From assembly GCA_951406725.2 (NCBI GenBank), contig OX597823.1, positions 20,274,001 to 20,338,000 on the forward strand: 64,000 nucleotides of DNA, in the 5' to 3' direction. Below the pieces are notes generated by a model. That model was not told the origin of the DNA. It did no database searches and was given only the letters and a program-made list of their open reading frames with translations. Both the position numbers and the translations under genes were made by a program. Shown piece by piece: positions 1 to 64,000 of this stretch. How positions within the stretch are numbered: position 1 is the stretch's first letter; each line of letters begins with the position of its first letter. Origin of the DNA: Octopus vulgaris. Lineage: Eukaryota.

Positions 1-76
1 TGTATATACATATATATACATACATATACATATATACATATATATATATGTATATATAGATATATGTATGTGTATA

Positions 77-115
<39 letters not shown>

Positions 116-138
116 ATATATGTATATACATATATACG

Positions 139-180
<42 letters not shown>

Positions 181-243
181 TATATACATGTATATATGTA
201 TATATATTCATATACATACATATATGTATATATAAATAAACAA

Positions 244-290
<47 letters not shown>

Positions 291-337
291 TACACACACG
301 AGCACATATACATACATACATACATACATACATACAG

Positions 338-378
<41 letters not shown>

Positions 379-849
379 AATAAAATATAGTGCACACTGA
401 ACGCTTATATGTGACATTGGTAAAGGTCATTTATAATCATCTATATACATTAATATAGATGTATAAATACAACTTACACATTTATAGGGAGGTTTGCCAA
501 ACAAAAACAAGATGTGTGTGTGTGTGCGTGGGACACAGCGAATAGCTGTAGGTCTGCTAGATCAGATAAAAACAAATAAAAGGACGGTTAGACACAACCC
601 AAGTTGATGGCAATAGCAGCAAAGAGGCGGGTCTTCGATTTTGCGGCTTATGGCAAAAACAGAATGACACGCCTGGCTAGTGAAGTAACTCGAAACACAT
701 ACATGCACGTGTGTGTGCGTATACATACATACATATACATATATATATTTATATATATATATACACACACATATATTTATATATATATATACACACACAT
801 ATATATATGTATACACACACACACGCACACACACACACACCACACACAT

Positions 850-899
<50 letters not shown>

Positions 900-910
900 A
901 CATACACACA
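1..910. repeat. Compound (TA)n/(CA)n/(TACA)n microsatellites interrupted by a short non-repetitive segment (~376-697)
   Basis: Visible di- and tetranucleotide runs; the YI/HT-rich ORFs here are artefacts. Confidence 0.95.
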
Positions 911-1421
911 TATTGTATAAAGTTAGACAATGGCGACTAATGAACATCAAGGTCAATAAACCCCGAAAAGAACCATCATACCACCTAAGTCCAGCACGTG
1001 CTTCCTAAGGCTACTCACTTTGACGACAGAACTACTGCAGCGATACAACACGCAGTCCGCAGGGAAGGACTCGACATACAGATAGTGCCCACTCCCTTCA
1101 GCTCTTACCTGAAAAAAGCTTTGTCCAAGAACAACACCTCTCACTACTCCGAGGAGTGCACATTACCGAACTGCCCCAAGATTGACCCTGAATTTTGCCA
1201 GAGGACCTATGTTGTATACGAGATCATCTGTAGCAAATGTGGCGCATCCTACATGGAAAGCACAACAAAATGACTGCATATACGCATTAAGGAACACATG
1301 TAGGCAGAAACTTCGCGAAAAAAGATCTACGGAAATGCCAGACCCGGGAATTCACAGTGCACATCAAGGAAACACAGCGGAACAGAAGCAATGTCAGAAT
1401 CTCTGAGCCCATGCTCATGTA

Positions 1422-1904
1422 ACATCCTTCGGTCATGAATGACCATAGAATTGCACCTAGAAAGTTACCCTAGAAAGTCCGGGCAAGGTTGTTTGTGGAA
1501 GGCCAGCAGTCGCCAATGCACATCAGCCTCCCCTCTCCACGCCACCGATGTTATCCAAGGGAAAGGCAAAGGCTGATACAGCTTGGCACCATTGACGTGC
1601 AAGTGTCTGAGCACTCTATAGACACGTGTATCCCTTAACGTAGTTCTCGAGGAGATTCAGTGTGACACAGAGTGTGACAAGGCCGGCCCTTTGAAATACA
1701 GGTACAACAGAAACAGGAAGAAAGAGTGAGAGAAAGTTGTGGTGAAAGAGTACAGCAGGGTTCACCACCACCCCCTGCCGTAGCCTCGTGGAGCTTAAGG
1801 TGTTTTCGCTCAATAAACACTCACAATACCCGGTCTGGGAATCGAAACTGCGATCCTACAACCACGAGTCCGCTGCCCTAACCACTGGGCCATTGCACCA
1901 CCAC
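1422..1904 (-). mobile_element. Chimeric tRNA-derived SINE (family A head/body plus family D tail) with TSD
   Basis: ~1900-1592 matches the SINEs at 25143/29832/38191; ~1591-1425 matches the 3' half of the SINE at 26780-27110; TSD ag(c/g)ccatgctcat(g/a)ta at 1406-1421 and 1905-1920. Confidence 0.85.
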
Positions 1905-2048
1905 AGGCCATGCTCATATACTAAAAGAAACCTACGACCAACAAGAGAAGAGAGTTACAGGAAGCTACCTGGTTGCTATAGCAACACCTTTCTGCGCATG
2001 TCTACTCCACACACGCTCACACATACGTACATCGGCAACATTTATTAA

Positions 2049-2086
2049 TTTCTTAAAAACGAGGTTATGACCCCGAAATATTGAAT
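2049..2086 (+). ncRNA. Degenerate minimal hammerhead ribozyme in the PLE 3' repeat (U3:A8-type)
   Basis: tttc-TTAAAAA-c-gaggt(tatg)acccc-GAAA-T-ATT-gaat; G5 mutated; the sister copy at 18599-18631 keeps TGAAAA. Confidence 0.45.
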
Positions 2087-2259
2087 ACAAAGTAAGTATG
2101 CATTCATTAATATATTTGTTTTTTTTTGGAGATTTGCCTTGCATTTACTTTGCATAGTTCTGGCCTTACCCACAATCCTTTATACAATACATTCTACATA
2201 ATGCTTCATAGTAATTATTCCATTATAATACATACATATATATATACATATATACATGC

Positions 2260-2290
<31 letters not shown>

Positions 2291-2301
2291 CATATACATG
2301 C

Positions 2302-2334
<33 letters not shown>

Positions 2335-2489
2335 CATATACATATGTATATATATATATACATACATATATATACATATATATATGCATACATATATATA
2401 TATATACATATATATGTATACATACATATATACATACATACATACATACATACATATATGTATGCATGTATATTTTAAAAAAAATCTTT

Positions 2490-3139
<650 letters not shown>

Positions 3140-3176
3140 ATGTGTAACCGAGGAGCAGGAGTGGCTGTGTGGTAAG

Positions 3177-3210
<34 letters not shown>

Positions 3211-3211
3211 T

Positions 3212-3515
3212 GTATAAATTGAGAAATGGAGTTAAACGCTGGTCGTGTTCAAATCTTTACACTTCTGACATATGTTCCGAAGAAAACATTGGTATTATTC
3301 TTAAGGGAATAAAATGGTGTAAAACAATGTAATCATCTTGTCGGTTAAAATGGCTTATTGAGGTGTTTTATGTTTCTTTTTTCCGCGACGAGATGATTAC
3401 ATTGTTCTACACCATTTTATTTCTTCGAGCTTAATACCAATGTTTTCTTCGAAATATGTCTGAAGTATAAAGATTTGAATAACACCTGCGTTTAACTCCA
3501 TTTCTTAATTTATCT
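3212..3515. repeat. ~135-bp imperfect inverted repeat (3212-3345 vs 3385-3515) abutting (TA)n
   Basis: ataaattgagaaatggagttaaacgc...aatcatcttgtcg pairs with cgacgagatgatt...gcgtttaactccatttcttaatttat. Confidence 0.85.
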
Positions 3516-3674
3516 ATGTTATTCCAAAAACATTTCACTAAACCCTGAACTTCTACCTTTATAAGTAGGCTGTAACACCCTTTGCACTTATGTGAATTTT
3601 TGCTACTCTCGTAACTATCCATTTATCTCTTCCGTGTTATTTGTACACATTGAAAAAATACACATACATTTATA

Positions 3675-3706
<32 letters not shown>

Positions 3707-3710
3707 CTTA

Positions 3711-4023
3711 TAGGCGCAGGAGTGGCTGTGTGGTAAGTAGCTTGCTTACCAACCACATGGTTCCGGGTTCAATCCCACTGCGTGGCATCTTGGGCAAGTG
3801 TCTTCTGCTATAGCCCCGGGCCGACCAATGCCTTGTGAGTGGATTTGGTAGACGGAAACTGAAAGAAGCCTGTCGTATATATGTATATATATATGTATGT
3901 GTGTATATATGTTTGTGTGTCTGTGTTTGTCTCCATAGCATTGCTTGACAACCGATGCTGGTGTGTTTATGTCCCCGTCACTTAGCGGTTCGGCAAAAAG
4001 AGGCCGATAGAATAAGTACTGGG
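3711..4023 (+). mobile_element. SINE family B, 3'-truncated
   Basis: aggcgcaggagtggctgtgtggtaag head with B-box-like ggttcaatccc; body matches other copies up to ataagtactggg. Confidence 0.9.
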
Positions 4024-4112
4024 TTAAACTGCACCGCAAAATGTGGGAGTAGTTAGGAATCTAAATCGAAGGGGACAGACACTCACACAACTACAGTTTT
4101 ATATATATAGAT
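4022..4112 (+). mobile_element. 3' end of a Helentron-like non-autonomous element
   Basis: ggttaaactgcaccgcaaaatgtgggagtagttaggaatctaaatcg...ttttatatatatagat matches 52925-53014. Confidence 0.7.
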
Positions 4113-4123
4113 ATACATATATA

Positions 4124-4740
4124 TGTACTATGCTAGGGTATTGACCACTGGCACAAGAGCACGATGACGATCTCATGCTCATATTCGCGGCGAACTGGCA
4201 GAATCGTTAGCAAGCCGGGCGAAATGCGTAGCCGTATTTCGTCTGCCGTTACGTTCTGAGTTCAAATTCCGCCGAGGTCGACTTTGCCTTTCATCCTTTC
4301 GGGGTCGATAAATTAAGTACCAGTCACGCACTGGGGTCGATGTAATCGACTTAATCCGTTTGGCTGTCCTTGTTTGTTCCCTCTGTGTTTAGCCCCTTGT
4401 GGGTAATAAAGAAACAGATCTCATCCTCATATTCGCTTCAAGGAGAGAGATGAAATCAATAGATGCGGACGCAAGAGAGATATGAATCAATAGATCTGGA
4501 TGCCCAGCGATGGGAGGAAGTCGTAAATAATCGCTGATGCTGGGGATAAATGCTTAGCAGTGGGACGGAGTGTGGGGAAGAGAAACTAGAACTTGCTGCC
4601 AAAGAAAAGCTACTTCGAAGAAAGGAAAAGTGAGTATCGTCTGTTGAGGGCTTCTTCGAATGCTGTCGCTGTATTCGAGACTGCCACTTCTGTGTTGGCC
4701 TCTGCAGCCATAGCAGATGCTAGACCAACCTCAGCAGAGC
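4124..4740 (+). mobile_element. RTE-clade LINE 3' fragment (ORF C-terminus), interrupted by a SINE
   Basis: SIDLDAQRWEEVVNNR*CW...GEEKLELAAKEKLLRRKEK...FECCRCIRDCHFCVGLCSHSRC resembles the RTE C-terminus with a terminal C2H2-like motif; several stops. Confidence 0.7.
4188..4416 (+). mobile_element. SINE family C (tRNA head plus Meta/MESC-like domain) with ~20-bp TSD
   Basis: gaggtcgactttgcctttcatcctttcggggtcgataaattaagtaccag core; TSD gatctcat(g/c)ctcatattcgc on both sides. Confidence 0.9.
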
Positions 4741-4987
4741 AGGAACATGTTTTGTCAGAACGATGTTAATGTTACTTTCTCTGGGAAGATGTCTCTTCTT
4801 TCATGTTTACTTGCATCTCTCAATATAATACTGGGTACAAAATAGGGACAGAGTAATGTAGATTATATATATATATATTTAGAGAAGGAGATGAGGTAAA
4901 AAAGCAAGCTGACGTTGTGTGAGGGAGAGACAGAGATAAAGAAAGTAAGAGATTGATAGATAGTGTGTGTGTGTGTGTGTGTTGTGT

Positions 4988-5057
<70 letters not shown>

Positions 5058-5547
5058 ATTCCCCAATGTCTCGCTCTAAGCCGGATATTAAGCTAGTATA
5101 TCTGATATTTAATTAATTATCAGTTAAACTTTCCAGCTTTGCCACGATTTTATTCGAAATGACAACGTTTCTAGAATCTCACACTCAACCACCAAAAGTC
5201 TAAGCCTTATATAAAAAGGCTCCATTTAGATTCGTATATCTTTGTCTTGGTCTTCTTTCTTGGAATGTTCTTTAGCGGTCGGTCGCAGTTGCTGGTGTCC
5301 GCTTTGAAGCTCTTCACGAACCGCTGCTGACAAAAATCAGAAGCGATCTTGTGTCTATTATAAAATTTGCAGTTTAATGTTCTGTTGGTTTCATCTATTA
5401 CGGAAAGTATATTCTCTGAATCAGGACAGTCCCAATAAACCTATTCTATTGTGTATCAATGAAGAATATTTTGGTATTACTTTCTTTAGACTCTTTGTTT
5501 CAAGTATTTTGCTGTGTATATTTTTCGCAAAAAAAAAAATCACCTTA

Positions 5548-5952
5548 CAGGAGTGGCTGTGTGGTAAGTAACTTGCTAACCAACCACATAGTTCCGGGTT
5601 CAGTCCCACTGCGTGGCATCTTGGGCAAGTGTCTTCTGCTATAGCCCCGGGCCGACCAATGCCTTGTGAGTGGATTTGGTAGACGGAAACTGAAAGAAGC
5701 CTGTCGTATATATGTATATATATATGTGTGTATGTTTGTGTGTCTGTGTTTGTTCCCCTAGCATTACTTGACAACCGATGCTGGTGTGTTTACGTCCCCG
5801 TAACTTAGCGGTTCGGCAAAAGAGACCGATAGAATAAGTACTGGGCTTACAAAGAATAAGTCCCGGGGTCGATTTGCTCGACTAAAGGCGGTGCTCCAGC
5901 ATGGCCGCAGTCAAATGACTGAAACAAGTAAAAGAGTAAAAGAGTAAAAGAG
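5548..5952 (+). mobile_element. SINE family B, near full length
   Basis: tRNA-like head, internal (TA)(TG) tract, (GTAAAAGA)n tail. Confidence 0.95.
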
Positions 5953-7211
5953 AGATACTCTGGTAAGGCCTTGTCAGTTTTCTTTTGAGTTCCAGACAAG
6001 TTTCCCTAGCGCAGAACATGTACGTTTCGGAAATAACAACGTATGACCAAGTGAATGCATAAACTATATTGGTTTAAAACTTTGTCGTTAGCTTACGACT
6101 TTTTCTGGATAGATCGTTATTTGTTGTGGGTTGCGAAATAATACAAGTCATAGTGTGGAATGTAATGATATAGACGAACGTTTAAAAAAATATACAAATA
6201 ACCAAGGCAAAGACAAAAAGAAAAAAAAACCCCAGAAAGAACAAATGTACTTTAATTTTTGAATATATTGTAAACCTAATCTGTGTTAAGTCTGGTGCAT
6301 TTTACACTTGTAAATGTAAATTCGTAAATTAACTTTTGTTTTCTAGTTTTCTTGAATATTTTTAATCACATTTTTTAAAATTGGTAACTCATTTATTAGT
6401 ATTTGTTTTTGCTTTGTTTCTGCACGCAATCCTATAAAATCTATTATTTATTTAATAAGTGATGGGGTCGGCGTGGTTGTTATTTATTTCATGGGCGAAA
6501 TCTCTTATGGTTTTTGCCAAGAAGCTTGATAATGTATTCATTGCTAATTAGATTTGTTGTAATCCGTGTTACTGCAGTGCTTGAGGCTATATTACGGACA
6601 GAATGCTATACATTTTATACTTTATTATATTTATAGAAACATTAATTTTCTGTATTTAAATACATTCTCATACTCTAGACTAACGTGGCGTTTTTATTAT
6701 CTTTAAATGAGATATTAACACCGAGCAATTTAATTTTAATTTCTTTCTACTTCATTAGTGGATTCTTGTACAGAGTTGTTTACAAACTAATAATTTATTT
6801 AAATGCTTAATGCCTTTAAATGCCACTTATAAGTTAAAACGATTCTACAATAAATATATTTAAAGTTAATGAGAGACGACTTGTAGTTTGTTATTTTACC
6901 GACAACGAAGTGGGGAAAATGGCGGGGAACAGAACTTAGAAGTTGGAAACTAAATACCACTAGCTATTTTGTCTAACACTCTACTTTCTCTTCTGAATAA
7001 ATTCATGAAAAATAATGACTGTGATAACTGCTTCTCTCAGAAACAGAAAACCATTTCTTTTATTGACAGTAAGGCCCAACACAGTTTAGCACTAAGAATT
7101 AAAAACAGTAACTAGCAAAGATACAAAGCGCAGAGCTGCACATTGGGAAAAAAAAAAACAACAAAACAAAAACAAAACGGAATATAAAACAAAACAAAAT
7201 TGTACTGAAGA

Positions 7212-7212
7212 A

Positions 7213-7262
<50 letters not shown>

Positions 7263-7295
7263 AATAGTAATAATAATAATAATAATGATAATAAT

Positions 7296-7348
<53 letters not shown>
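7212..7348. repeat. (ATG)n followed by (TAA)n
   Basis: Direct inspection. Confidence 0.95.
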
Positions 7349-7351
<3 letters not shown>

Positions 7352-7627
7352 CGAAAAGTCACTGGAAAAAGGATATATGTATTTGCATTGGGACCCTTCC
7401 ATCGAATACCGGTGATTGTCGTGCGCTGATGACGGGTCAATACCCAGAAACTGCAGTTCGTGCGTATCACTTAGGTTGATGAGGGAAGGATGACCTCCCT
7501 TTGCAAATACCGAAGTGCACAGAAAGTGTGTCAATAGCCAGCTGGAGAAGATGTTCTCCTGGGGTTACAAGCTACAGTAACATCCACCCTTAGTGGTTAG
7601 CCATATTTAGATGGCAAATATACTTCA
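7349..7627 (+). mobile_element. Short non-coding element embedded in (TAA)n and carrying an HHR (possible R4/Dong-associated 5' region or non-autonomous partner)
   Basis: TAA runs on both sides; its 3' part recurs at 58983-59087 and, antisense, at 52703-52753. Confidence 0.65.
7411..7471 (+). ncRNA. Type I hammerhead ribozyme (minimal, palindromic stem III)
   Basis: cgtgcg-CTGATGA(7426-32)-c-gggt(caat)accc-a-GAAA-C-tgca-GTT-cgtgcg; stem I extends via gtgat/atcac; C.A mismatch at the base of stem II. Confidence 0.7.
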
Positions 7628-7636
7628 ATAATAATA

Positions 7637-8530
<894 letters not shown>

Positions 8531-8535
8531 TAATG

Positions 8536-8581
<46 letters not shown>

Positions 8582-9155
8582 TTGAATAATTGGGTTTTTT
8601 TCTACTCTAGGCACAAATCACGAAATTTCTCTCGGCTCGCCGCCTACATTTCGTACTCATAATAACTCCTTTATTGCTGCCACAAGCTCTGCGAGAGAGG
8701 CACTGTAAAAGATCAAATTACAAAGTCGGTGGTCGTTTTCGGAATGATGTATGAGAAAAGAAACATGAAAATCCAACAGTTTAACAGCCAATAAAAGAAA
8801 TGAAAGAACAAAAAAAAACACGTTTTAATTAATGAAGCTCAATTAAGGCCAGGGATCTGAGGATCCCGAATTAGTCTTACATGCAAAAAGGAAGTGTTCT
8901 CTACTAGTATAGGAATCTATATTGAAAGTATATTCAGTCATACTGTGAATACATGCAACTTCCGCTCACCATTCAGCCGATATACTGGAAACTGCTATCT
9001 TCCTCTTCTGTCCGACATTTCACTTTAAGTGATATTTGATGAAATTGATGAGGTTTTTAAGGAGGTATTTTCTCGAGAATAATGTGTATGTCTTTAGTTC
9101 TTAAAATATTGTTCTCCACTCTACTCCTTTTGCCAGAGCCGCCACAGAGAGATAA

Positions 9156-9208
<53 letters not shown>

Positions 9209-9416
9209 CAATTCTCGATTGAAGGAAGGTAGCAGCCATGGGATCTGGCCGAAAATCGCATTCTTTACTCCTGTGCAAGCAGCTGTTCGTAACAAATACG
9301 TGTGTCAGCAGCCAAATATATATTCTTATATGAGAAAGGGAAAAGGCAGACTCTCCAATCTGGTTAGATGAGAATCGGGGCAGGGAAAGACGGCTTGGCT
9401 GTAATATCTAAAGCAG

Positions 9417-9992
9417 CGAGCTGGAATCGTTAGCACGCCGGGCGAAATGCGTAGCCGTATTTCGTCTGCCGTTACGTTCTGAGTTCAAATTCTGCCGAGG
9501 TCGACTTTGCCTTTCATCCTTTCGGGGTCGATAAATTAAGTACCAGTTACGCACTGGGGTCGATGTAATCGACTTAATCCGTTTGTCTGTCCTTGTTTGT
9601 CCCCTCTGTGTTTATCCCCTTGTGGGTAGTAAAGAAATAGGTATTTCGTCTGTCTTTACGTTCTGGGTTCAAATTCCGCCGAGGCCGACTTTGCCTTTCA
9701 TCCTTTCGGGATCGATAAATTAAGTACCAGTTACGCACTGGGGTCGATGTAATCGACTTAATCCGTTTGTCTGTCCTTGTTTGTCACCTCTGTGTTTAGC
9801 TCCTTGTGGGTAGTAAAGAAATAGGTATTTCGTATGTCTTTACCTTCTGGGTTCAAATTCCGCCGAGGTCGACCTTGCTTTTCATCCTTTCGGGGTCGAT
9901 AAATTAAGTACCAGTTGCATAGTAGGGTCGATCTAATCGACTGTCCCCCCTCCCCCAAAATTTCGGGCCTTGTGCCTGGAGTAGAAAAGAAT
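9417..9992 (+). mobile_element. Trimeric tandem SINE family C (X-X-Y tails, ~185-bp period)
   Basis: Units restart at gtatttcgt (9641, ~9825); the last unit has the alternative ccccaaaatttcgggccttgtgcc..gtagaaaagaat tail. Confidence 0.9.
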
Positions 9993-10261
9993 ATCCAAAG
10001 GAAACGATGGATGTGTTTTCCACCAAAATCCTTGGTCAAAATCTTCTATTCTGTATTTAGCAGAGTTATGGACCGCAAGTTATCAATTATCAATGGCATC
10101 TCAATTGTTCAGGTCCTTCTTCAGTAGCACCGCGACTCCCCGAATCATAAAACTATCAAGGGTCTCTAAATCAATGAACAAACAGCAAACTTACGGACGA
10201 CATTCAAGTCGTATTTCCTGTAGAGATACAACAATAACAACTACAGCAACAATTGTTTTGT

Positions 10262-10508
10262 TTGTTTCTTCTCGAGCTCATAAGGGCCGGTTTGCCGGTC
10301 CGTCGCAGGTGAGCTGCAAGATGCAGTAGGAAAGAGTGAGAGAAAGTTGTAGCAAAAGAGTCAGCAGAAGTTCGCCATTACCTTCTATCGGAGCCACGTG
10401 GAGCTTAGGTGTTTCACTCATAAACACACACATCGCCGGTCTGAGATTCGAACCCGCGATCCCTCGACCGCGAGTCCGCTGCTCTAACCACTAGACCACA
10501 TGCCTCCA
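10262..10508 (-). mobile_element. SINE with family A-like head and alternative tail (family E)
   Basis: Matches 24325-24576; tRNA-like gtggttagagcagcggactcgcggtcgagggatcgcgggttcgaatc. Confidence 0.85.
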
Positions 10509-10759
10509 CGCAGCAACAATAACAAAGACGATACGAATAATCGTTTCCAATAGAACCACAAGAAATTTTGGGGTGGGGAATAATCGATTGCCTTGATCCC
10601 CTTCTTGGCTGGTACTTTACTTTATCGACCCTGAACGGATAAAAAGCAGAACTGACAGTTGGGATTTGAAACCAAATAGTAACGAACTTGAACAAATATC
10701 GCAAGGCGTTTTGTCCAATCTTCTAACGAAAATCCACGTTGCTAATAAAAAGGATTTCT

Positions 10760-10773
10760 TCTACTACTACTCC

Positions 10774-10809
<36 letters not shown>

Positions 10810-10939
10810 CACAACCACCACCACCACCACTACTACTGCTACTGCTGCTACTACTACTACTACTACTTCTACTACCACTACTACTGCTGCTACTTCTCCT
10901 TCTCCTCCACCCCTCCTCCTCCTCCTCCTACTGCTGCTG

Positions 10940-11014
<75 letters not shown>

Positions 11015-11466
11015 ATGATAGCGGTTCTGAGTTAGGCAAAAAGTTTGCAGCTTTGAGAGGAGAGGGAGTAGTCTGTACCCTCAACGGTTACTTTCATTTG
11101 TCAACGTCGAGAGGTTTGAACTCAGATTGCAAAGAGCCGGAACGAGTGCTGCAAAGCATTTCGTCCGATACTCAAACAATTCCGCCAATTCTTCGTCTTG
11201 AATCCTACTCATAATGATGTTATTAATAATATGATGATTATAATGATGATAATGGGGATGAGACGACGAGAATGATGATGATGATGATGATGATGACGAC
11301 GATGATGGTGATGACATTGATGATGACGATGATGATGATTATGATGATGATGAAGATGAAGATAACGACGAGAATGATGATGATAATGATGATGACGACG
11401 ATGATGACGATGATGATTATGACGACGATGATGGTGATGACAATGACGATAATGGGGATGATGATA

Positions 11467-11509
<43 letters not shown>

Positions 11510-11584
11510 AGATGATGGTGGAGCTGACAGTGATGATTGTGGTGACGATAATGAGAATGACAATGACGATGGTAATGATGATGG

Positions 11585-11634
<50 letters not shown>

Positions 11635-11647
11635 GTGATGATAATGG

Positions 11648-11702
<55 letters not shown>

Positions 11703-11740
11703 AATGATGATGGTGATAATAATGGTGATGATGGTGGTGG

Positions 11741-11775
<35 letters not shown>

Positions 11776-11797
11776 GTGATGATAATGGTGATAATGG

Positions 11798-11833
<36 letters not shown>

Positions 11834-11857
11834 CGATGGTGATGGTGATGGTGATGG

Positions 11858-11890
<33 letters not shown>

Positions 11891-11920
11891 CGGTGATGAT
11901 GGTGATGGTAATGGTGATGG

Positions 11921-11969
<49 letters not shown>

Positions 11970-12030
11970 AATGATGATGGTGATAATAATGGTGATGATG
12001 GTGGTGGTGATGATGATGGTGACGAGATGA
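10760..12030. repeat. Compound trinucleotide arrays (CTA/CAC/CTC; then GAT/GAC/GGT with higher-order repeats) around a degenerate family C SINE (~11025-11200)
   Basis: Direct inspection; poly-M/poly-S ORFs are artefacts. Confidence 0.9.
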
Positions 12031-12214
12031 CTACGGTGATGATGAAGTGACTGAGGAACAAGGTGTGTCTTTAGAAATCAGTTTTTATCGTCACTACAAT
12101 TACACCATCGAAAATGTTCTTCTTGTGTTCTACACTGATTTATTGTTTGTTTAACAAGAACATTTCCAAACTAGTCTAGTTTATTTCTCGTTAAGCAATA
12201 ACAATATACATACA

Positions 12215-12393
<179 letters not shown>

Positions 12394-12473
12394 GCACATT
12401 AGCAAAGCCAACCAACGATTTCTCTACACGCATCATGGCATCATGGCATTAAGAAAGAGAGCGAGAGTCAGAG

Positions 12474-12519
<46 letters not shown>

Positions 12520-13109
12520 TTAGAAAGAGAGATGAAGAAGGAGAAAGAGAGAGAGGGAGAAAGATGGGAAGAGAGTGAAGCCCCCCACCCTCAAACAACA
12601 AACCAACAAACCGTCAAGAAAAACACGAATAAAAACCAAAACGCAAATCTTGTTTAACAAGACATTTTCCGCTTCTCTAGCGTAGTTAGGTCTTTCAACA
12701 TATTCCTGTATAAACATAGCCGAAGCTGTCACTATACAGACAATTCTAGTTTTAAACACGCTGTTATTTCTTCCTCCACTGAATAGATGTGAATAAATAG
12801 GTATTTACTGTGCTTCTTTTTCTTCTCTTTCTTCACTAGCTCAAACTATTACAATTTCGTTTTGTTTCTCATCTTTTTTTTCCTTTACATAAACACATAC
12901 ATACATATATACATAAATATACTTACGTTTTCTCTCTCTCTCTCTCTCCAATACAGCAATGTCTGAAATTTACGTAGCAGATCCCAGCGGGTAAATAAAT
13001 AGATTCGCTTATAATTTTATAGATTTATCACAGATATAGACGCGACAATTGTCTACATTTAAGACTGTATATTACAAGCAAATATAAGATAGAGAGATTA
13101 AAGAGTGAA

Positions 13110-13202
<93 letters not shown>

Positions 13203-13269
13203 AAATTTGTATGATACATATATATATATTTCTGAAATATATATACATATATATAAATACATACATACA

Positions 13270-13309
<40 letters not shown>

Positions 13310-13430
13310 CACACACACATATATATAGGTGCGTGTATATGTGTTTAAATCTGTATATGATATATATATATACATACATACACACATACATACATACATA
13401 CATACATACATACATACATACATACATACA

Positions 13431-13462
<32 letters not shown>

Positions 13463-13494
13463 CACATATATATAGGTGTGTGTATATGTGTTTA

Positions 13495-13529
<35 letters not shown>

Positions 13530-13944
13530 ATCTACAGAATAGAAATACACATACAAATATATATATATTTCATAGGTATATCTACTAGAGAATCAAGCAG
13601 ATGCCATCACATACATATGACAATGATTTTGGCTTGAGAGAAATTGTCAAGTTATTTTCCTCGGGTGTTTCGACCCCTAATTACAACGTCGTCTAGTCTA
13701 CGTCTCGACAATGATGGCCAGTCACAGCTTATCTTTTCGTCTCTTCCAGTTCGATTCCTCTCGCTTGTTCTAGAATCAGGAGGTCACATTTCCCAATACT
13801 CTCTCAAGCTGTCATTCTTCCTCGTTCTTCCCGCGACTCTCAAACATGTTAACACGCGAGGATGCCGCCATCTCTGGGCACACAATGTTACCAACTTACC
13901 TCTAGACTCCTTTTTGGTTACTATTGTATTATGATGGACTCATA

Positions 13945-14095
13945 TAAAGGTAAAAGGTAAAGTTACCTTCTCGAGTCAGGCCGACTCATAAGGACCGGCT
14001 TCCCGGTTTCTAGGGCGTATATAAGTTCACCCACCTGGACGGGACGCTAGTCCATCGCAGGATAACTCGCTTTTGCCAGCTGTGTGGACTGGAAT
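13945..14095 (-). mobile_element. SINE 3' fragment related to the family E tail
   Basis: ctcataaggaccggcttcccggtttc...cctggacgggacgc resembles 24346-24420. Confidence 0.6.
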
Positions 14096-14382
14096 CTCAG
14101 GAGTCATATGAACCCCGGTCAAAAGCCACTGTTCTCCATCATTTAACCGAGTGCGCGCTTGTGTGTGTGCGTGTGCGTGTGTGTGTGTGTGTGCACATAC
14201 AAACATTTATAGATATATACATAAATACATGCACACACACACACACACAAACAAACACATATAGTCATTTTATATGAATATTTATTCGAAGCAGACATTG
14301 CTATTCAGCTTTATTCAAGGTTTTACTCAAGCGGATGGGTGAAGCATTCATACATACATACATACATACATACATACATACA

Positions 14383-14416
<34 letters not shown>

Positions 14417-14506
14417 CATACATACATATATACATATATGTATATATACATATGTATATACTGAATATATACATATATATATATGAATATGAATATATAT
14501 ATAATC

Positions 14507-14663
<157 letters not shown>

Positions 14664-14676
14664 CACATATACAGAC

Positions 14677-14726
<50 letters not shown>

Positions 14727-15101
14727 ACATACATATACAGACATGGTCTGCGCACATCTATCTGTGTATGTTGATGTATATATGTATATTAATAGTTTAG
14801 TATGTTGTGAAATATTTTAATATATTTAAATATTTTAAGTTCAATTTATATGTATTACTTTTTATGTATTAATTATATTTTCTGCATTATTAATGACAAT
14901 ATGTGTTTGAACCAAAGCTTCGAGTTAAGGTTTTTCCTCGATTTTTATAATTTTATATTTTATATTGAACTCATTTATTCGTTTTGTTTAATTTTTGTTT
15001 ATCGCTCGCATATGACCGTTATTTGAAAGGACCAATCAAACAAGTTCATTTTTAAAGGTGTAACATTTATACTAGTCTTGATAGAATTGTCGTATCGGTT
15101 C

Positions 15102-15165
15102 AATTTTAACAAAACTGCCCGACGAACGGGAACGTGAAACTCAGAGTAACAGGTTTTGTTGAATT
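15102..15165 (+). ncRNA. Type I hammerhead motif in a PLE-like terminus (U4>C variant)
   Basis: aacaaaactgc-CCGACGA-acg(ggaa)cgt-GAAA-C-tcaga-GTA-acaggttttgtt; long stem I and near-palindromic ACTCAGAGT; followed by AATAAA and (TA)n at 15258. Confidence 0.6.
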
Positions 15166-15254
15166 TCTGCTGCTTTTAAATAAAGCATTATTACTCTACC
15201 CCTGGTATTTGAGTACTCTTTTTCCACCTTGTTTCACATTTATGTGTTTACTCC

Positions 15255-15334
<80 letters not shown>

Positions 15335-15337
15335 GGA

Positions 15338-15379
<42 letters not shown>

Positions 15380-15384
<5 letters not shown>

Positions 15385-15537
15385 GACATGAGCCGGTAGA
15401 CATTCGAGTGTGTCTATTTATTCCAAAGCATTAGAAAGTTTTAGAAGAATACATACACATGTACTAATATTACTGTAATATTAGTATGGAATAAATAGAC
15501 ACACTGGAATGTCTACCGGCTCATGTATGTCGTTTTT
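15380..15537. repeat. Inverted repeat (~45-bp arms) with internal hairpin tactaatattac-t-gtaatattagta, abutting (TA)n
   Basis: catgagccggtagacattcgagtgtgtctatttattcca / tggaataaatagacacactggaatgtctaccggctcatg. Confidence 0.85.
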
Positions 15538-15735
15538 GTATCCTCCTCATGTTCTTATTTGCCATATAAATGAAGGGTAAACCACTTTTTACCCCCGCCC
15601 ATATTTAACGCTCAACTGCGAGATTGCCACGCAATAAGCAGCACTTGGGTATGAATAATTGGGCACACAACCAGTAGTATATTGGATAGGCACTATCCCT
15701 TAGTTGGTTGGTTTCACAATCTCTAACTCACACAG

Positions 15736-15836
<101 letters not shown>

Positions 15837-15899
15837 TTCATTTTTGTGCTTGCTACTCACATATATGTCAACAGATAGATAGATATACTAACATTAGCG

Positions 15900-17000
15900 A
15901 CCATACACTTACTAAATCATTACTGAATCCTTCCTGGTGGAACTTAAGACTACGAGTATCTATTTTTGTATGTTTTAATTCATTGTCATTTCTTCAAATT
16001 CAAGTAGTCTGAGTTTCATTTAATAGAATGAACTCCTCCAAAGCACCTCAGTATATAGCATATACCCTACTGGCCTTAAAATTCCAGTCATGAAATGACA
16101 TGTGGTTTGTTACCTTCTGTACATGTCCATAATTTCCTCTCTTCACTTTTTGGCATTCAAAAATCCTATGAGTTTGTTTAATTTCTTCTTGTACATTATT
16201 AATTCTGCAGTTTTGATCCCTCAGCTGAAGTGACAGTTCAGAAAGCCCTACCAAGTCTTCACCTAACAAACCCAAATTATATATAAAAGTTGACGATTGT
16301 AATGCTTTATTTTTTTTCGATCTGTCGTACTTCGTTCTTTCTGCGCAAGATCTTGAAGTGCTACAGATCAGCCTTTCAAATAGATTTATAAGGTTGTCAA
16401 ATTGCCTCTCTAAATAGATTTATTTGTTGGCTTTATTGCCTTTAGAGGTTGGCAAAGTGAAGCAATAAATCTCACATTGAAAACACGATCGATTTTTAAC
16501 AGTTAACTGTAAAGGCCTTCAGCGTATTCAATTAACTCATCTGGATTCTTTGAAAATTTTTTATTATAAAGAATAATCACGCACAAAATATCTGAAAAAC
16601 GATTAGAATCTGCAACTTTTTTGCAAGATTTCAAGCGAAATTTTGCTTGTATAAGCGAAATATGCTTGTATAAGGAAAATCCTCGAAAGATTGTGAAGCA
16701 GTCAGTCTCTGGTTTTGGGCCCTATATATTAGTGACTCCATCCGTTACATGTCATATCACGTTTTTCTTTAGATATTACTTTAAATCTCACCACTCCATG
16801 CCCATCATATAACGCCTCCGTACATCTTGTATTTGTACTAATTTTAAATGTTCTAAGTTAAAATGTAACGATAGAGAGTGGGTAGACTCCCTGTCTGCTG
16901 CTCTCAAGCAGGCTACTAAAACTGATTTCCATTGACATTTTATATTAACTGGAAATAATATTTACAGCCCTTCCTTACGTATTTGATTCCCTAACGGATG
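15900..17000 (-). pseudogene. Highly decayed hAT (Charlie/SPIN-like) transposase relic; limits approximate
   Basis: DLVGLSELSLQLRDQNCRINNVQEEIKQ...GNYGH resembles the hAT DxxxxLNxLNxxLQG...GN motif; recognised by eye. Confidence 0.4.
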
Positions 17001-17644
17001 TGCAATATCTGTGCGTTTCCCAAATTAGAATTATTTCTTTCTTGCAATTCAATATAATAAGGTATATTATATTATAATATATTTCTATGTATATCTGTTT
17101 TTTTAAAAATATATTTGTATGCTCATTTCCATTGGAGTATATCAATCTCAAAATATAGATATCTGAAAATATTTACATAATGAAATGTGTAAAATATAAT
17201 TTATTCTACTCCCACTGTCACTGAATAAAATCATTCACAATAAAATATTCATCACTCACAATATAGGCTGGAATAAATTATGGATATTATTTATTACACT
17301 TTCTGTCCAATCTTATCTGAAACTCCTAATCATAAAATACAATTTCTTGAGGAAGGCAATAGTAAAGAAACATTGAATTATATAGTTCCCTGCCTAATTC
17401 ATATCTACCAATGTAATTTATAATTAAATCTTATCTAAAAACCCCACTAAATGCTAAAACATTAAACAGGCTTCTATGCGCATAATGTTATCTTCCCGCT
17501 GATAGATACATAACTCAAGTGGGATAATGGAGTTAATATTATGCACAACCTAAACTATGCCAAGTAAGATAGTTACCCAGGTAATCTGAAGCATGTAGCA
17601 TAAACAGCATAGCTGCCTGAGTGAGTTTACCTTCGTTTGGTGAA

Positions 17645-17968
17645 GGCACGTAGTGTAGCTTAGTGATTAATGTGTTCGGCTCGCGATCATAAGGCTGTGA
17701 GTTCGATTCCCAGTAGCATGTTGTGTCCTTCAGCAAGACACTTTACTTCATGTTACGCCAGTCTACTGAGCTGGCAAAAATGAGTTGTACTTGTAGTTCA
17801 AAGGGCTGGCCTTGTTACTATTGTTGTGTTAAGCGGAATCTCCCTGAGAGCTAAGTTAAGGGACGCGTGTCTGTGGTATACTCAGCCCCTTGCACGTTAA
17901 TTTCACAGCAGGCTGCTCCGTTGGTAGTATCTATTTGGACATTCATCGTCATAAGCAACGGAGTGTCC
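17645..17968 (+). mobile_element. SINE with family D-type head (ccttcagcaagacacttt domain) and family A tail
   Basis: tRNA-like head; 3' half matches the reverse complement of 25143-25320. Confidence 0.75.
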
Positions 17969-18178
17969 TTAGCTTAGTTTGAGTAATTTGTAGATGTAAA
18001 GAAGTACTTCTATTAAACTACCGAGCGCAGACATTTTTGGGCCTAGAAGTCGTGTCAGTAAGCTTTTGACATCGTCTTAATTTGGCTCCAAACACGTATC
18101 GTCATCTCTAAAAATATTGATATACATGTTCATATTCAAGCCCTTCAAGTCATTATATGAATCTACTAGCCATATCTG

Positions 18179-18262
<84 letters not shown>

Positions 18263-18402
18263 ACAAGAAATATCACCAAGACATTTTAAGATATATACCA
18301 CTATCCTCAAATACACACACACACACGCACACACACACACACATATATAGATATAATGACAGCATATGCCATGAATGCTAAGTATATATATGAGTTTATA
18401 TA

Positions 18403-18467
<65 letters not shown>

Positions 18468-18469
<2 letters not shown>

Positions 18470-18631
18470 AATTACTATGAAGCATTGTGCAGAATATATC
18501 GTGTAAAGGAGCGTGGGCAAGGCCAAAACAATGTGCGAAGTAAATGCAAGGAAAATCACAAGAAAACACACATGTGAATTAATGTAGACTTACCTTGTAT
18601 TCAATATTTCGGGGTTATGACCCCATTTTCA
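18468..18631 (-). mobile_element. Solo PLE 3' terminus (same family as 2049-2220), truncated at the HHR core
   Basis: Reverse complement aligns with 2055-2218; abuts (TA)n; TGAAAA-t-ggggt(cata)acccc-GAAA-T-ATT-gaat. Confidence 0.75.
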
Positions 18632-18637
18632 TCACGG

Positions 18638-18693
18638 AATTTTGTCAGTGATCAGGTCGCGGTCTCAAAGCGATGAAAATATTTTGACAAATT
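18638..18693 (+). ncRNA. Type I hammerhead motif with G3:C8 swapped core
   Basis: tttgtca-GTGATCA-g-gtcgc(ggtctcaaa)gcgat-GAAA-A-ta-TTT-tgacaaa; 7-bp stem I, 5-bp stem II, palindromic AAAATATTTT. Confidence 0.6.
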
Positions 18694-19292
18694 AAATATA
18701 AATGTTGAAGAGAATCTAACGGTTTTTGTGTTTTTAAATGGTTTATAAACACCTTGCACGCTGCAGTGTTCTATTTGTCTTCTTATAAGGTCATTCGACA
18801 CAGTATGTCCCGTAAAGTACTTTTTATTGAAGTAAATTATTCCCGCAAGGATGAATGAAATCATATTGGGCTGTATAAAACAAGAAAAGTTGAATGAAAG
18901 GTCAGTGAAACGAGAACAGTTACTGATTTAATTTACTTAGATATTTATATTGTCTATACTTAAAACAATTTCATTGCTATTGCGGTGGTTAGTAAGCTGT
19001 TACTACGGCTTTTATGGAAGTGGCTCCGCTGGATATTTGATACATTATTTAATTCTATCTATGGTTTTCTAATTTCAAAGTAGTAGGATATTTCCCAAAT
19101 TTATTGTACTATAATCTTTTATTGAAGGCCAAACGAGCTAGTGCGGTTATATATTTATAAATGGCAACAAGGGAAGATCGCTATAAGCAGTAGTCGAACT
19201 GTAGCTTTAATAAACATTGATAATTTCATTATTTCTTTTTGTAGTAGAACTAGAATTTGCTGTAAATATTTATGGCTTGAAAATTCTGCTTG

Positions 19293-19323
<31 letters not shown>

Positions 19324-19332
19324 GATATATAT

Positions 19333-19516
19333 TCGCAATGATAGATCGCTAGCCATTACACATTCTTTATTTTCTCTCCTCGTTTCTTTCTGTGTTCCTT
19401 TCTGTGGAAGAGCGTAGGCTCGAAACGTTAAACACTTTTTCACTTCCCGAGCGTTATACTAATACATCTGTTTGTTGTCTACACCACCTGTATTCGTCTT
19501 TTGTTTTTTTTTGTGA
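19333..19516 (+). mobile_element. Short PLE-like terminus between (TA)n tracts with an HHR-like motif at 19399-19432
   Basis: ttt-CTGTGGA-a-gagc(gtag)gctc-GAAA-C-GTT-aaa; A6 replaced by U. Confidence 0.55.
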
Positions 19517-19532
19517 TATATATATGAATATA

Positions 19533-19603
<71 letters not shown>

Positions 19604-19930
19604 GTGTGTGTGTGTGTATGTGTGAAAGTTAATTGAAACATAACAGTTGCTGTATGACACAATTGTTAACAGTCTTGCGGAATTTTCAGTTTAAATTTTG
19701 ATTTGTGTGTAATTGCTTCTGAAAGCATCAAAAAGAGACGATTTTAGACGCTTTTGTGGGAAGGCTTAAAAAAAAAAAGCAAGCAGCTTGTATTGTTGAT
19801 CATCATTATTAACAAGATATATTTTTTGAAGATTTGCTTAACTGTACCACATAGACATGAATATGTAGAATTTTATTATTTTATTTTTATTTGGAGATTA
19901 GACAATATGTCTTCCGTTCAAGTGTCTAAA

Positions 19931-20637
19931 ACAGCGGTTGTCAACGGGAGTCCATATGACCCTTGGAGATCCACGTAAGATTTTGTTAAAAATTCATGTA
20001 CAATAAATTGGATTTACTTCTACAATACACAAAATGTTTTAATAATTTTTAGTACAATTCCTAATAATTCTTCCTACTGGAGGCAAAAAGCCTCAAATTT
20101 GTGGTGAGGGGACTAGTCGATGACATCGACCCCAGTATTTCACTGGTACTTAATTTATCGATCCCGAAAGGATGAAAGGCAAATTCGACCGCGGCGCAGT
20201 TTGAATTTGCTCGTGTCTGAGCACTCAACAAACACGTGTACCCATATCGTAGTTCCCAGGGAGATTCAGCGTGACACAGTGTGTGAAAAGGCTGGCCCTT
20301 TGAAATACAAGTACAATAAAAACAGGAAGAAAGAGTCAGAGAAAGTTGTGGTGAAAGACTACAACAGGGTTTGCCACCACCCCCTGCCAGAATCTCGTGG
20401 AGCTTTAGGTGTTTTCGCCCAATAAACATTCACAACGCTCGTGCCTGGGAATTGAAACCGCGATCCTACGACCGCTAGTCTGCTACTCCTAATCATTGGG
20501 TCATCGCGCTTCCACACAATTCCTAATAATATTTAATTATAGATTTTTTAGATATCGAAGAGTTATGAGGGTCCATCGTAGTTATAGAAATCAAAGAGGC
20601 CCATAGGTAAAAAAAAAATTGGCTGAAAAACACATGT
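19931..20637. mobile_element. Decayed hAT-type MITE interrupted by a chimeric SINE
   Basis: Ends cagcggttgtcaac / ggctgaaaaacacatg resemble CAGTGGTTCTCAACC-type TIRs. Confidence 0.5.
20069..20515 (-). mobile_element. Chimeric SINE (family A head/body plus family C core and Y tail) with 15-bp TSD
   Basis: TSD acaattcctaataat at 20054-20068 and 20516-20530. Confidence 0.85.
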
Positions 20638-21125
20638 CCAAAGGAACCAGCTGTACTGAAATTCGTTCAGAAGGAAGTACCATATTCCTGAAAGTGAAAA
20701 GAACGGGACTCTAGAGAAGTTTTTCTCGGGAGACAGAAAATAAGAGTGACAAAAATAGTGGCTGTTACAAACATAAGAATGAAATTACATATTTTAAAGA
20801 TGACTGAAGCAGAAACCTGAAGTCCAAATTATCCTCTCCTCAAAACTCAAGAAAATAGTAGAATGAAGATATTTCAAGTATCTATTTTATTTTCTCACCC
20901 AAAATGATTTAATTAGTCCTACTCCCAAATCTCAGTTCATCTTTTTCCTGAGTAAAATACTGAAACCAGTATCTGAGTCCTTTAAATTTAAAAATTCATT
21001 TAAAAACAAATCAAGCTAAATAAATCATTTCGGTTTCCAAAAACTCTCGATAATATTTGTGGAAGCAGCAACATTTATATCAGTCGACGGTAAAGAAAGG
21101 CGCTGTGAGAAAACAGACTTCTTGT

Positions 21126-21564
21126 GGATCTTTTCGGTTTGAACGGCAGATTTTAACATAATTTCTAGGTAACTAAAAAATTTTAAACTTCGTATACTGG
21201 TAGAATGTGTTTATAAAACATCTTTTTCTCTTGGCTTTATTGAGAAAATTCTATAGTTTGTAATATATTTGTTGTTTTTTTCTTCAATTTCTGCAATTTC
21301 AACCAATCACTGACGTCCATTGAGATAAATAACATTCTGTGCCGTATGAATATGTCCCTCGTTCAAGAAACAGATTGGGTTTATTTACATTTGTGAAGAA
21401 AAAAAAGATACCCTTCCCCCACCTGTAACCCTAACCCTTACCCTAACTAACCCTAATCCTAAAATAGATTGAAATGCAATAGATCGATACTAGGGTCATA
21501 GTTATGGGTGAAAATTTCATGTGACACCGCTAGAAAAAAACTGCCGTTCAAACCGAAAAGATCC
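21126..21564. mobile_element. MITE with perfect 24-bp TIRs, 8-bp TSD and internal telomere-like (TAACCC)n
   Basis: ggatcttttcggtttgaacggcag ... ctgccgttcaaaccgaaaagatcc; TSD cttcttgt/cttctttt; taaccctaaccc at ~21426-21462. Confidence 0.9.
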
Positions 21565-21599
21565 CTTCTTTTTGCTTCTTTTCAAATAACACTGTAATA

Positions 21600-22150
21600 T
21601 ATCAGCAAAGGAAAAAAGAAGAAAAAAAAGAAACAGTCGTCAAACTGTATTTGAAAATCTTCGACACTCCATTAGATACATGGTAGAAAGTAAGCGGCAG
21701 TTAAAGTAATGCACATAGCTTTGTTCAATGATATATTGCAACATCAGCTTAGTTGAATTGTTAAAGATCTGAAGCATAGCTATTCTGTTGGAAATAGTAT
21801 TTATTTTTGCTCTGCAGCTTGATTTTGTCACGGCTTTAGGAATGAAGTACAGTTCATTGAGTATTGTGGCGCAATTGATCAAAGGCCAGGAAATTTGTTG
21901 AGTATTATCTCTGCTATTTCACAGCCAGAAAGCAAACTATTGATAAATTCACTGCCATCAATATTATCAAGTTCACGGAAAATGGAAACGTATTTTGGGA
22001 AAAATGTGTTATTGCGAAAGCAAGTTTTGCAACTGTAAAGGACTACCTTTGAGGTTCTCTACTCGCGTCAAATCAAAGCTTTTCAAAAAATTTGGTTGTT
22101 TCCAGAATTAAGCAAGGATTGTTTGCAGAACATAACTCTCCTCGGGTATT
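21600..22150 (-). pseudogene. Decayed hAT (ZMYM1/THAP12-like) transposase relic, probably extending on both sides
   Basis: Fragments QSYVHYFNCRLL (cf. YVHCxxHxLNL), SGCEIAEIILNK and FAITHFSQN (cf. YxSxxxQN). Confidence 0.3.
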
Positions 22151-22189
22151 CTGATGTTTAATAGCTACGATGGGCAAGAAACTAGAAAG

Positions 22190-22402
22190 GCGGCGTGCTG
22201 GCAGAATCATTAGCCGGGCGAAATGCTTAGCAGTATTTCGTCTGCCGCTACGTTCTGAATTCTAATTCCGCCGAGGTCGACTTAGCCTTTCATCCTTTCG
22301 GGATCGATTAAATAAATACCAGTTACGCACTGGGCTTGATATAATCGACTTAATCTATTTGTCTGTCCTTGTTTGTCCCCTCTGTGGGTAGCAAAGAAAT
22401 AA
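22190..22402 (+). mobile_element. SINE family C
   Basis: Head ggcggcgtgctggcagaatc, core and X tail. Confidence 0.9.
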
Positions 22403-22811
22403 GATAGGGTAGCTGCCACTGAAGAATGAATACTCTTTAGTTTTAAATGACCAAGATATGAAAGTATAGCATTTCATTGATGATTTTTTTTTGACTGACC
22501 AAATCGTTATATGACTTGTATTTTTCAGCATTTAAATCAGCTCAGCTTGTCACTTCAGGTTGAAGGCAGTGGCATCTTCGATATTCTTGGGGAAATAGAA
22601 GCCATGAAAAAGAAACTCCTTTAAATTGTACAGTAACTGTCGTAGATACAAAAATTCTCTATTTCCATTCATTTGAAAATCTTCGTTAAATAATATGAAT
22701 GGGAAGAAAAACAACTGGATCTGGGAAAGCGGGGGAAAACGACGTAAACTCGATGTACGCTATTTAAACAACAATAAATCAAAATCGCCATTTGTGTATC
22801 ATACAAAAAGT

Positions 22812-23090
22812 GTATATACCGACAGAAAGCAAGATGCTGTGAAGTTGTCTGAGATAAAAATCTCTTCATAGATTTTGATAAGTTACAAACTCAGTACATA
22901 TCGGAGCGAGACGATTATATTGTGTATCGGCTGCTCGGCATTAACAAGCATCAAGAGAGGTGGAACGCTAGTCTCATTTTCGTGAGTAAGCGACAATGTT
23001 CGTCTCACTCCGGTATATATAATATACTTCTAATGCAACATGTCTATGCAGAGATTTTATCTCAGACAATTACACATCATACCTTCTAAC

Positions 23091-23097
<7 letters not shown>
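22812..23097. repeat. Degenerate ~100-bp-arm inverted repeat (foldback or MITE relic)
   Basis: ttgtctgagataaaaatctcttcataga / tctatgcagagattttatctcagacaa; cggagcgagacga / tcgtctcactccg. Confidence 0.65.
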
Positions 23098-23152
<55 letters not shown>

Positions 23153-23301
23153 TTATTTATATATACGTATATACATTAACGGATATATATATATATATAT
23201 ATATCACGTGATCACGTGACCGACCAGGCTATCAGATGTTGCTACACATCGCCGGTCACAATGCCTTCAAATGACGCCACCCTGCTGGCTAAGCGAGCAG
23301 G

Positions 23302-23350
<49 letters not shown>

Positions 23351-23362
23351 GTATATATATTA

Positions 23363-23395
<33 letters not shown>

Positions 23396-24276
23396 CTGTA
23401 ATTCACAGGTGGGGGTGGGGGTCATCACATGCAGCTACTGTCTCGTAATTCTGACTTTTCCCCAGAAGCATCCGCAAACTTTGAAAATTCAAATGCATTT
23501 TTTCCTTTCATTTCCAGCTTCATCAAGCAAGAAAATTTCAAGGAAACGTCGGATGTAATGATGGAACTTCGTTATTCATCGTTACTATTCTATTCATAAA
23601 TCTTATTTTGCGATAAACTGCCTTTTTTACATTGCCTCATATAAATCAATTTTGTCTTTTGGGCCCTTCAACCATTAGCAATGATGACAACTTCCCTGCC
23701 TAAACAAGAATTCTAGTCATAGCAGAATTGAAAACCGTGAAACAAAGTTCACTTCAGTATACCGATTCAGGAATATGGAAGAGGAAACGAAACCTCGGTT
23801 TGAGTTGTACATAGAAGTATAAGAATGGCATTGTCGTTGATAAAAACAGTTAGTGTAGAAAAATATTGCATGTCATTTGTTTGTTTTAAACAAATCCAAT
23901 GAGAAAACATTCTTTCAGGAATCCACTTCCGAAATTACAGTTTATTATTTTTATCTTATGTAAACTAGAAAAATTTTAATAATTTTTCTATTCGTAATTT
24001 TTGTTGACGCATCAATATCCATCATATTTTTTGGATGTTTCAAAAAGCTGAAAAAAAGAAAAAAATTAAGCAAAGATTTAAATTAAGTGACAAAATTAAA
24101 AATTTTACGATACACATGTAGGAAAAAGTTGAGAATTACGAACGAAATTTTATTAAGAAAACGCGATGGTGAATGATAACAAAATAGTCAACAAAGCACA
24201 AATATTATTCTGTCTGTTTCTTCATTTTTTCTCACTCCCTGCCTCACTTTCTCCCCCCCTCTCTCTCTCTCTCCCT

Positions 24277-24312
<36 letters not shown>

Positions 24313-24324
24313 GATATATGTTTG

Positions 24325-24576
24325 TTCCTAGTCGAGCCATGCCTGGCTTATAAGGGCCGGTTTCCCGGTTTCCTTGGCGTATAGGTTCCCCATCTGCACG
24401 GGACGCCGGCCTGTCGCAGGTGAGCTGCAAGATGCAAGAGGAAAGAGTGAGAGAAAGTTGTGACGTGGAGCTTAAGTGTTTCGCTCATAAACACACACAT
24501 CACCCCGTCTTGGATTCGAACCCGCGATCCCTCGACCGCGAGTCCGCTGCTCTAACCACTAGGCCATGTGCCTCCA
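24325..24576 (-). mobile_element. SINE family E
   Basis: Matches 10262-10508. Confidence 0.85.
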
Positions 24577-25142
24577 TATATGATATATATATATATACAT
24601 AGATATATCCTTTCACCATACACACATATTTAAACCGACCATAGCTATCGCTCACAAGTGGGTATGACGCGGTACCGCGCGGCACACTTTCGCAAAAAAA
24701 TATTTTGGGTCCAATGTAGTCGCGAGCAGACGTGGTGAACCCTTAGCGTTCCCAACCGTGACTCACCGGAACCTGTATTGCCTTAACGAGGGATATCCTC
24801 CTGTAAGTCATTCTCTTAACTATGGTGTAGCTTGCTCACTCCTCTTGAAATACACCATATACCCATATTATTTGTGTTTGAGTGACTTGGGGATTCAATT
24901 CACCCTCACTAGCTAAACTACTACTCAAGCCATAAGATTCACTATTGCATTGTTCCGTGGAGTAATGGTGGAGTTATGGTTCTCATCTCTGTTGTGCACA
25001 AAGGAATGAGAATAATCAGTCATAATTTATTTAATTAAATATTGGGTTAAAAATTCCAAGATGATATGGAATAGGACAGGGATCTGAAGAAAGCGAAAGG
25101 ATACCATGGCTAAAACGTTGTGACTAATAATTACTAATGGGA

Positions 25143-25524
25143 TGGAAGCACTTCGTCGGTTACGACGATGAGGGTTCCGGTTGATCCGATCAACGGAACA
25201 GCCTGCTCGTGAAATTAACGTGTAAGTGGCTGAACACTCCACAGACACGTGTACCTATAACGTAGTTCTTGGGTATATTCAGCGCGACACAGAGAGTGAC
25301 AAGGCCGGCCCTTTGAAATACAGGTACAGCAGAAACAGGAAGTAAGAGTGAGAGAAAGTTGTGGTGGAAGAGTACAGCAGGGATCACCACCATCCTCTGC
25401 CGGAGCCTCGTGGAGTTTTAGGTGCTTTCGCTCAATAAACACTCACAACGCCCGGTCTGGGAATCGAAACCGCGATCCTACGACCGCGAGTCCGCTGCCC
25501 TAACCACTGGGCCATTTCGCCTCC
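25143..25524 (-). mobile_element. SINE family A (tRNA-derived head), full length
   Basis: Near-identical to 29832-30216 and 38191-38565; TSD aattactaat. Confidence 0.95.
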
Positions 25525-26171
25525 TCAATTACTAATACGAACATATCAATTTACAGTAGCTTTGCTTTGTGAGTTTGTTAGTTACTCGTGAATGATGGCA
25601 GTGCAGAAGCAACTGTCTTCTTCTGTGGGTACGTGACACAGACTGTTGTTCATATTTGATATGTAGTTTCTCCTGCTATTGCTTATTTAAATCAACTAAT
25701 CTAGTTGCAGATTTCCAGGTTAGTATCTGGTATAACAGCCGGTAGTTAATCTGGAATAGACTGATGATCTCTTAGGGATTCAAATCAAGGAACTCTTTTG
25801 TTTTCATGAGAAATTTTACAGGATTAACAGTTTCGAAGTATTATTTGTTATTATCTTCAAATAGAAGAGTAAATTGTTATCTCATTACACCATTGTCTGA
25901 GGTGGTCCCATGGTTTCTATGTTGACTATGTATAGTATCAGTATCCTCTGTTCTATAGCGCTGCTCTAGCATGACCTCAGAACACCGGCTGAAACTAATA
26001 AAAATATAAAACAGTAAGTTCGTATATGTTATGCAATATTTGCATATTTGATCAAACCCTGGTTCTTGATTTTCAAAGCAAATCAAATTGGAAGTTAATT
26101 AATGAAACACCCAACGTTTAATGAGCGATCAACATCATTTGCATTAAATAAAGTTTAATGCATAAAGTTTA

Positions 26172-26600
26172 AGGCGTTGGAGTGGCTGTGTGGTAAATAG
26201 CTTGCTTACGAACCACATGGTTCCGGGTTCAGTCCCACTGCGTGTCACCTAGGGGCAAATGTCTTCTACTATAGCCTCGGGCCGACCAAAGCCTTGTAAG
26301 TGGATTGGGTAGACGGAAACTGAAAGAAGCCCGTCGTATATATGTATATGTATATGTATATGTAAGTTATGTGTGTGTGTATATGTTTATGTGTCTGTGT
26401 TTGTTCCCCCAGCATCGCTTGAGAGCCGATGCTGGTGTGTTTACGTCCCCGTAACTTAGCGGTTCGGCAAAACAGACCGATAATAGAATAAGTGCTAGGC
26501 TTACAAAGAATAAGTCCTGGGGTTGAGTTGCTCGACTAAAGGGCGGTGATCCAGCATAGCCTCAGTCAAATGGCTGAAACAAGTAAAAGAGTAAAAGAGT
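26172..26600 (+). mobile_element. SINE family B
   Basis: Full head, internal microsatellite, GTAAAAGA tail. Confidence 0.95.
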
Positions 26601-26779
26601 ATTCATTGCAGTCCGAAGGTAGGTCAGAAATTGGTATCAGCATTACTCGTATATTGCCACAACGCAACACGCGCTTAAAATTTGCTTAGAGCTGCGTAAA
26701 ATCTTTTCCTTTAGCTAAACTTTTTCGGCACAATTGTAACATTTAACATCCATCTGTTTCTTCGACATAGTTTAGTTAT

Positions 26780-27110
26780 AGGCGCATGGATCAGTGGTTA
26801 GAGCGTCGAGCTTACCATCATGAGGTTGTGAGTTCGAATCCCGGACCGGGCTGCGTGTTGTGTTCTTAAGCAAGACACTTTATTTCACGTTGCTTCAATT
26901 CACTCAGCAGTAGAAATGAGTTTCTACGTCACAGGCGCCATGCTGTATTGGCTTTTGCTTTGTCCCTTGGATAACACTGGTGGCGCGGAGAGGGAAGGCT
27001 GGTATGCATGGGCGACTGCTGGTCTTCCATAAACAACTTTGCCCGAACTTGTGCCTGAGAGGGTAACTTTCTAGGTGCAATCCCACGCTCAGTCTCAGAA
27101 GGGGGTCTCA
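26780..27110 (+). mobile_element. SINE family D (tRNA head, ttaagcaagacacttt domain, distinct tail)
   Basis: A/B-box-like tggatcagtggtt and gagttcgaatcc; tail shared with 1425-1591. Confidence 0.85.
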
Positions 27111-27319
27111 ATATTTCTTATTTCATCAACGGTCGAATATTTTGAAACAGTCTCCAATCTTTTTCTTATGTTATGTAAATCAACCATGGCGTCTTAGTCT
27201 TCTCATGTTGCAATTGGTTAAAGTTTTCTGGCATAAGTCCTTCTTTCCCATTCTACTTCTATCTGTAATCACTGATCTGTAGCTTCCTGTGCCCACGAAG
27301 CAGCCGATATTCTAAAGCT

Positions 27320-27544
27320 AATTTGTCGTTCTTCTAATATTGACTAGTCAGTTTCTTCGCTCCTTCGTAAAACACGTGCTTTCACAGGCGGACTTCGTCA
27401 TAGTGTGTCACCATAACACTTTTGTGATTGTAAAAATATTCAAAGAAATGTCAGAAGCTGGAAATACAGAAGAATTTTGACTGTTATTTCCAGCAGGTAA
27501 ACATACTTACTGTGTCCTTTGATTAATTTTAATCCTTCAGCTAT

Positions 27545-27586
<42 letters not shown>

Positions 27587-27728
27587 AGAGAGAGAGAGAG
27601 AGAGTGCGTGTGTACGCGCACTCACACATATATTGTCGACCTCACATTCTTCGTCATAGTGTGTCACCATAACACTTTTGTGATTGTAAAAATATTGAAA
27701 GAAATGTCAAAAGCTGGAAATGCAGAAG
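27320..27728. repeat. Segment duplicated in inverted orientation at 34172-34509, plus an internal direct duplication (~27394-27472 / ~27649-27727)
   Basis: Direct comparison, including a shared (GT)n. Confidence 0.9.
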
Positions 27729-28013
27729 TGCAAATATCAAACGAAATTCGCGAGGAAGACAGTAAATGAAAAGAGAAATGGTGATACTGAAACGTTTAGT
27801 CGAACCATTTAAAAAAAAATTGTGTGAATAATTGCATAAAGCTGACGTGTTAGAGTTGAGAAATGCGACATACGGAATAAAGATGAAAGCTTAACTTCGA
27901 AACGAAGAAGTTGTATGACTGAAAAAGTATAATTCATACGCAAACACACCCACACACACACACCCACACACACGAACACACATATGCAAAAACACATACA
28001 TACATATGTACAC

Positions 28014-28076
<63 letters not shown>

Positions 28077-28382
28077 CACATACACATACATAACCGTGCT
28101 AGACATGTGTGTAAAACGTTCATTTCGTAAATAACTGATGCGGTATGTTGAGCATTTAAGGGGCAGCCAAAATAAATATTTGGTGTGATGGGTAAGCAAT
28201 TGCAAAGCTAAAAACACTTGTTTGTTTGGAGAGTATAAGAAAACTTGAAACAGAATTGTAAATATGAAAGGAGAAATACAACTGGGATATTTCTCAAAAC
28301 ATCATATAAAATATATTAAATTGCTCTAGACTTAAAAGCGATAAAACATAATATAGCATTATATGTATACACACAAATGCAG

Positions 28383-28435
<53 letters not shown>

Positions 28436-28554
28436 TACACACATACGTATATATGTTACACACGCAAATACAGGCACACACATTCACACATTTATAAACA
28501 TACACACGCTCATATATACATATTCACATACATGTGTACATATATGTGCGTGAA

Positions 28555-28596
<42 letters not shown>

Positions 28597-28827
28597 TGTG
28601 TGTGTAATTATATATGATTGTATATATACAACACACAACTTGTGCATAAGATGCTGAAAGGAAATATTAAAAACGCCAGACCGGCAAATAAGAAAGTGAA
28701 AAAAAAAATGCTATTAAAAGTTGAACAAAAACTTAAAACTGCAAAGCGTAAATATGGAAGAAATATTTAAAAAAGTATAATATCGGTATTGCCACACTCC
28801 ATAGACAAAAAACAAGCTACAGACAAA

Positions 28828-28899
<72 letters not shown>

Positions 28900-28939
28900 G
28901 ATATATATACATACATATCTATAGGTCTGTTTGTATCTC

Positions 28940-29360
28940 TTTACTCTTACTCTTTTACTCTTTTACTTGTTTCAGTCATTTGACTGCGGCCATGCTGGAG
29001 CACCGCCTTTAGTCGAGCAAATCGACCCCGGGACTTATTTTTTCTAAGTCCAGTACTTATTCTATCAGTCTCTTTTGCCGAATCGCTAAGTGACGGGGAC
29101 GTAAACACACCAGCATCGGTTGTCAAGCAATGCTAGGGGGACAAACACAGACACACAAACACACACACATACATATATATATATATACATATATACGACA
29201 GGCTTCTTTCAGTTTCCGTCTACCAAATCCACTCACAAGGCATTGGTCGACCCGGGGCTATAGCAGAAGACACTTGCCCAAGATGCCACGCAGTGGGACT
29301 GAACCTGGAACCATGTGGTTGTTTAGTAAGCTACTTACCACACAGCCACTCCTGCGCCTA
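28940..29360 (-). mobile_element. SINE family B
   Basis: Reverse complement of 5548-5952. Confidence 0.95.
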
Positions 29361-29831
29361 TCTGGGTGTATAAATATAAGAAAGTTAGGGCAACCTAGAT
29401 CTTTGTCTCAGGAAAGTGTTGATATTCTGTGCTGCATTTTTCCTTTTGCCCAGAGAACTTAGGGGCCCAAATAATAACGAGGTTTCAAAAAACATACTCG
29501 CACATATTTATAGTTACATCTACGCATACAGGCACGAAATCCTCGGATTGGTGCACACAAACACACCACTACGTGTGTTTATTTCAGGGTGGAAATATCG
29601 TGGGTCTACATGTGTACATGCATTTAAAAATGTCTACATTGAAAGTAAATTCTTTTAACTGTACATCATGTGTTTGCAGAGAGGAAAAATGGCGTCAGAT
29701 TAGTAACTGTTCTGCGTTGGGAGTTCAGCAGCGATTGAATGTTCTCTGTAACTGCCCACAGAGAAATTATTTACAAACCCTTGATTACTATCGGCTCAAA
29801 TAAAACTGATAGACCAATCTTCATAGTATAG

Positions 29832-30216
29832 TGGAAGCACTCCGCCGGTTACGACGATGAGGGTTCTGGTTGATCCGAATCAACGGAGCAGCTTGCTCGT
29901 GAAATTAACGTGTAAGTGGCTGAGCACTCCACAGACACGTGTACCCTTAACGTAGTTCTCGGGGATATTCAGCGTGACACAGAGAGTGACAAGGCCGGCC
30001 CTTTGAAATACAGGTACAACAGAAACAGGAAGTAAGAGTGAGAGAAAGTTGTGGTGAAAGAGTACAGCAGGGATCACCACCATCCCCCTGCCGGAGTCTC
30101 GTGGAGCTTTATGTGTTTTCACTCAACAAACACTCACAATACCCGGTCTGGGAATCGAAACCGCGATCCTATGACCGCGAGTCCGCTGCCCTAACCAGTG
30201 GGCCATTGTGCCTCCA
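29832..30216 (-). mobile_element. SINE family A with TSD cttcatagtat
   Basis: Matches other family A copies. Confidence 0.95.
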
Positions 30217-31337
30217 CCTTCATAGTATGATGCATCAATGGCAGCTAGATTAGTTTACAGTGTTTTGTTTCGAAGCTATTATGTGCTATAGACTATTTCT
30301 TTAGACTTTAGTCAACGGTGAATTCCTTGCCTTTATATTTGTTGTGTTTGGAGGAATGGGCAATACTCATGACATTGGGGTTTAAGGAACTTATTGTCGT
30401 CAATGTTCTATTTAAACTGTTATAGGTCAACACCAGGAGGAAAGAAATTAAAGAAATGGTCAGGGAGAAGACTCCGCGTAATAAAGTTATATAACTACGT
30501 TGTCTTCATAAATAATATCTTCGTGGATAGAATCAAAAACGCAGCTGGACTAGCTTCGATGCTGGGTTAAGATTTCGTCCACATGTGAATACTCTTTTTA
30601 ACTCTCCATAGAGACACTACTTACAAAACCACCATTACAAAAGACTTAGGTAAATCCGATGAATAACCAATTTGCATATAATAAAACGTTCTTCGGAGAT
30701 GGTTGTTTTTAACTTTGAAGACAATATAGCATTCTTTCCATTGTATATTCTTTCTCATATTATATTGCATGAATACAGTATCTTTCCTGGTACTTCACTT
30801 TTTTTAAAAATTTAAATTCTAATACATTATTCTTCTTAATCTACAGACTTTCTAATCTTTATTCTCCATAATCTTTATTCTTTCCGATTGATTTTCAGTT
30901 TTTCGCCAAAATTTATCTTTTCAGTTTGAAGAATTATTTATGAAGCGATTTCAAAAAAGAGATTAACTTCTCTTGGGAAATTACAAAACCAAAAACGAAT
31001 GTAAAAAACTTGATTGCGTTTCATACAGGAGTTATTGTTTCAAAGAAATCCTCAATACAATGAAATCTACTAGATTTGTACGGATACGAACATTTTCAAG
31101 TTGGTCCTTTTCATTAAGTTTGACTTGAGACGGATTTTATAAGTATGATCTAAGTTCAATATTAACCCTGTTTATGAAATGGGCATCAATAACAAATTAC
31201 TGGTACTCATTCTAACTCACCTGCACAAATTGAACTCATGCGATGCAAGAAGGTGACTTAGAAGTAAGACCTTTTGACTCGCACCACCGGTCCTGTTGCT
31301 CACCATTTCAGTGGCAGTATGAACGGCGATGATGATA

Positions 31338-31400
<63 letters not shown>

Positions 31401-31401
31401 C

Positions 31402-31439
<38 letters not shown>

Positions 31440-31486
31440 CTTGTTGTGGTGATTATGAAGATAAAGATACTGATGCAATTAGCTGA

Positions 31487-31690
31487 CAGATCCGTTAGAA
31501 GGCCGGAAAAAATGGTTAGTGGCATTTCGTCCGTCTATACGTTCTCAGTTCAAAATCAACCCGGGTCGACTTTATCTTTTATCCCTTCGGAGTCGATGAA
31601 ACAAATACCAGTTGTGTACTGGGGTTGATCTAATCGACTTCTCATTTCTTTCGAAATTGATGTCCTTTTACCAAAATTTGAAACCATCAT
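31487..31690 (+). mobile_element. SINE family C, diverged
   Basis: gggtcgactttatcttttatcccttcggagtcgatg core. Confidence 0.75.
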
Positions 31691-31702
31691 TATTATTATT
31701 TG

Positions 31703-32032
31703 ATGAAAAGTCTCCGCTTATTTTGCTGGGTATGATGGAAAGTGTCAGATGCCCCACAGCCAGCAAGCCAAGGTAATACTTGTTTACTGGTCATGCTTCA
31801 AGAACCCTGCAAATAACTCTTGTAGTTCCAAGCAATGATGATTTTTGTAGGTCTTCTATCTTTACATTTGTACCAATCTTTTTGAGCCAATGTTGGTAGC
31901 TGGGTGCTGATACTTCCAAGTTCGTTCTTCCCTCTCTTCGATCCTGTTGTCACTGGGACATGCTATGTCGATTACCATATCTTTTTTGTTCATCACAACA
32001 ATGTTAGGCTTCTAGTGTCTGATCAGATGTTC
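31703..32032 (-). mobile_element. R4/Dong-clade non-LTR retrotransposon 3' end (RLE domain, internally deleted) in (TAA)n
   Basis: KPNIVVMNKK..MVIDIACPSDNRIEEREE, then WLKKIGTNVKIEDLQKSSLLGTTRVICRVLEA*; TAA runs on both sides. Confidence 0.8.
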
Positions 32033-32044
32033 GTTATTATTATT

Positions 32045-32111
<67 letters not shown>

Positions 32112-32462
32112 TTGTTGTTGTTGTTGATTTGACTCAGGTTCGTTCTTATTCCTCGTAGAATTTATATGGGTAACGCGTAACCTTAGGTATCCAAAAGCTT
32201 TCAGTAGTCTTTCTATTGCTTAAAACCCTTCTGATAATCTATCTTGTTTCTAAGGGGCAAACTTTCTGTAGAAACTCTACAGGAATTCTTTTCCAATCTC
32301 CTTAAACAGTTTGTCTATATCTTTACTCACAGTTCCCATTTCACCAATTATTATAGGCACAACCTTTGCTGTTTTCATATTCTAGCAATTTCAAATTTTA
32401 CTATTATTATTATTATAATTATTATTAATATTATTGAGAGAGAGAGAGAGAGTGAGAGAGAG

Positions 32463-32770
32463 AGAGAGCAGTGCATGCCATCAAAATGACACTGGGGTAA
32501 AATATACGAAACCCAGTATACCCATCATGACTACCCGTCTGTTAAGGGTACACTAGGCACATGTATCACAACCATATGTGCGTGACATGGAGATCTCATA
32601 TCAAGATAAACAGCGCATGACCTTGCAGGTGGGGCCCAGTTGGAATTTTCTTCTGGTCGAGTAGCCCATTCCGCTCAAAAGGTCCCTGAATAGGGGTTGT
32701 TTAAGGATGTTGAACAAAACATCCATGTTTCCAGAGGTGAATTATTCAAACCCCAAAGAACTCCTCTCAA
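32463..32770 (-). mobile_element. Partial copy of the 7972-8530 element
   Basis: Reverse complement of ~8215-8525. Confidence 0.85.
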
Positions 32771-32858
32771 CTAAATTAAGTATCAGTTGTGCACTGGGAT
32801 CGATGTAACCAACTTAGCTTCTACCAGAACTTGCTGACCTTCTGTCAAAATATGAAAC

Positions 32859-32925
<67 letters not shown>

Positions 32926-33067
32926 TTGATTCATTTAACTTCTCAGTTATCTGTGTCTATGTTGCCTCTCACCTCTATCCTGCAGCTTAGAGACGCAGCA
33001 CTTTCCTCAACATATGAGCTATTCCAAATATTGCTATCATCTGAATACTTTCTAAGAAGTTCGATAT

Positions 33068-33274
33068 ACTCTTTTACTCTTTTACTTGTTTCAGTCATTT
33101 CACTCCAGCCATGCTGAAGCACCGCCTTTAGTCGAGCAAATCGACCCCAGGACTTATTCTTTGTAAGCCTAGTACTTATTCTATCGGTCCCTTTTGCTGA
33201 ACCGCTAAGTCACGGGGACGTAAACACACCAGCATCGGTTGTCAAGCGATGTTGGGGGGACAAACACAGACACA

Positions 33275-33352
<78 letters not shown>

Positions 33353-33517
33353 CGACGGGCTTCTTTCAGTTTCCGTCTACCAAATCCACTCACAACGCTT
33401 TGGTTGTCTCGAGGATATAGTAGAAGACACTTGCCCAAGGTGCCACACAGCGGGACTGATACCGGAACCATATGGTCAGTAAGCAAGATACTTACCACAT
33501 AGCCACTCCTGCGCCTA
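33068..33517 (-). mobile_element. SINE family B
   Basis: Matches the other copies. Confidence 0.95.
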
Positions 33518-33835
33518 TCTGCGGTATCTGTAGCTTTTGATGCCAGAGTATGAGGGAAACCGGTATTTTACCATTTTTGTGGCTTATCATCATCACGCAC
33601 CAGAATCGAAACGGGAGCAAACTGTATTGCCAGGCTATGAGTATGTGCGGTGGATAATGTCTACGACACTAGAGCTGTTTTTAATGCATCGACTCCGAAA
33701 GGATGAAAGGCAACGGTGACCTCGGCGGAATTTGGACTCAAAGACATTAACCATTTTGCCCGGCGTCCTAACGATTCTGCTAGCTCTTTTCTACTCTAGG
33801 CACAAGGCCTGAAATTGGTAATAATAATAATAATG

Positions 33836-33909
<74 letters not shown>

Positions 33910-34210
33910 TAAAAATGGTCTTTACACTATTTCTACATAGTCAAAGACAGGCGATTCAGTTCGTCTCGAGTTCAAATCATGTATATGATGTTGATAAGCT
34001 ACAAAAATGGCGAAATTTCGGTATCCCTTACCCCTGAATGTGATAACAAGTGAGTTATCTCATCTGTCTATGACTTTGACTTTCAGGTGTTTATAATACC
34101 AAGTGCTATGAGGGAATCGCCCCCAGAGCGCTGTACCACAGCGAGCTGGCGAACAAGCAAAATATATATTGAGAATGTGAGGTCGACAATATATGTGTGA
34201 GTGCGCGCAC

Positions 34211-34261
<51 letters not shown>

Positions 34262-34589
34262 ATAGCTGAAGGATTAAAATTAATCAAAGGACATAGTAAG
34301 TATGTTTACTTGCTGGAAATAACAGTCAAAATTCTTCTGTATTTCCAGCTTCTGACATTTCTTTGAATATTTTTTTACAATCACAACAGTGTTATGGTGT
34401 CACACTATGACGATGTCCGCCTGTGAAAGCACGTGTTTTACGATGGAGCGAAGACTTCTTCATCAGAGCTTAGAAACTGACTAATCAATATTAGAACAAC
34501 GACAAAATTGTTACACTAGATAATAACAGAGTTAATGACATCTTCGCGAATTAAGTTCTCGTGAATTATTTGCTCCGTTTAGATATTGA

Positions 34590-34980
34590 CAGGCGCAGGT
34601 GTGGCTGTATGGTAAGTAGGTTGCTTACCAACGACAGTCCCACTGCGTGGCACCTTGGGCAAGAGTCTTCTACTATAGCGTCAGGCCGACCAAAGCCTTG
34701 TGAGAGGATTTGGTAGAGGGAAACTGAAAGAAGCCAGTCGTATATATGTTAATATATATGCGTGTATGTGTGTGTGTGTGTGTGTCTGCGTTTGCCCCCC
34801 CCCCATCGCTTAACAACCGATATTGGCGTGTTTACTTAGCTGCTCGTCAATAGGTACCGATAGGATAAGTACTAGGCTTACAAAGAATAAATCCTGGGGT
34901 CGATTTGTTCGACTAAAGGCGGGTCTCCGGAATTGCCGCAGTCAAACGGCCGAAACAAACAAAAGAAAAAAAAAAAGAAT
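34590..34980 (+). mobile_element. SINE family B, diverged
   Basis: Matches the other copies with small deletions. Confidence 0.85.
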
Positions 34981-35044
34981 ATAAGAACTGTGCCCCACCA
35001 TGGCCGCGGCCTTCGGGCTAAAAGATTTTAAAGGATTTTTAAGG

Positions 35045-35088
<44 letters not shown>

Positions 35089-35767
35089 TATATATGTATA
35101 TGTGTGTGTGTCTATATATATGTATACATATATCTATCGTTCGAGTCGTTATTTATTAAATCTGGACGGTTAGCTTTGGTAGGCATGTTCCAGATAACAG
35201 AGTAGCCAAGATATAGTACTGTACCGTGTTATGTACTTTGTACACATTTATACAAATTATTGTCCGTTTTCACATCGCAGTGCTGGCTTATTGCCCAGTG
35301 AACATAGCTGACGTCTGAATCATGTCTATGAATACACTCAAGCTTGGCAAAGACTAGATAACTGGAGATGGTGCGGTCAACAATATTATTATGCGGATTG
35401 CGTTGTCTACACATAATGCGAACATCTTTTCATTATTATATTTCTGTAGTTCTTTATGACAAAGGTCTAGTGTTACGCTGCTAAAATCAAACCTTCTGTT
35501 TCTACTTTTAGTCCAGAGCTCTCGAGCTATTGTCGGATTTCACTGTGGTCTACTTCCGCTCTGTCGATTCTCGCAGGATATTGCTTACGGAGTGTTTTTT
35601 TTTTTCCTCTATCTCCAGTTTTCTTTCGGCATACCTTGGAATTCCGTTTTGGCTTTCGGATTTTCATATTTTTATTAATTTTTCTGTTGTTTTGTTTTCA
35701 TGTACATCTCTTTCTTCAATGTAGTTAGTTTCCAGTTAGTGCTTTTATATTTTCTTGCAAATAAATT

Positions 35768-36017
35768 GTTTCTTCTTCTTCTTCTTCTTCTTCTTCTTCT
35801 TCTTCTTCTTCTTCTTCTTCTTCTTCTTCTTCTTCTCCTTCTCTCCTCCTCCTCCTCCTCCTCCTCCTCCTCCTCCTCCACCACCCCCACCCCCACCCCC
35901 CCCCCCCCCACCCCCACCACCACCACCACCACCACCACCACCACCACCACCACCACCACCACCACCACCACCACCACCACCACCACCACCACCACCACCA
36001 CCACCACCACCACCACC

Positions 36018-36085
<68 letters not shown>
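35768..36085. repeat. Graded trinucleotide array (TTC)n-(CTC)n-(CAC)n-(CTA)n
   Basis: Direct inspection. Confidence 0.95.
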
Positions 36086-36087
<2 letters not shown>

Positions 36088-36164
36088 TCTATCTATCTAT
36101 TATTTAATTAATTTATACTACTAGAACAACAACAACAACGACCACAACTATTACTACTTCTAAT

Positions 36165-37333
36165 CTTTTCTACTCTAGGCACAAGGCACGAAATTTGGAG
36201 GGAGGCGGGCAGTCGATCAGATCGTCCCCAGTACGCAACTGTTACTTAATTTATCGACACAGAAAGGAAGAAATACAGAGTCAACCTTGGCGGAATTTGA
36301 ACTCAGAATGTAAAGACAGACAAAATACTGCTAAGTATTTCGCCTGGTGTGCTAACGTTTCTTATTTCTTTTTCTTTATTGCCCACAAGGGGCTAAACAT
36401 AGAGGGGACAAACAAGGACATACAAAGGGATTAAGTCGATTACATTGAACTCAGTGCCAACTTGTACGTATTTGATTGACCCCGAAGGTATGAAAGGTAC
36501 AGTCGACTTCGGCGGAATTTGAATTGAGAATGTATAAACGGACGAAATGCCGCTGAGCATTTTATCCGGCGTGTTAACGATTCTGCCAACTAACCCTAAT
36601 AATGTTAGCAACAACTACAACAATAATAATAACAATAATAATTAGTGGTTCCAAATTTTTGATGCCAGGCCAGCAGGTTTTGAGGGGAGGGGGAAGTCGA
36701 TTATGTCAACTCCAGTACTTGACCAATGTTTAGTTTATCGATCTTAAAACTATGAAAGACGAGGTCGACCTCGGTGGCCTTCGAACGCAGAACGTAAAGA
36801 CAGACGAAATGCCGCTAAGAATTTTATCCGGCATGCTAACCTACCTCCCAGATCGCCGCCAAACAGCAATAACATCAACCGTAATAATCCTTTCAACTAA
36901 AGGCACAAGGTCTGAAATTTGGGGGAGAGGAGGTTAGTCGATTATATCGACCCAAGTGTATAACGGGTACTTATTTCATCGACCATGAAAGGTATGAAAG
37001 TCAAAGTCGACCCCAGCGGAATTTGAACACAGAATATAAAGACGGACGAAATACCGCCAAGCATTATTGCCGGCGAGCCAACCATTCTGGCAGCTCACCG
37101 CCTTGAACAATAACAGCAGCAGCAGCATGTCGTTCAAGAATTTTTGACCTGGAGATCTCCATTTCCAGCGACTTCGAGGGCCACCTCCCAGTGGTGTCGG
37201 GAGTCAACGAAGAGCCCTCAACTACAACAAGGCGACCGAAGTTTTTTTTCCAGGGTCTGGGGTCTCCCGTCCCTAAGCCCTAGACCATCACCTAATCACC
37301 CTTACCCGTCTTGTTGCTTAACAACAACAACTA

Positions 37334-37374
<41 letters not shown>

Positions 37375-37955
37375 ATTCTTATCCTTTCAACTAAAGGAAC
37401 AAGGTTCGAAGTTTTGGTGGAGGGGTAAGTCGCTGACATCGACCTCAGTACTCAACTGGTACTTAATTTATCGACCCCGAAAGGATGAAGGGCAAAGCCA
37501 ACCTCGGCGGAATTTGAACTCAGAACGTAACGATGAACGAAATGCCGGTAAGCATTTTGCCTGGCGTACTAACGTTTCTGCTAGCTCACCGCCTTAACAA
37601 CAACAACAACAATGATACAGATTATCCTTTCTACTAAATGTACAAGACCTGAAATTTTGGGGGAAGGGGTAGGTCGATTACAACGACCCCAGCTCTCAAC
37701 TGGTACTTAATTCATCGACCCCGAAAAGACGAAGGGCAAAGTCGACCTCGGTGGAATTTGAACTCAGAACTCAGAAGAACATCGATAACAATAATAATAA
37801 TGGTTTCACAATTAGGTACAAGGCCAGCAATTTCCGAGTATGTGCTCAACTGGTGCTTATTTTTTTTATCGAATGTGAAAGGATGAAAGGCAAAGTCGAC
37901 TCATCCAGTCGTGCCTTTCATCCAGGCGTACTAACGATTCCAGCAGCTCACCCGT
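36165..37955 (-). mobile_element. Cluster of about seven co-oriented family C SINEs separated by (CAA)/(TAA) runs
   Basis: Repeated gatgaaaggcaaagtcgacctcggcggaatttgaactc-like cores near 36270, 36490, 36760, 37000, 37490, 37730 and 37880. Confidence 0.85.
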
Positions 37956-38190
37956 GGATTGACAGAATCATTAAAATGTCGAGAAAGTACTTTGCGTTAT
38001 TTCTTTCGGCTGTTTACGTCCTAAATCAAAGGAAGTCGAGGCTGATGAAATAAATTACTAGTTACGTACTGAATCCAACAGCGTTTCTTGAAAACTCGCC
38101 ACACATTTCATGCCTTGTGCATATGCTAATATCAAATAATTTCAGTAGTCTTAATTCCATTGCTGCTTTGACTGTAACTACTGAACACAA

Positions 38191-38565
38191 CTCTGTCGGT
38201 TATGACGACGAGGGTTCCGGTTGATCCGATCAACGGAACAGCCTGCTCGTGAAATTAACGTGTAAGTGGCTGAGCACTCCACAGACACGTGTACCCTTAA
38301 CGTAGGTCTCGGGGATATTCAGCGTGACACAGAGAGTGACAAGGCCGGCCCTTTGAAATACAGGTACAACAGAAACAGGAAGTAAGAGTGAGAGAAAGTT
38401 GTGGTGAAAGAGTACAGCAGGGATCACCACCATCCCCTGCTGGAGCCTCGTGGAGCTTTAGGTGTTTTCGCTCAATAAACACTCACAACGCCCGGTCTGG
38501 GAATCGAAACCGTGATCCTACGACCGCGAGTCCGCTGCCCTAACCACTGGGCCATTGCGCCTCCA
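38191..38565 (-). mobile_element. SINE family A with ~26-bp TSD
   Basis: actgtaactactgaacacaactctgt at 38171-38196 and 38568-38593 (partly overlapping the tail). Confidence 0.95.
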
Positions 38566-39744
38566 CAACTGTAACTACTGAACACAACTCTGTGTGACTT
38601 GTATATATAAAGGATTGGATTTTGGTTTTGCTGTTTCTGTTGCATTGAATGTTCTCCAGGCAGTTGCTGTGCGCTGTCCATTAGCGATATTTTCGTGTGT
38701 TGTACATATTTGCATGTCATGGTGATTTTTACTATGTATTTGCATAGTTTTTACTATCCCCGTTGCAGTAATTAATATAATGCAGTTTATTTTTGGTTTC
38801 CACCCTCTCCTTCATACTGTCTCCATTTTCAGAAATGGAATGTGATTATTTGGTTAATTATTCCATTTGTTTGACAGTTACTTAATTATCCGCAGGGACA
38901 AATGCGTCGAGTAGGATGCTTTTCTTTTCCTTGTCATTATTGGTAGCGATATCAAACTCATTAGCCTTAACCTTAATTTTGCGGTCAGACTAAGGTCACT
39001 TTGCCATTATCTGAGAAATCTTGTTGTTGTTGTTGTTGTTGTTGTTCTTCTTCTTGTTCTTGTTCTTGTTCTTGTTCTTCTTCTTCTTCTTCTTCTTCTT
39101 CTTCTTCTTCTTCTTCTTCTTCTTCTTCTTCTTCTTCTTCTTCTTCTTCTCTTGTTGTTGATGTTCTTGTTCTTTTTCTTCACTTGTTGTTGTTGTTCTT
39201 CTTCTGATCCTCCTCCTCCTCTTGTTGTAGTTGTTGATGATGTTCTTGTTTTCCTTGTTCTTCTTCTTTTGTTGTTATTGTTGTTGTTGTTGTTGTTGTT
39301 GTCCTTCTTCTTTTCCGCCTCCTCCTCCTCTTCCTTTTCCTCCTCCTCCTCCTCTTCATCCTCCTCCTTCTTCTTCACTTTTTGTTGTTGTTGTTGTGCT
39401 TCTTCTTCTTCTTCTTCTTCTTCTTCTTCTTCTTCTTCTTCTTCTTCTTCTTCTTCTTCACTGTTGATGAAGTAGATGTCTCTTGCAAGTCGCTCCCCTA
39501 AGCGCGGGATTCGAGAGATAAAATAGAATTTGTTTTTAAAAGTCCTCGCATGCAAGTAACTCACTAATGTTCGGAGTCTCTCCACATAGTGGTTCACTAG
39601 CAAAATAAGTTTTGCGTTTTAATCGTTATTATCGCATCCAACCTAAGTTGGATATCATTCATAACGCCATAGACTGCGGTAAATATTCTGTCCCGTGAAT
39701 ATCCTATGAAGACGAAAAATACTAAAAAGGCACAGATTATATCT

Positions 39745-39976
39745 GTTTCTTTATTGCCCACAAGGGGCTAAACATAGAGGAGACAAACAAGGACAGACAA
39801 ACGGATTAAGTCGATTACATCGACCCCAGTGCGTAACTGGTACTTAATTTATCGACCCCGAAAGGATGAAAGGCAAAGTCGACCTCGGCGGAATTTGAAC
39901 TCAGAACGCAACGACAGACTCAATACCGCTAAGCATTTCGCCCGGTGTGCTAACGTTTCTGCCAGCTCGCCGCCTT
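39745..39976 (-). mobile_element. SINE family C, full length
   Basis: Near-identical to 45257-45486; flanked by cagattatatc repeats. Confidence 0.95.
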
Positions 39977-40649
39977 AAATTATTATATCAGATTATTATA
40001 TCAGATTATATCAGTTGACGAATGACACTGCTGTATCCCGTTATTTCACCGTAAATTGCGGATCATCAGTGACAGGCAACCAAACACCAAATTCCAGATC
40101 GAAAATACTTCTGATTTCAGTATACTTCTCCGTGAACTATTTTCTGCCGATGAGGTCGAACCCAAAACGACGTATTAAGGATGCAAATTTCTTAGCAATG
40201 AAGCTACAGCTTTTGTTGACATTGTGGTAGGTTTTATTGCTCGTGTTGCTATTGTAATTGCACCGATTTTTATTGCCGTTGGTAAATGTCATTTTTGTTG
40301 CTTTTAGATATTCCTAGTCCGGCTACAGCTGTTGTTGTTGGTGTTGTTGTTGTTGTTGTTGTTGTTGTTCTTATTGTTCAGGCTGCAGTTTATAGCTATT
40401 CATTCATTGCAAGTTGATTTGGTTACCGACTCTGAAGCTGTTGTTATTGTTGCTGTTGCTGCTGTTAAGCTTTACCTTAAAATATTGTAAAAATCTTATT
40501 TTTCTGACAGGAATAAAAAAGAGAAGAAAAAAAGAACAAGAATCAAAGGCGGAGCAGAAGTATTTTATGAGTTATTGAGCATTTTTACCTCGCAAATTGC
40601 TTATATTTGTCACATAATATATTTCACCTTCGCGAGAAATTGTTTGACA

Positions 40650-40702
<53 letters not shown>

Positions 40703-40838
40703 GTACACACACGCAGACAGACAAACACAAACACACACATTCACACATACATACTCTCACTTAACGTACTTTCATACACTAGATACACATATATATGCAT
40801 AAATGCGCATGCATACGTTACATATACCCGTATATCTA

Positions 40839-40921
<83 letters not shown>

Positions 40922-40950
40922 GTATGTATGTATGTATGTATGTATGTATG

Positions 40951-41035
<85 letters not shown>

Positions 41036-41160
41036 GTCTATCTATCTATCTATCTATCTATATATGAATACATGTTGCATGAATAGATATATACATAATT
41101 ACAAAGGTGTATACTTATAAATGTAGAGCTAATCATATTATAGGTACGCCAGCATGTATG

Positions 41161-41192
<32 letters not shown>

Positions 41193-41362
41193 AGTACGTG
41201 TGTGAGTGTATGCGCGTGTGTGTCCGTGTATAACTATAAAGAGGTTTCATACATATACATGCATACATATGCTCACATGGACAAAAGTATACATACACGT
41301 AAATGCATGTACCATTAAATACATACATATATACATACACACATATATACTAATATATATAC

Positions 41363-41431
<69 letters not shown>

Positions 41432-41710
41432 CATGTGTGTGCGTGTGCGTAGATATATACTTCCATACTGATATGGTGCACACATACGTACGCACCTGTA
41501 AATTATTCACAGCATTTAGTTATGATAAATATAAACGTGTACGAAATGATATAGCAATATACATGGAAGCCGATATTCTCATCTATCAAAACTCACACGC
41601 TCTCTTCCCTCTCTTTTCTTTCTCTCACCCTTTCTCCCCGCTTTCTCCCTCTTCAACCCACTCTCTCTGTACACACACATGCACACACACACACATGCAC
41701 ACACACACAT

Positions 41711-41796
<86 letters not shown>

Positions 41797-42066
41797 CTAC
41801 AAGCATATATGCATATTTTCATATGTCTTTATGTATATATACAGAAATTATATACTGAAGTACGTACATGTAGGCAGATACTCATGGAAGCATACATATA
41901 TAAATATATACACTCATATATGTATGTATGTTTGTATGTATGTATGTATGTATGCATATTCGTGTGTGCGTATTTATACATGAATATATGTATACACTTC
42001 AATAATTGTGTATATACATATTTTCATGTGTGCGTATATATATATATGAATATATATATATATATA

Positions 42067-42102
<36 letters not shown>

Positions 42103-42158
42103 TGTATATAAGTATATACATGTATACATGTGTATATGTATATATATACATATGTATA

Positions 42159-42193
<35 letters not shown>

Positions 42194-42198
<5 letters not shown>

Positions 42199-42833
42199 AA
42201 TCAAGGAACGGCCATAATAGGCCATTCACCCACTAGAAATAACAGCCAAAAGCTTTAACCGCAAAATAACATTAATACCGTAAACCAGGAGAAAATTGAA
42301 AAACTTTTACCCTGTAATTTCTTAGACGATGCACCGTTTCATCTACCGTTTAATGGTAAACTAACCTGATTAAATTAAATCAAGCCAATCCACCATAGGC
42401 CCTTAGACTCATCAGTAAGAAATAGCCAAATCGGGACAGATATTTTTCACGAGGCATTCCTCTTGCTGCCTCGGCAGTATCTGACCTAAAATTTTCAAAT
42501 CGTCGCACTCGCGCCAAATTTATCGGCAGCAAAAGAACCACCGATTCCGTTACGGAACTAACCAGAAAATTCATAATTAATCAATATAGGGTGGCAAAAA
42601 AATTTTGTAGAATTCTTTTGCCACCAGCGGCCTAGTAGGAAAAAATTAAATAGTCATAAACCATTTTTACGTTCAACATCACAATCAAGGAACGGCCATA
42701 ATAGGCCATTCACCCACTAGAAATAACAGCCAAAAGCTTTAACCGCAAAATAACATTAATACCGTAAACCAGGAGAAAATTGAAAAACTTTTACCCTGTA
42801 ATTTCTTAGACGATGCACCAAAATTTTTTTGCC

Positions 42834-42842
<9 letters not shown>
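42194..42842 (-). mobile_element. Retrozyme-like element: ~1.3 tandem units of a 484-nt HHR-containing monomer inserted in (TA)n
   Basis: Identical 142-bp direct repeats at 42194-42335 and 42678-42819; terminal 24-bp inversion 42819-42842 equals the reverse complement of 42584-42607; related copy at 49244-49726. Confidence 0.85.
42317..42423 (-). ncRNA. Intact type I hammerhead ribozyme with long stem II extension
   Basis: AUUUCUUA-CUGAUGA-GUCUA[...]UAGAU-GAAA-C-GGUGCAUC-GUC^UAAGAAAU; 8-bp stem I, all core bases present; predicted cleavage between 42325 and 42324. Confidence 0.92.
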
Positions 42843-42882
<40 letters not shown>

Positions 42883-43455
42883 TATACATATGTCTGTGTG
42901 TGTATTAGTATATGTATATATGTGTGTGTATGCGTGTGTGTATATGTGTGTGTGTGTGTGTTTGTGTGTATGGATTCACAGAAACACTCAGAGTAAGATC
43001 CTCACTTGTAGATTGGATAGATACATGTGCAAGCGACTGTTTTATAAATCGAGATGAATTACAAACCAGAACGAGGACATTCAATGCAAATTCGTACGAG
43101 AGAAATATGAGAGTCATTAAATTCAATGTTGTTTCAAACAATTAAGATTGTTTCACTGTTTAAGCACTTGTGAAATCTGTTTTGTTCAGAGGTTGAGTAA
43201 TATACTCTAAAGTTTGTCAACACTGAATTTAATAAACTGTCTTTCTTTCTTTCTTTCGTTTCTTTCTTTCTTTCTATTTGCAACTATACGCATACATACT
43301 ATAAATGCTTACATATGTATTGAAATAGAGGGTTACATGCGTTTGTTTATATATGCATGCAATGTATGTATACTTATGCTCACTCTCGCTCATCCACGCA
43401 TACATACATTCATACATGCATGCATGCATGACTGCGTACACACACACATACATAT

Positions 43456-44420
43456 ATGCAAATGTACATACATACAAACATATATACAAACATACATATA
43501 TATATAGATACACACACACATATACATCCAAACATACATACATATATGCATAATTACATACATACAGACATTCATTCATACATACACATACATACAATCA
43601 TTCATACATACACACGTACATACATGCATACATACATGCATATATACATACATACATACATACATACATACATACATACATTAATAATACATTCATGCAT
43701 ACGTACATACATTCTTACATACGTACATAAACACATACATACGCACGTCCGTATGTACGTACATACATTCATACATTCATACAAACTTACATACATTCAT
43801 AAATACGTACATACATACTTACGTACATGCATACATACGTACATGCATACAAATATATACATACATTCATTCATACGTACATACATACATGCATACATAC
43901 ATGCATATATACATACATACATACATACATTAATAATACATTCATACATACGTACATACATTCTTACATACGTACATAAACACATACATACGCACGTCCG
44001 TATGTACGTACATGCATTCATACATTCATACAAACTTACATACATTCATAAATACGTACATACGTACATACATACTTACGTACATGCATACATACGTACA
44101 TACATTCATACATACGCACGTCCGTATGTACGTACATACATTCATACATTCATAAAAACGTACATACATTCATACATTCATACATACGTACATACGTACA
44201 TACATACATACGTACATGCATACAAATATACACATACATTCATTCATACGTACATACATACATACGTACATATATACATACCTACCTACATACATACATA
44301 CATGCATACATACATACATACATACATACATACATACATACATACATACGTACATACATACGTACATACATACATACATACATACATACATACATACATA
44401 CATACATACATACATACATA
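43456..44420. repeat. Degenerate (TACA)n field with a ~249-bp higher-order duplication
   Basis: ttaataatacattcat at 43681 and 43930; shared gcacgtccgtatgtacgtac blocks. Confidence 0.85.
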
Positions 44421-44683
44421 AGGATCACTACCACTAACAATTGATGTTTGACGCCATGTTTGCTATCTATATGTGCTTTCAAATTTTATATTCCGAATTG
44501 ATTCCATGTTTCCTGGACTTCCAATTCCGTTTAAGATTAAATTGGAATAGAATGCATAAAATATAAAGCACCCCCCCTCAAACATTCGCGCGCGCGCACA
44601 CACACACACACTCGCACTCGCACACACAAAGCACACATATACACACAGACACAGGCAGACAGATACACACACATATATGTATG

Positions 44684-44720
<37 letters not shown>

Positions 44721-45256
44721 CTATTTATCTATCTATCAATCTATCTATCTTTCTATCTAGGACTACACACATTTGCATACACATACATACATATGCACAC
44801 GCACATATATACCTCCATATAAATAAATACTTACTTTGTATACATATATATTATATACATTAAATAGATAAGAATGACAAACATAGCGATTCAACAAATG
44901 ATAAAGTTCAGTATTTATTGTAAATGTTGACAATATCTTCGAAACCAACAAGCGAGAGATATTTATTAACTAACGGAGCGTTACTAAAATAATCTGTCAT
45001 AAGTTTTGAAGCATCAACAAAAAAACATGTCACGGACAAGCTTTTTTCATTCAGTGATTTTGCCTTGATAAAATCATTGAAAGAAAAAACCAAAAAAAAA
45101 AAAGAGTACACGATGTCGGAGCCAAGAAACTACTTTGTGCCGTTACAAAAAAGTTCATCTGACCTTCCGTCTCAAACAACTGCAGCCGAAATATTCTCAT
45201 GAAGGGAGATAATCACAGTATTCTTCTCGGGATACCGATTACTATTAGTATTCTCC

Positions 45257-45486
45257 GGCGAGCTGGCAGAATCGTTAGCACGCCGGGCGAAATGCTTAGC
45301 GGTATTTCGTCTGTCGCAACGTTCTGAGTTCAAATTCCGCCGAGGTCGACTTTGCTTTTCATCCTTTCGGGGTCGATAAATTAAGTACCAGTTACGCACT
45401 GGGGTCGATGTAATCGACTTAATACCTATGTCTGTCCTTGTTTGTCCCCTCTGTGTTTAGCCCCTTGTGGGCAATAAAGAAATAAG
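45257..45486 (+). mobile_element. SINE family C with TSD agtattctcc(gg)
   Basis: Full length and near consensus. Confidence 0.95.
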
Positions 45487-46302
45487 TATTCTCCGGTGAG
45501 TTTCTCTCTTCAACGTATGGAAGGCTGTGGTGACAGCCACAAAACAGTATACAGTTCTTTCTTTCTCTTCTGTACGTTCTATACATTCATATGTGTATCC
45601 ATTTTTGCCTGCTTGCATGTATGTCTTCACATTTGTCATTTCTTACTATTTTCTTTCTTTGCTTGAAAGCCCTAACTTTTCCAGATTGGCAGTTAGACAC
45701 TTTCTAAAATAATGAAAGACATCAATAATTAATGAAGCAAATGTAAATTTATAATCAAAATAGAGAAGATGCAGATTTCGAAGGAGTTGTCCTTAAATAT
45801 ACTCCTTATCCATCTTTTGTAAGAGATCTGTTAACCTCTAAGACTACATGATTTTTCTTTTCTCTTCTAAATAACTATGACAGGTCCCCTATGGTAGAAG
45901 TTGTGATGGAAACACTCCATTAATATTTCTCCTGTTGATATGCATGTTCCATAACAGAAGGGCTGTTTTTTTAAAATTATTAATCTCATGGCGGTTTTTC
46001 CTGCGGATAACATTGTTTAGTGATTTATCAACAACATCTTTCTCACAGCAGGAGGTAGTGCCTCGATGACGCTTTGGGGAAGCAGCTGATTACGTGTTAT
46101 GTTCTCCACAGAAAAGTGACGTAATCGATATTTGCGATTGTATCTGGGCACTTTCGTTTCTCTATTATGAATTTCATAGTGATTTCAAGTGGAAAAGCGT
46201 AGCTTTCGGCATGTGACGTGATGTGACAGTCACGAGTCCATGAGTCGCTACACTTCATGTTAATATCATCCTCCTCTTCAACTTTACGCGAAACAGTGGC
46301 TA

Positions 46303-46702
46303 CAGGCGCAGGAGTGGCTGTGTGGTAATTAGCTTTCTAACCAACCACATGGTTCCGGGTTCAGTCCCACTGCGTGGCATCTTTGGCAAATGTCTTCTGC
46401 TATAGCCCCGGGCCGACCAATTCCTTGTGAGTGGATTTGGTAGACGGAAACTGAAAGAAGCCTGTCGTATATATGTATATATATATATATGTGTGTGTGT
46501 TTGTGTGTCTGTGTTTGTCCCCCTAGCATTGCTTGACAACCGATGCTTGTGTGTTTACGTTCCCGTCACTTAGCGGTTCGGTTAAAGAGACCGATAAAAT
46601 AAGTACTGGGCTTACAAAGAATAAGTCCCGGGGTCGATTTGCTCGACTAAAGGCGGTGCTCCAGCATGGTCGCAGTCAAATGACTGAAACAAATAAAAGA
46701 GT
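46303..46702 (+). mobile_element. SINE family B
   Basis: Matches the other copies. Confidence 0.95.
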
Positions 46703-46924
46703 ACCCAAACTTTTGTGTTATGCAAAGTGATTCCTTTTTATAATCCACGAGAGACACTCGTATCCCGAGGAAGAGACGAGGAACACCGCAGCAATGGAGG
46801 GTGTACATCAACAGATAATTCTATATTGATACGGCTAGAAAAGATTGATAAAAAAATATCGGTACCCAAATAGGCAGGAATGTTACGAACTTGCTTATTG
46901 TTGCAATATATATGATTATATAAA

Positions 46925-47085
46925 GGGAGCGAGTTGGCAGGATCGTCTGCACGGCGGGCAAAATGTTTGGCGGCATTTCATCCGTCTTTACGATCTGAGT
47001 TCAAATTCCGCCGAGGTCGATTTTGCCTTTTATCCTTTTGGGGTCGATAAAATAAGTACCAGTTGCGTACTGGGGTTGAATTATC
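46925..47085 (+). mobile_element. SINE family C, 3'-truncated
   Basis: Head and core present. Confidence 0.85.
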
Positions 47086-47232
47086 CCAACACCTAGAATT
47101 ACTGGTATTGTGGCAAAGTTTCAAATCGATATATTTGATTATAGAAAATTTTTCTTTATAAGGTCTGCTCAATCAAGGTTAAAATATGGCTGCACAACAA
47201 CAGTAAAACATACAAATACACAGTTTACATAT

Positions 47233-47993
47233 TCTTTTCTTTTGTACTCTAGGCACAAGGCCCGAAATTTTTGGGGAGGGGGCCAGTCGATTAGATCGAC
47301 CCCAGTACGTAACAGGTCCTAATTTATCGACCCTGAAAGGATGAAAAGCAAAGTCGACCTCAGCGGAATTTGAACTCAGAACGTAACGGCAGACGAAATA
47401 CCTATTTCTTTACTACCCACAAGCGGCTAAACAGAGAGAGGACAAACAAGGACAGACAAACGGATTAAGTCGATTATATCGACCCTAGTGCGTAACTGGT
47501 ACTTATTTAATCGACCCCGAAAGGATGAAAGGCAAAGTCGACCTCGGCGGAATTTGAACTCTGAACGTAGCGGCAGACGAAATACCTATTTCTATTTCTT
47601 TACTACTCACAAGGTCCTAAACACAGACAGAACAAACAAGGAAAGACACACGGATTAAGTCGATTATATCGACCCCAGTGCGTAACTGGTACTTATTTAA
47701 TTGATCCCGAAAGGATGAAAGGCGAAGTCGACCTCGGTGGAATTTGAACTCATAACGTAGCGGCAGACGAAATACCTATCTCTTTACTACCCACAGAGGG
47801 GGCAAACAAGGATAGACAAACGGATTAAGTCGATTACATCGAGACCAGTACGCAACTGGTACTTATTTAATCGACCCCGAAAGGATGAAAGGCAAAGTCG
47901 ACCTCGGCCGAATTTGAACTCAGAACGTAGCGTCAGACGAAATACCGCTAAGCATTTCGCCCGGCATGCTAACGTTTCTGCCAGCTCGCCACC
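47233..47993 (-). mobile_element. Tetrameric tandem SINE family C (X-X-X-Y)
   Basis: Junctions gacgaaatacctat near 47401, 47585 and 47776; Y tail at 47233. Confidence 0.9.
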
Positions 47994-48221
47994 TTACACA
48001 ATTTACATATTGGGTGGATGATGTTTCATGTCTTACTCACATGGGGAAGATCATTGCCCACAACGTTTGGTTCTTGAAACTAGATCATGGTAGATGAAAA
48101 CGGGGAAATTAATCTTCAGATTAAAAGCCTGGTCCGAATGCTTGCATCACCTGAAACACGACCACCAATAACAAAACCGCTCCACCCCATCATCACCACT
48201 ACCACCACAACCACCATCACC

Positions 48222-48253
<32 letters not shown>

Positions 48254-48968
48254 CAACAGCAAGAGGAACACCAACAATACGACGACGACCACAACCACCA
48301 CCACCACCATCACCACCACTACCAGCACAATCATCACTATGACAACCGCAACAACAGCAACCGCAAAAATACCACCACGACGACCACCATCGCCACCACC
48401 ACCAACACCACCAAGAACAGCAACAACAACAACAACAATAACAACAAAACAAAAGCAACAAGTGCAACACGACGATTACCACAACAAAGATGACCACCAC
48501 GCAAACGAGCAGCAGCAGCAGCAGCAGTAGCAGCAACATGCACAGCATGGAGAATAACATTTAAGTGCAACAGTTTATCCGCTAATGTCTGCAGTGAATA
48601 CTGAAACGCATCAATCTCCTCTTTATCTGCTGCTCTATCCAATAACCAGCCTCCTCTCTGGACACCTTTATCTAGAAGGTTCTTAGTTTCTCAGGCTCTC
48701 AGCTCACTTAATGATGTATCTTTCTATTGCATCAGTGCCTCAGTAGAGGACAGCTAACACACACACACACAAACACACACAATCAGGCAATAACACACAC
48801 ACACACATATATATATATAAAGAACTCTCTCTTCCTCTCTCTCTCATCTCTCTCTATATGTATGTATATATATATATATATACATATGCATGTATATATA
48901 GATATATATATATGTATGCATATATATATGCATATATATATATACATAAATATATATATGTACATGTG

Positions 48969-49021
<53 letters not shown>

Positions 49022-49111
49022 ACATGTATATATATATGTATATATGTATATATGCGTTAATATATGTTTATATATATATCTGTGTGTATAATATATACGT
49101 TAATATATGTT

Positions 49112-49142
<31 letters not shown>

Positions 49143-49188
49143 ATGTGTACAATATATACGTATAGATATCTACTTACAAATATAGATA

Positions 49189-49243
<55 letters not shown>

Positions 49244-49247
<4 letters not shown>

Positions 49248-49718
49248 ACAATAAAGGAACGGCCATAATAGGCCATTCACCTACTAGAAATAACAGCCAA
49301 AGCTTCAACCGCAAATAAGCGTGGAATAAACTGCCTGCATCAGTTGTTGACTGCCATGACACTGCATCCTTTAAGGCCCTCATGCTTTCCGAAATCCGTC
49401 GAAACTACACCTGATTATATATACACTTTAGATGAGTTGTAGTGCACCTGAGCACTGTACACAATTATTATTATTATTATTATTATAAAAAGAAATTACA
49501 GGGTAAATGTTTTTAAATTTTCTCCTGGTTTACTGAATTAACTTTTATTTGCGGTTGAAGCTTTGGCTGTTATTTCTAGTAGGTGAATGACCTATTATGG
49601 CCGTTCCTTTATTGTTGATGTTGAACTTAAAAATGGTCTATGACTATTTTAATTTTTTCCTACTAGGCCGCTGGTGGCAAAAGAATCCTACAAAATTTTT
49701 TTTGCCACCCTATATTGA

Positions 49719-49726
<8 letters not shown>
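49244..49726. mobile_element. Second locus of the 484-nt retrozyme family: inverted arm (49244-49318), CR1-like LINE 3' end (49319-49486), sense part (49490-49726)
   Basis: 49490-49726 matches the reverse complement of ~42574-42807; the middle translates AWNKLPASVVDCHDTASFKALM and ends in (ATT)n; (TA)n on both sides. Confidence 0.85.
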
Positions 49727-49763
<37 letters not shown>

Positions 49764-50682
49764 TATGTGCGTGTGTGTATGTGTACGCATCAATATATCT
49801 ATGTATATATGCGTGAACACACATACACATATACGCGCACATGCACACATACACACATACGCCCGCATGCACGTATATAACCCGCACTCAAATACATATA
49901 CACACACAAATGCATGCACACACACACATTCTTAGTCGTATACAAAACTCTCCGTCTCCTTCACAAATGTACCCAGGCATTCTCTGTTTCTCTGTCGAAT
50001 GCTCACATAGGTATTCTCTCAGTCTCTTTTCGAACACACACACATACACACATACCGTTACCCTTACATACATACACTCTCGAATCCTTTTTAAACACAC
50101 GCATACATACATAAACACACACACACATGCACAATCTATTTACGCCTCAGTTAAACATGAGCAGGTCCTACATGCGGACGAAACATTCGGAATACAATTA
50201 GACGTCGTGTCTCTAAAGGAATCTAAAAGCCTACACAAACACCCGTATACAAACATACACGCGCACACACACACACAAACGCGCATAGATAGACGCCCAC
50301 ACACGTACACACACACACACTAAAACACTCGTTCAGAAGTCCGTTTATCCATCTTGTTATGCAGTCGCCATAGAAGTGAGTTATCCATCTAGAAATTCTA
50401 TATGTTATATCATAAGTTCCCATATATCATGTCTAGCATCCTATCCCATGTGACATGTTCTCCTCATCTATTGTTCACGGTGGGAACAGAGCTAAATATT
50501 AATCTTCAGCAGCACATCGAGCCTGAACAAAGGTTCATTCATTCATTCAATGCCATTTTGCTTAAAGATTAGCTGAAGATCTATCCATCCATCCATATTT
50601 TCATGCCGACGTACGTACGTACGTACCTACCTACCTACATACATAGATACATACATGTATGTGCGTGTGTGTATAATTATAT

Positions 50683-50732
<50 letters not shown>

Positions 50733-50735
<3 letters not shown>

Positions 50736-50785
50736 TTCAGCAAAAATTTAGATTCAAATGAATATGGTACTTAATTTAGATGCAC
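50733..50785 (-). mobile_element. 3' end of the 60705-61625 element family abutting (TA)n
   Basis: agttcagcaaaaatttagattcaaatgaatatggtacttaatttagatgca is the reverse complement of ~61573-61623. Confidence 0.85.
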
Positions 50786-50967
50786 AAGAACTGTTCTCAG
50801 ATCAACGAGAACTGAAATCCAACTTCTTTATCAAGGGCATGGCCCATGCCGTCGAGAGTGATTATATGAGAAATCGAAATCGAGCTGTTATGGTAAGAGT
50901 AAAGCAGAAAAACAATGCTTGATGCATTTATTTACATGTTGCACAAAATATAGATTATATACATATA

Positions 50968-51130
50968 GGCGCAGGCGTGGCTGTGGTAAGAAGCTTGCTT
51001 TCCAAACATATGGTTCAGGGTTCAGTCCCATTGCGTGGCACCTTGGGCAAGTGTCTTCTAATATAGCCTCGGATCGACCAAAGCCTTGTGAGTAGATTTG
51101 GTAGACGGAAACTGAAAGAAGCCCGCCGTG

Positions 51131-51167
<37 letters not shown>
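50968..51167 (+). mobile_element. SINE family B 5' half, ending in its internal microsatellite
   Basis: Head through gaagcccgccg(TA)(TG). Confidence 0.85.
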
Positions 51168-51251
51168 AGAAGGTTGAAAAGGAACACACGAGTTGATATA
51201 TATGGAAAAAAAGTCAAGATAGAAAATGTTAAAATAATTTTATAAAAAAGA

Positions 51252-51293
51252 TTTCAGTACCGGTTTCAGTCATTAAGACTTTTTCAACTGTAA
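51252..51293 (-). ncRNA. Minimal hammerhead motif with U3:A8 core in a PLE-like terminus (~51168-51350)
   Basis: cag-UUGAAAA-aguc(uuaau)gacu-GAAA-C-cg-GUA-cug; palindromic ACCGGU stem III. Confidence 0.6.
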
Positions 51294-51361
51294 GTATGGA
51301 AAACGATTAAATTTTGGAAAAATTAAAAGAAGAGTGTTTTTAAAAGAATATTTGCACACTC

Positions 51362-52172
51362 TACACTGAATATTGATGACGAAGTCGACACACGCATCGC
51401 CAATGAAATTTATCATTTGGGCGGGTACGTGAATCAGTGGGGGAGAGGACAAGCATTAGATTGGCTACTAAATTGACGGTGTACCAAGCAGCTGTACTGC
51501 CTACGCTACTGTACTCCTGGAAGACTCGGACGGTTTACGAAAGGCACATCACAAAAATCAAACTGCTTCCACTTAAAATGCATGAGAAAGATGTTGAAAA
51601 TCACCGAGCAAGACAAAGTCTCAATCACGGAAATCCTCTCTCGAGCTGATCCCTAAGCGTTTACACACTGCTGTCAAATGGGAAGGCCACTTTGTTCAAA
51701 TGCCTGATGCACAATCCGCAAGCGACTGTTTTACAACGAACAGGTGGAAGGTAAGCGCATGAAATGTGGGCAAGAAAAAAAAGGCGCTTCAAGGAGACAC
51801 TCAAGGCCTCATTGAAGAGCTTTGAGATCAACTCCGACACCTGAGAAACAGACAGAGGCAAAACTGGATCAACAGAAGTACCACTTCCTACGAACATAAC
51901 AGAATTGCTGGGGCACAAAGAAAGCGCAAAATGCGTAAGTCCAGAGCCACCTTCTTGCCTTCAGTTCCCACATACTACAAATACCCGATCTTTGGCTGAG
52001 CCTTCCGAGCACGCATCAGACTGATCGACCACAATCGGATGTACCGTGCCCTGTCTTATTCTCCCATATGAGAGAATATTCTCTCACATAGAAGATGTCT
52101 TATTCACGTCTTATTCGCATGTCTTATTCTCCCATGTCGCTTGGTTATCGTCAACAGCGACAGACAAACTAA
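51362..52172 (+). mobile_element. RTE-clade LINE 3' fragment (pseudogenised)
   Basis: NIDDEVDTRIA..TKLTVYQAAVLPTLLYSWKTRTVYERH..FHLKCMRKMLKITEQDKVSITEILSRA..KRFKETLKASLKSFEI. Confidence 0.85.
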
Positions 52173-52629
52173 TAATTAAACTTCACAAATCTCCTTAGAA
52201 TGCATTCAGTCATTTTATAAGTTGTTAAATCTCGCAGAAAGGATCTTTAATGGTTTTCTCACATCCACCAGGCTGTTGAATCGTATACCGTTGCAGCACG
52301 TACTTCATTCTTAGAACGCCAAATTCACCGTGTGTTAGGTAAATAAACCCAGGATAGACATAAACCTGACAATTTTACAGTTATTTATCCACGATAGACC
52401 TAATATATAGAATAGTTGATAACTTAAAATAAGGGTTAAGTGGGAAAGTAGCGTATGGCACAGTTATATATTGTCCACAAAAAAACAAAACAAAAACTTA
52501 ACATTCTCCATATTCTTTATACTTCACCCTTATTTTGCTGCGTTTTGATACCCATTTAAAATTGTTAGTTTGAAAAGTTGATAGTAAGTCTGTATCAAAT
52601 TTTTCTTAACTTCTATTCTTTTTATAATG

Positions 52630-53014
52630 TACTAGCAGTATCGCCCGGCGTTGCTCGGGTTTGTAAGGGAAATAACTATATAAGCATTTTAGAGATGTAA
52701 AGTATAATAGCCATTTCAATATGGCTAACCACAAAGGGGGGTGTTATTGTAGCTTTTTACGTTCTGAGATTTAATAATAAATTTTTAGAGAGTTACTTCC
52801 CTTATATATGCCAAAAATGCATTAAAGATGGGAAAAATTGATGGTAAATTTTTTTTTAACCGTAGACGTGCGCTAATACCCAGAAGGGCTCGATATGAAT
52901 CACGACTATAAGATACCAGGTTTTGGTTAAACTGCACCGCAAAATGTGGGAGTAGTTAGGAATCTAAATCGTAGGAGACAGGCAGCACACAACCTCACTT
53001 TTATATATAAAGAT
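52630..53014 (+). mobile_element. Non-autonomous Helentron/HINE-like element
   Basis: 5' tactag..cccggcgttgctcggg hairpin and 3' ttttatatataaagat; 3' end repeated at 4022-4112. Confidence 0.7.
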
Positions 53015-53386
53015 ATTTCGCTATCTGGTGATATTACTATACAAATACCTGATTTGATGGAATTATCAAATATACTGAATATCAATTAAAAAGAAAATTA
53101 CGGTACCTTCAAAAACTACCAGCTTACTACACAAATGGCAATGTGTAACATGAGTAAACACTTTATAGAGCAAAACCAAATTGTGACAAACTAATTGCTT
53201 TATTTTGTGCGCGTTAATAAAGCAGCAAGATGAAAGAACGTTCAAATTTAAACGTTAAATTCAGGAGCACGACCAAGGAAAAAAGATGGCTGAATTTCTT
53301 TGCCATTTTGTCCGTTAAATTGCTGCAATATTTAAACGCGTTACATAGAGGTTTTGTTCGCACAGGAAACGGAAGGCAAGATTGTG

Positions 53387-53605
<219 letters not shown>

Positions 53606-55089
53606 CACAAATATACACATTGATATAGTAGTTAAGTATAACTTCCTTTCTGTTATTTTCTCTAAACTCGCACCGATAGATATGAAGCCTGACGGAGTTA
53701 GTACGAAAGCTTACGTAACTGATAACTTTTGCTTGTATTGTTTCTGTATGTATGTATGTATGTGTGTATGTATGTATGTATGTATGTATCTATCTATCTA
53801 TCTATCCATCCATCTTATATATAGGTTAGATTTTATCTATTTCATTCTCTAATTTATGATTTCTATTCGCATACACAGCAAACCCTGCTGCTAACCGTAA
53901 AACATAAAACAATTTTTTCAGCTTATCGAACTTCGATACGGGAAAAATTTACAACCTTCTACATCAATAAACAGCTATTGTTCCTGAAAGTAGTTTTCTT
54001 TTTATACCGTCTACGGACTGCTTGAAACTTACTGTCTTCCTACAACTTGATCCATGGATCTTATTTTTACACACACACACACACAGCACAAATGTACGTA
54101 TTTACGCATTTAAGAAGTTTACTGTGAGATCTATGTTTCGCCAATGCTGTTCCGTCAATTTTGATACAAAATCCAAGTTAAGGTTGTGTAAATACATAGG
54201 GTGGAGCGTAGAACCGTAGAAGCGCAGAGTTATAGAAGAGCAGAACAGAAGCGTAGAAGCGTAGAAGCGTAGAAGAGCAGAAGTATTATAAGTAATGGAG
54301 TAGAATATTTCTGAAAGGATGAAAACAGGCCAATAGATGAATAGAAATAATCGGGTTTGGTTGAAGCCAATATCCGATGAAAGAGAAGAAAAGAAAGAAA
54401 ATTCTAATATTGGGTGTAAGTAAGATCAATAATATCATGTGTAAATATAGATAGGGAATGAATAATATAAGTATGGTTAATGGATTGTTTTGGCGGTGAG
54501 AAAAGATACGAGAGACAAGGCATCTAGAATATGGAATCCTAAAACCAGTACAGTTCATGAATATTGTAATGCAATATATATGAGGTGTTACAAAGTTGAT
54601 ATTGACTGAAATGAAATCTAGATCTATAAGAAAATGAAAATTTTTATCTGGAATATAAAAAGCAGTTATATGCATGTGAGAAATTCGAAAACTATATAAG
54701 ATGAATTTTTCTTACCAGAATTAGTTCATGGTAAGAAGAAAAAAAGAAAAAAAAAAACATTTTTTGTCGTACAATAAATGAAAAATGTTATAAACATACG
54801 AAGCAGCAATTCGAAAGGATATAAAAAAAAAAGGTGAATAAGTAGATTTTTGAATAAACCATCACTATTCTACAATATACACAAAGAAGTGTGTGCTTGT
54901 GTGTACATACATAAACCAGTATCCCATATACACACGGATATATGCATGCATATGTTTATAAATGGATGTATGCAGATGCATACATACACACATTTATAGA
55001 CACACATGAGATGCACTGAATTTATACTCCACCTCACATATATATACGTACATGTATCTAACATACATTGGATGTGTTTATCTATCTAA

Positions 55090-55159
<70 letters not shown>

Positions 55160-55865
55160 CTATACGACATTTTGACATTCATACCTTTCCATCAGTGTCG
55201 TTAATTTATATTTCTCTTTTTTTTTTGTTACATGTTTGTTTCTATTCATATAAAAACTTATTTGAAGCTGGCGAGGTCGAATCTAATCGGAGTATCCTGC
55301 TTGCTTTCTCGACAATTGAAGTGCGTTTCGAAAATATCGGTTGTGAATGTATGAGATACGCGTCACTTGCCGCAGTGCTCCTCTGTGTCCCCAGTAGAGT
55401 AAATGAGTAACCGAGTGCTGCAAAAGCAAGCAGAGCTTCAGTTTCTTCTCGGTTCTCCTCTCTGAACTATATTTTCCTCACAAATCTTTTCGGTTTTGAA
55501 TTGCTATCTTTGCTTCTGTAACTTTGCTTTTTAAAAGATGAGTTTGCGTAGGGTCAACATATCTACGTGAATCCATTTTTACATGTGGGAAGAGGGCAGT
55601 CTATATTATTATGGCACCTATACATAGACTCTACGAGGAGCTTAAGCTCCACTGGCACAACTCTCAGAGTAATTGAGGCACACAAGCCGTCACACCACAA
55701 CAAGAACTGGACCTTGTGATGGTGACAGTATATAGACTAACAATAAAATGCCAGTAAGACAATATGCAAAAAAAAAAATCCCTCTCAGGACCGAATGATC
55801 ATAAGGTAAGTTCACACAAGACAAGCAGAAGCCAGCAGTATAGTCAATACTAAAAATACTAACAA

Positions 55866-56210
55866 CGTCTGTCTTTACGTTCTGAGTTCAAATTCCGCCG
55901 AGGTCGACTTTGACTTTCATCCTTTCGGGGTCGATAAATTAAGTACGAGTTGCGTACTGGGGTCGATCTAATCGACTGGCCCCCTCCCTCAAAATTTCTA
56001 CCCTGTGCCTAGAGTACAAAAGAATGAAAATGCTAACATCGTCTGTCTTTATGTTCCGAGTTCAAATTCCGCCGAGGTCGACTTTACCTTTCATACTTTC
56101 GGGGTCGATAAATTAAGTACCAGTTACTTACTGGGGTCGATCAAATCGACTGCTCCACCCCACAAAAAAAATTTCGGGCTTTGTGCCTAGAGTAGTAAAG
56201 AATAAAAATG
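55866..56210 (+). mobile_element. Tandem dimer of 5'-truncated family C SINE (Y tails)
   Basis: Two ~174-bp units starting cgtctgtcttta. Confidence 0.85.
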
Positions 56211-56733
56211 TTAACATTTTTATTTATTTATTTATTTAGAAATAATTATAAATGAAAATAATTCGTTTTAAATCTGAAGCAATTTATCAAACTGGAAGTT
56301 GTCGAAATTTGTTTTTAGGAAAAAAGAAAAAAAAAAAGAAGTTAATATATTAAAAGGAAAGTTGACAGAACTAATTCATATTGAAATTAAAGTAATTTAT
56401 CAAATCCCTGTCTTAGAAAAAAGAGGACACATTGATTAATCGAAACCACAATACAGAGTGTAAACAAAAGTTGGGACGGTCACGGCTAGCATAGCATACC
56501 TCTTGTCAATGGTTCTACTACTACTACTACTACTACTACTACCATTGTCGCTGTTGCTGTTGCTGGTCCTAATAATATTACTACTACTGCAGCTGCTGCT
56601 GCACTTTTCTTCCTCCTGTTCTTCCTCCCCTTCCTTCTCCTCCTCCTCATACTGCTACTACTGCTGCTGCTGTTGCTACTACTACTACTACTACTACTAT
56701 TACTACTACTACTGTTACTACTACTGCAGCTGT

Positions 56734-56767
<34 letters not shown>

Positions 56768-56804
56768 GCTGCTGCTGCTACTACTACTGCAGCTGTTACT
56801 ACTA

Positions 56805-56859
<55 letters not shown>

Positions 56860-56865
56860 GTGCGT

Positions 56866-56912
<47 letters not shown>

Positions 56913-57771
56913 TTTTCTAAATGTGACAAAGAAGAGACGTTATAAGACAATATCTCTGATTGTTTCACGCAATCTAATTTCTAATTTGTTTTCGCTGTCT
57001 CACAGCTGTTTAATTATTTTATTCGAATTAGTTGTTACTGTGTTGTCTCCGGTCACATCTGATCGAACATAATTTACTTTTTTTCCTTAAAGTGCGTGAC
57101 TTCTTACTTAATTGTTAGTGGAACTCATGATCGTAACGTTGTGTGTTCGATTCCCCAGAACGGGTTGCGAGGGCGAGTTGTATCCTTGAATAAGGCACTT
57201 CATTTTACACCTATTTCTTTATTACCCACAAGGGGCTAAACACAGAGGCAACAAACAAGGACAGACATAGGTATTAAGTCGGTGTAATCGACTCCAGTTT
57301 GTAACTGGTACTTAATTTATCGACCCCGAAAGGATGAAAGGCAAAGTCGACCTTACACCGTTCCAATTTGCTAAGCTCAGTGACGTAGTTAGCTTGTGTG
57401 TTGCCCTAGGCAACCCATAAATTTAAGTCCCCCCCCCCTTTCCCGCCGCACATACTCTCATACAGCCTTCTACAGCAGTCTCCAAATTAGATACCAATAA
57501 AAGACCACCTGGGGTGGATTGCCTCTGTCACATTCATTAGCTACGCTACTGGCTAAACTGAAGGAGAAAAAGACCATCCAAGTACCGATGTATACCGTTT
57601 CCTCTCCAATTTTCCCATCCAGTGGTGTTCCCTCAATCTAAATCTAGGGTGTGTCTGTCAAAAGAGGTATACTTGCAATTACTGAGGCAGCATCTAAAAC
57701 AGTTAACGAAAGCACAGTACAGGCTATCAAGTCACACTCGCTTGCGAGTAACGTCCGTGGTTATTCAACTG

Positions 57772-57932
57772 TGTGGCTGTGTGGTAAGTAGCTTGCTAGC
57801 CAACCACATGGTTCCGGGTTCAGTCCCACTGCGTGGCATCTTGGGCAAGTGTCTTCTGCTATAGCCCCGGGGCCGACCAATGCCTTGTTGTGAGTGGATT
57901 TGGTAGACGGAAACTGAAAGAAGCCTGTCGTA

Positions 57933-57995
<63 letters not shown>

Positions 57996-58217
57996 TTGTG
58001 TGTTTGTGTGCCTGTGTTTGTCCCCCTAGCATTGCTTGACAACCGATGCTGGTGTGTTTACGTCCCCGTCACTTAGCGGTTCGGCAAAAAGAGACCGATA
58101 GAATAAGTACTGGGCTTACAAAAAGAATAAGTCCCGGGGTCGATTTGCTCGACTAAAGGCGGTGCTCCAGCATGGCCGCAGTCAAATGACTGAAACAAGT
58201 AAAAGAGAAAAAGAGAA
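57772..58217 (+). mobile_element. SINE family B
   Basis: Matches the other copies. Confidence 0.95.
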
Positions 58218-58224
58218 TAAGTCA

Positions 58225-58590
58225 CGAGAAAATTGTTATATCGTTTGTCTACTTGCTTTTTTAATAACCTACCCAAGGGACCTATTATTAACAAGTTGTG
58301 TTTTGTTTTCCATTCCTAGATTCTACTGAAATCTATTTCTAGATCTTTATATTTGGATACTTTCCCCATTACTTTTAGCGATACATTATCGTATGTTAGG
58401 ATTAATAGTTCGATCAGGTAGTACTTCCTTTATTGATGGTCCTTGACACCAATATCCGGTCGATATTTCTTTAATCTTATTGTCTGAAAAGATTCGCATC
58501 ATATACCAGAGTATGATAGTTGTGTCATTATCTGAGACATTTTCTGTTGGCACATGTTATAATTGGCATAGATTCTTCTGTATGAAAGAC
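58225..58590 (-). mobile_element. R4/Dong-clade RLE domain relic
   Basis: RPDIGVKDHQ*RKYYLIELLILTYDNVSLKVMGKVSKYKDLEIDFSRI*EWKTKHNLLIIGPLG. Confidence 0.8.
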
Positions 58591-58646
58591 CCCAACGCTG
58601 TCATCTCTTATCGCTATCTTTCTCTGTCTGTCTGTCTGTCTGTCTA

Positions 58647-58773
<127 letters not shown>

Positions 58774-58929
58774 GTACGTATATATAATATACAATATAAA
58801 TACATATCTATTCACACACGCACACGCACACATACAATCTCTCGGTTCTCATGGTTCTTCGATTTGTATGGTTTTAATTTAAACATTAATAAATCTCTGA
58901 ACGAGGTGTAAACAGTAACTGCACGACAA

Positions 58930-59087
58930 TGTGAGGTATACTAGCCATCTCGATATGGCTAACTACTAAGGGTGGGTGTTACAGAAAGTGTGCCGAAAGC
59001 TGGAGACGATGTTCTCCTGGGGCTACAAGCTACAGTAACACTCACCCTTAGTGGTTAGCCATATCGAGATGGCTAGTATACCTCACA
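58930..59087. repeat. Fold-back (53-bp arms) built from the 3' end of the 7349-7627 element
   Basis: tgtgaggtatactagccatctcgatatggctaactactaagggtgggtgttac / gtaacactcacccttagtggttagccatatcgagatggctagtatacctcaca. Confidence 0.85.
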
Positions 59088-59553
59088 ATTTAAACATTAT
59101 CTTCATTGAATTTTTCTCTCCTTTATGTATATATTTCAGAAATACCACTTCATCGTTATGGCTTTTGTTTTTCCATTTTCCCTCCATTTTAATTTCATTT
59201 CGTTTCTGCGATTGCGAGATAACCCCCCGTACAAATATAGAACCAACAGTAATTAACAAGAAACAGTTTGCTAAATATTTTCGAGATTGAATAATAGTTT
59301 CAAGAATTGCATTTCTCAAGAATTTGTGCCACAATCACATGATGAATACAATTTCTCACCTTCTTTGAAGTAAACATATTATATATAGGTGAAGTCGTGG
59401 CTGTTTGGTTAAGAAGTTAGCAGTGGTTTCACGTTCAGACATAATGCGCAAGTCATCGGTCTAGTCTTCTGTTTATCTTCAACGAAACCATACGAGGGAA
59501 TTTGCTAGTTGGAAACTGTATGGAAATCTGTCGTATATACATACATACATACA

Positions 59554-59658
<105 letters not shown>

Positions 59659-59727
59659 TAATAATGATAATAATAATAATAATGATAATAATGATAATAA
59701 TGATAATAATAATAATAATAATAAAAC

Positions 59728-59758
<31 letters not shown>

Positions 59759-60113
59759 AATAATAATCATGATGATGATGATGATGATGATGATAATAAA
59801 AATAATTATTTAATTCATCTTTCCCATTCGTCTTTTTTGCTTTTGTCTCCCCCCTCGCGCTCTCCCCTCTTTGGCTTTCGTGGCCAATTTCATAAAAGAA
59901 AGAAGCTTGCTCCCTAACCACATGGTTCCGTGTTCAGTCCCGCTGCGTGACACCGTGGGCAGGTATCTTATATTATAATACATGATAAATATATTATAGG
60001 AACCTAGTCCTGCTGTTAAATTTCAAACTTAGTTAATGATGTTTCTTCTATAAGAACAATCATGATTTTATTTCTATTTGATTATTTATTTAACTGTTAT
60101 TGTTATTATTGTT

Positions 60114-60215
60114 GACCTGAAGAGTGAGTATACTTTTAAATTGAATTGTTTTTCGATTAAATTTAACTTTAATTGTAATTCGAATTTAAATTATAGCCAC
60201 GAAACGTACGGAGTC
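60114..60215 (+). ncRNA. Hammerhead motif with long AT-rich stem II, probably inactivated at the cleavage triplet
   Basis: gac-CTGAAGA-gtg[~71 nt]cac-GAAA-C-gtac-GGA-gtc (GUA>GGA); upstream of an AT-rich tail and (TA)n at 60360. Confidence 0.55.
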
Positions 60216-60369
60216 TTTTTACTTATTATATATTGTTTATTCACCTTTGTACTTTTTGTGATCTAATTCTTTGTTTTAAAATATATTTTATTTTTTATTT
60301 ATGGTTTGGTTTATGTTTATTATTGTTTGAATTGCATAATAGTGGTTTTTCTCTAATTTATATATATAT

Positions 60370-60465
<96 letters not shown>

Positions 60466-60652
60466 CAATAAAAGATATATTTTTTACTTGTTTCAGGCAT
60501 TACTCTGCGGCCATGCTGTGCTACTGTCTTGAAGAATTTCATATCGATGGAAACGACCATAGTACTTTTGTTAAGCTGGGTACTTATTCTTTCACTGGTT
60601 GTCAAGCGGTGGGGGACAAATATAGACACATACAGACACACACACACATATG

Positions 60653-60704
<52 letters not shown>

Positions 60705-60708
<4 letters not shown>

Positions 60709-61621
60709 CAACAAGAATGACTCCGGTAATTTGGTATGAAGAGAGGTACCTCTCTTCATATTATAAGATATCGCCTTCTGTTAAACCTATGAATATATTC
60801 CTTTGTTTTTCCCTCTGCCATCTTTCTTAGTATATATTTTGACCCCTAATATGTTCACTTGATTAATAAGGCTTTTCCCCCCAGTTAATAAGTACTATGC
60901 CTACTCATAATAAGTGATAGTCTCTTTCTCCAAATTTGAATAAATTTTAGATTTATATTTTTTCCTTTATTCTAACGTGTCAAAGTACTTGGAACTTATA
61001 GACCAACTGTTGTGATGATGTGCATAGGGTTTGTAAGGTCTCTGCTTTCTCTGTGAATGTTATTGTGACCATTGACCTAGTTCTCCTAACGCCGAATCTG
61101 TTCATCAAATAGTAGTAATTGTCATTTAGTTGTGACAATGCTGTCTTCCACATAAATTCCTTATATGGAGCTATGACATCCCCTTTTCTAAAATTAGAAA
61201 ATCTTTATTGTCTCCTTTCATTTGTTCTTCCCTCTCAGAACCTTACAGTAATCTGGAACAACTGAATCTTAGTCAGTCAGTTGATGGGCTCCACTTCCTC
61301 AAATGTTCTTAAAATTTAAATCCACATATTTGTCTATGTATCTACCTTCTCTATAATGTTGCCACTTGATATGAACATTTTTGTATTAATGGAAAACCTC
61401 TATAATTGGCTGATGAGTGCTCAGCATTTTAAAACTGTTGTAATACTTACAACATTTAATAAAATGATGTAGTACGAAACGATCGTACCAAATTACCGGA
61501 GTCATTCTTGCTGCTTATTTTGATTATAATCATCCCACGGATTTTTATGGATAACACCATTCAGAATTCTGATGCATCTAAATTAAGTACCATATTCATT
61601 TGAATCTAAATTTTTGCTGAA

Positions 61622-61625
<4 letters not shown>
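60705..61625 (+). mobile_element. ~920-bp HHR-bearing PLE-like non-autonomous element with a 5' inverted terminus, in (TA)n
   Basis: ~60703-60738 is the reverse complement of ~61484-61519; 3' end recurs at 50733. Confidence 0.75.
61403..61495 (+). ncRNA. Intact type I hammerhead ribozyme with extended stem II
   Basis: UAAUUGG-CUGAUGA-GUGCU[...UGUUGUAA(UAC)UUACAACA...]AGUAC-GAAA-C-GAUC-GUA^CCAAAUUA; palindromic ACGAUCGU; predicted cleavage after 61487. Confidence 0.88.
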
Positions 61626-61681
<56 letters not shown>

Positions 61682-62079
61682 TCAAGGGTTCTTTAGTTTC
61701 CGTCTGCTATATCAATTCACAAAGCTTTGGTTGGCCCGAGGCTATTATAGAGGATACCTGCCCACGGTGTCACGCAGTGGGACTGAACCCCGAACCATGT
61801 GGTTGGAATGCAAGCTTCTGTCTTTTATGAAATTGGCCACGAAAGCCGTACATAGACGGGAGAACACAAGGTAGGGACAAAAAGAAAAAAAAAGAAAAAA
61901 CAAGAAAACGATATGGGAAAGATGAATTAAATATAATGAAAAAATGGAATGAAGCCGTTGAACCTATTAATACAACTTCTTTTTTAAGACACTAGTTTAC
62001 AATAGTATTTAAAACACCATTTGCAACAGCTAATTTTCATTTTTACGCAGTATGTTCATATAATATTTCTTTAGAATAT

Positions 62080-63425
62080 CAAAACGGCTTATCCGTTCTG
62101 GCATTGTTCTGGTGTCTATTTTCTTGACCCATCCATTCGTAGTCAAAGTCTTCCTCATAATCCTTTAATCTCGAAAGATACTCCGGGTGTGCCATCACAC
62201 AGCACATGTACCCGGGCGACCCTTTACTCCTGTTATATCCACTATCTCATAATAAAGTTTTTCATTTTCTCCATCGTACAGTATAGCATATTTTTCCTTA
62301 CCGGGCGAGGGTGTGGAAATTTGGGGCTCGTGTATGCTTGTGTTTGTCTTCACGCCAAGTGGGGCATGGAGAAGGCTGGTGTCTGTAGAGAGTGGTTGGG
62401 GTAAAGTGGGTGTGGGTGGGAGTCGGGTAGGTGTGGGATGGGGGTCGTCCTTTACAGATGGTATACCTTTTCCCTCTTTCTTTTTCCCAGCTGTTTCCCA
62501 TTCATTGTCCACCTCCTCTTCTTCGACGCTGGTAATGGTCTTTGTCCGTGGTTCCGCTTCTCTCTCCTCGTTCTTTTCCTCAGGGCAGTGGGACACCAAC
62601 CACTTTCTCTCTCTCTTGCCTTTCCTTTGCATTCACAGGTTGTGGAGGACAATCAGCTCCAATGTGGCCTTTCAGGCCACATTTATAGCACCGCGGAATT
62701 ATCCCTTCCACTCTGACTTTCAGTGTCACGTCTGCGACCGTAATGGTCTCCACCATACTTTCGATAACTTCCGAGGCTACCTGTACTACCATCTCCAGGC
62801 TTTACCCTTGCCAGTTCCTGTGGGGGTGTTCTGGTGGCCTAGAGGACCACCACCTTCTCCATGCCTAGCAGTTTGGCAGCCACCAGCCAGGCTACATCCG
62901 CTTCTGGGGGTATGTCTTCTACCCTAACCTTGGAAGTACGTCTCCCAAGGTATGAAGCTAGAAGCACCATTTCGTCAGTTCTCAACGGTGTTCCTGAGTG
63001 AAGCCTGGCGGTAGCAACCTCTCAAAAATGCCCTCCCACTGTTCCAAATTTTCTTCCTCTGGCAAGGTAGGAAATTCTCTGCCAGATTGGTTTAAGTGCC
63101 TTTTTTATTTGAGCCGTTGACATGACTTTTATCTTCCTGACTGCTACCGAGCATGTTCTGTAAATTTTTCTCATTTTTTTCTTTTAAAACTTCTTCGGGA
63201 AGTGAGGAAAATCTTCACTTTGTTCTCCTCCTTTTTAATTATTCCCTTGAACTTACTCAGTTCCTCCAGCTTCACGTCTTCGCTTTTATCTTTCGTCGCC
63301 TCTGCATAATTATTTGTTTCCATTAATTCATCAGTTTTCTTCAAACATTTTACCATTTCTTCCTCAGACAACACAGAATCAAATCGATAAACCGGAAGAA
63401 GGCTTTTTACCACATAACCCACGCC
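62080..63425 (-). pseudogene. Frameshifted non-LTR ORF1/gag-like gene with a CCHC zinc knuckle
   Basis: RRTSKVRVEDIPPE...LKVRVEGIIPRCYKCGLKGHIGADCP (CX2CX4HX4C) followed by an E/K-rich and P-rich region. Confidence 0.75.
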
Positions 63426-63450
63426 TTACTTTCAGTATACGTATAAACAG

Positions 63451-63682
63451 GGCGGCGAGCTGTCAGAAGCGTTAGCACGCCGGGCAAAATGCTTAGCGGC
63501 ATTTCATCCGTCTTTACGTTCTGAGTTCAAATTCCGTCGAGGTCGATTTTGCCTTTCATCCTTTAGGGGTCGATTAAATAAGTACCAGTTACGCACTGTG
63601 GTCGATGTAATCGCCTTAATCCCTTTGTTTGTTCTTGTTTGTCTCCTCTATGTTTAGCTCCCTGTGGGCAATAAAGAAATAA
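63451..63682 (+). mobile_element. SINE family C
   Basis: Full head, core and X tail. Confidence 0.9.
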
Positions 63683-63798
63683 ATATAGATATAATCGGTG
63701 TTGGTTTTTGTCCATCCACCTAAATTAACGTTTCGGAATAAGAAACCAATAGAATAAATGTCAGTCCTCAAAAATAAATACAGGGATCGATTTTTTTC

Positions 63799-64000
63799 GA
63801 GTGGCTGTGTGGTAAGTAGCTTGCTAACCAACCACATGGTTCCGGGTTCAGTCCCACTGTGTGGCATCTTGGGCAAGTGTCTTCTGCTATAGCCCCGGGC
63901 CGACCAATGCCTTGTGAGTGGATTTGGTAGACGGGAACTGAAAGAAGCCTGTCGTATATATGTGTATATATGTATAAGTGTGTGTGTATATGTTTGTCCC
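63799..64000 (+). mobile_element. SINE family B, cut by the window end
   Basis: Head through the internal microsatellite. Confidence 0.9.

Follow-up and report, generated by a model that had tools for sequence, protein, structure and literature searches.

The window analysed here, a stretch of 64,000 nt from Octopus vulgaris (contig OX597823.1, positions 20,274,001 to 20,338,000), holds a short repeat with a hammerhead ribozyme between two runs of TA. It raises the question of what kind of element this is, and how a repeat without a credible reading frame came to be copied into the genome. An initial annotation had taken it for a recent copy of a circular or multimeric RNA of 484 nt. We followed the repeat within the window, through the genome and into its sister lineages, and compared the ends and inner starts of its copies with those of Penelope-like elements from the same genome.

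Structure of the window copy

The direct repeat is formed by 42194-42335 and 42678-42819, which are identical over 142 bp at a period of 484 bp, exactly as annotated, and the match is broken on both sides. The annotated tandem element extended to 42842, and up to 42819 this is correct, but its final 24 bases, 42819-42842, do not belong to the tandem. They repeat 42584-42607 in inverted orientation, and the insertion therefore consists of two back-to-back arms between TA runs:

42167..42193, no strand, left (TA)n target run
42194..42819, minus strand, main arm of 626 nt (1.29 units), its 5' end truncated 11 nt before the cut site and its 3' end at the fixed site A (42194)
42206..42227, minus strand, hairpin of 8 bp, conserved in the sister lineages, 12 nt upstream of end A
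42325..42808, minus strand, predicted 484-nt monomer between successive cut sites
42571..42578, minus strand, site B, where the family has its other fixed 3' end, internal in this copy and lying in the next unit, 100-107 nt downstream of A
42587..42625, minus strand, long hairpin just upstream of site B
42631..42721, minus strand, 9-bp helix (42721-42713 with 42639-42631) enclosing site A across the unit border
42819..42842, plus strand, second arm, the inverted 24-nt copy of 42584-42607
42843..42880, no strand, right (TA)n target run

The inverted arm overlaps the main arm by 1 nt, and its outer end falls 6 nt before the range usual for B, where it matches the target over TATAT. This stub had been missed in the initial annotation, as had the two fixed ends and the Penelope-type footprint of the insertion. 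The hairpins before A and B and the helix enclosing A are all kept across the sister lineages, the helix with one compensatory and three one-sided changes, and the monomer as a whole folds with a z-score of -4.8 against shuffled sequences. The longest stop-to-stop frame wholly inside the element has 69 codons, which bears out the earlier statement that there is no credible ORF, and the combined RT and GIY-YIG reading frame of an autonomous Penelope-like element is absent from it.

The hammerhead ribozyme

The minus strand carries an intact hammerhead, as had been seen before, with all core parts and three stems:

42317..42423, minus strand, type I hammerhead, the single complete one, with its predicted cut after GUC between 42325 and 42324
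42423-42416 with 42324-42317, minus strand, stem I, 8 bp
42415-42409, minus strand, core CUGAUGA
within 42317..42423, minus strand, stem II, 5 bp, G-U closed, carrying an internal loop and a 19-bp hairpin
42340-42337, minus strand, GAAA
within 42317..42423, minus strand, stem III, 4 bp around a palindromic UGCA loop

The main arm does cross the cut site twice and stop 11 nt past the second crossing, as annotated. The upstream site, between 42809 and 42808, has no core of its own, however, and only one hammerhead is therefore complete. More than one complete ribozyme, which is looked for in a retrozyme, is found at many other loci of the family but not in the window copy, which for this reason is rather a product than a likely source of monomers.

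The Rfam model Hammerhead_1 matches 42421-42319 with 22 bits (E 0.012), below its gathering score of 34, and a scan of the whole 64-kb window gave nothing at gathering score. The hammerhead region folds with a z-score of -3.7 against shuffles. In the predicted optimum the core is paired with stem III and hence buried, and the active fold lies 3.9 kcal/mol above it, compared with 1.8 and 2.5 kcal/mol in the sister lineages.

The core is intact in 133 of the 135 units of the 484-nt family. Across the lineages the free position 7 is occupied by all four bases and the cut triplet is GUC or GUA; in the oldest lineage the core reads CCGAUGA. Three stem I pairs and one stem III pair show compensatory changes between the 484-nt and 482-nt lineages, with 98.9% of cells paired as compared to 34-45% when the partners are slid, a comparison of two lineages in which two of the five shuffle measures were not above the control. 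Stem II of the 492-nt lineage differs again, with the core kept. The covariation as a whole comes from two or three lineages. This conservation, together with the arm starts that are piled behind the cut (see below), suggests that the hammerhead cuts out 484-nt monomers.

Loop II may pair over 4-6 bp with the strand 5' of stem I, as noted at 42404-42429 (minus strand) and at L123:1447-1490, both by eye and as a predicted helix. This pairing is better formed in the sister lineages than in the 484-nt lineage, and is a candidate pseudoknot. Elsewhere in the window, a further hammerhead-like motif with a 6-bp stem I lies at 7420-7465 (plus strand), and core-like and GAAAC-palindrome motifs stand about 85 nt apart at 60117-60215 (plus strand), where a simple test gave no stem I.

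A young family and its sister lineages

A genome-wide search for tandem copies, as had been proposed with the initial annotation, was made with the 484-nt unit, and the 40 best of 599 candidate loci were scored, a sample that favours long copies. These 40 loci hold 201 matches, the full-length ones 96-100% identical, in dispersed head-to-tail arrays of up to 7.1 units per arm. A unit of 484 nt lies within the size of about 50-970 bp expected of retrozymes. It had been described as long for this class; this does not hold, as families of 51-972 bp are given for vertebrates and invertebrates in the accessible text of Li, Clavereau and Pollet (bioRxiv 10.64898/2026.07.22.740005), and 150-450 bp for metazoan non-LTR retrozymes in that of Cervera and de la Pena 2020 (PMC7229834). 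No coding continuation was found among the 40 family loci or among 39 loci of the sister lineages. The earlier assignment to recent, non-coding, hammerhead-bearing tandem retroelements of the non-LTR retrozyme kind is thus supported, and the 484-nt element is a young dispersed family of a class that is itself already known.

Two sister lineages were found, one of 492 nt that is 87% identical to the 484-nt unit and equally young, and an older one of 482 nt that is 64% identical. The window holds a copy of the former:

49246-49726, 492-nt lineage copy made up of a short A arm and, back to back with it, a B arm

Between its arms lies a LINE-like 3' end of about 170 nt with a short C-terminal peptide and an ATT tail (49316-49489), which we take to be of the CR1/L2 type. 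It immediately precedes the B arm, whose start is at the cut site, and to judge from the sequence it looks like a template jump or a later insertion.

Sequences detectable by profile only (L283:2645-2862, L286:26-508 and L109:6597-6828) make up one or more distant fourth lineages. The weak profile matches in L283 and L286 lie beside Hydra-type Penelope loci but are not tails of these; they are separate, distant retrozyme-like insertions. Other TA-inserted repeats that are otherwise unlike (L077, L104, L139, L291, L301, L307) also carry a 16-nt motif that lies about 45-55 nt upstream of end A, a candidate protein-binding signal.

Assembled contigs from 20 of the 22 listed sequencing runs hold part of the 484-nt unit, and no run is on record as RNA. 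The contigs of four runs that we guess to be RNA span most of the unit and the cut site and also contain parts of a Hydra element; they show neither transcription nor circles.

Two fixed ends and back-to-back arms

With the unit numbered so that 42677 is position 1 and 42194 is position 484, the 3' ends at the 40 loci fall at A (484) or at B (100-107), and the 5' ends are ragged. Back-to-back arms were present at 27 of the loci: 25 are exact A+B pairs, one is the window copy, whose stub ends at position 94, and in one the B end is cut by N. Neither A+A nor B+B pairs occurred. A further 12 loci are single-armed (4 A, 8 B) and one is fragmented. The arms meet with an overlap of 0-3 nt or with short filler.

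To avoid the bias to long copies, a second sample was drawn with a pattern of the A junction. It gave 434 matches, all in the sister lineages, the 484-nt family itself being missed, and 39 loci were taken in order from the first 100 matches listed, with three already-seen loci skipped and one extra cluster with outward-facing A ends (L190) added. A B arm was found opposite A in 35 of these loci, three were single-armed and one was cut by the locus edge. The A+B pairing thus holds in 35 of 35 resolvable back-to-back cases, with L190 as one complex exception. At L190:1-4723 the repeat forms a symmetric palindrome of several kilobases, with A ends and the same unusual junction on both sides, which we read as a later duplication, though it is counted as an exception.

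A (TA)n run abuts the 3' ends at nearly all loci, weakly so at L047 and at one end of L052. Both this target and the 5' truncation with tandem and inverted copies are marks of Penelope-type insertion.

One variant per array

With homopolymer tracts masked, 37 variants in the 40 loci are array-wide and 72 are singletons, and none is shared by only some of the units. The 40 loci fall into 12 haplotypes, and 28 of the array-wide variants are present in both arms. The cut site is crossed exactly in 145 of 148 cases in the 484-nt family and without indel in 59 of 59 in the sister sample. An array-wide variant that goes back to one mutation requires a step from one unit to many, and uniform arrays with exact crossings are what repeated copying of one covalent circle would leave. 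On this sequence pattern the 484-nt family was probably copied from a circle. Of the circular or multimeric RNA initially proposed, the circle is thus the probable origin, and uncut multimers from uniform arrays are a less likely one.

The same class of element and enzyme could have worked with no covalent circle, on uncut multimeric transcripts or by end-to-end jumps on linear monomers. The Poseidon enzyme used unprocessed RNA in vitro, according to the accessible text of PMC11167929. The predicted fold disfavours an active ribozyme, and the LINE-like segment directly before an arm that starts at the cut site (49316-49489) resembles a template jump. We consider this unlikely, as partially shared variants are lacking in all 40 loci, private variants run through both arms of an array, and internal crossings are seamless whereas the one apparent jump junction is not exact. 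A very improbable explanation is that single insertions were expanded later, like minisatellites, by unequal crossing-over or slippage. This has been proposed for vertebrate retrozymes (bioRxiv 10.64898/2026.07.22.740005, accessible text) and would also account for the homogeneous units, but not easily for two inverted arms of several units each, which are fixed at the outer end and ragged at the inner one, have private variants in common and diverge by no more than about 1%. Copying from a circle remains the reading that we prefer for the long arrays.

Arm starts behind the cut

Starts were counted in the outermost segments of the sister sample (38 A arms and 34 B arms). Of the 72 starts, 28 lie in the 39 nt on the 3' side of the cut, compared with two in the 39 nt on its 5' side (p 3e-13 in a binomial test against a uniform distribution). 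The excess is weaker in the 484-nt family, which was sampled for long copies (10 of 67 as compared to 2 of 67, p 0.04). A arms pile up at a length of 93-131 nt and B arms at 200-238 nt, which means that the pile tracks the position and not the length of the arm (Fisher p 7e-4). In all 11 cases where a B arm stops in the pile its A partner stops there too (p 5e-6).

Starts just 3' of the cut, often in both arms together, match what is predicted for a cleaved linear template. The simplest reading of these sequences is that both arms copy one molecule with a 5' end made by the ribozyme. Most of the piled starts lie 4-38 nt inside the cut, beside stem I, in a hairpin with A/T tracts, and slipped A/T filler is found at several junctions. 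It is therefore conceivable that the pile arose because copying stalled at folded RNA or because ends were joined in the adjacent hairpin, and that the hammerhead need not cut in vivo. This seems quite improbable to us. No such pile is seen at stronger hairpins elsewhere, the two arms stop in pairs, a few arms (L033, L161) start exactly at the cut, and the ribozyme core is conserved despite the divergence of the lineages.

Candidate helper enzymes

Two groups of intact TA-targeting Penelope elements were found in the genome, one Neptune-like and one of the Hydra type. The latter was traced from an element in the window:

60706-61626, Hydra-type Penelope 3' end, back-to-back A stub and B arm with ends about 108 nt apart, in (TA)n, hammerhead at 61410 (plus strand)

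This element led to a Hydra-type endonuclease, and from there to young intact families, 98.7-99.4% alike, with frames of 981 and 1091 codons, (TA)n targets and canonical hammerheads that have a hairpin in a long loop II. Their ends lie at +37 and at +149 to +155 from the cut, 112-118 nt apart, and A+B pairs were present in the four loci where both ends could be read; one odd end was found at +14. The Hydra label is based on the motifs RWK, DKT, CxCX5C and YRDD, the first three taken from the accessible text of PMC8557442. Pfam gave no family in the two long Hydra frames scanned, and in BLASTP the similarity of a Hydra frame to the Neptune-like RT was marginal (E 0.037). The loci L310-L322 contain young Hydra-type families with frames of 941-1091 codons that are rich in asparagine.

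The Neptune-like family is likewise intact and TA-targeted, with an RT and GIY-YIG frame of 781 codons and A+B pairs in four of four back-to-back loci. With a spacing of 26-31 nt between its ends and no sequence in common with the unit, it is kept as the weaker candidate for a helper. This two-frame family is young, and at L090-L097 it has a second, upstream frame of 479 codons that belongs to no clear family.

The 484-nt unit had no sequence similarity to Penelope elements in the 40 GIY-YIG and 70 Hydra loci scored from thousands of candidates. For this reason we infer the helper rather than identify it, and from our analysis young intact Hydra-clade Penelope elements appear to be the likeliest one. 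Since target, ends and ribozyme type are the same as in Penelope elements, the unit might also be merely the pLTR of a coding Penelope element, which the initial annotation had named as one of the outcomes that would speak against its reading. We regard this as the least probable of the explanations, hardly to be expected at all. None of the 40 family loci or 39 sister loci runs into coding sequence, the units stand head to tail, and there is no homology to the sampled Penelope ends, although a rare parent is possible among loci beyond the best candidates that were scored.

Comparison with known systems

The accessible text of PMC7229834 reports cleavage and circles for repeats of coral, mussel and axolotl, and proposes a rolling model in which Penelope enzymes make tandem cDNA from circles. 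In that of bioRxiv 10.64898/2026.07.22.740005 such repeats are linked to Penelope terminal repeats, with cleavage in one of nine tested. The accessible parts of these two sources do not describe retrozymes as short arrays dispersed in (TA)n, with two fixed ends and arms placed back to back. The 484-nt family also differs from the retrozymes of these sources in its long hairpin in loop II, and in that we found no sequence link to a Penelope terminal repeat.

Among Penelope-like elements, Craig et al. 2021 (PMC8557442, accessible text) describe inverted copies, often with a tail of 30-40 bp at one end, TA targeting, and Hydra elements of which one is from an octopus. The Hydra clade resembles the 484-nt family in its (TA)n target, canonical hammerhead, tandem and inverted 5'-truncated copies and a tail at one end only. 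The 484-nt family differs from it in having no ORF and a tail of 100-107 nt rather than the published 30-40 bp. The Hydra-type elements of the octopus genome itself come closer, with a long loop II and a tail of 112-118 nt; the distance from the cut to A is 131 nt in the 484-nt family and 37 nt in the Hydra family.

Frangieh et al. 2024 (PMC11167929, accessible text) found that two internal start sites make the Penelope tail, working in vitro with Poseidon of Anolis, which had no strand bias for the start sites and needed neither homology nor ribozyme cleavage. Poseidon and the 484-nt family have in common two RT start sites downstream of the hammerhead, an AT-rich target and the extension of both strands, and Poseidon is predicted to act as a dimer. 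In the octopus family, on the other hand, one site is strictly assigned to each DNA end, both sites adjoin short AU matches with the target, and many of the copies end behind the cut.

A literature search, largely limited to openly accessible text, returned no description of octopus or cephalopod retrozymes or hammerheads. It also gave no account of the 484-nt family, nor of A+B pairing as a strict rule, nor of arms that stop in pairs at the cut site.

Proposed mechanism and meaning

We consider it probable that the 484-nt repeat is a non-autonomous Penelope-like element, that is, an animal non-LTR retrozyme, whose predicted self-cut monomer, linear or circularised, would be copied by a borrowed Penelope-type RT/endonuclease, most likely of the Hydra clade. 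An array would first be transcribed, and its hammerheads would release monomers of 484 nt, as the conserved core and the arm starts behind the cut suggest. Some of the monomers may then be ligated into circles, as shown for the retrozymes of coral, mussel and axolotl. The enzyme would cut a (TA)n run and start copying one RNA from both DNA ends, at A from the one and at B from the other, aided by short AU matches; the ends that we observe have this arrangement. On a linear monomer both cDNAs would stop near the cut 5' end, giving the short fold-backs, and on a circle they would run several rounds, giving the uniform arrays. Finally the two cDNA ends would be joined, with the 0-3 nt of overlap or the short filler seen at the junctions. 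The window copy would be such a product, an A arm of 1.29 rounds together with a B arm that was aborted after 24 nt.

More tentatively, and rather as a possibility than as an expectation, each insertion may be a record of Penelope integration by a dimer. Its subunits would be fixed to different start sites, 100 nt apart on one RNA and read in the same direction, would stop together at the 5' end cut by the ribozyme, and would roll on when the RNA is a circle. The Hydra-clade helper would then recognise its parasite by the shape of the RNA and the spacing of the sites, with no sequence shared between them.

The copying of RNA circles by Penelope enzymes has been proposed as the way in which animal retrozymes spread, and the family bears on this proposal and on how inverted, one-tailed Penelope insertions are built. 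Its substrate is natural and short, its two start sites are mapped, an intact enzyme that is a candidate helper is present in its own genome, and it makes three predictions that can be counted: A+B pairing, paired stops at the cut, and one variant per array. The octopus element is of an ordinary class, with an unusually legible record of its own insertion.

What the first reader, a model, noticed from the sequence alone, without database searches (positions are those of the whole stretch)
49490..49726. Second retrozyme copy starts at the predicted ribozyme cleavage site
Seen: homology begins at aagaaattacaggg (49490), within 1 nt of the GUC^UAAGAAAUUACAGGG cut predicted from 42317-42423. Inference: a genomic fossil of in vivo self-cleavage, in which RT ran off the cleaved 5' end and continued on the (ATT)n 3' tail of a CR1-like LINE RNA (49319-49486).
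Basis: partly seen in the sequence, partly recalled or inferred. Interest (0 to 1): 0.75.

Follow-up and report, generated by a model that had tools for sequence, protein, structure and literature searches.

The report
Ribozyme cut leaves blurred insertion footprint
This is one of many hundreds of copies of a small jumping repeat with a predicted self-cutting RNA motif; across copies, copying stops about four times more often in the 30 letters just after the predicted cut (not sharply at it), which likely records RNA that had cut itself in the animal, while the LINE fragment lodged in this one copy is a one-off whose origin stays open.

Summary
Observation confirmed: homology starts at +2 of the predicted hammerhead cut, behind a CR1-like LINE 3' end. 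The scan found this family and layout before on other DNA.

The proposed test fails as worded. In 188 insertions (333 5' ends) only 5 ends lie at -1..+2, but 84 lie in +1..+30 (7.1/kb, versus 1.9/kb just upstream and 1.6/kb elsewhere; step p 1e-8), peaking at +5, +8 and +22, and both arms stop there together (23/3/4/64). This likely reflects self-cleaved linear template plus trimming at end-joining; structural stalling is not excluded. About three quarters of first passes read through the cut.

The LINE junction is unique in the genome and ambiguous: the other arm's next bases (AAAG) explain the +2 start by microhomology, so later LINE insertion (about 35%) rivals capture during integration. 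Side finding: junction-only (T5A3)n reiteration at +22. New variant of a known kind; interest 0.5.

The parts
49191..49245 (.). (TA)n target, left side
   Evidence: the A-end plus (TA)n pattern occurs 179 times for this subfamily
49246..49318 (-). Inverted 'A' arm of the retrozyme insertion: monomer positions 57-131, 3' end at the first fixed start site (131) facing outward
49319..49486 (+). 5'-truncated CR1-like LINE 3' end: last 31 codons of ORF2 (stop 49412-49414), 3' UTR, (ATT)n tail 49464-49486; 2-nt AA microhomology at its 5' junction; same sense as the B arm
49487..49489 (+). Three A's of ambiguous origin: continuation of the A arm plus one A, or end of the LINE RNA
49490..49726 (+). 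'B' arm: monomer +2 to 238, 3' end at the second fixed start site (233-238)
49727..49752 (.). (TA)n target, right side
42197..42819 (-). Copy 1, A arm: 1.3 monomers (484-bp unit) of an older subfamily, 5' end at -11, read through one full hammerhead
42317..42423 (-). Type I hammerhead with long stem II; predicted cut between 42325 and 42324
   Evidence: RF00163; one compensatory and three one-sided pair-keeping changes between subfamilies
42820..42840 (+). Copy 1, short inverted B arm (about monomer 202-222) before (TA)n

Best explanation
This locus is one two-armed insertion of a young hammerhead retrozyme family into (TA)n, and the pile-up of arm 5' ends in the 30 nt after the predicted cut likely records reverse transcription of self-cleaved linear RNA, with the LINE piece probably taken in at the open joint between the two arms. 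Shown: each insertion has two head-to-head arms whose outer ends are fixed at monomer 131 and 233-238; inner (5') ends are scattered but 4-fold enriched in +1..+30, with a step at the cut; both arms stop there together. Inferred: a Penelope-like endonuclease/RT cuts both strands of (TA)n and primes one cDNA from each start site; on uncut multimers or circles it reads through the ribozyme (about 75% of first passes); on a cleaved RNA both cDNAs run out near +1 and are joined 3' end to 3' end at the nearest microhomology, trimming 4-27 nt, which turns a spike into a plateau. Inferred, weaker: here the B-arm cDNA 3' end primed copying of a CR1-like RNA from its (AUU)n tail for 168 nt (by either RT) before being joined to the A arm through AA.
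For: Architecture: 137 of 188 insertions have both arms with fixed ends (first seen). Histogram on copies chosen only by their outer A end: +1..+30 84 ends (7.06/kb), -30..-1 20 (1.94/kb), rest 229 (1.61/kb), step p 9e-9; holds in each subfamily (p 5e-6, 1e-3), with one arm per insertion (p 4e-5) and without the window. Coupling: both stop 23, A only 3, B only 4, neither 64 of 94 (p 8e-15). First pass 66 of 261 stop versus 17 of 153 later passes (p 5e-4), as expected for a class of monomer-length templates. The 24-bp stem II, the strongest helix, gives background rates (421-480: 1.4-1.6/kb), so helix strength alone does not explain it. Genome-wide exact patterns: 42 junctions at -2..+2 against 2,573 read-through sites, about 6/kb after correcting for 67% pattern sensitivity, versus about 1.5/kb at -9..-5 (my by-eye tally of the 100 of 211 rows shown). 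Two loci have both arms starting exactly at +1 (L066/67, L083/84). LINE piece sits exactly at the arm joint, with a complete tail, in B-arm sense; chance of a later insertion hitting a joint anywhere in the genome estimated at about 1% (inference from young-CR1 density, 1 further copy in the loci fetched up).
Against: No sharp peak: 5 of 333 ends at -1..+2 (4 of 329 without the window, p 0.09), one being an internal deletion (L349); 67 of the 100 rows end at +5..+8 and 10 at -1..+2 (by eye). A second cluster at 203-232 (38 ends, 4.45/kb) lies at a hairpin/U-tract with no ribozyme, so stalls elsewhere reach more than half the rate. Arms are also coupled outside the zone (18 of 62 pairs within 30 nt, shuffle mean 8.2). 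Cleavage of this ribozyme was not assayed; 8 of 9 frog retrozyme dimers did not cleave in vitro (Li et al. 2026) and hammerhead cleavage was not needed for a PLE in vitro (PMC11167929). For the LINE: the A arm's natural continuation shares AAG with +2..+4, expected at 9 of 492 random ends but in 17 of 102 ordinary joints (3 nt or more), which favours a pre-formed joint about 9-fold; it is the only such chimera found (0 of 187 other insertions has a recognisable foreign RNA between two arms). No autonomous PLE with sequence identity to the retrozyme was found.
Confidence: 0.55

Rival explanations
1. (On the LINE piece) The CR1-like copy inserted later, by its own TPRT, into a finished A/B joint that had formed through AAG microhomology; the +2 start is then a by-product and the B arm may really begin at +5, the family's mode.
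For: Removing the LINE and one copy of a flanking 4-nt repeat (ATAA) rebuilds the A arm's continuation to within one A. Microhomology of 3 nt or more in 17 of 102 joints versus 9 of 492 by chance. 4 of 29 other CR1 copies have AA(A) directly after the tail, so the site resembles its targets. The family is young, and later insertions into arms occur (L207).
Against: It must hit the joint within about 3 nt; I estimate about 1% for any such coincidence genome-wide (inference). The 4-nt repeat is not diagnostic: 5 of 15 well-called truncated CR1 copies show 4-5 nt repeats by the same lenient search and none more than 5 (7 rows with a mis-called truncation point dropped).
Confidence: 0.35
2. (On the histogram) The +1..+30 excess is a pause/dissociation zone on uncut or circular RNA (stem I base at +8, a local hairpin at 9-38, the U5 tract at +22) combined with self-complementary AATT/TTTAAA words that favour joining, and says nothing about cleavage.
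For: Modes at +5/+8 and +22 match stem I and the U-tract; second cluster at the 184-220 hairpin and U9 tract; coupling also outside the zone; 17 later-pass stops.
Against: The step falls at the cut, not at a helix; stem II and its AT-rich palindromic loop give background rates (80 versus 211 pattern hits); near-complete coupling and first-pass excess need a property shared by both arms.
Confidence: 0.25
3. (First reader's exact model) The Penelope-type RT ran off precisely at the cleaved 5' end and jumped end-to-end onto the LINE RNA tail.
For: Start at +2, complete tail, same sense, position at the joint; template jumping is known for non-LTR RTs (PMC8857657, listing only) and proposed for PLEs (PMC3846280, passage).
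Against: +1 U is missing and three A's are extra; exact run-offs are rare in the family; which RT copied the LINE RNA cannot be read from the sequence.
Confidence: 0.25
4. (On the histogram) The boundary is a transcription start or a degradation end rather than the ribozyme cut.
For: Earlier scan notes propose snRNA-type promoters in retrozymes of this genome (unchecked); the 203-232 cluster could be such a start.
Against: The edge coincides with the independently predicted cut to within a few nt; no promoter was tested here.
Confidence: 0.08

Closest known systems
Animal non-LTR retrozymes (Cervera and de la Pena 2020, PMC7229834, passages; Li, Clavereau and Pollet 2026, bioRxiv 10.64898/2026.07.22.740005, parts 1-3 of 5 read)
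   Same: Non-coding tandem monomer of a few hundred bp, one type I hammerhead per unit, low GC, dispersed monomers to multimers, PLEs present in the genome.
   Different: Monomer 484-492 bp; insertions are two inverted arms with two fixed outer ends in (TA)n; the passages read give no analysis of insertion 5' ends against the cut site.
EN+ Penelope-like elements (Frangieh et al. 2024, PMC11167929, parts 1-2 of 4; Craig et al. 2021, PMC8557442, passages; Arkhipova et al. 2013, PMC3846280, passages)
   Same: Head-to-head inverted 5'-truncated copy, 'tail' on one end equal to the distance between two RT start sites, extension of both target strands, AT-rich/(TA)n targets, palindromic and microhomology joints.
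   Different: No ORF; tail about 105 nt instead of 30-40; for the anole element hammerhead cleavage was dispensable in vitro and no RNA reads began at the cut, whereas here insertion ends pile up just after it.
R2 retrotransposons with HDV-like 5' ribozymes (Eickbush et al. 2013, PMC3774820, abstract only)
   Same: Genomic 5' junctions reflect where the ribozyme cuts; when the cut is at the element's end, junctions are variable and formed by chance microhomologies.
   Different: Autonomous, site-specific, one arm, different ribozyme, cleavage obligatory; here most arms read through the cut.
Chimeric retrocopies and endonuclease-independent LINE insertions (own knowledge; U6-L1 paper PMC4476161 and RT template-jumping paper PMC8857657 seen as search listings only)
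   Same: Two RNAs fused in one insertion, the second copied from its 3' end.
   Different: Here the foreign RNA is upstream, between two inverted arms, and a later insertion cannot be excluded.

Membership tests
Animal non-LTR retrozyme | Type I hammerhead in each unit | tested here: met
   RF00163 hit, core and helices kept between subfamilies with a compensatory pair; 2,573 exact cut-site read-throughs
Animal non-LTR retrozyme | Short non-coding tandem units, no LTR/PBS/PPT | tested here: met
   484- and 492-bp units in arrays up to at least 8-10 copies; no PLE-protein match in the window
Animal non-LTR retrozyme | Self-cleavage of the RNA | not testable with these tools
   only the indirect 5'-end footprint
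Animal non-LTR retrozyme | Expression as linear and circular monomers | tested here: inconclusive
   no run on record as RNA; contigs only; 9 locus-private variants shared by all copies in a locus versus 95 in only some is weak support for one template
Penelope-type insertion | Inverted 5'-truncated copy, tail / two fixed RT start sites | tested here: met
   137 of 188 insertions with arms ending at 131 and 225-243; A end fixed by selection, B end not
Penelope-type insertion | AT-rich / (TA)n target | tested here: met
   copies found without selecting for it also end in (TA)n
Penelope-type insertion | Sequence homology to the pLTR of an autonomous PLE | tested here: inconclusive
   intact 781-aa RT + GIY-YIG elements in (TA)n exist but none of 30 GIY-YIG loci and 10 extended loci shares DNA with the retrozyme; only 150 of 6,136 candidates were scored
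CR1-clade LINE (the inserted piece) | RT ORF2 3' end, short UTR, microsatellite tail, 5' truncation, no clear TSD | tested here: met
   clade name rests on recalled motifs, no tree was built
   5 of 333 at -1..+2; plateau +1..+30 instead
   4-nt ATAA repeat, within chance range; no empty allele seen, repeat masked

The most novel reading that the evidence does not exclude
Retrozyme insertion ends are a genome-written assay of hammerhead cleavage in the germ line: about a quarter of first-pass arms come from self-cleaved linear RNA and the rest from circles or uncut multimers, and at that cleaved boundary the telomerase-related Penelope RT does not simply stop but re-aligns and re-copies a short template (+22..+33, giving junction-only (T5A3)n runs, telomerase-style) or jumps to another RNA's 3' end, as in this locus.
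Probability: 0.3. Interest if true: 0.75.

Novelty: new variant of a known kind. Interest (0 to 1): 0.5.

Why it matters
What the hammerhead does in vivo for Penelope-like elements and animal retrozymes is open: the one in vitro system did not need cleavage and found no RNA ends at the cut (PMC11167929), and retrozyme models invoke circles. A step in insertion 5' ends at the cut is genomic evidence that cleaved linear RNA is also copied, gives a number (about 25% of first passes) and names testable positions. The single LINE chimera alone would matter little; the family-wide footprint and the junction-only repeat addition are the useful parts.

Tried and rejected
Whole-window Rfam scan: only microsatellite noise. 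Empty-allele search in four DNA runs: uninformative, the (ATT)n stretch was masked and no joint skipping just the LINE was listed among 15 of 17 shown. Expression: no RNA holder listed; four guessed-RNA contig sets cover the cut but cannot show ends. An 86-nt unknown piece beside an A arm (L141) found nothing, not even itself, so the search is uninformative. L147/L294: a PLE fragment next to an A arm turned out to be an older neighbouring insertion, not a partner arm. Second hit of the tail-plus-anchor pattern was chance. Autonomous partner by DNA identity not found. TSD test of the LINE uninformative. Rejected: MITE/DNA transposon (ends are not terminal inverted repeats; arms end at different monomer positions); deletion of the upstream part by the LINE (upstream is normally the inverted arm). 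Rows dropped before counting: L240 (duplicate of neighbouring L239), L333 and L342 (A arm too short to call); 6 arms censored by locus edge or N. Not-in-print searches: searches gave no paper on retrozyme insertion 5' ends versus the cut; the library lacks most subscription papers and no supplements were read (Fig. S9 of PMC7229834 and Fig. S2 of PMC11167929 may bear on this).

Full report
1. The observation. Window 49490-49726 matches the minus strand of 42807-42573 at 92%. The element at 42197-42840 carries a type I hammerhead (Rfam RF00163, 42319-42421, 22 bits, below gathering) whose predicted cut is between 42325 and 42324, so 49490 is position +2. Between the two subfamilies in the window the core is kept and stem II shows one compensatory and further one-sided pair-keeping changes. 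Copy 2's own subfamily (492-bp unit, 99-100% identical) has a GUA triplet. 49319-49486 is the last 31 codons, UTR and (ATT)n tail of a young LINE family (40 of 40 scored hits at 99-100%; RVT_1; CR1 label from recalled motifs). All real. The window is G000:C10:20274001-20338000 in a 2.8-Gb animal genome.

2. What was missed. 49246-49318 is an inverted copy of monomer 57-131. Both copies in the window, and the family as a whole, are two head-to-head arms in (TA)n whose outer ends are fixed at monomer 131 ('A') and 233-238 ('B'): 137 of 188 insertions chosen by their A end have a B arm ending at 225-243. This is the Penelope footprint: inverted truncated copy, tail, two RT start sites, both strands extended, AT-rich targets (PMC11167929, parts 1-2 of 4 read; PMC8557442 and PMC3846280, passages). 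Intact 781-aa RT + GIY-YIG elements ending in (TA)n are present, but I found none sharing DNA with this repeat. Earlier notes of the scan report this family and layout many times; I had reached it before looking (note). The LINE piece therefore sits at the joint between the arms, and nothing upstream needs to have been deleted.

3. I sampled insertions only by their outer A end: the first 100 of 179 matches for the young subfamily and the first 90 of 402 for the older one, plus the window's copy 1; 3 rows were dropped (one duplicate, two with uncallable A arms), leaving 188 insertions, 339 arms, 333 inner 5' ends. Ends per kb of arm passing each position: +1..+30, 84 ends, 7.06; -30..-1, 20 ends, 1.94; rest, 229 ends, 1.61; step p 9e-9. 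It holds in each subfamily, with A arms only, and without the window. But at -1..+2 there are only 5 ends (4 of 329 without the window, p 0.09), one of which (L349) is an internal deletion ending at +1. The modes are +5 (9), +8 (12) and +21/22 (23). Exhaustive patterns agree: 42 junctions at -2..+2 against 2,573 read-through sites; of the 100 of 211 rows shown, by eye 67 end at +5..+8, 4 at +3/+4, 10 at -1..+2, 17 at -9..-2 and 2 are false; a same-design control in stem II gave 80 hits. So the cut is the upstream edge of a plateau, not a spike.

4. Why I read the plateau as cleavage. Both arms stop there together (23 both, 3 A only, 4 B only, 64 neither; p 8e-15); first passes stop more often than later ones (66 of 261 versus 17 of 153); the strongest helix, stem II, causes no excess; two loci have both arms starting exactly at +1, joined through the terminal TA. 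Joints show microhomology, short fillers and a filler templated from the flank (L148), which fits end-joining with trimming; variable, microhomology-primed junctions are what R2 elements give when their ribozyme cuts at the element's end (PMC3774820, abstract). Against: a second cluster at 203-232 (4.45/kb) has no ribozyme; arms are coupled elsewhere too (18 of 62 within 30 nt, shuffle mean 8.2); the modes coincide with the stem I base and a U5 tract; cleavage is unassayed; and most arms read through the site, so circles or uncut multimers remain the main template. Weak support for a single template per insertion: 9 private variants shared by all copies in a locus, against 95 in only some. I put cleavage at about 0.65-0.7 and stalling at 0.25.

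5. The LINE junction. For capture during integration: exact position at the joint, complete tail, same sense as the B arm, and a low prior (my estimate about 1% genome-wide) that a later insertion hits a joint. For later insertion: the A arm's natural continuation is AAAG, which shares AAG with +2..+4 and accounts for two of the three extra A's; such a match occurs at 9 of 492 positions by chance, while 17 of 102 ordinary joints have 3 nt or more of microhomology; a 4-nt ATAA repeat flanks the piece, though 5 of 15 well-called truncated copies of this LINE show 4-5 nt repeats by the same search and none more; 4 of 29 other copies have AA(A) after the tail. It is the only tail-to-cut-zone junction in the genome by pattern. 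Public contigs could not show an empty allele. A hybrid, in which the LINE enzyme used the nicked, half-annealed joint as primer, explains both sets of features. Either way this locus alone is not a clean fossil: under the second parse the B arm could start at +5.

6. A by-product. At B-arm ends at +22, 11 insertions carry 2-8 tandem copies of a T-run/A-run unit matching +22..+29 (6 with three or more), whereas 0 of 330 read-through passes do (4 exact-pattern hits genome-wide for one register). The unit is what re-pairing the cDNA's terminal A's at U30-U33 and recopying would write, as telomerase does; PLE RTs are telomerase relatives (PMC8557442). Slippage by a host repair polymerase on the partner cDNA would give the same, so this is a lead only.

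7. Verdict. Known kind (animal non-LTR retrozyme, Penelope-type insertion; PMC7229834 passages, bioRxiv 10.64898/2026.07.22.740005 parts 1-3), found before by the scan. New here is the quantified 5'-end footprint. I found no paper reporting it in searches (open-licence library only, no supplements read); unchecked scan notes report ends exactly at the cut for other ribozyme families of this genome, which would make the offset in this family worth explaining. Observation confirmed, interpretation partly supported, interest 0.5.

Noticed in passing
L128, L132, L144, L146, L164, L167, L173, L197, L198, L202, L239 (arm joints); G000:C2:161836354, C14:59162356: Junction-only tandem (T5-7 A2-4)n runs at B-arm ends at +22, absent from 330 read-through passes; reiterative copying by the RT or by a repair polymerase.
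   Followed up: partly
monomer 203-232 (window 49691-49720): Second cluster of 5' ends (38, 4.45/kb) at a 14-bp hairpin with a U9 tract between the two start sites; stall site, protein-binding hairpin or transcription start.
   Followed up: partly
L349 / L065 (G000:C3:65450638): Internal deletion of about 20 nt of the hammerhead whose downstream breakpoint is exactly +1, as if copying reached the cut and resumed further upstream.
   Followed up: no
L291-L301 (e.g. G000:C16:20836745-20839087): Young, intact Penelope-like family: 781-aa RT + GIY-YIG ORF with a cysteine linker, a second upstream ORF of 330-480 aa, tandem repeats in the 3' region, ends in (TA)n; candidate mobiliser, no DNA identity to the retrozyme.
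   Followed up: partly
run X6, loose ends at L016:912-1028: Contigs with clustered T-to-C changes (A-to-G on the other strand), like ADAR hyper-editing of the inverted arms; could be RNA or edited copies fixed in DNA.
   Followed up: no
run X7, record 22: A single 523-nt contig (492 + 31) spans the stretch, the length expected of a closed cycle in the assembly graph; fits a circle or a tandem transcript equally, and the run is only guessed to be RNA.
   Followed up: no
L141:1927-2012: 85 nt of unidentified sequence between an A arm and (TA)n, ending in a B-end-like ATATTG; possible arm from another RNA; search uninformative.
   Followed up: partly
L207 (B arm, monomer 380-386); L148: A 175-bp (CAT)n-headed repeat inserted into an arm with a 7-bp duplication; and a joint filler copied from the downstream flank.
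   Followed up: partly
window 48084-48560: Low-complexity stretch with open frames rich in T/N/Q/H codons (possible exon or trinucleotide repeats) about 700 bp before the insertion.
   Followed up: no
monomer position 406 (hammerhead N7): The most variable core position among young copies is N7 (G, A or U), the one known to be free (own knowledge), consistent with selection on activity.
   Followed up: partly
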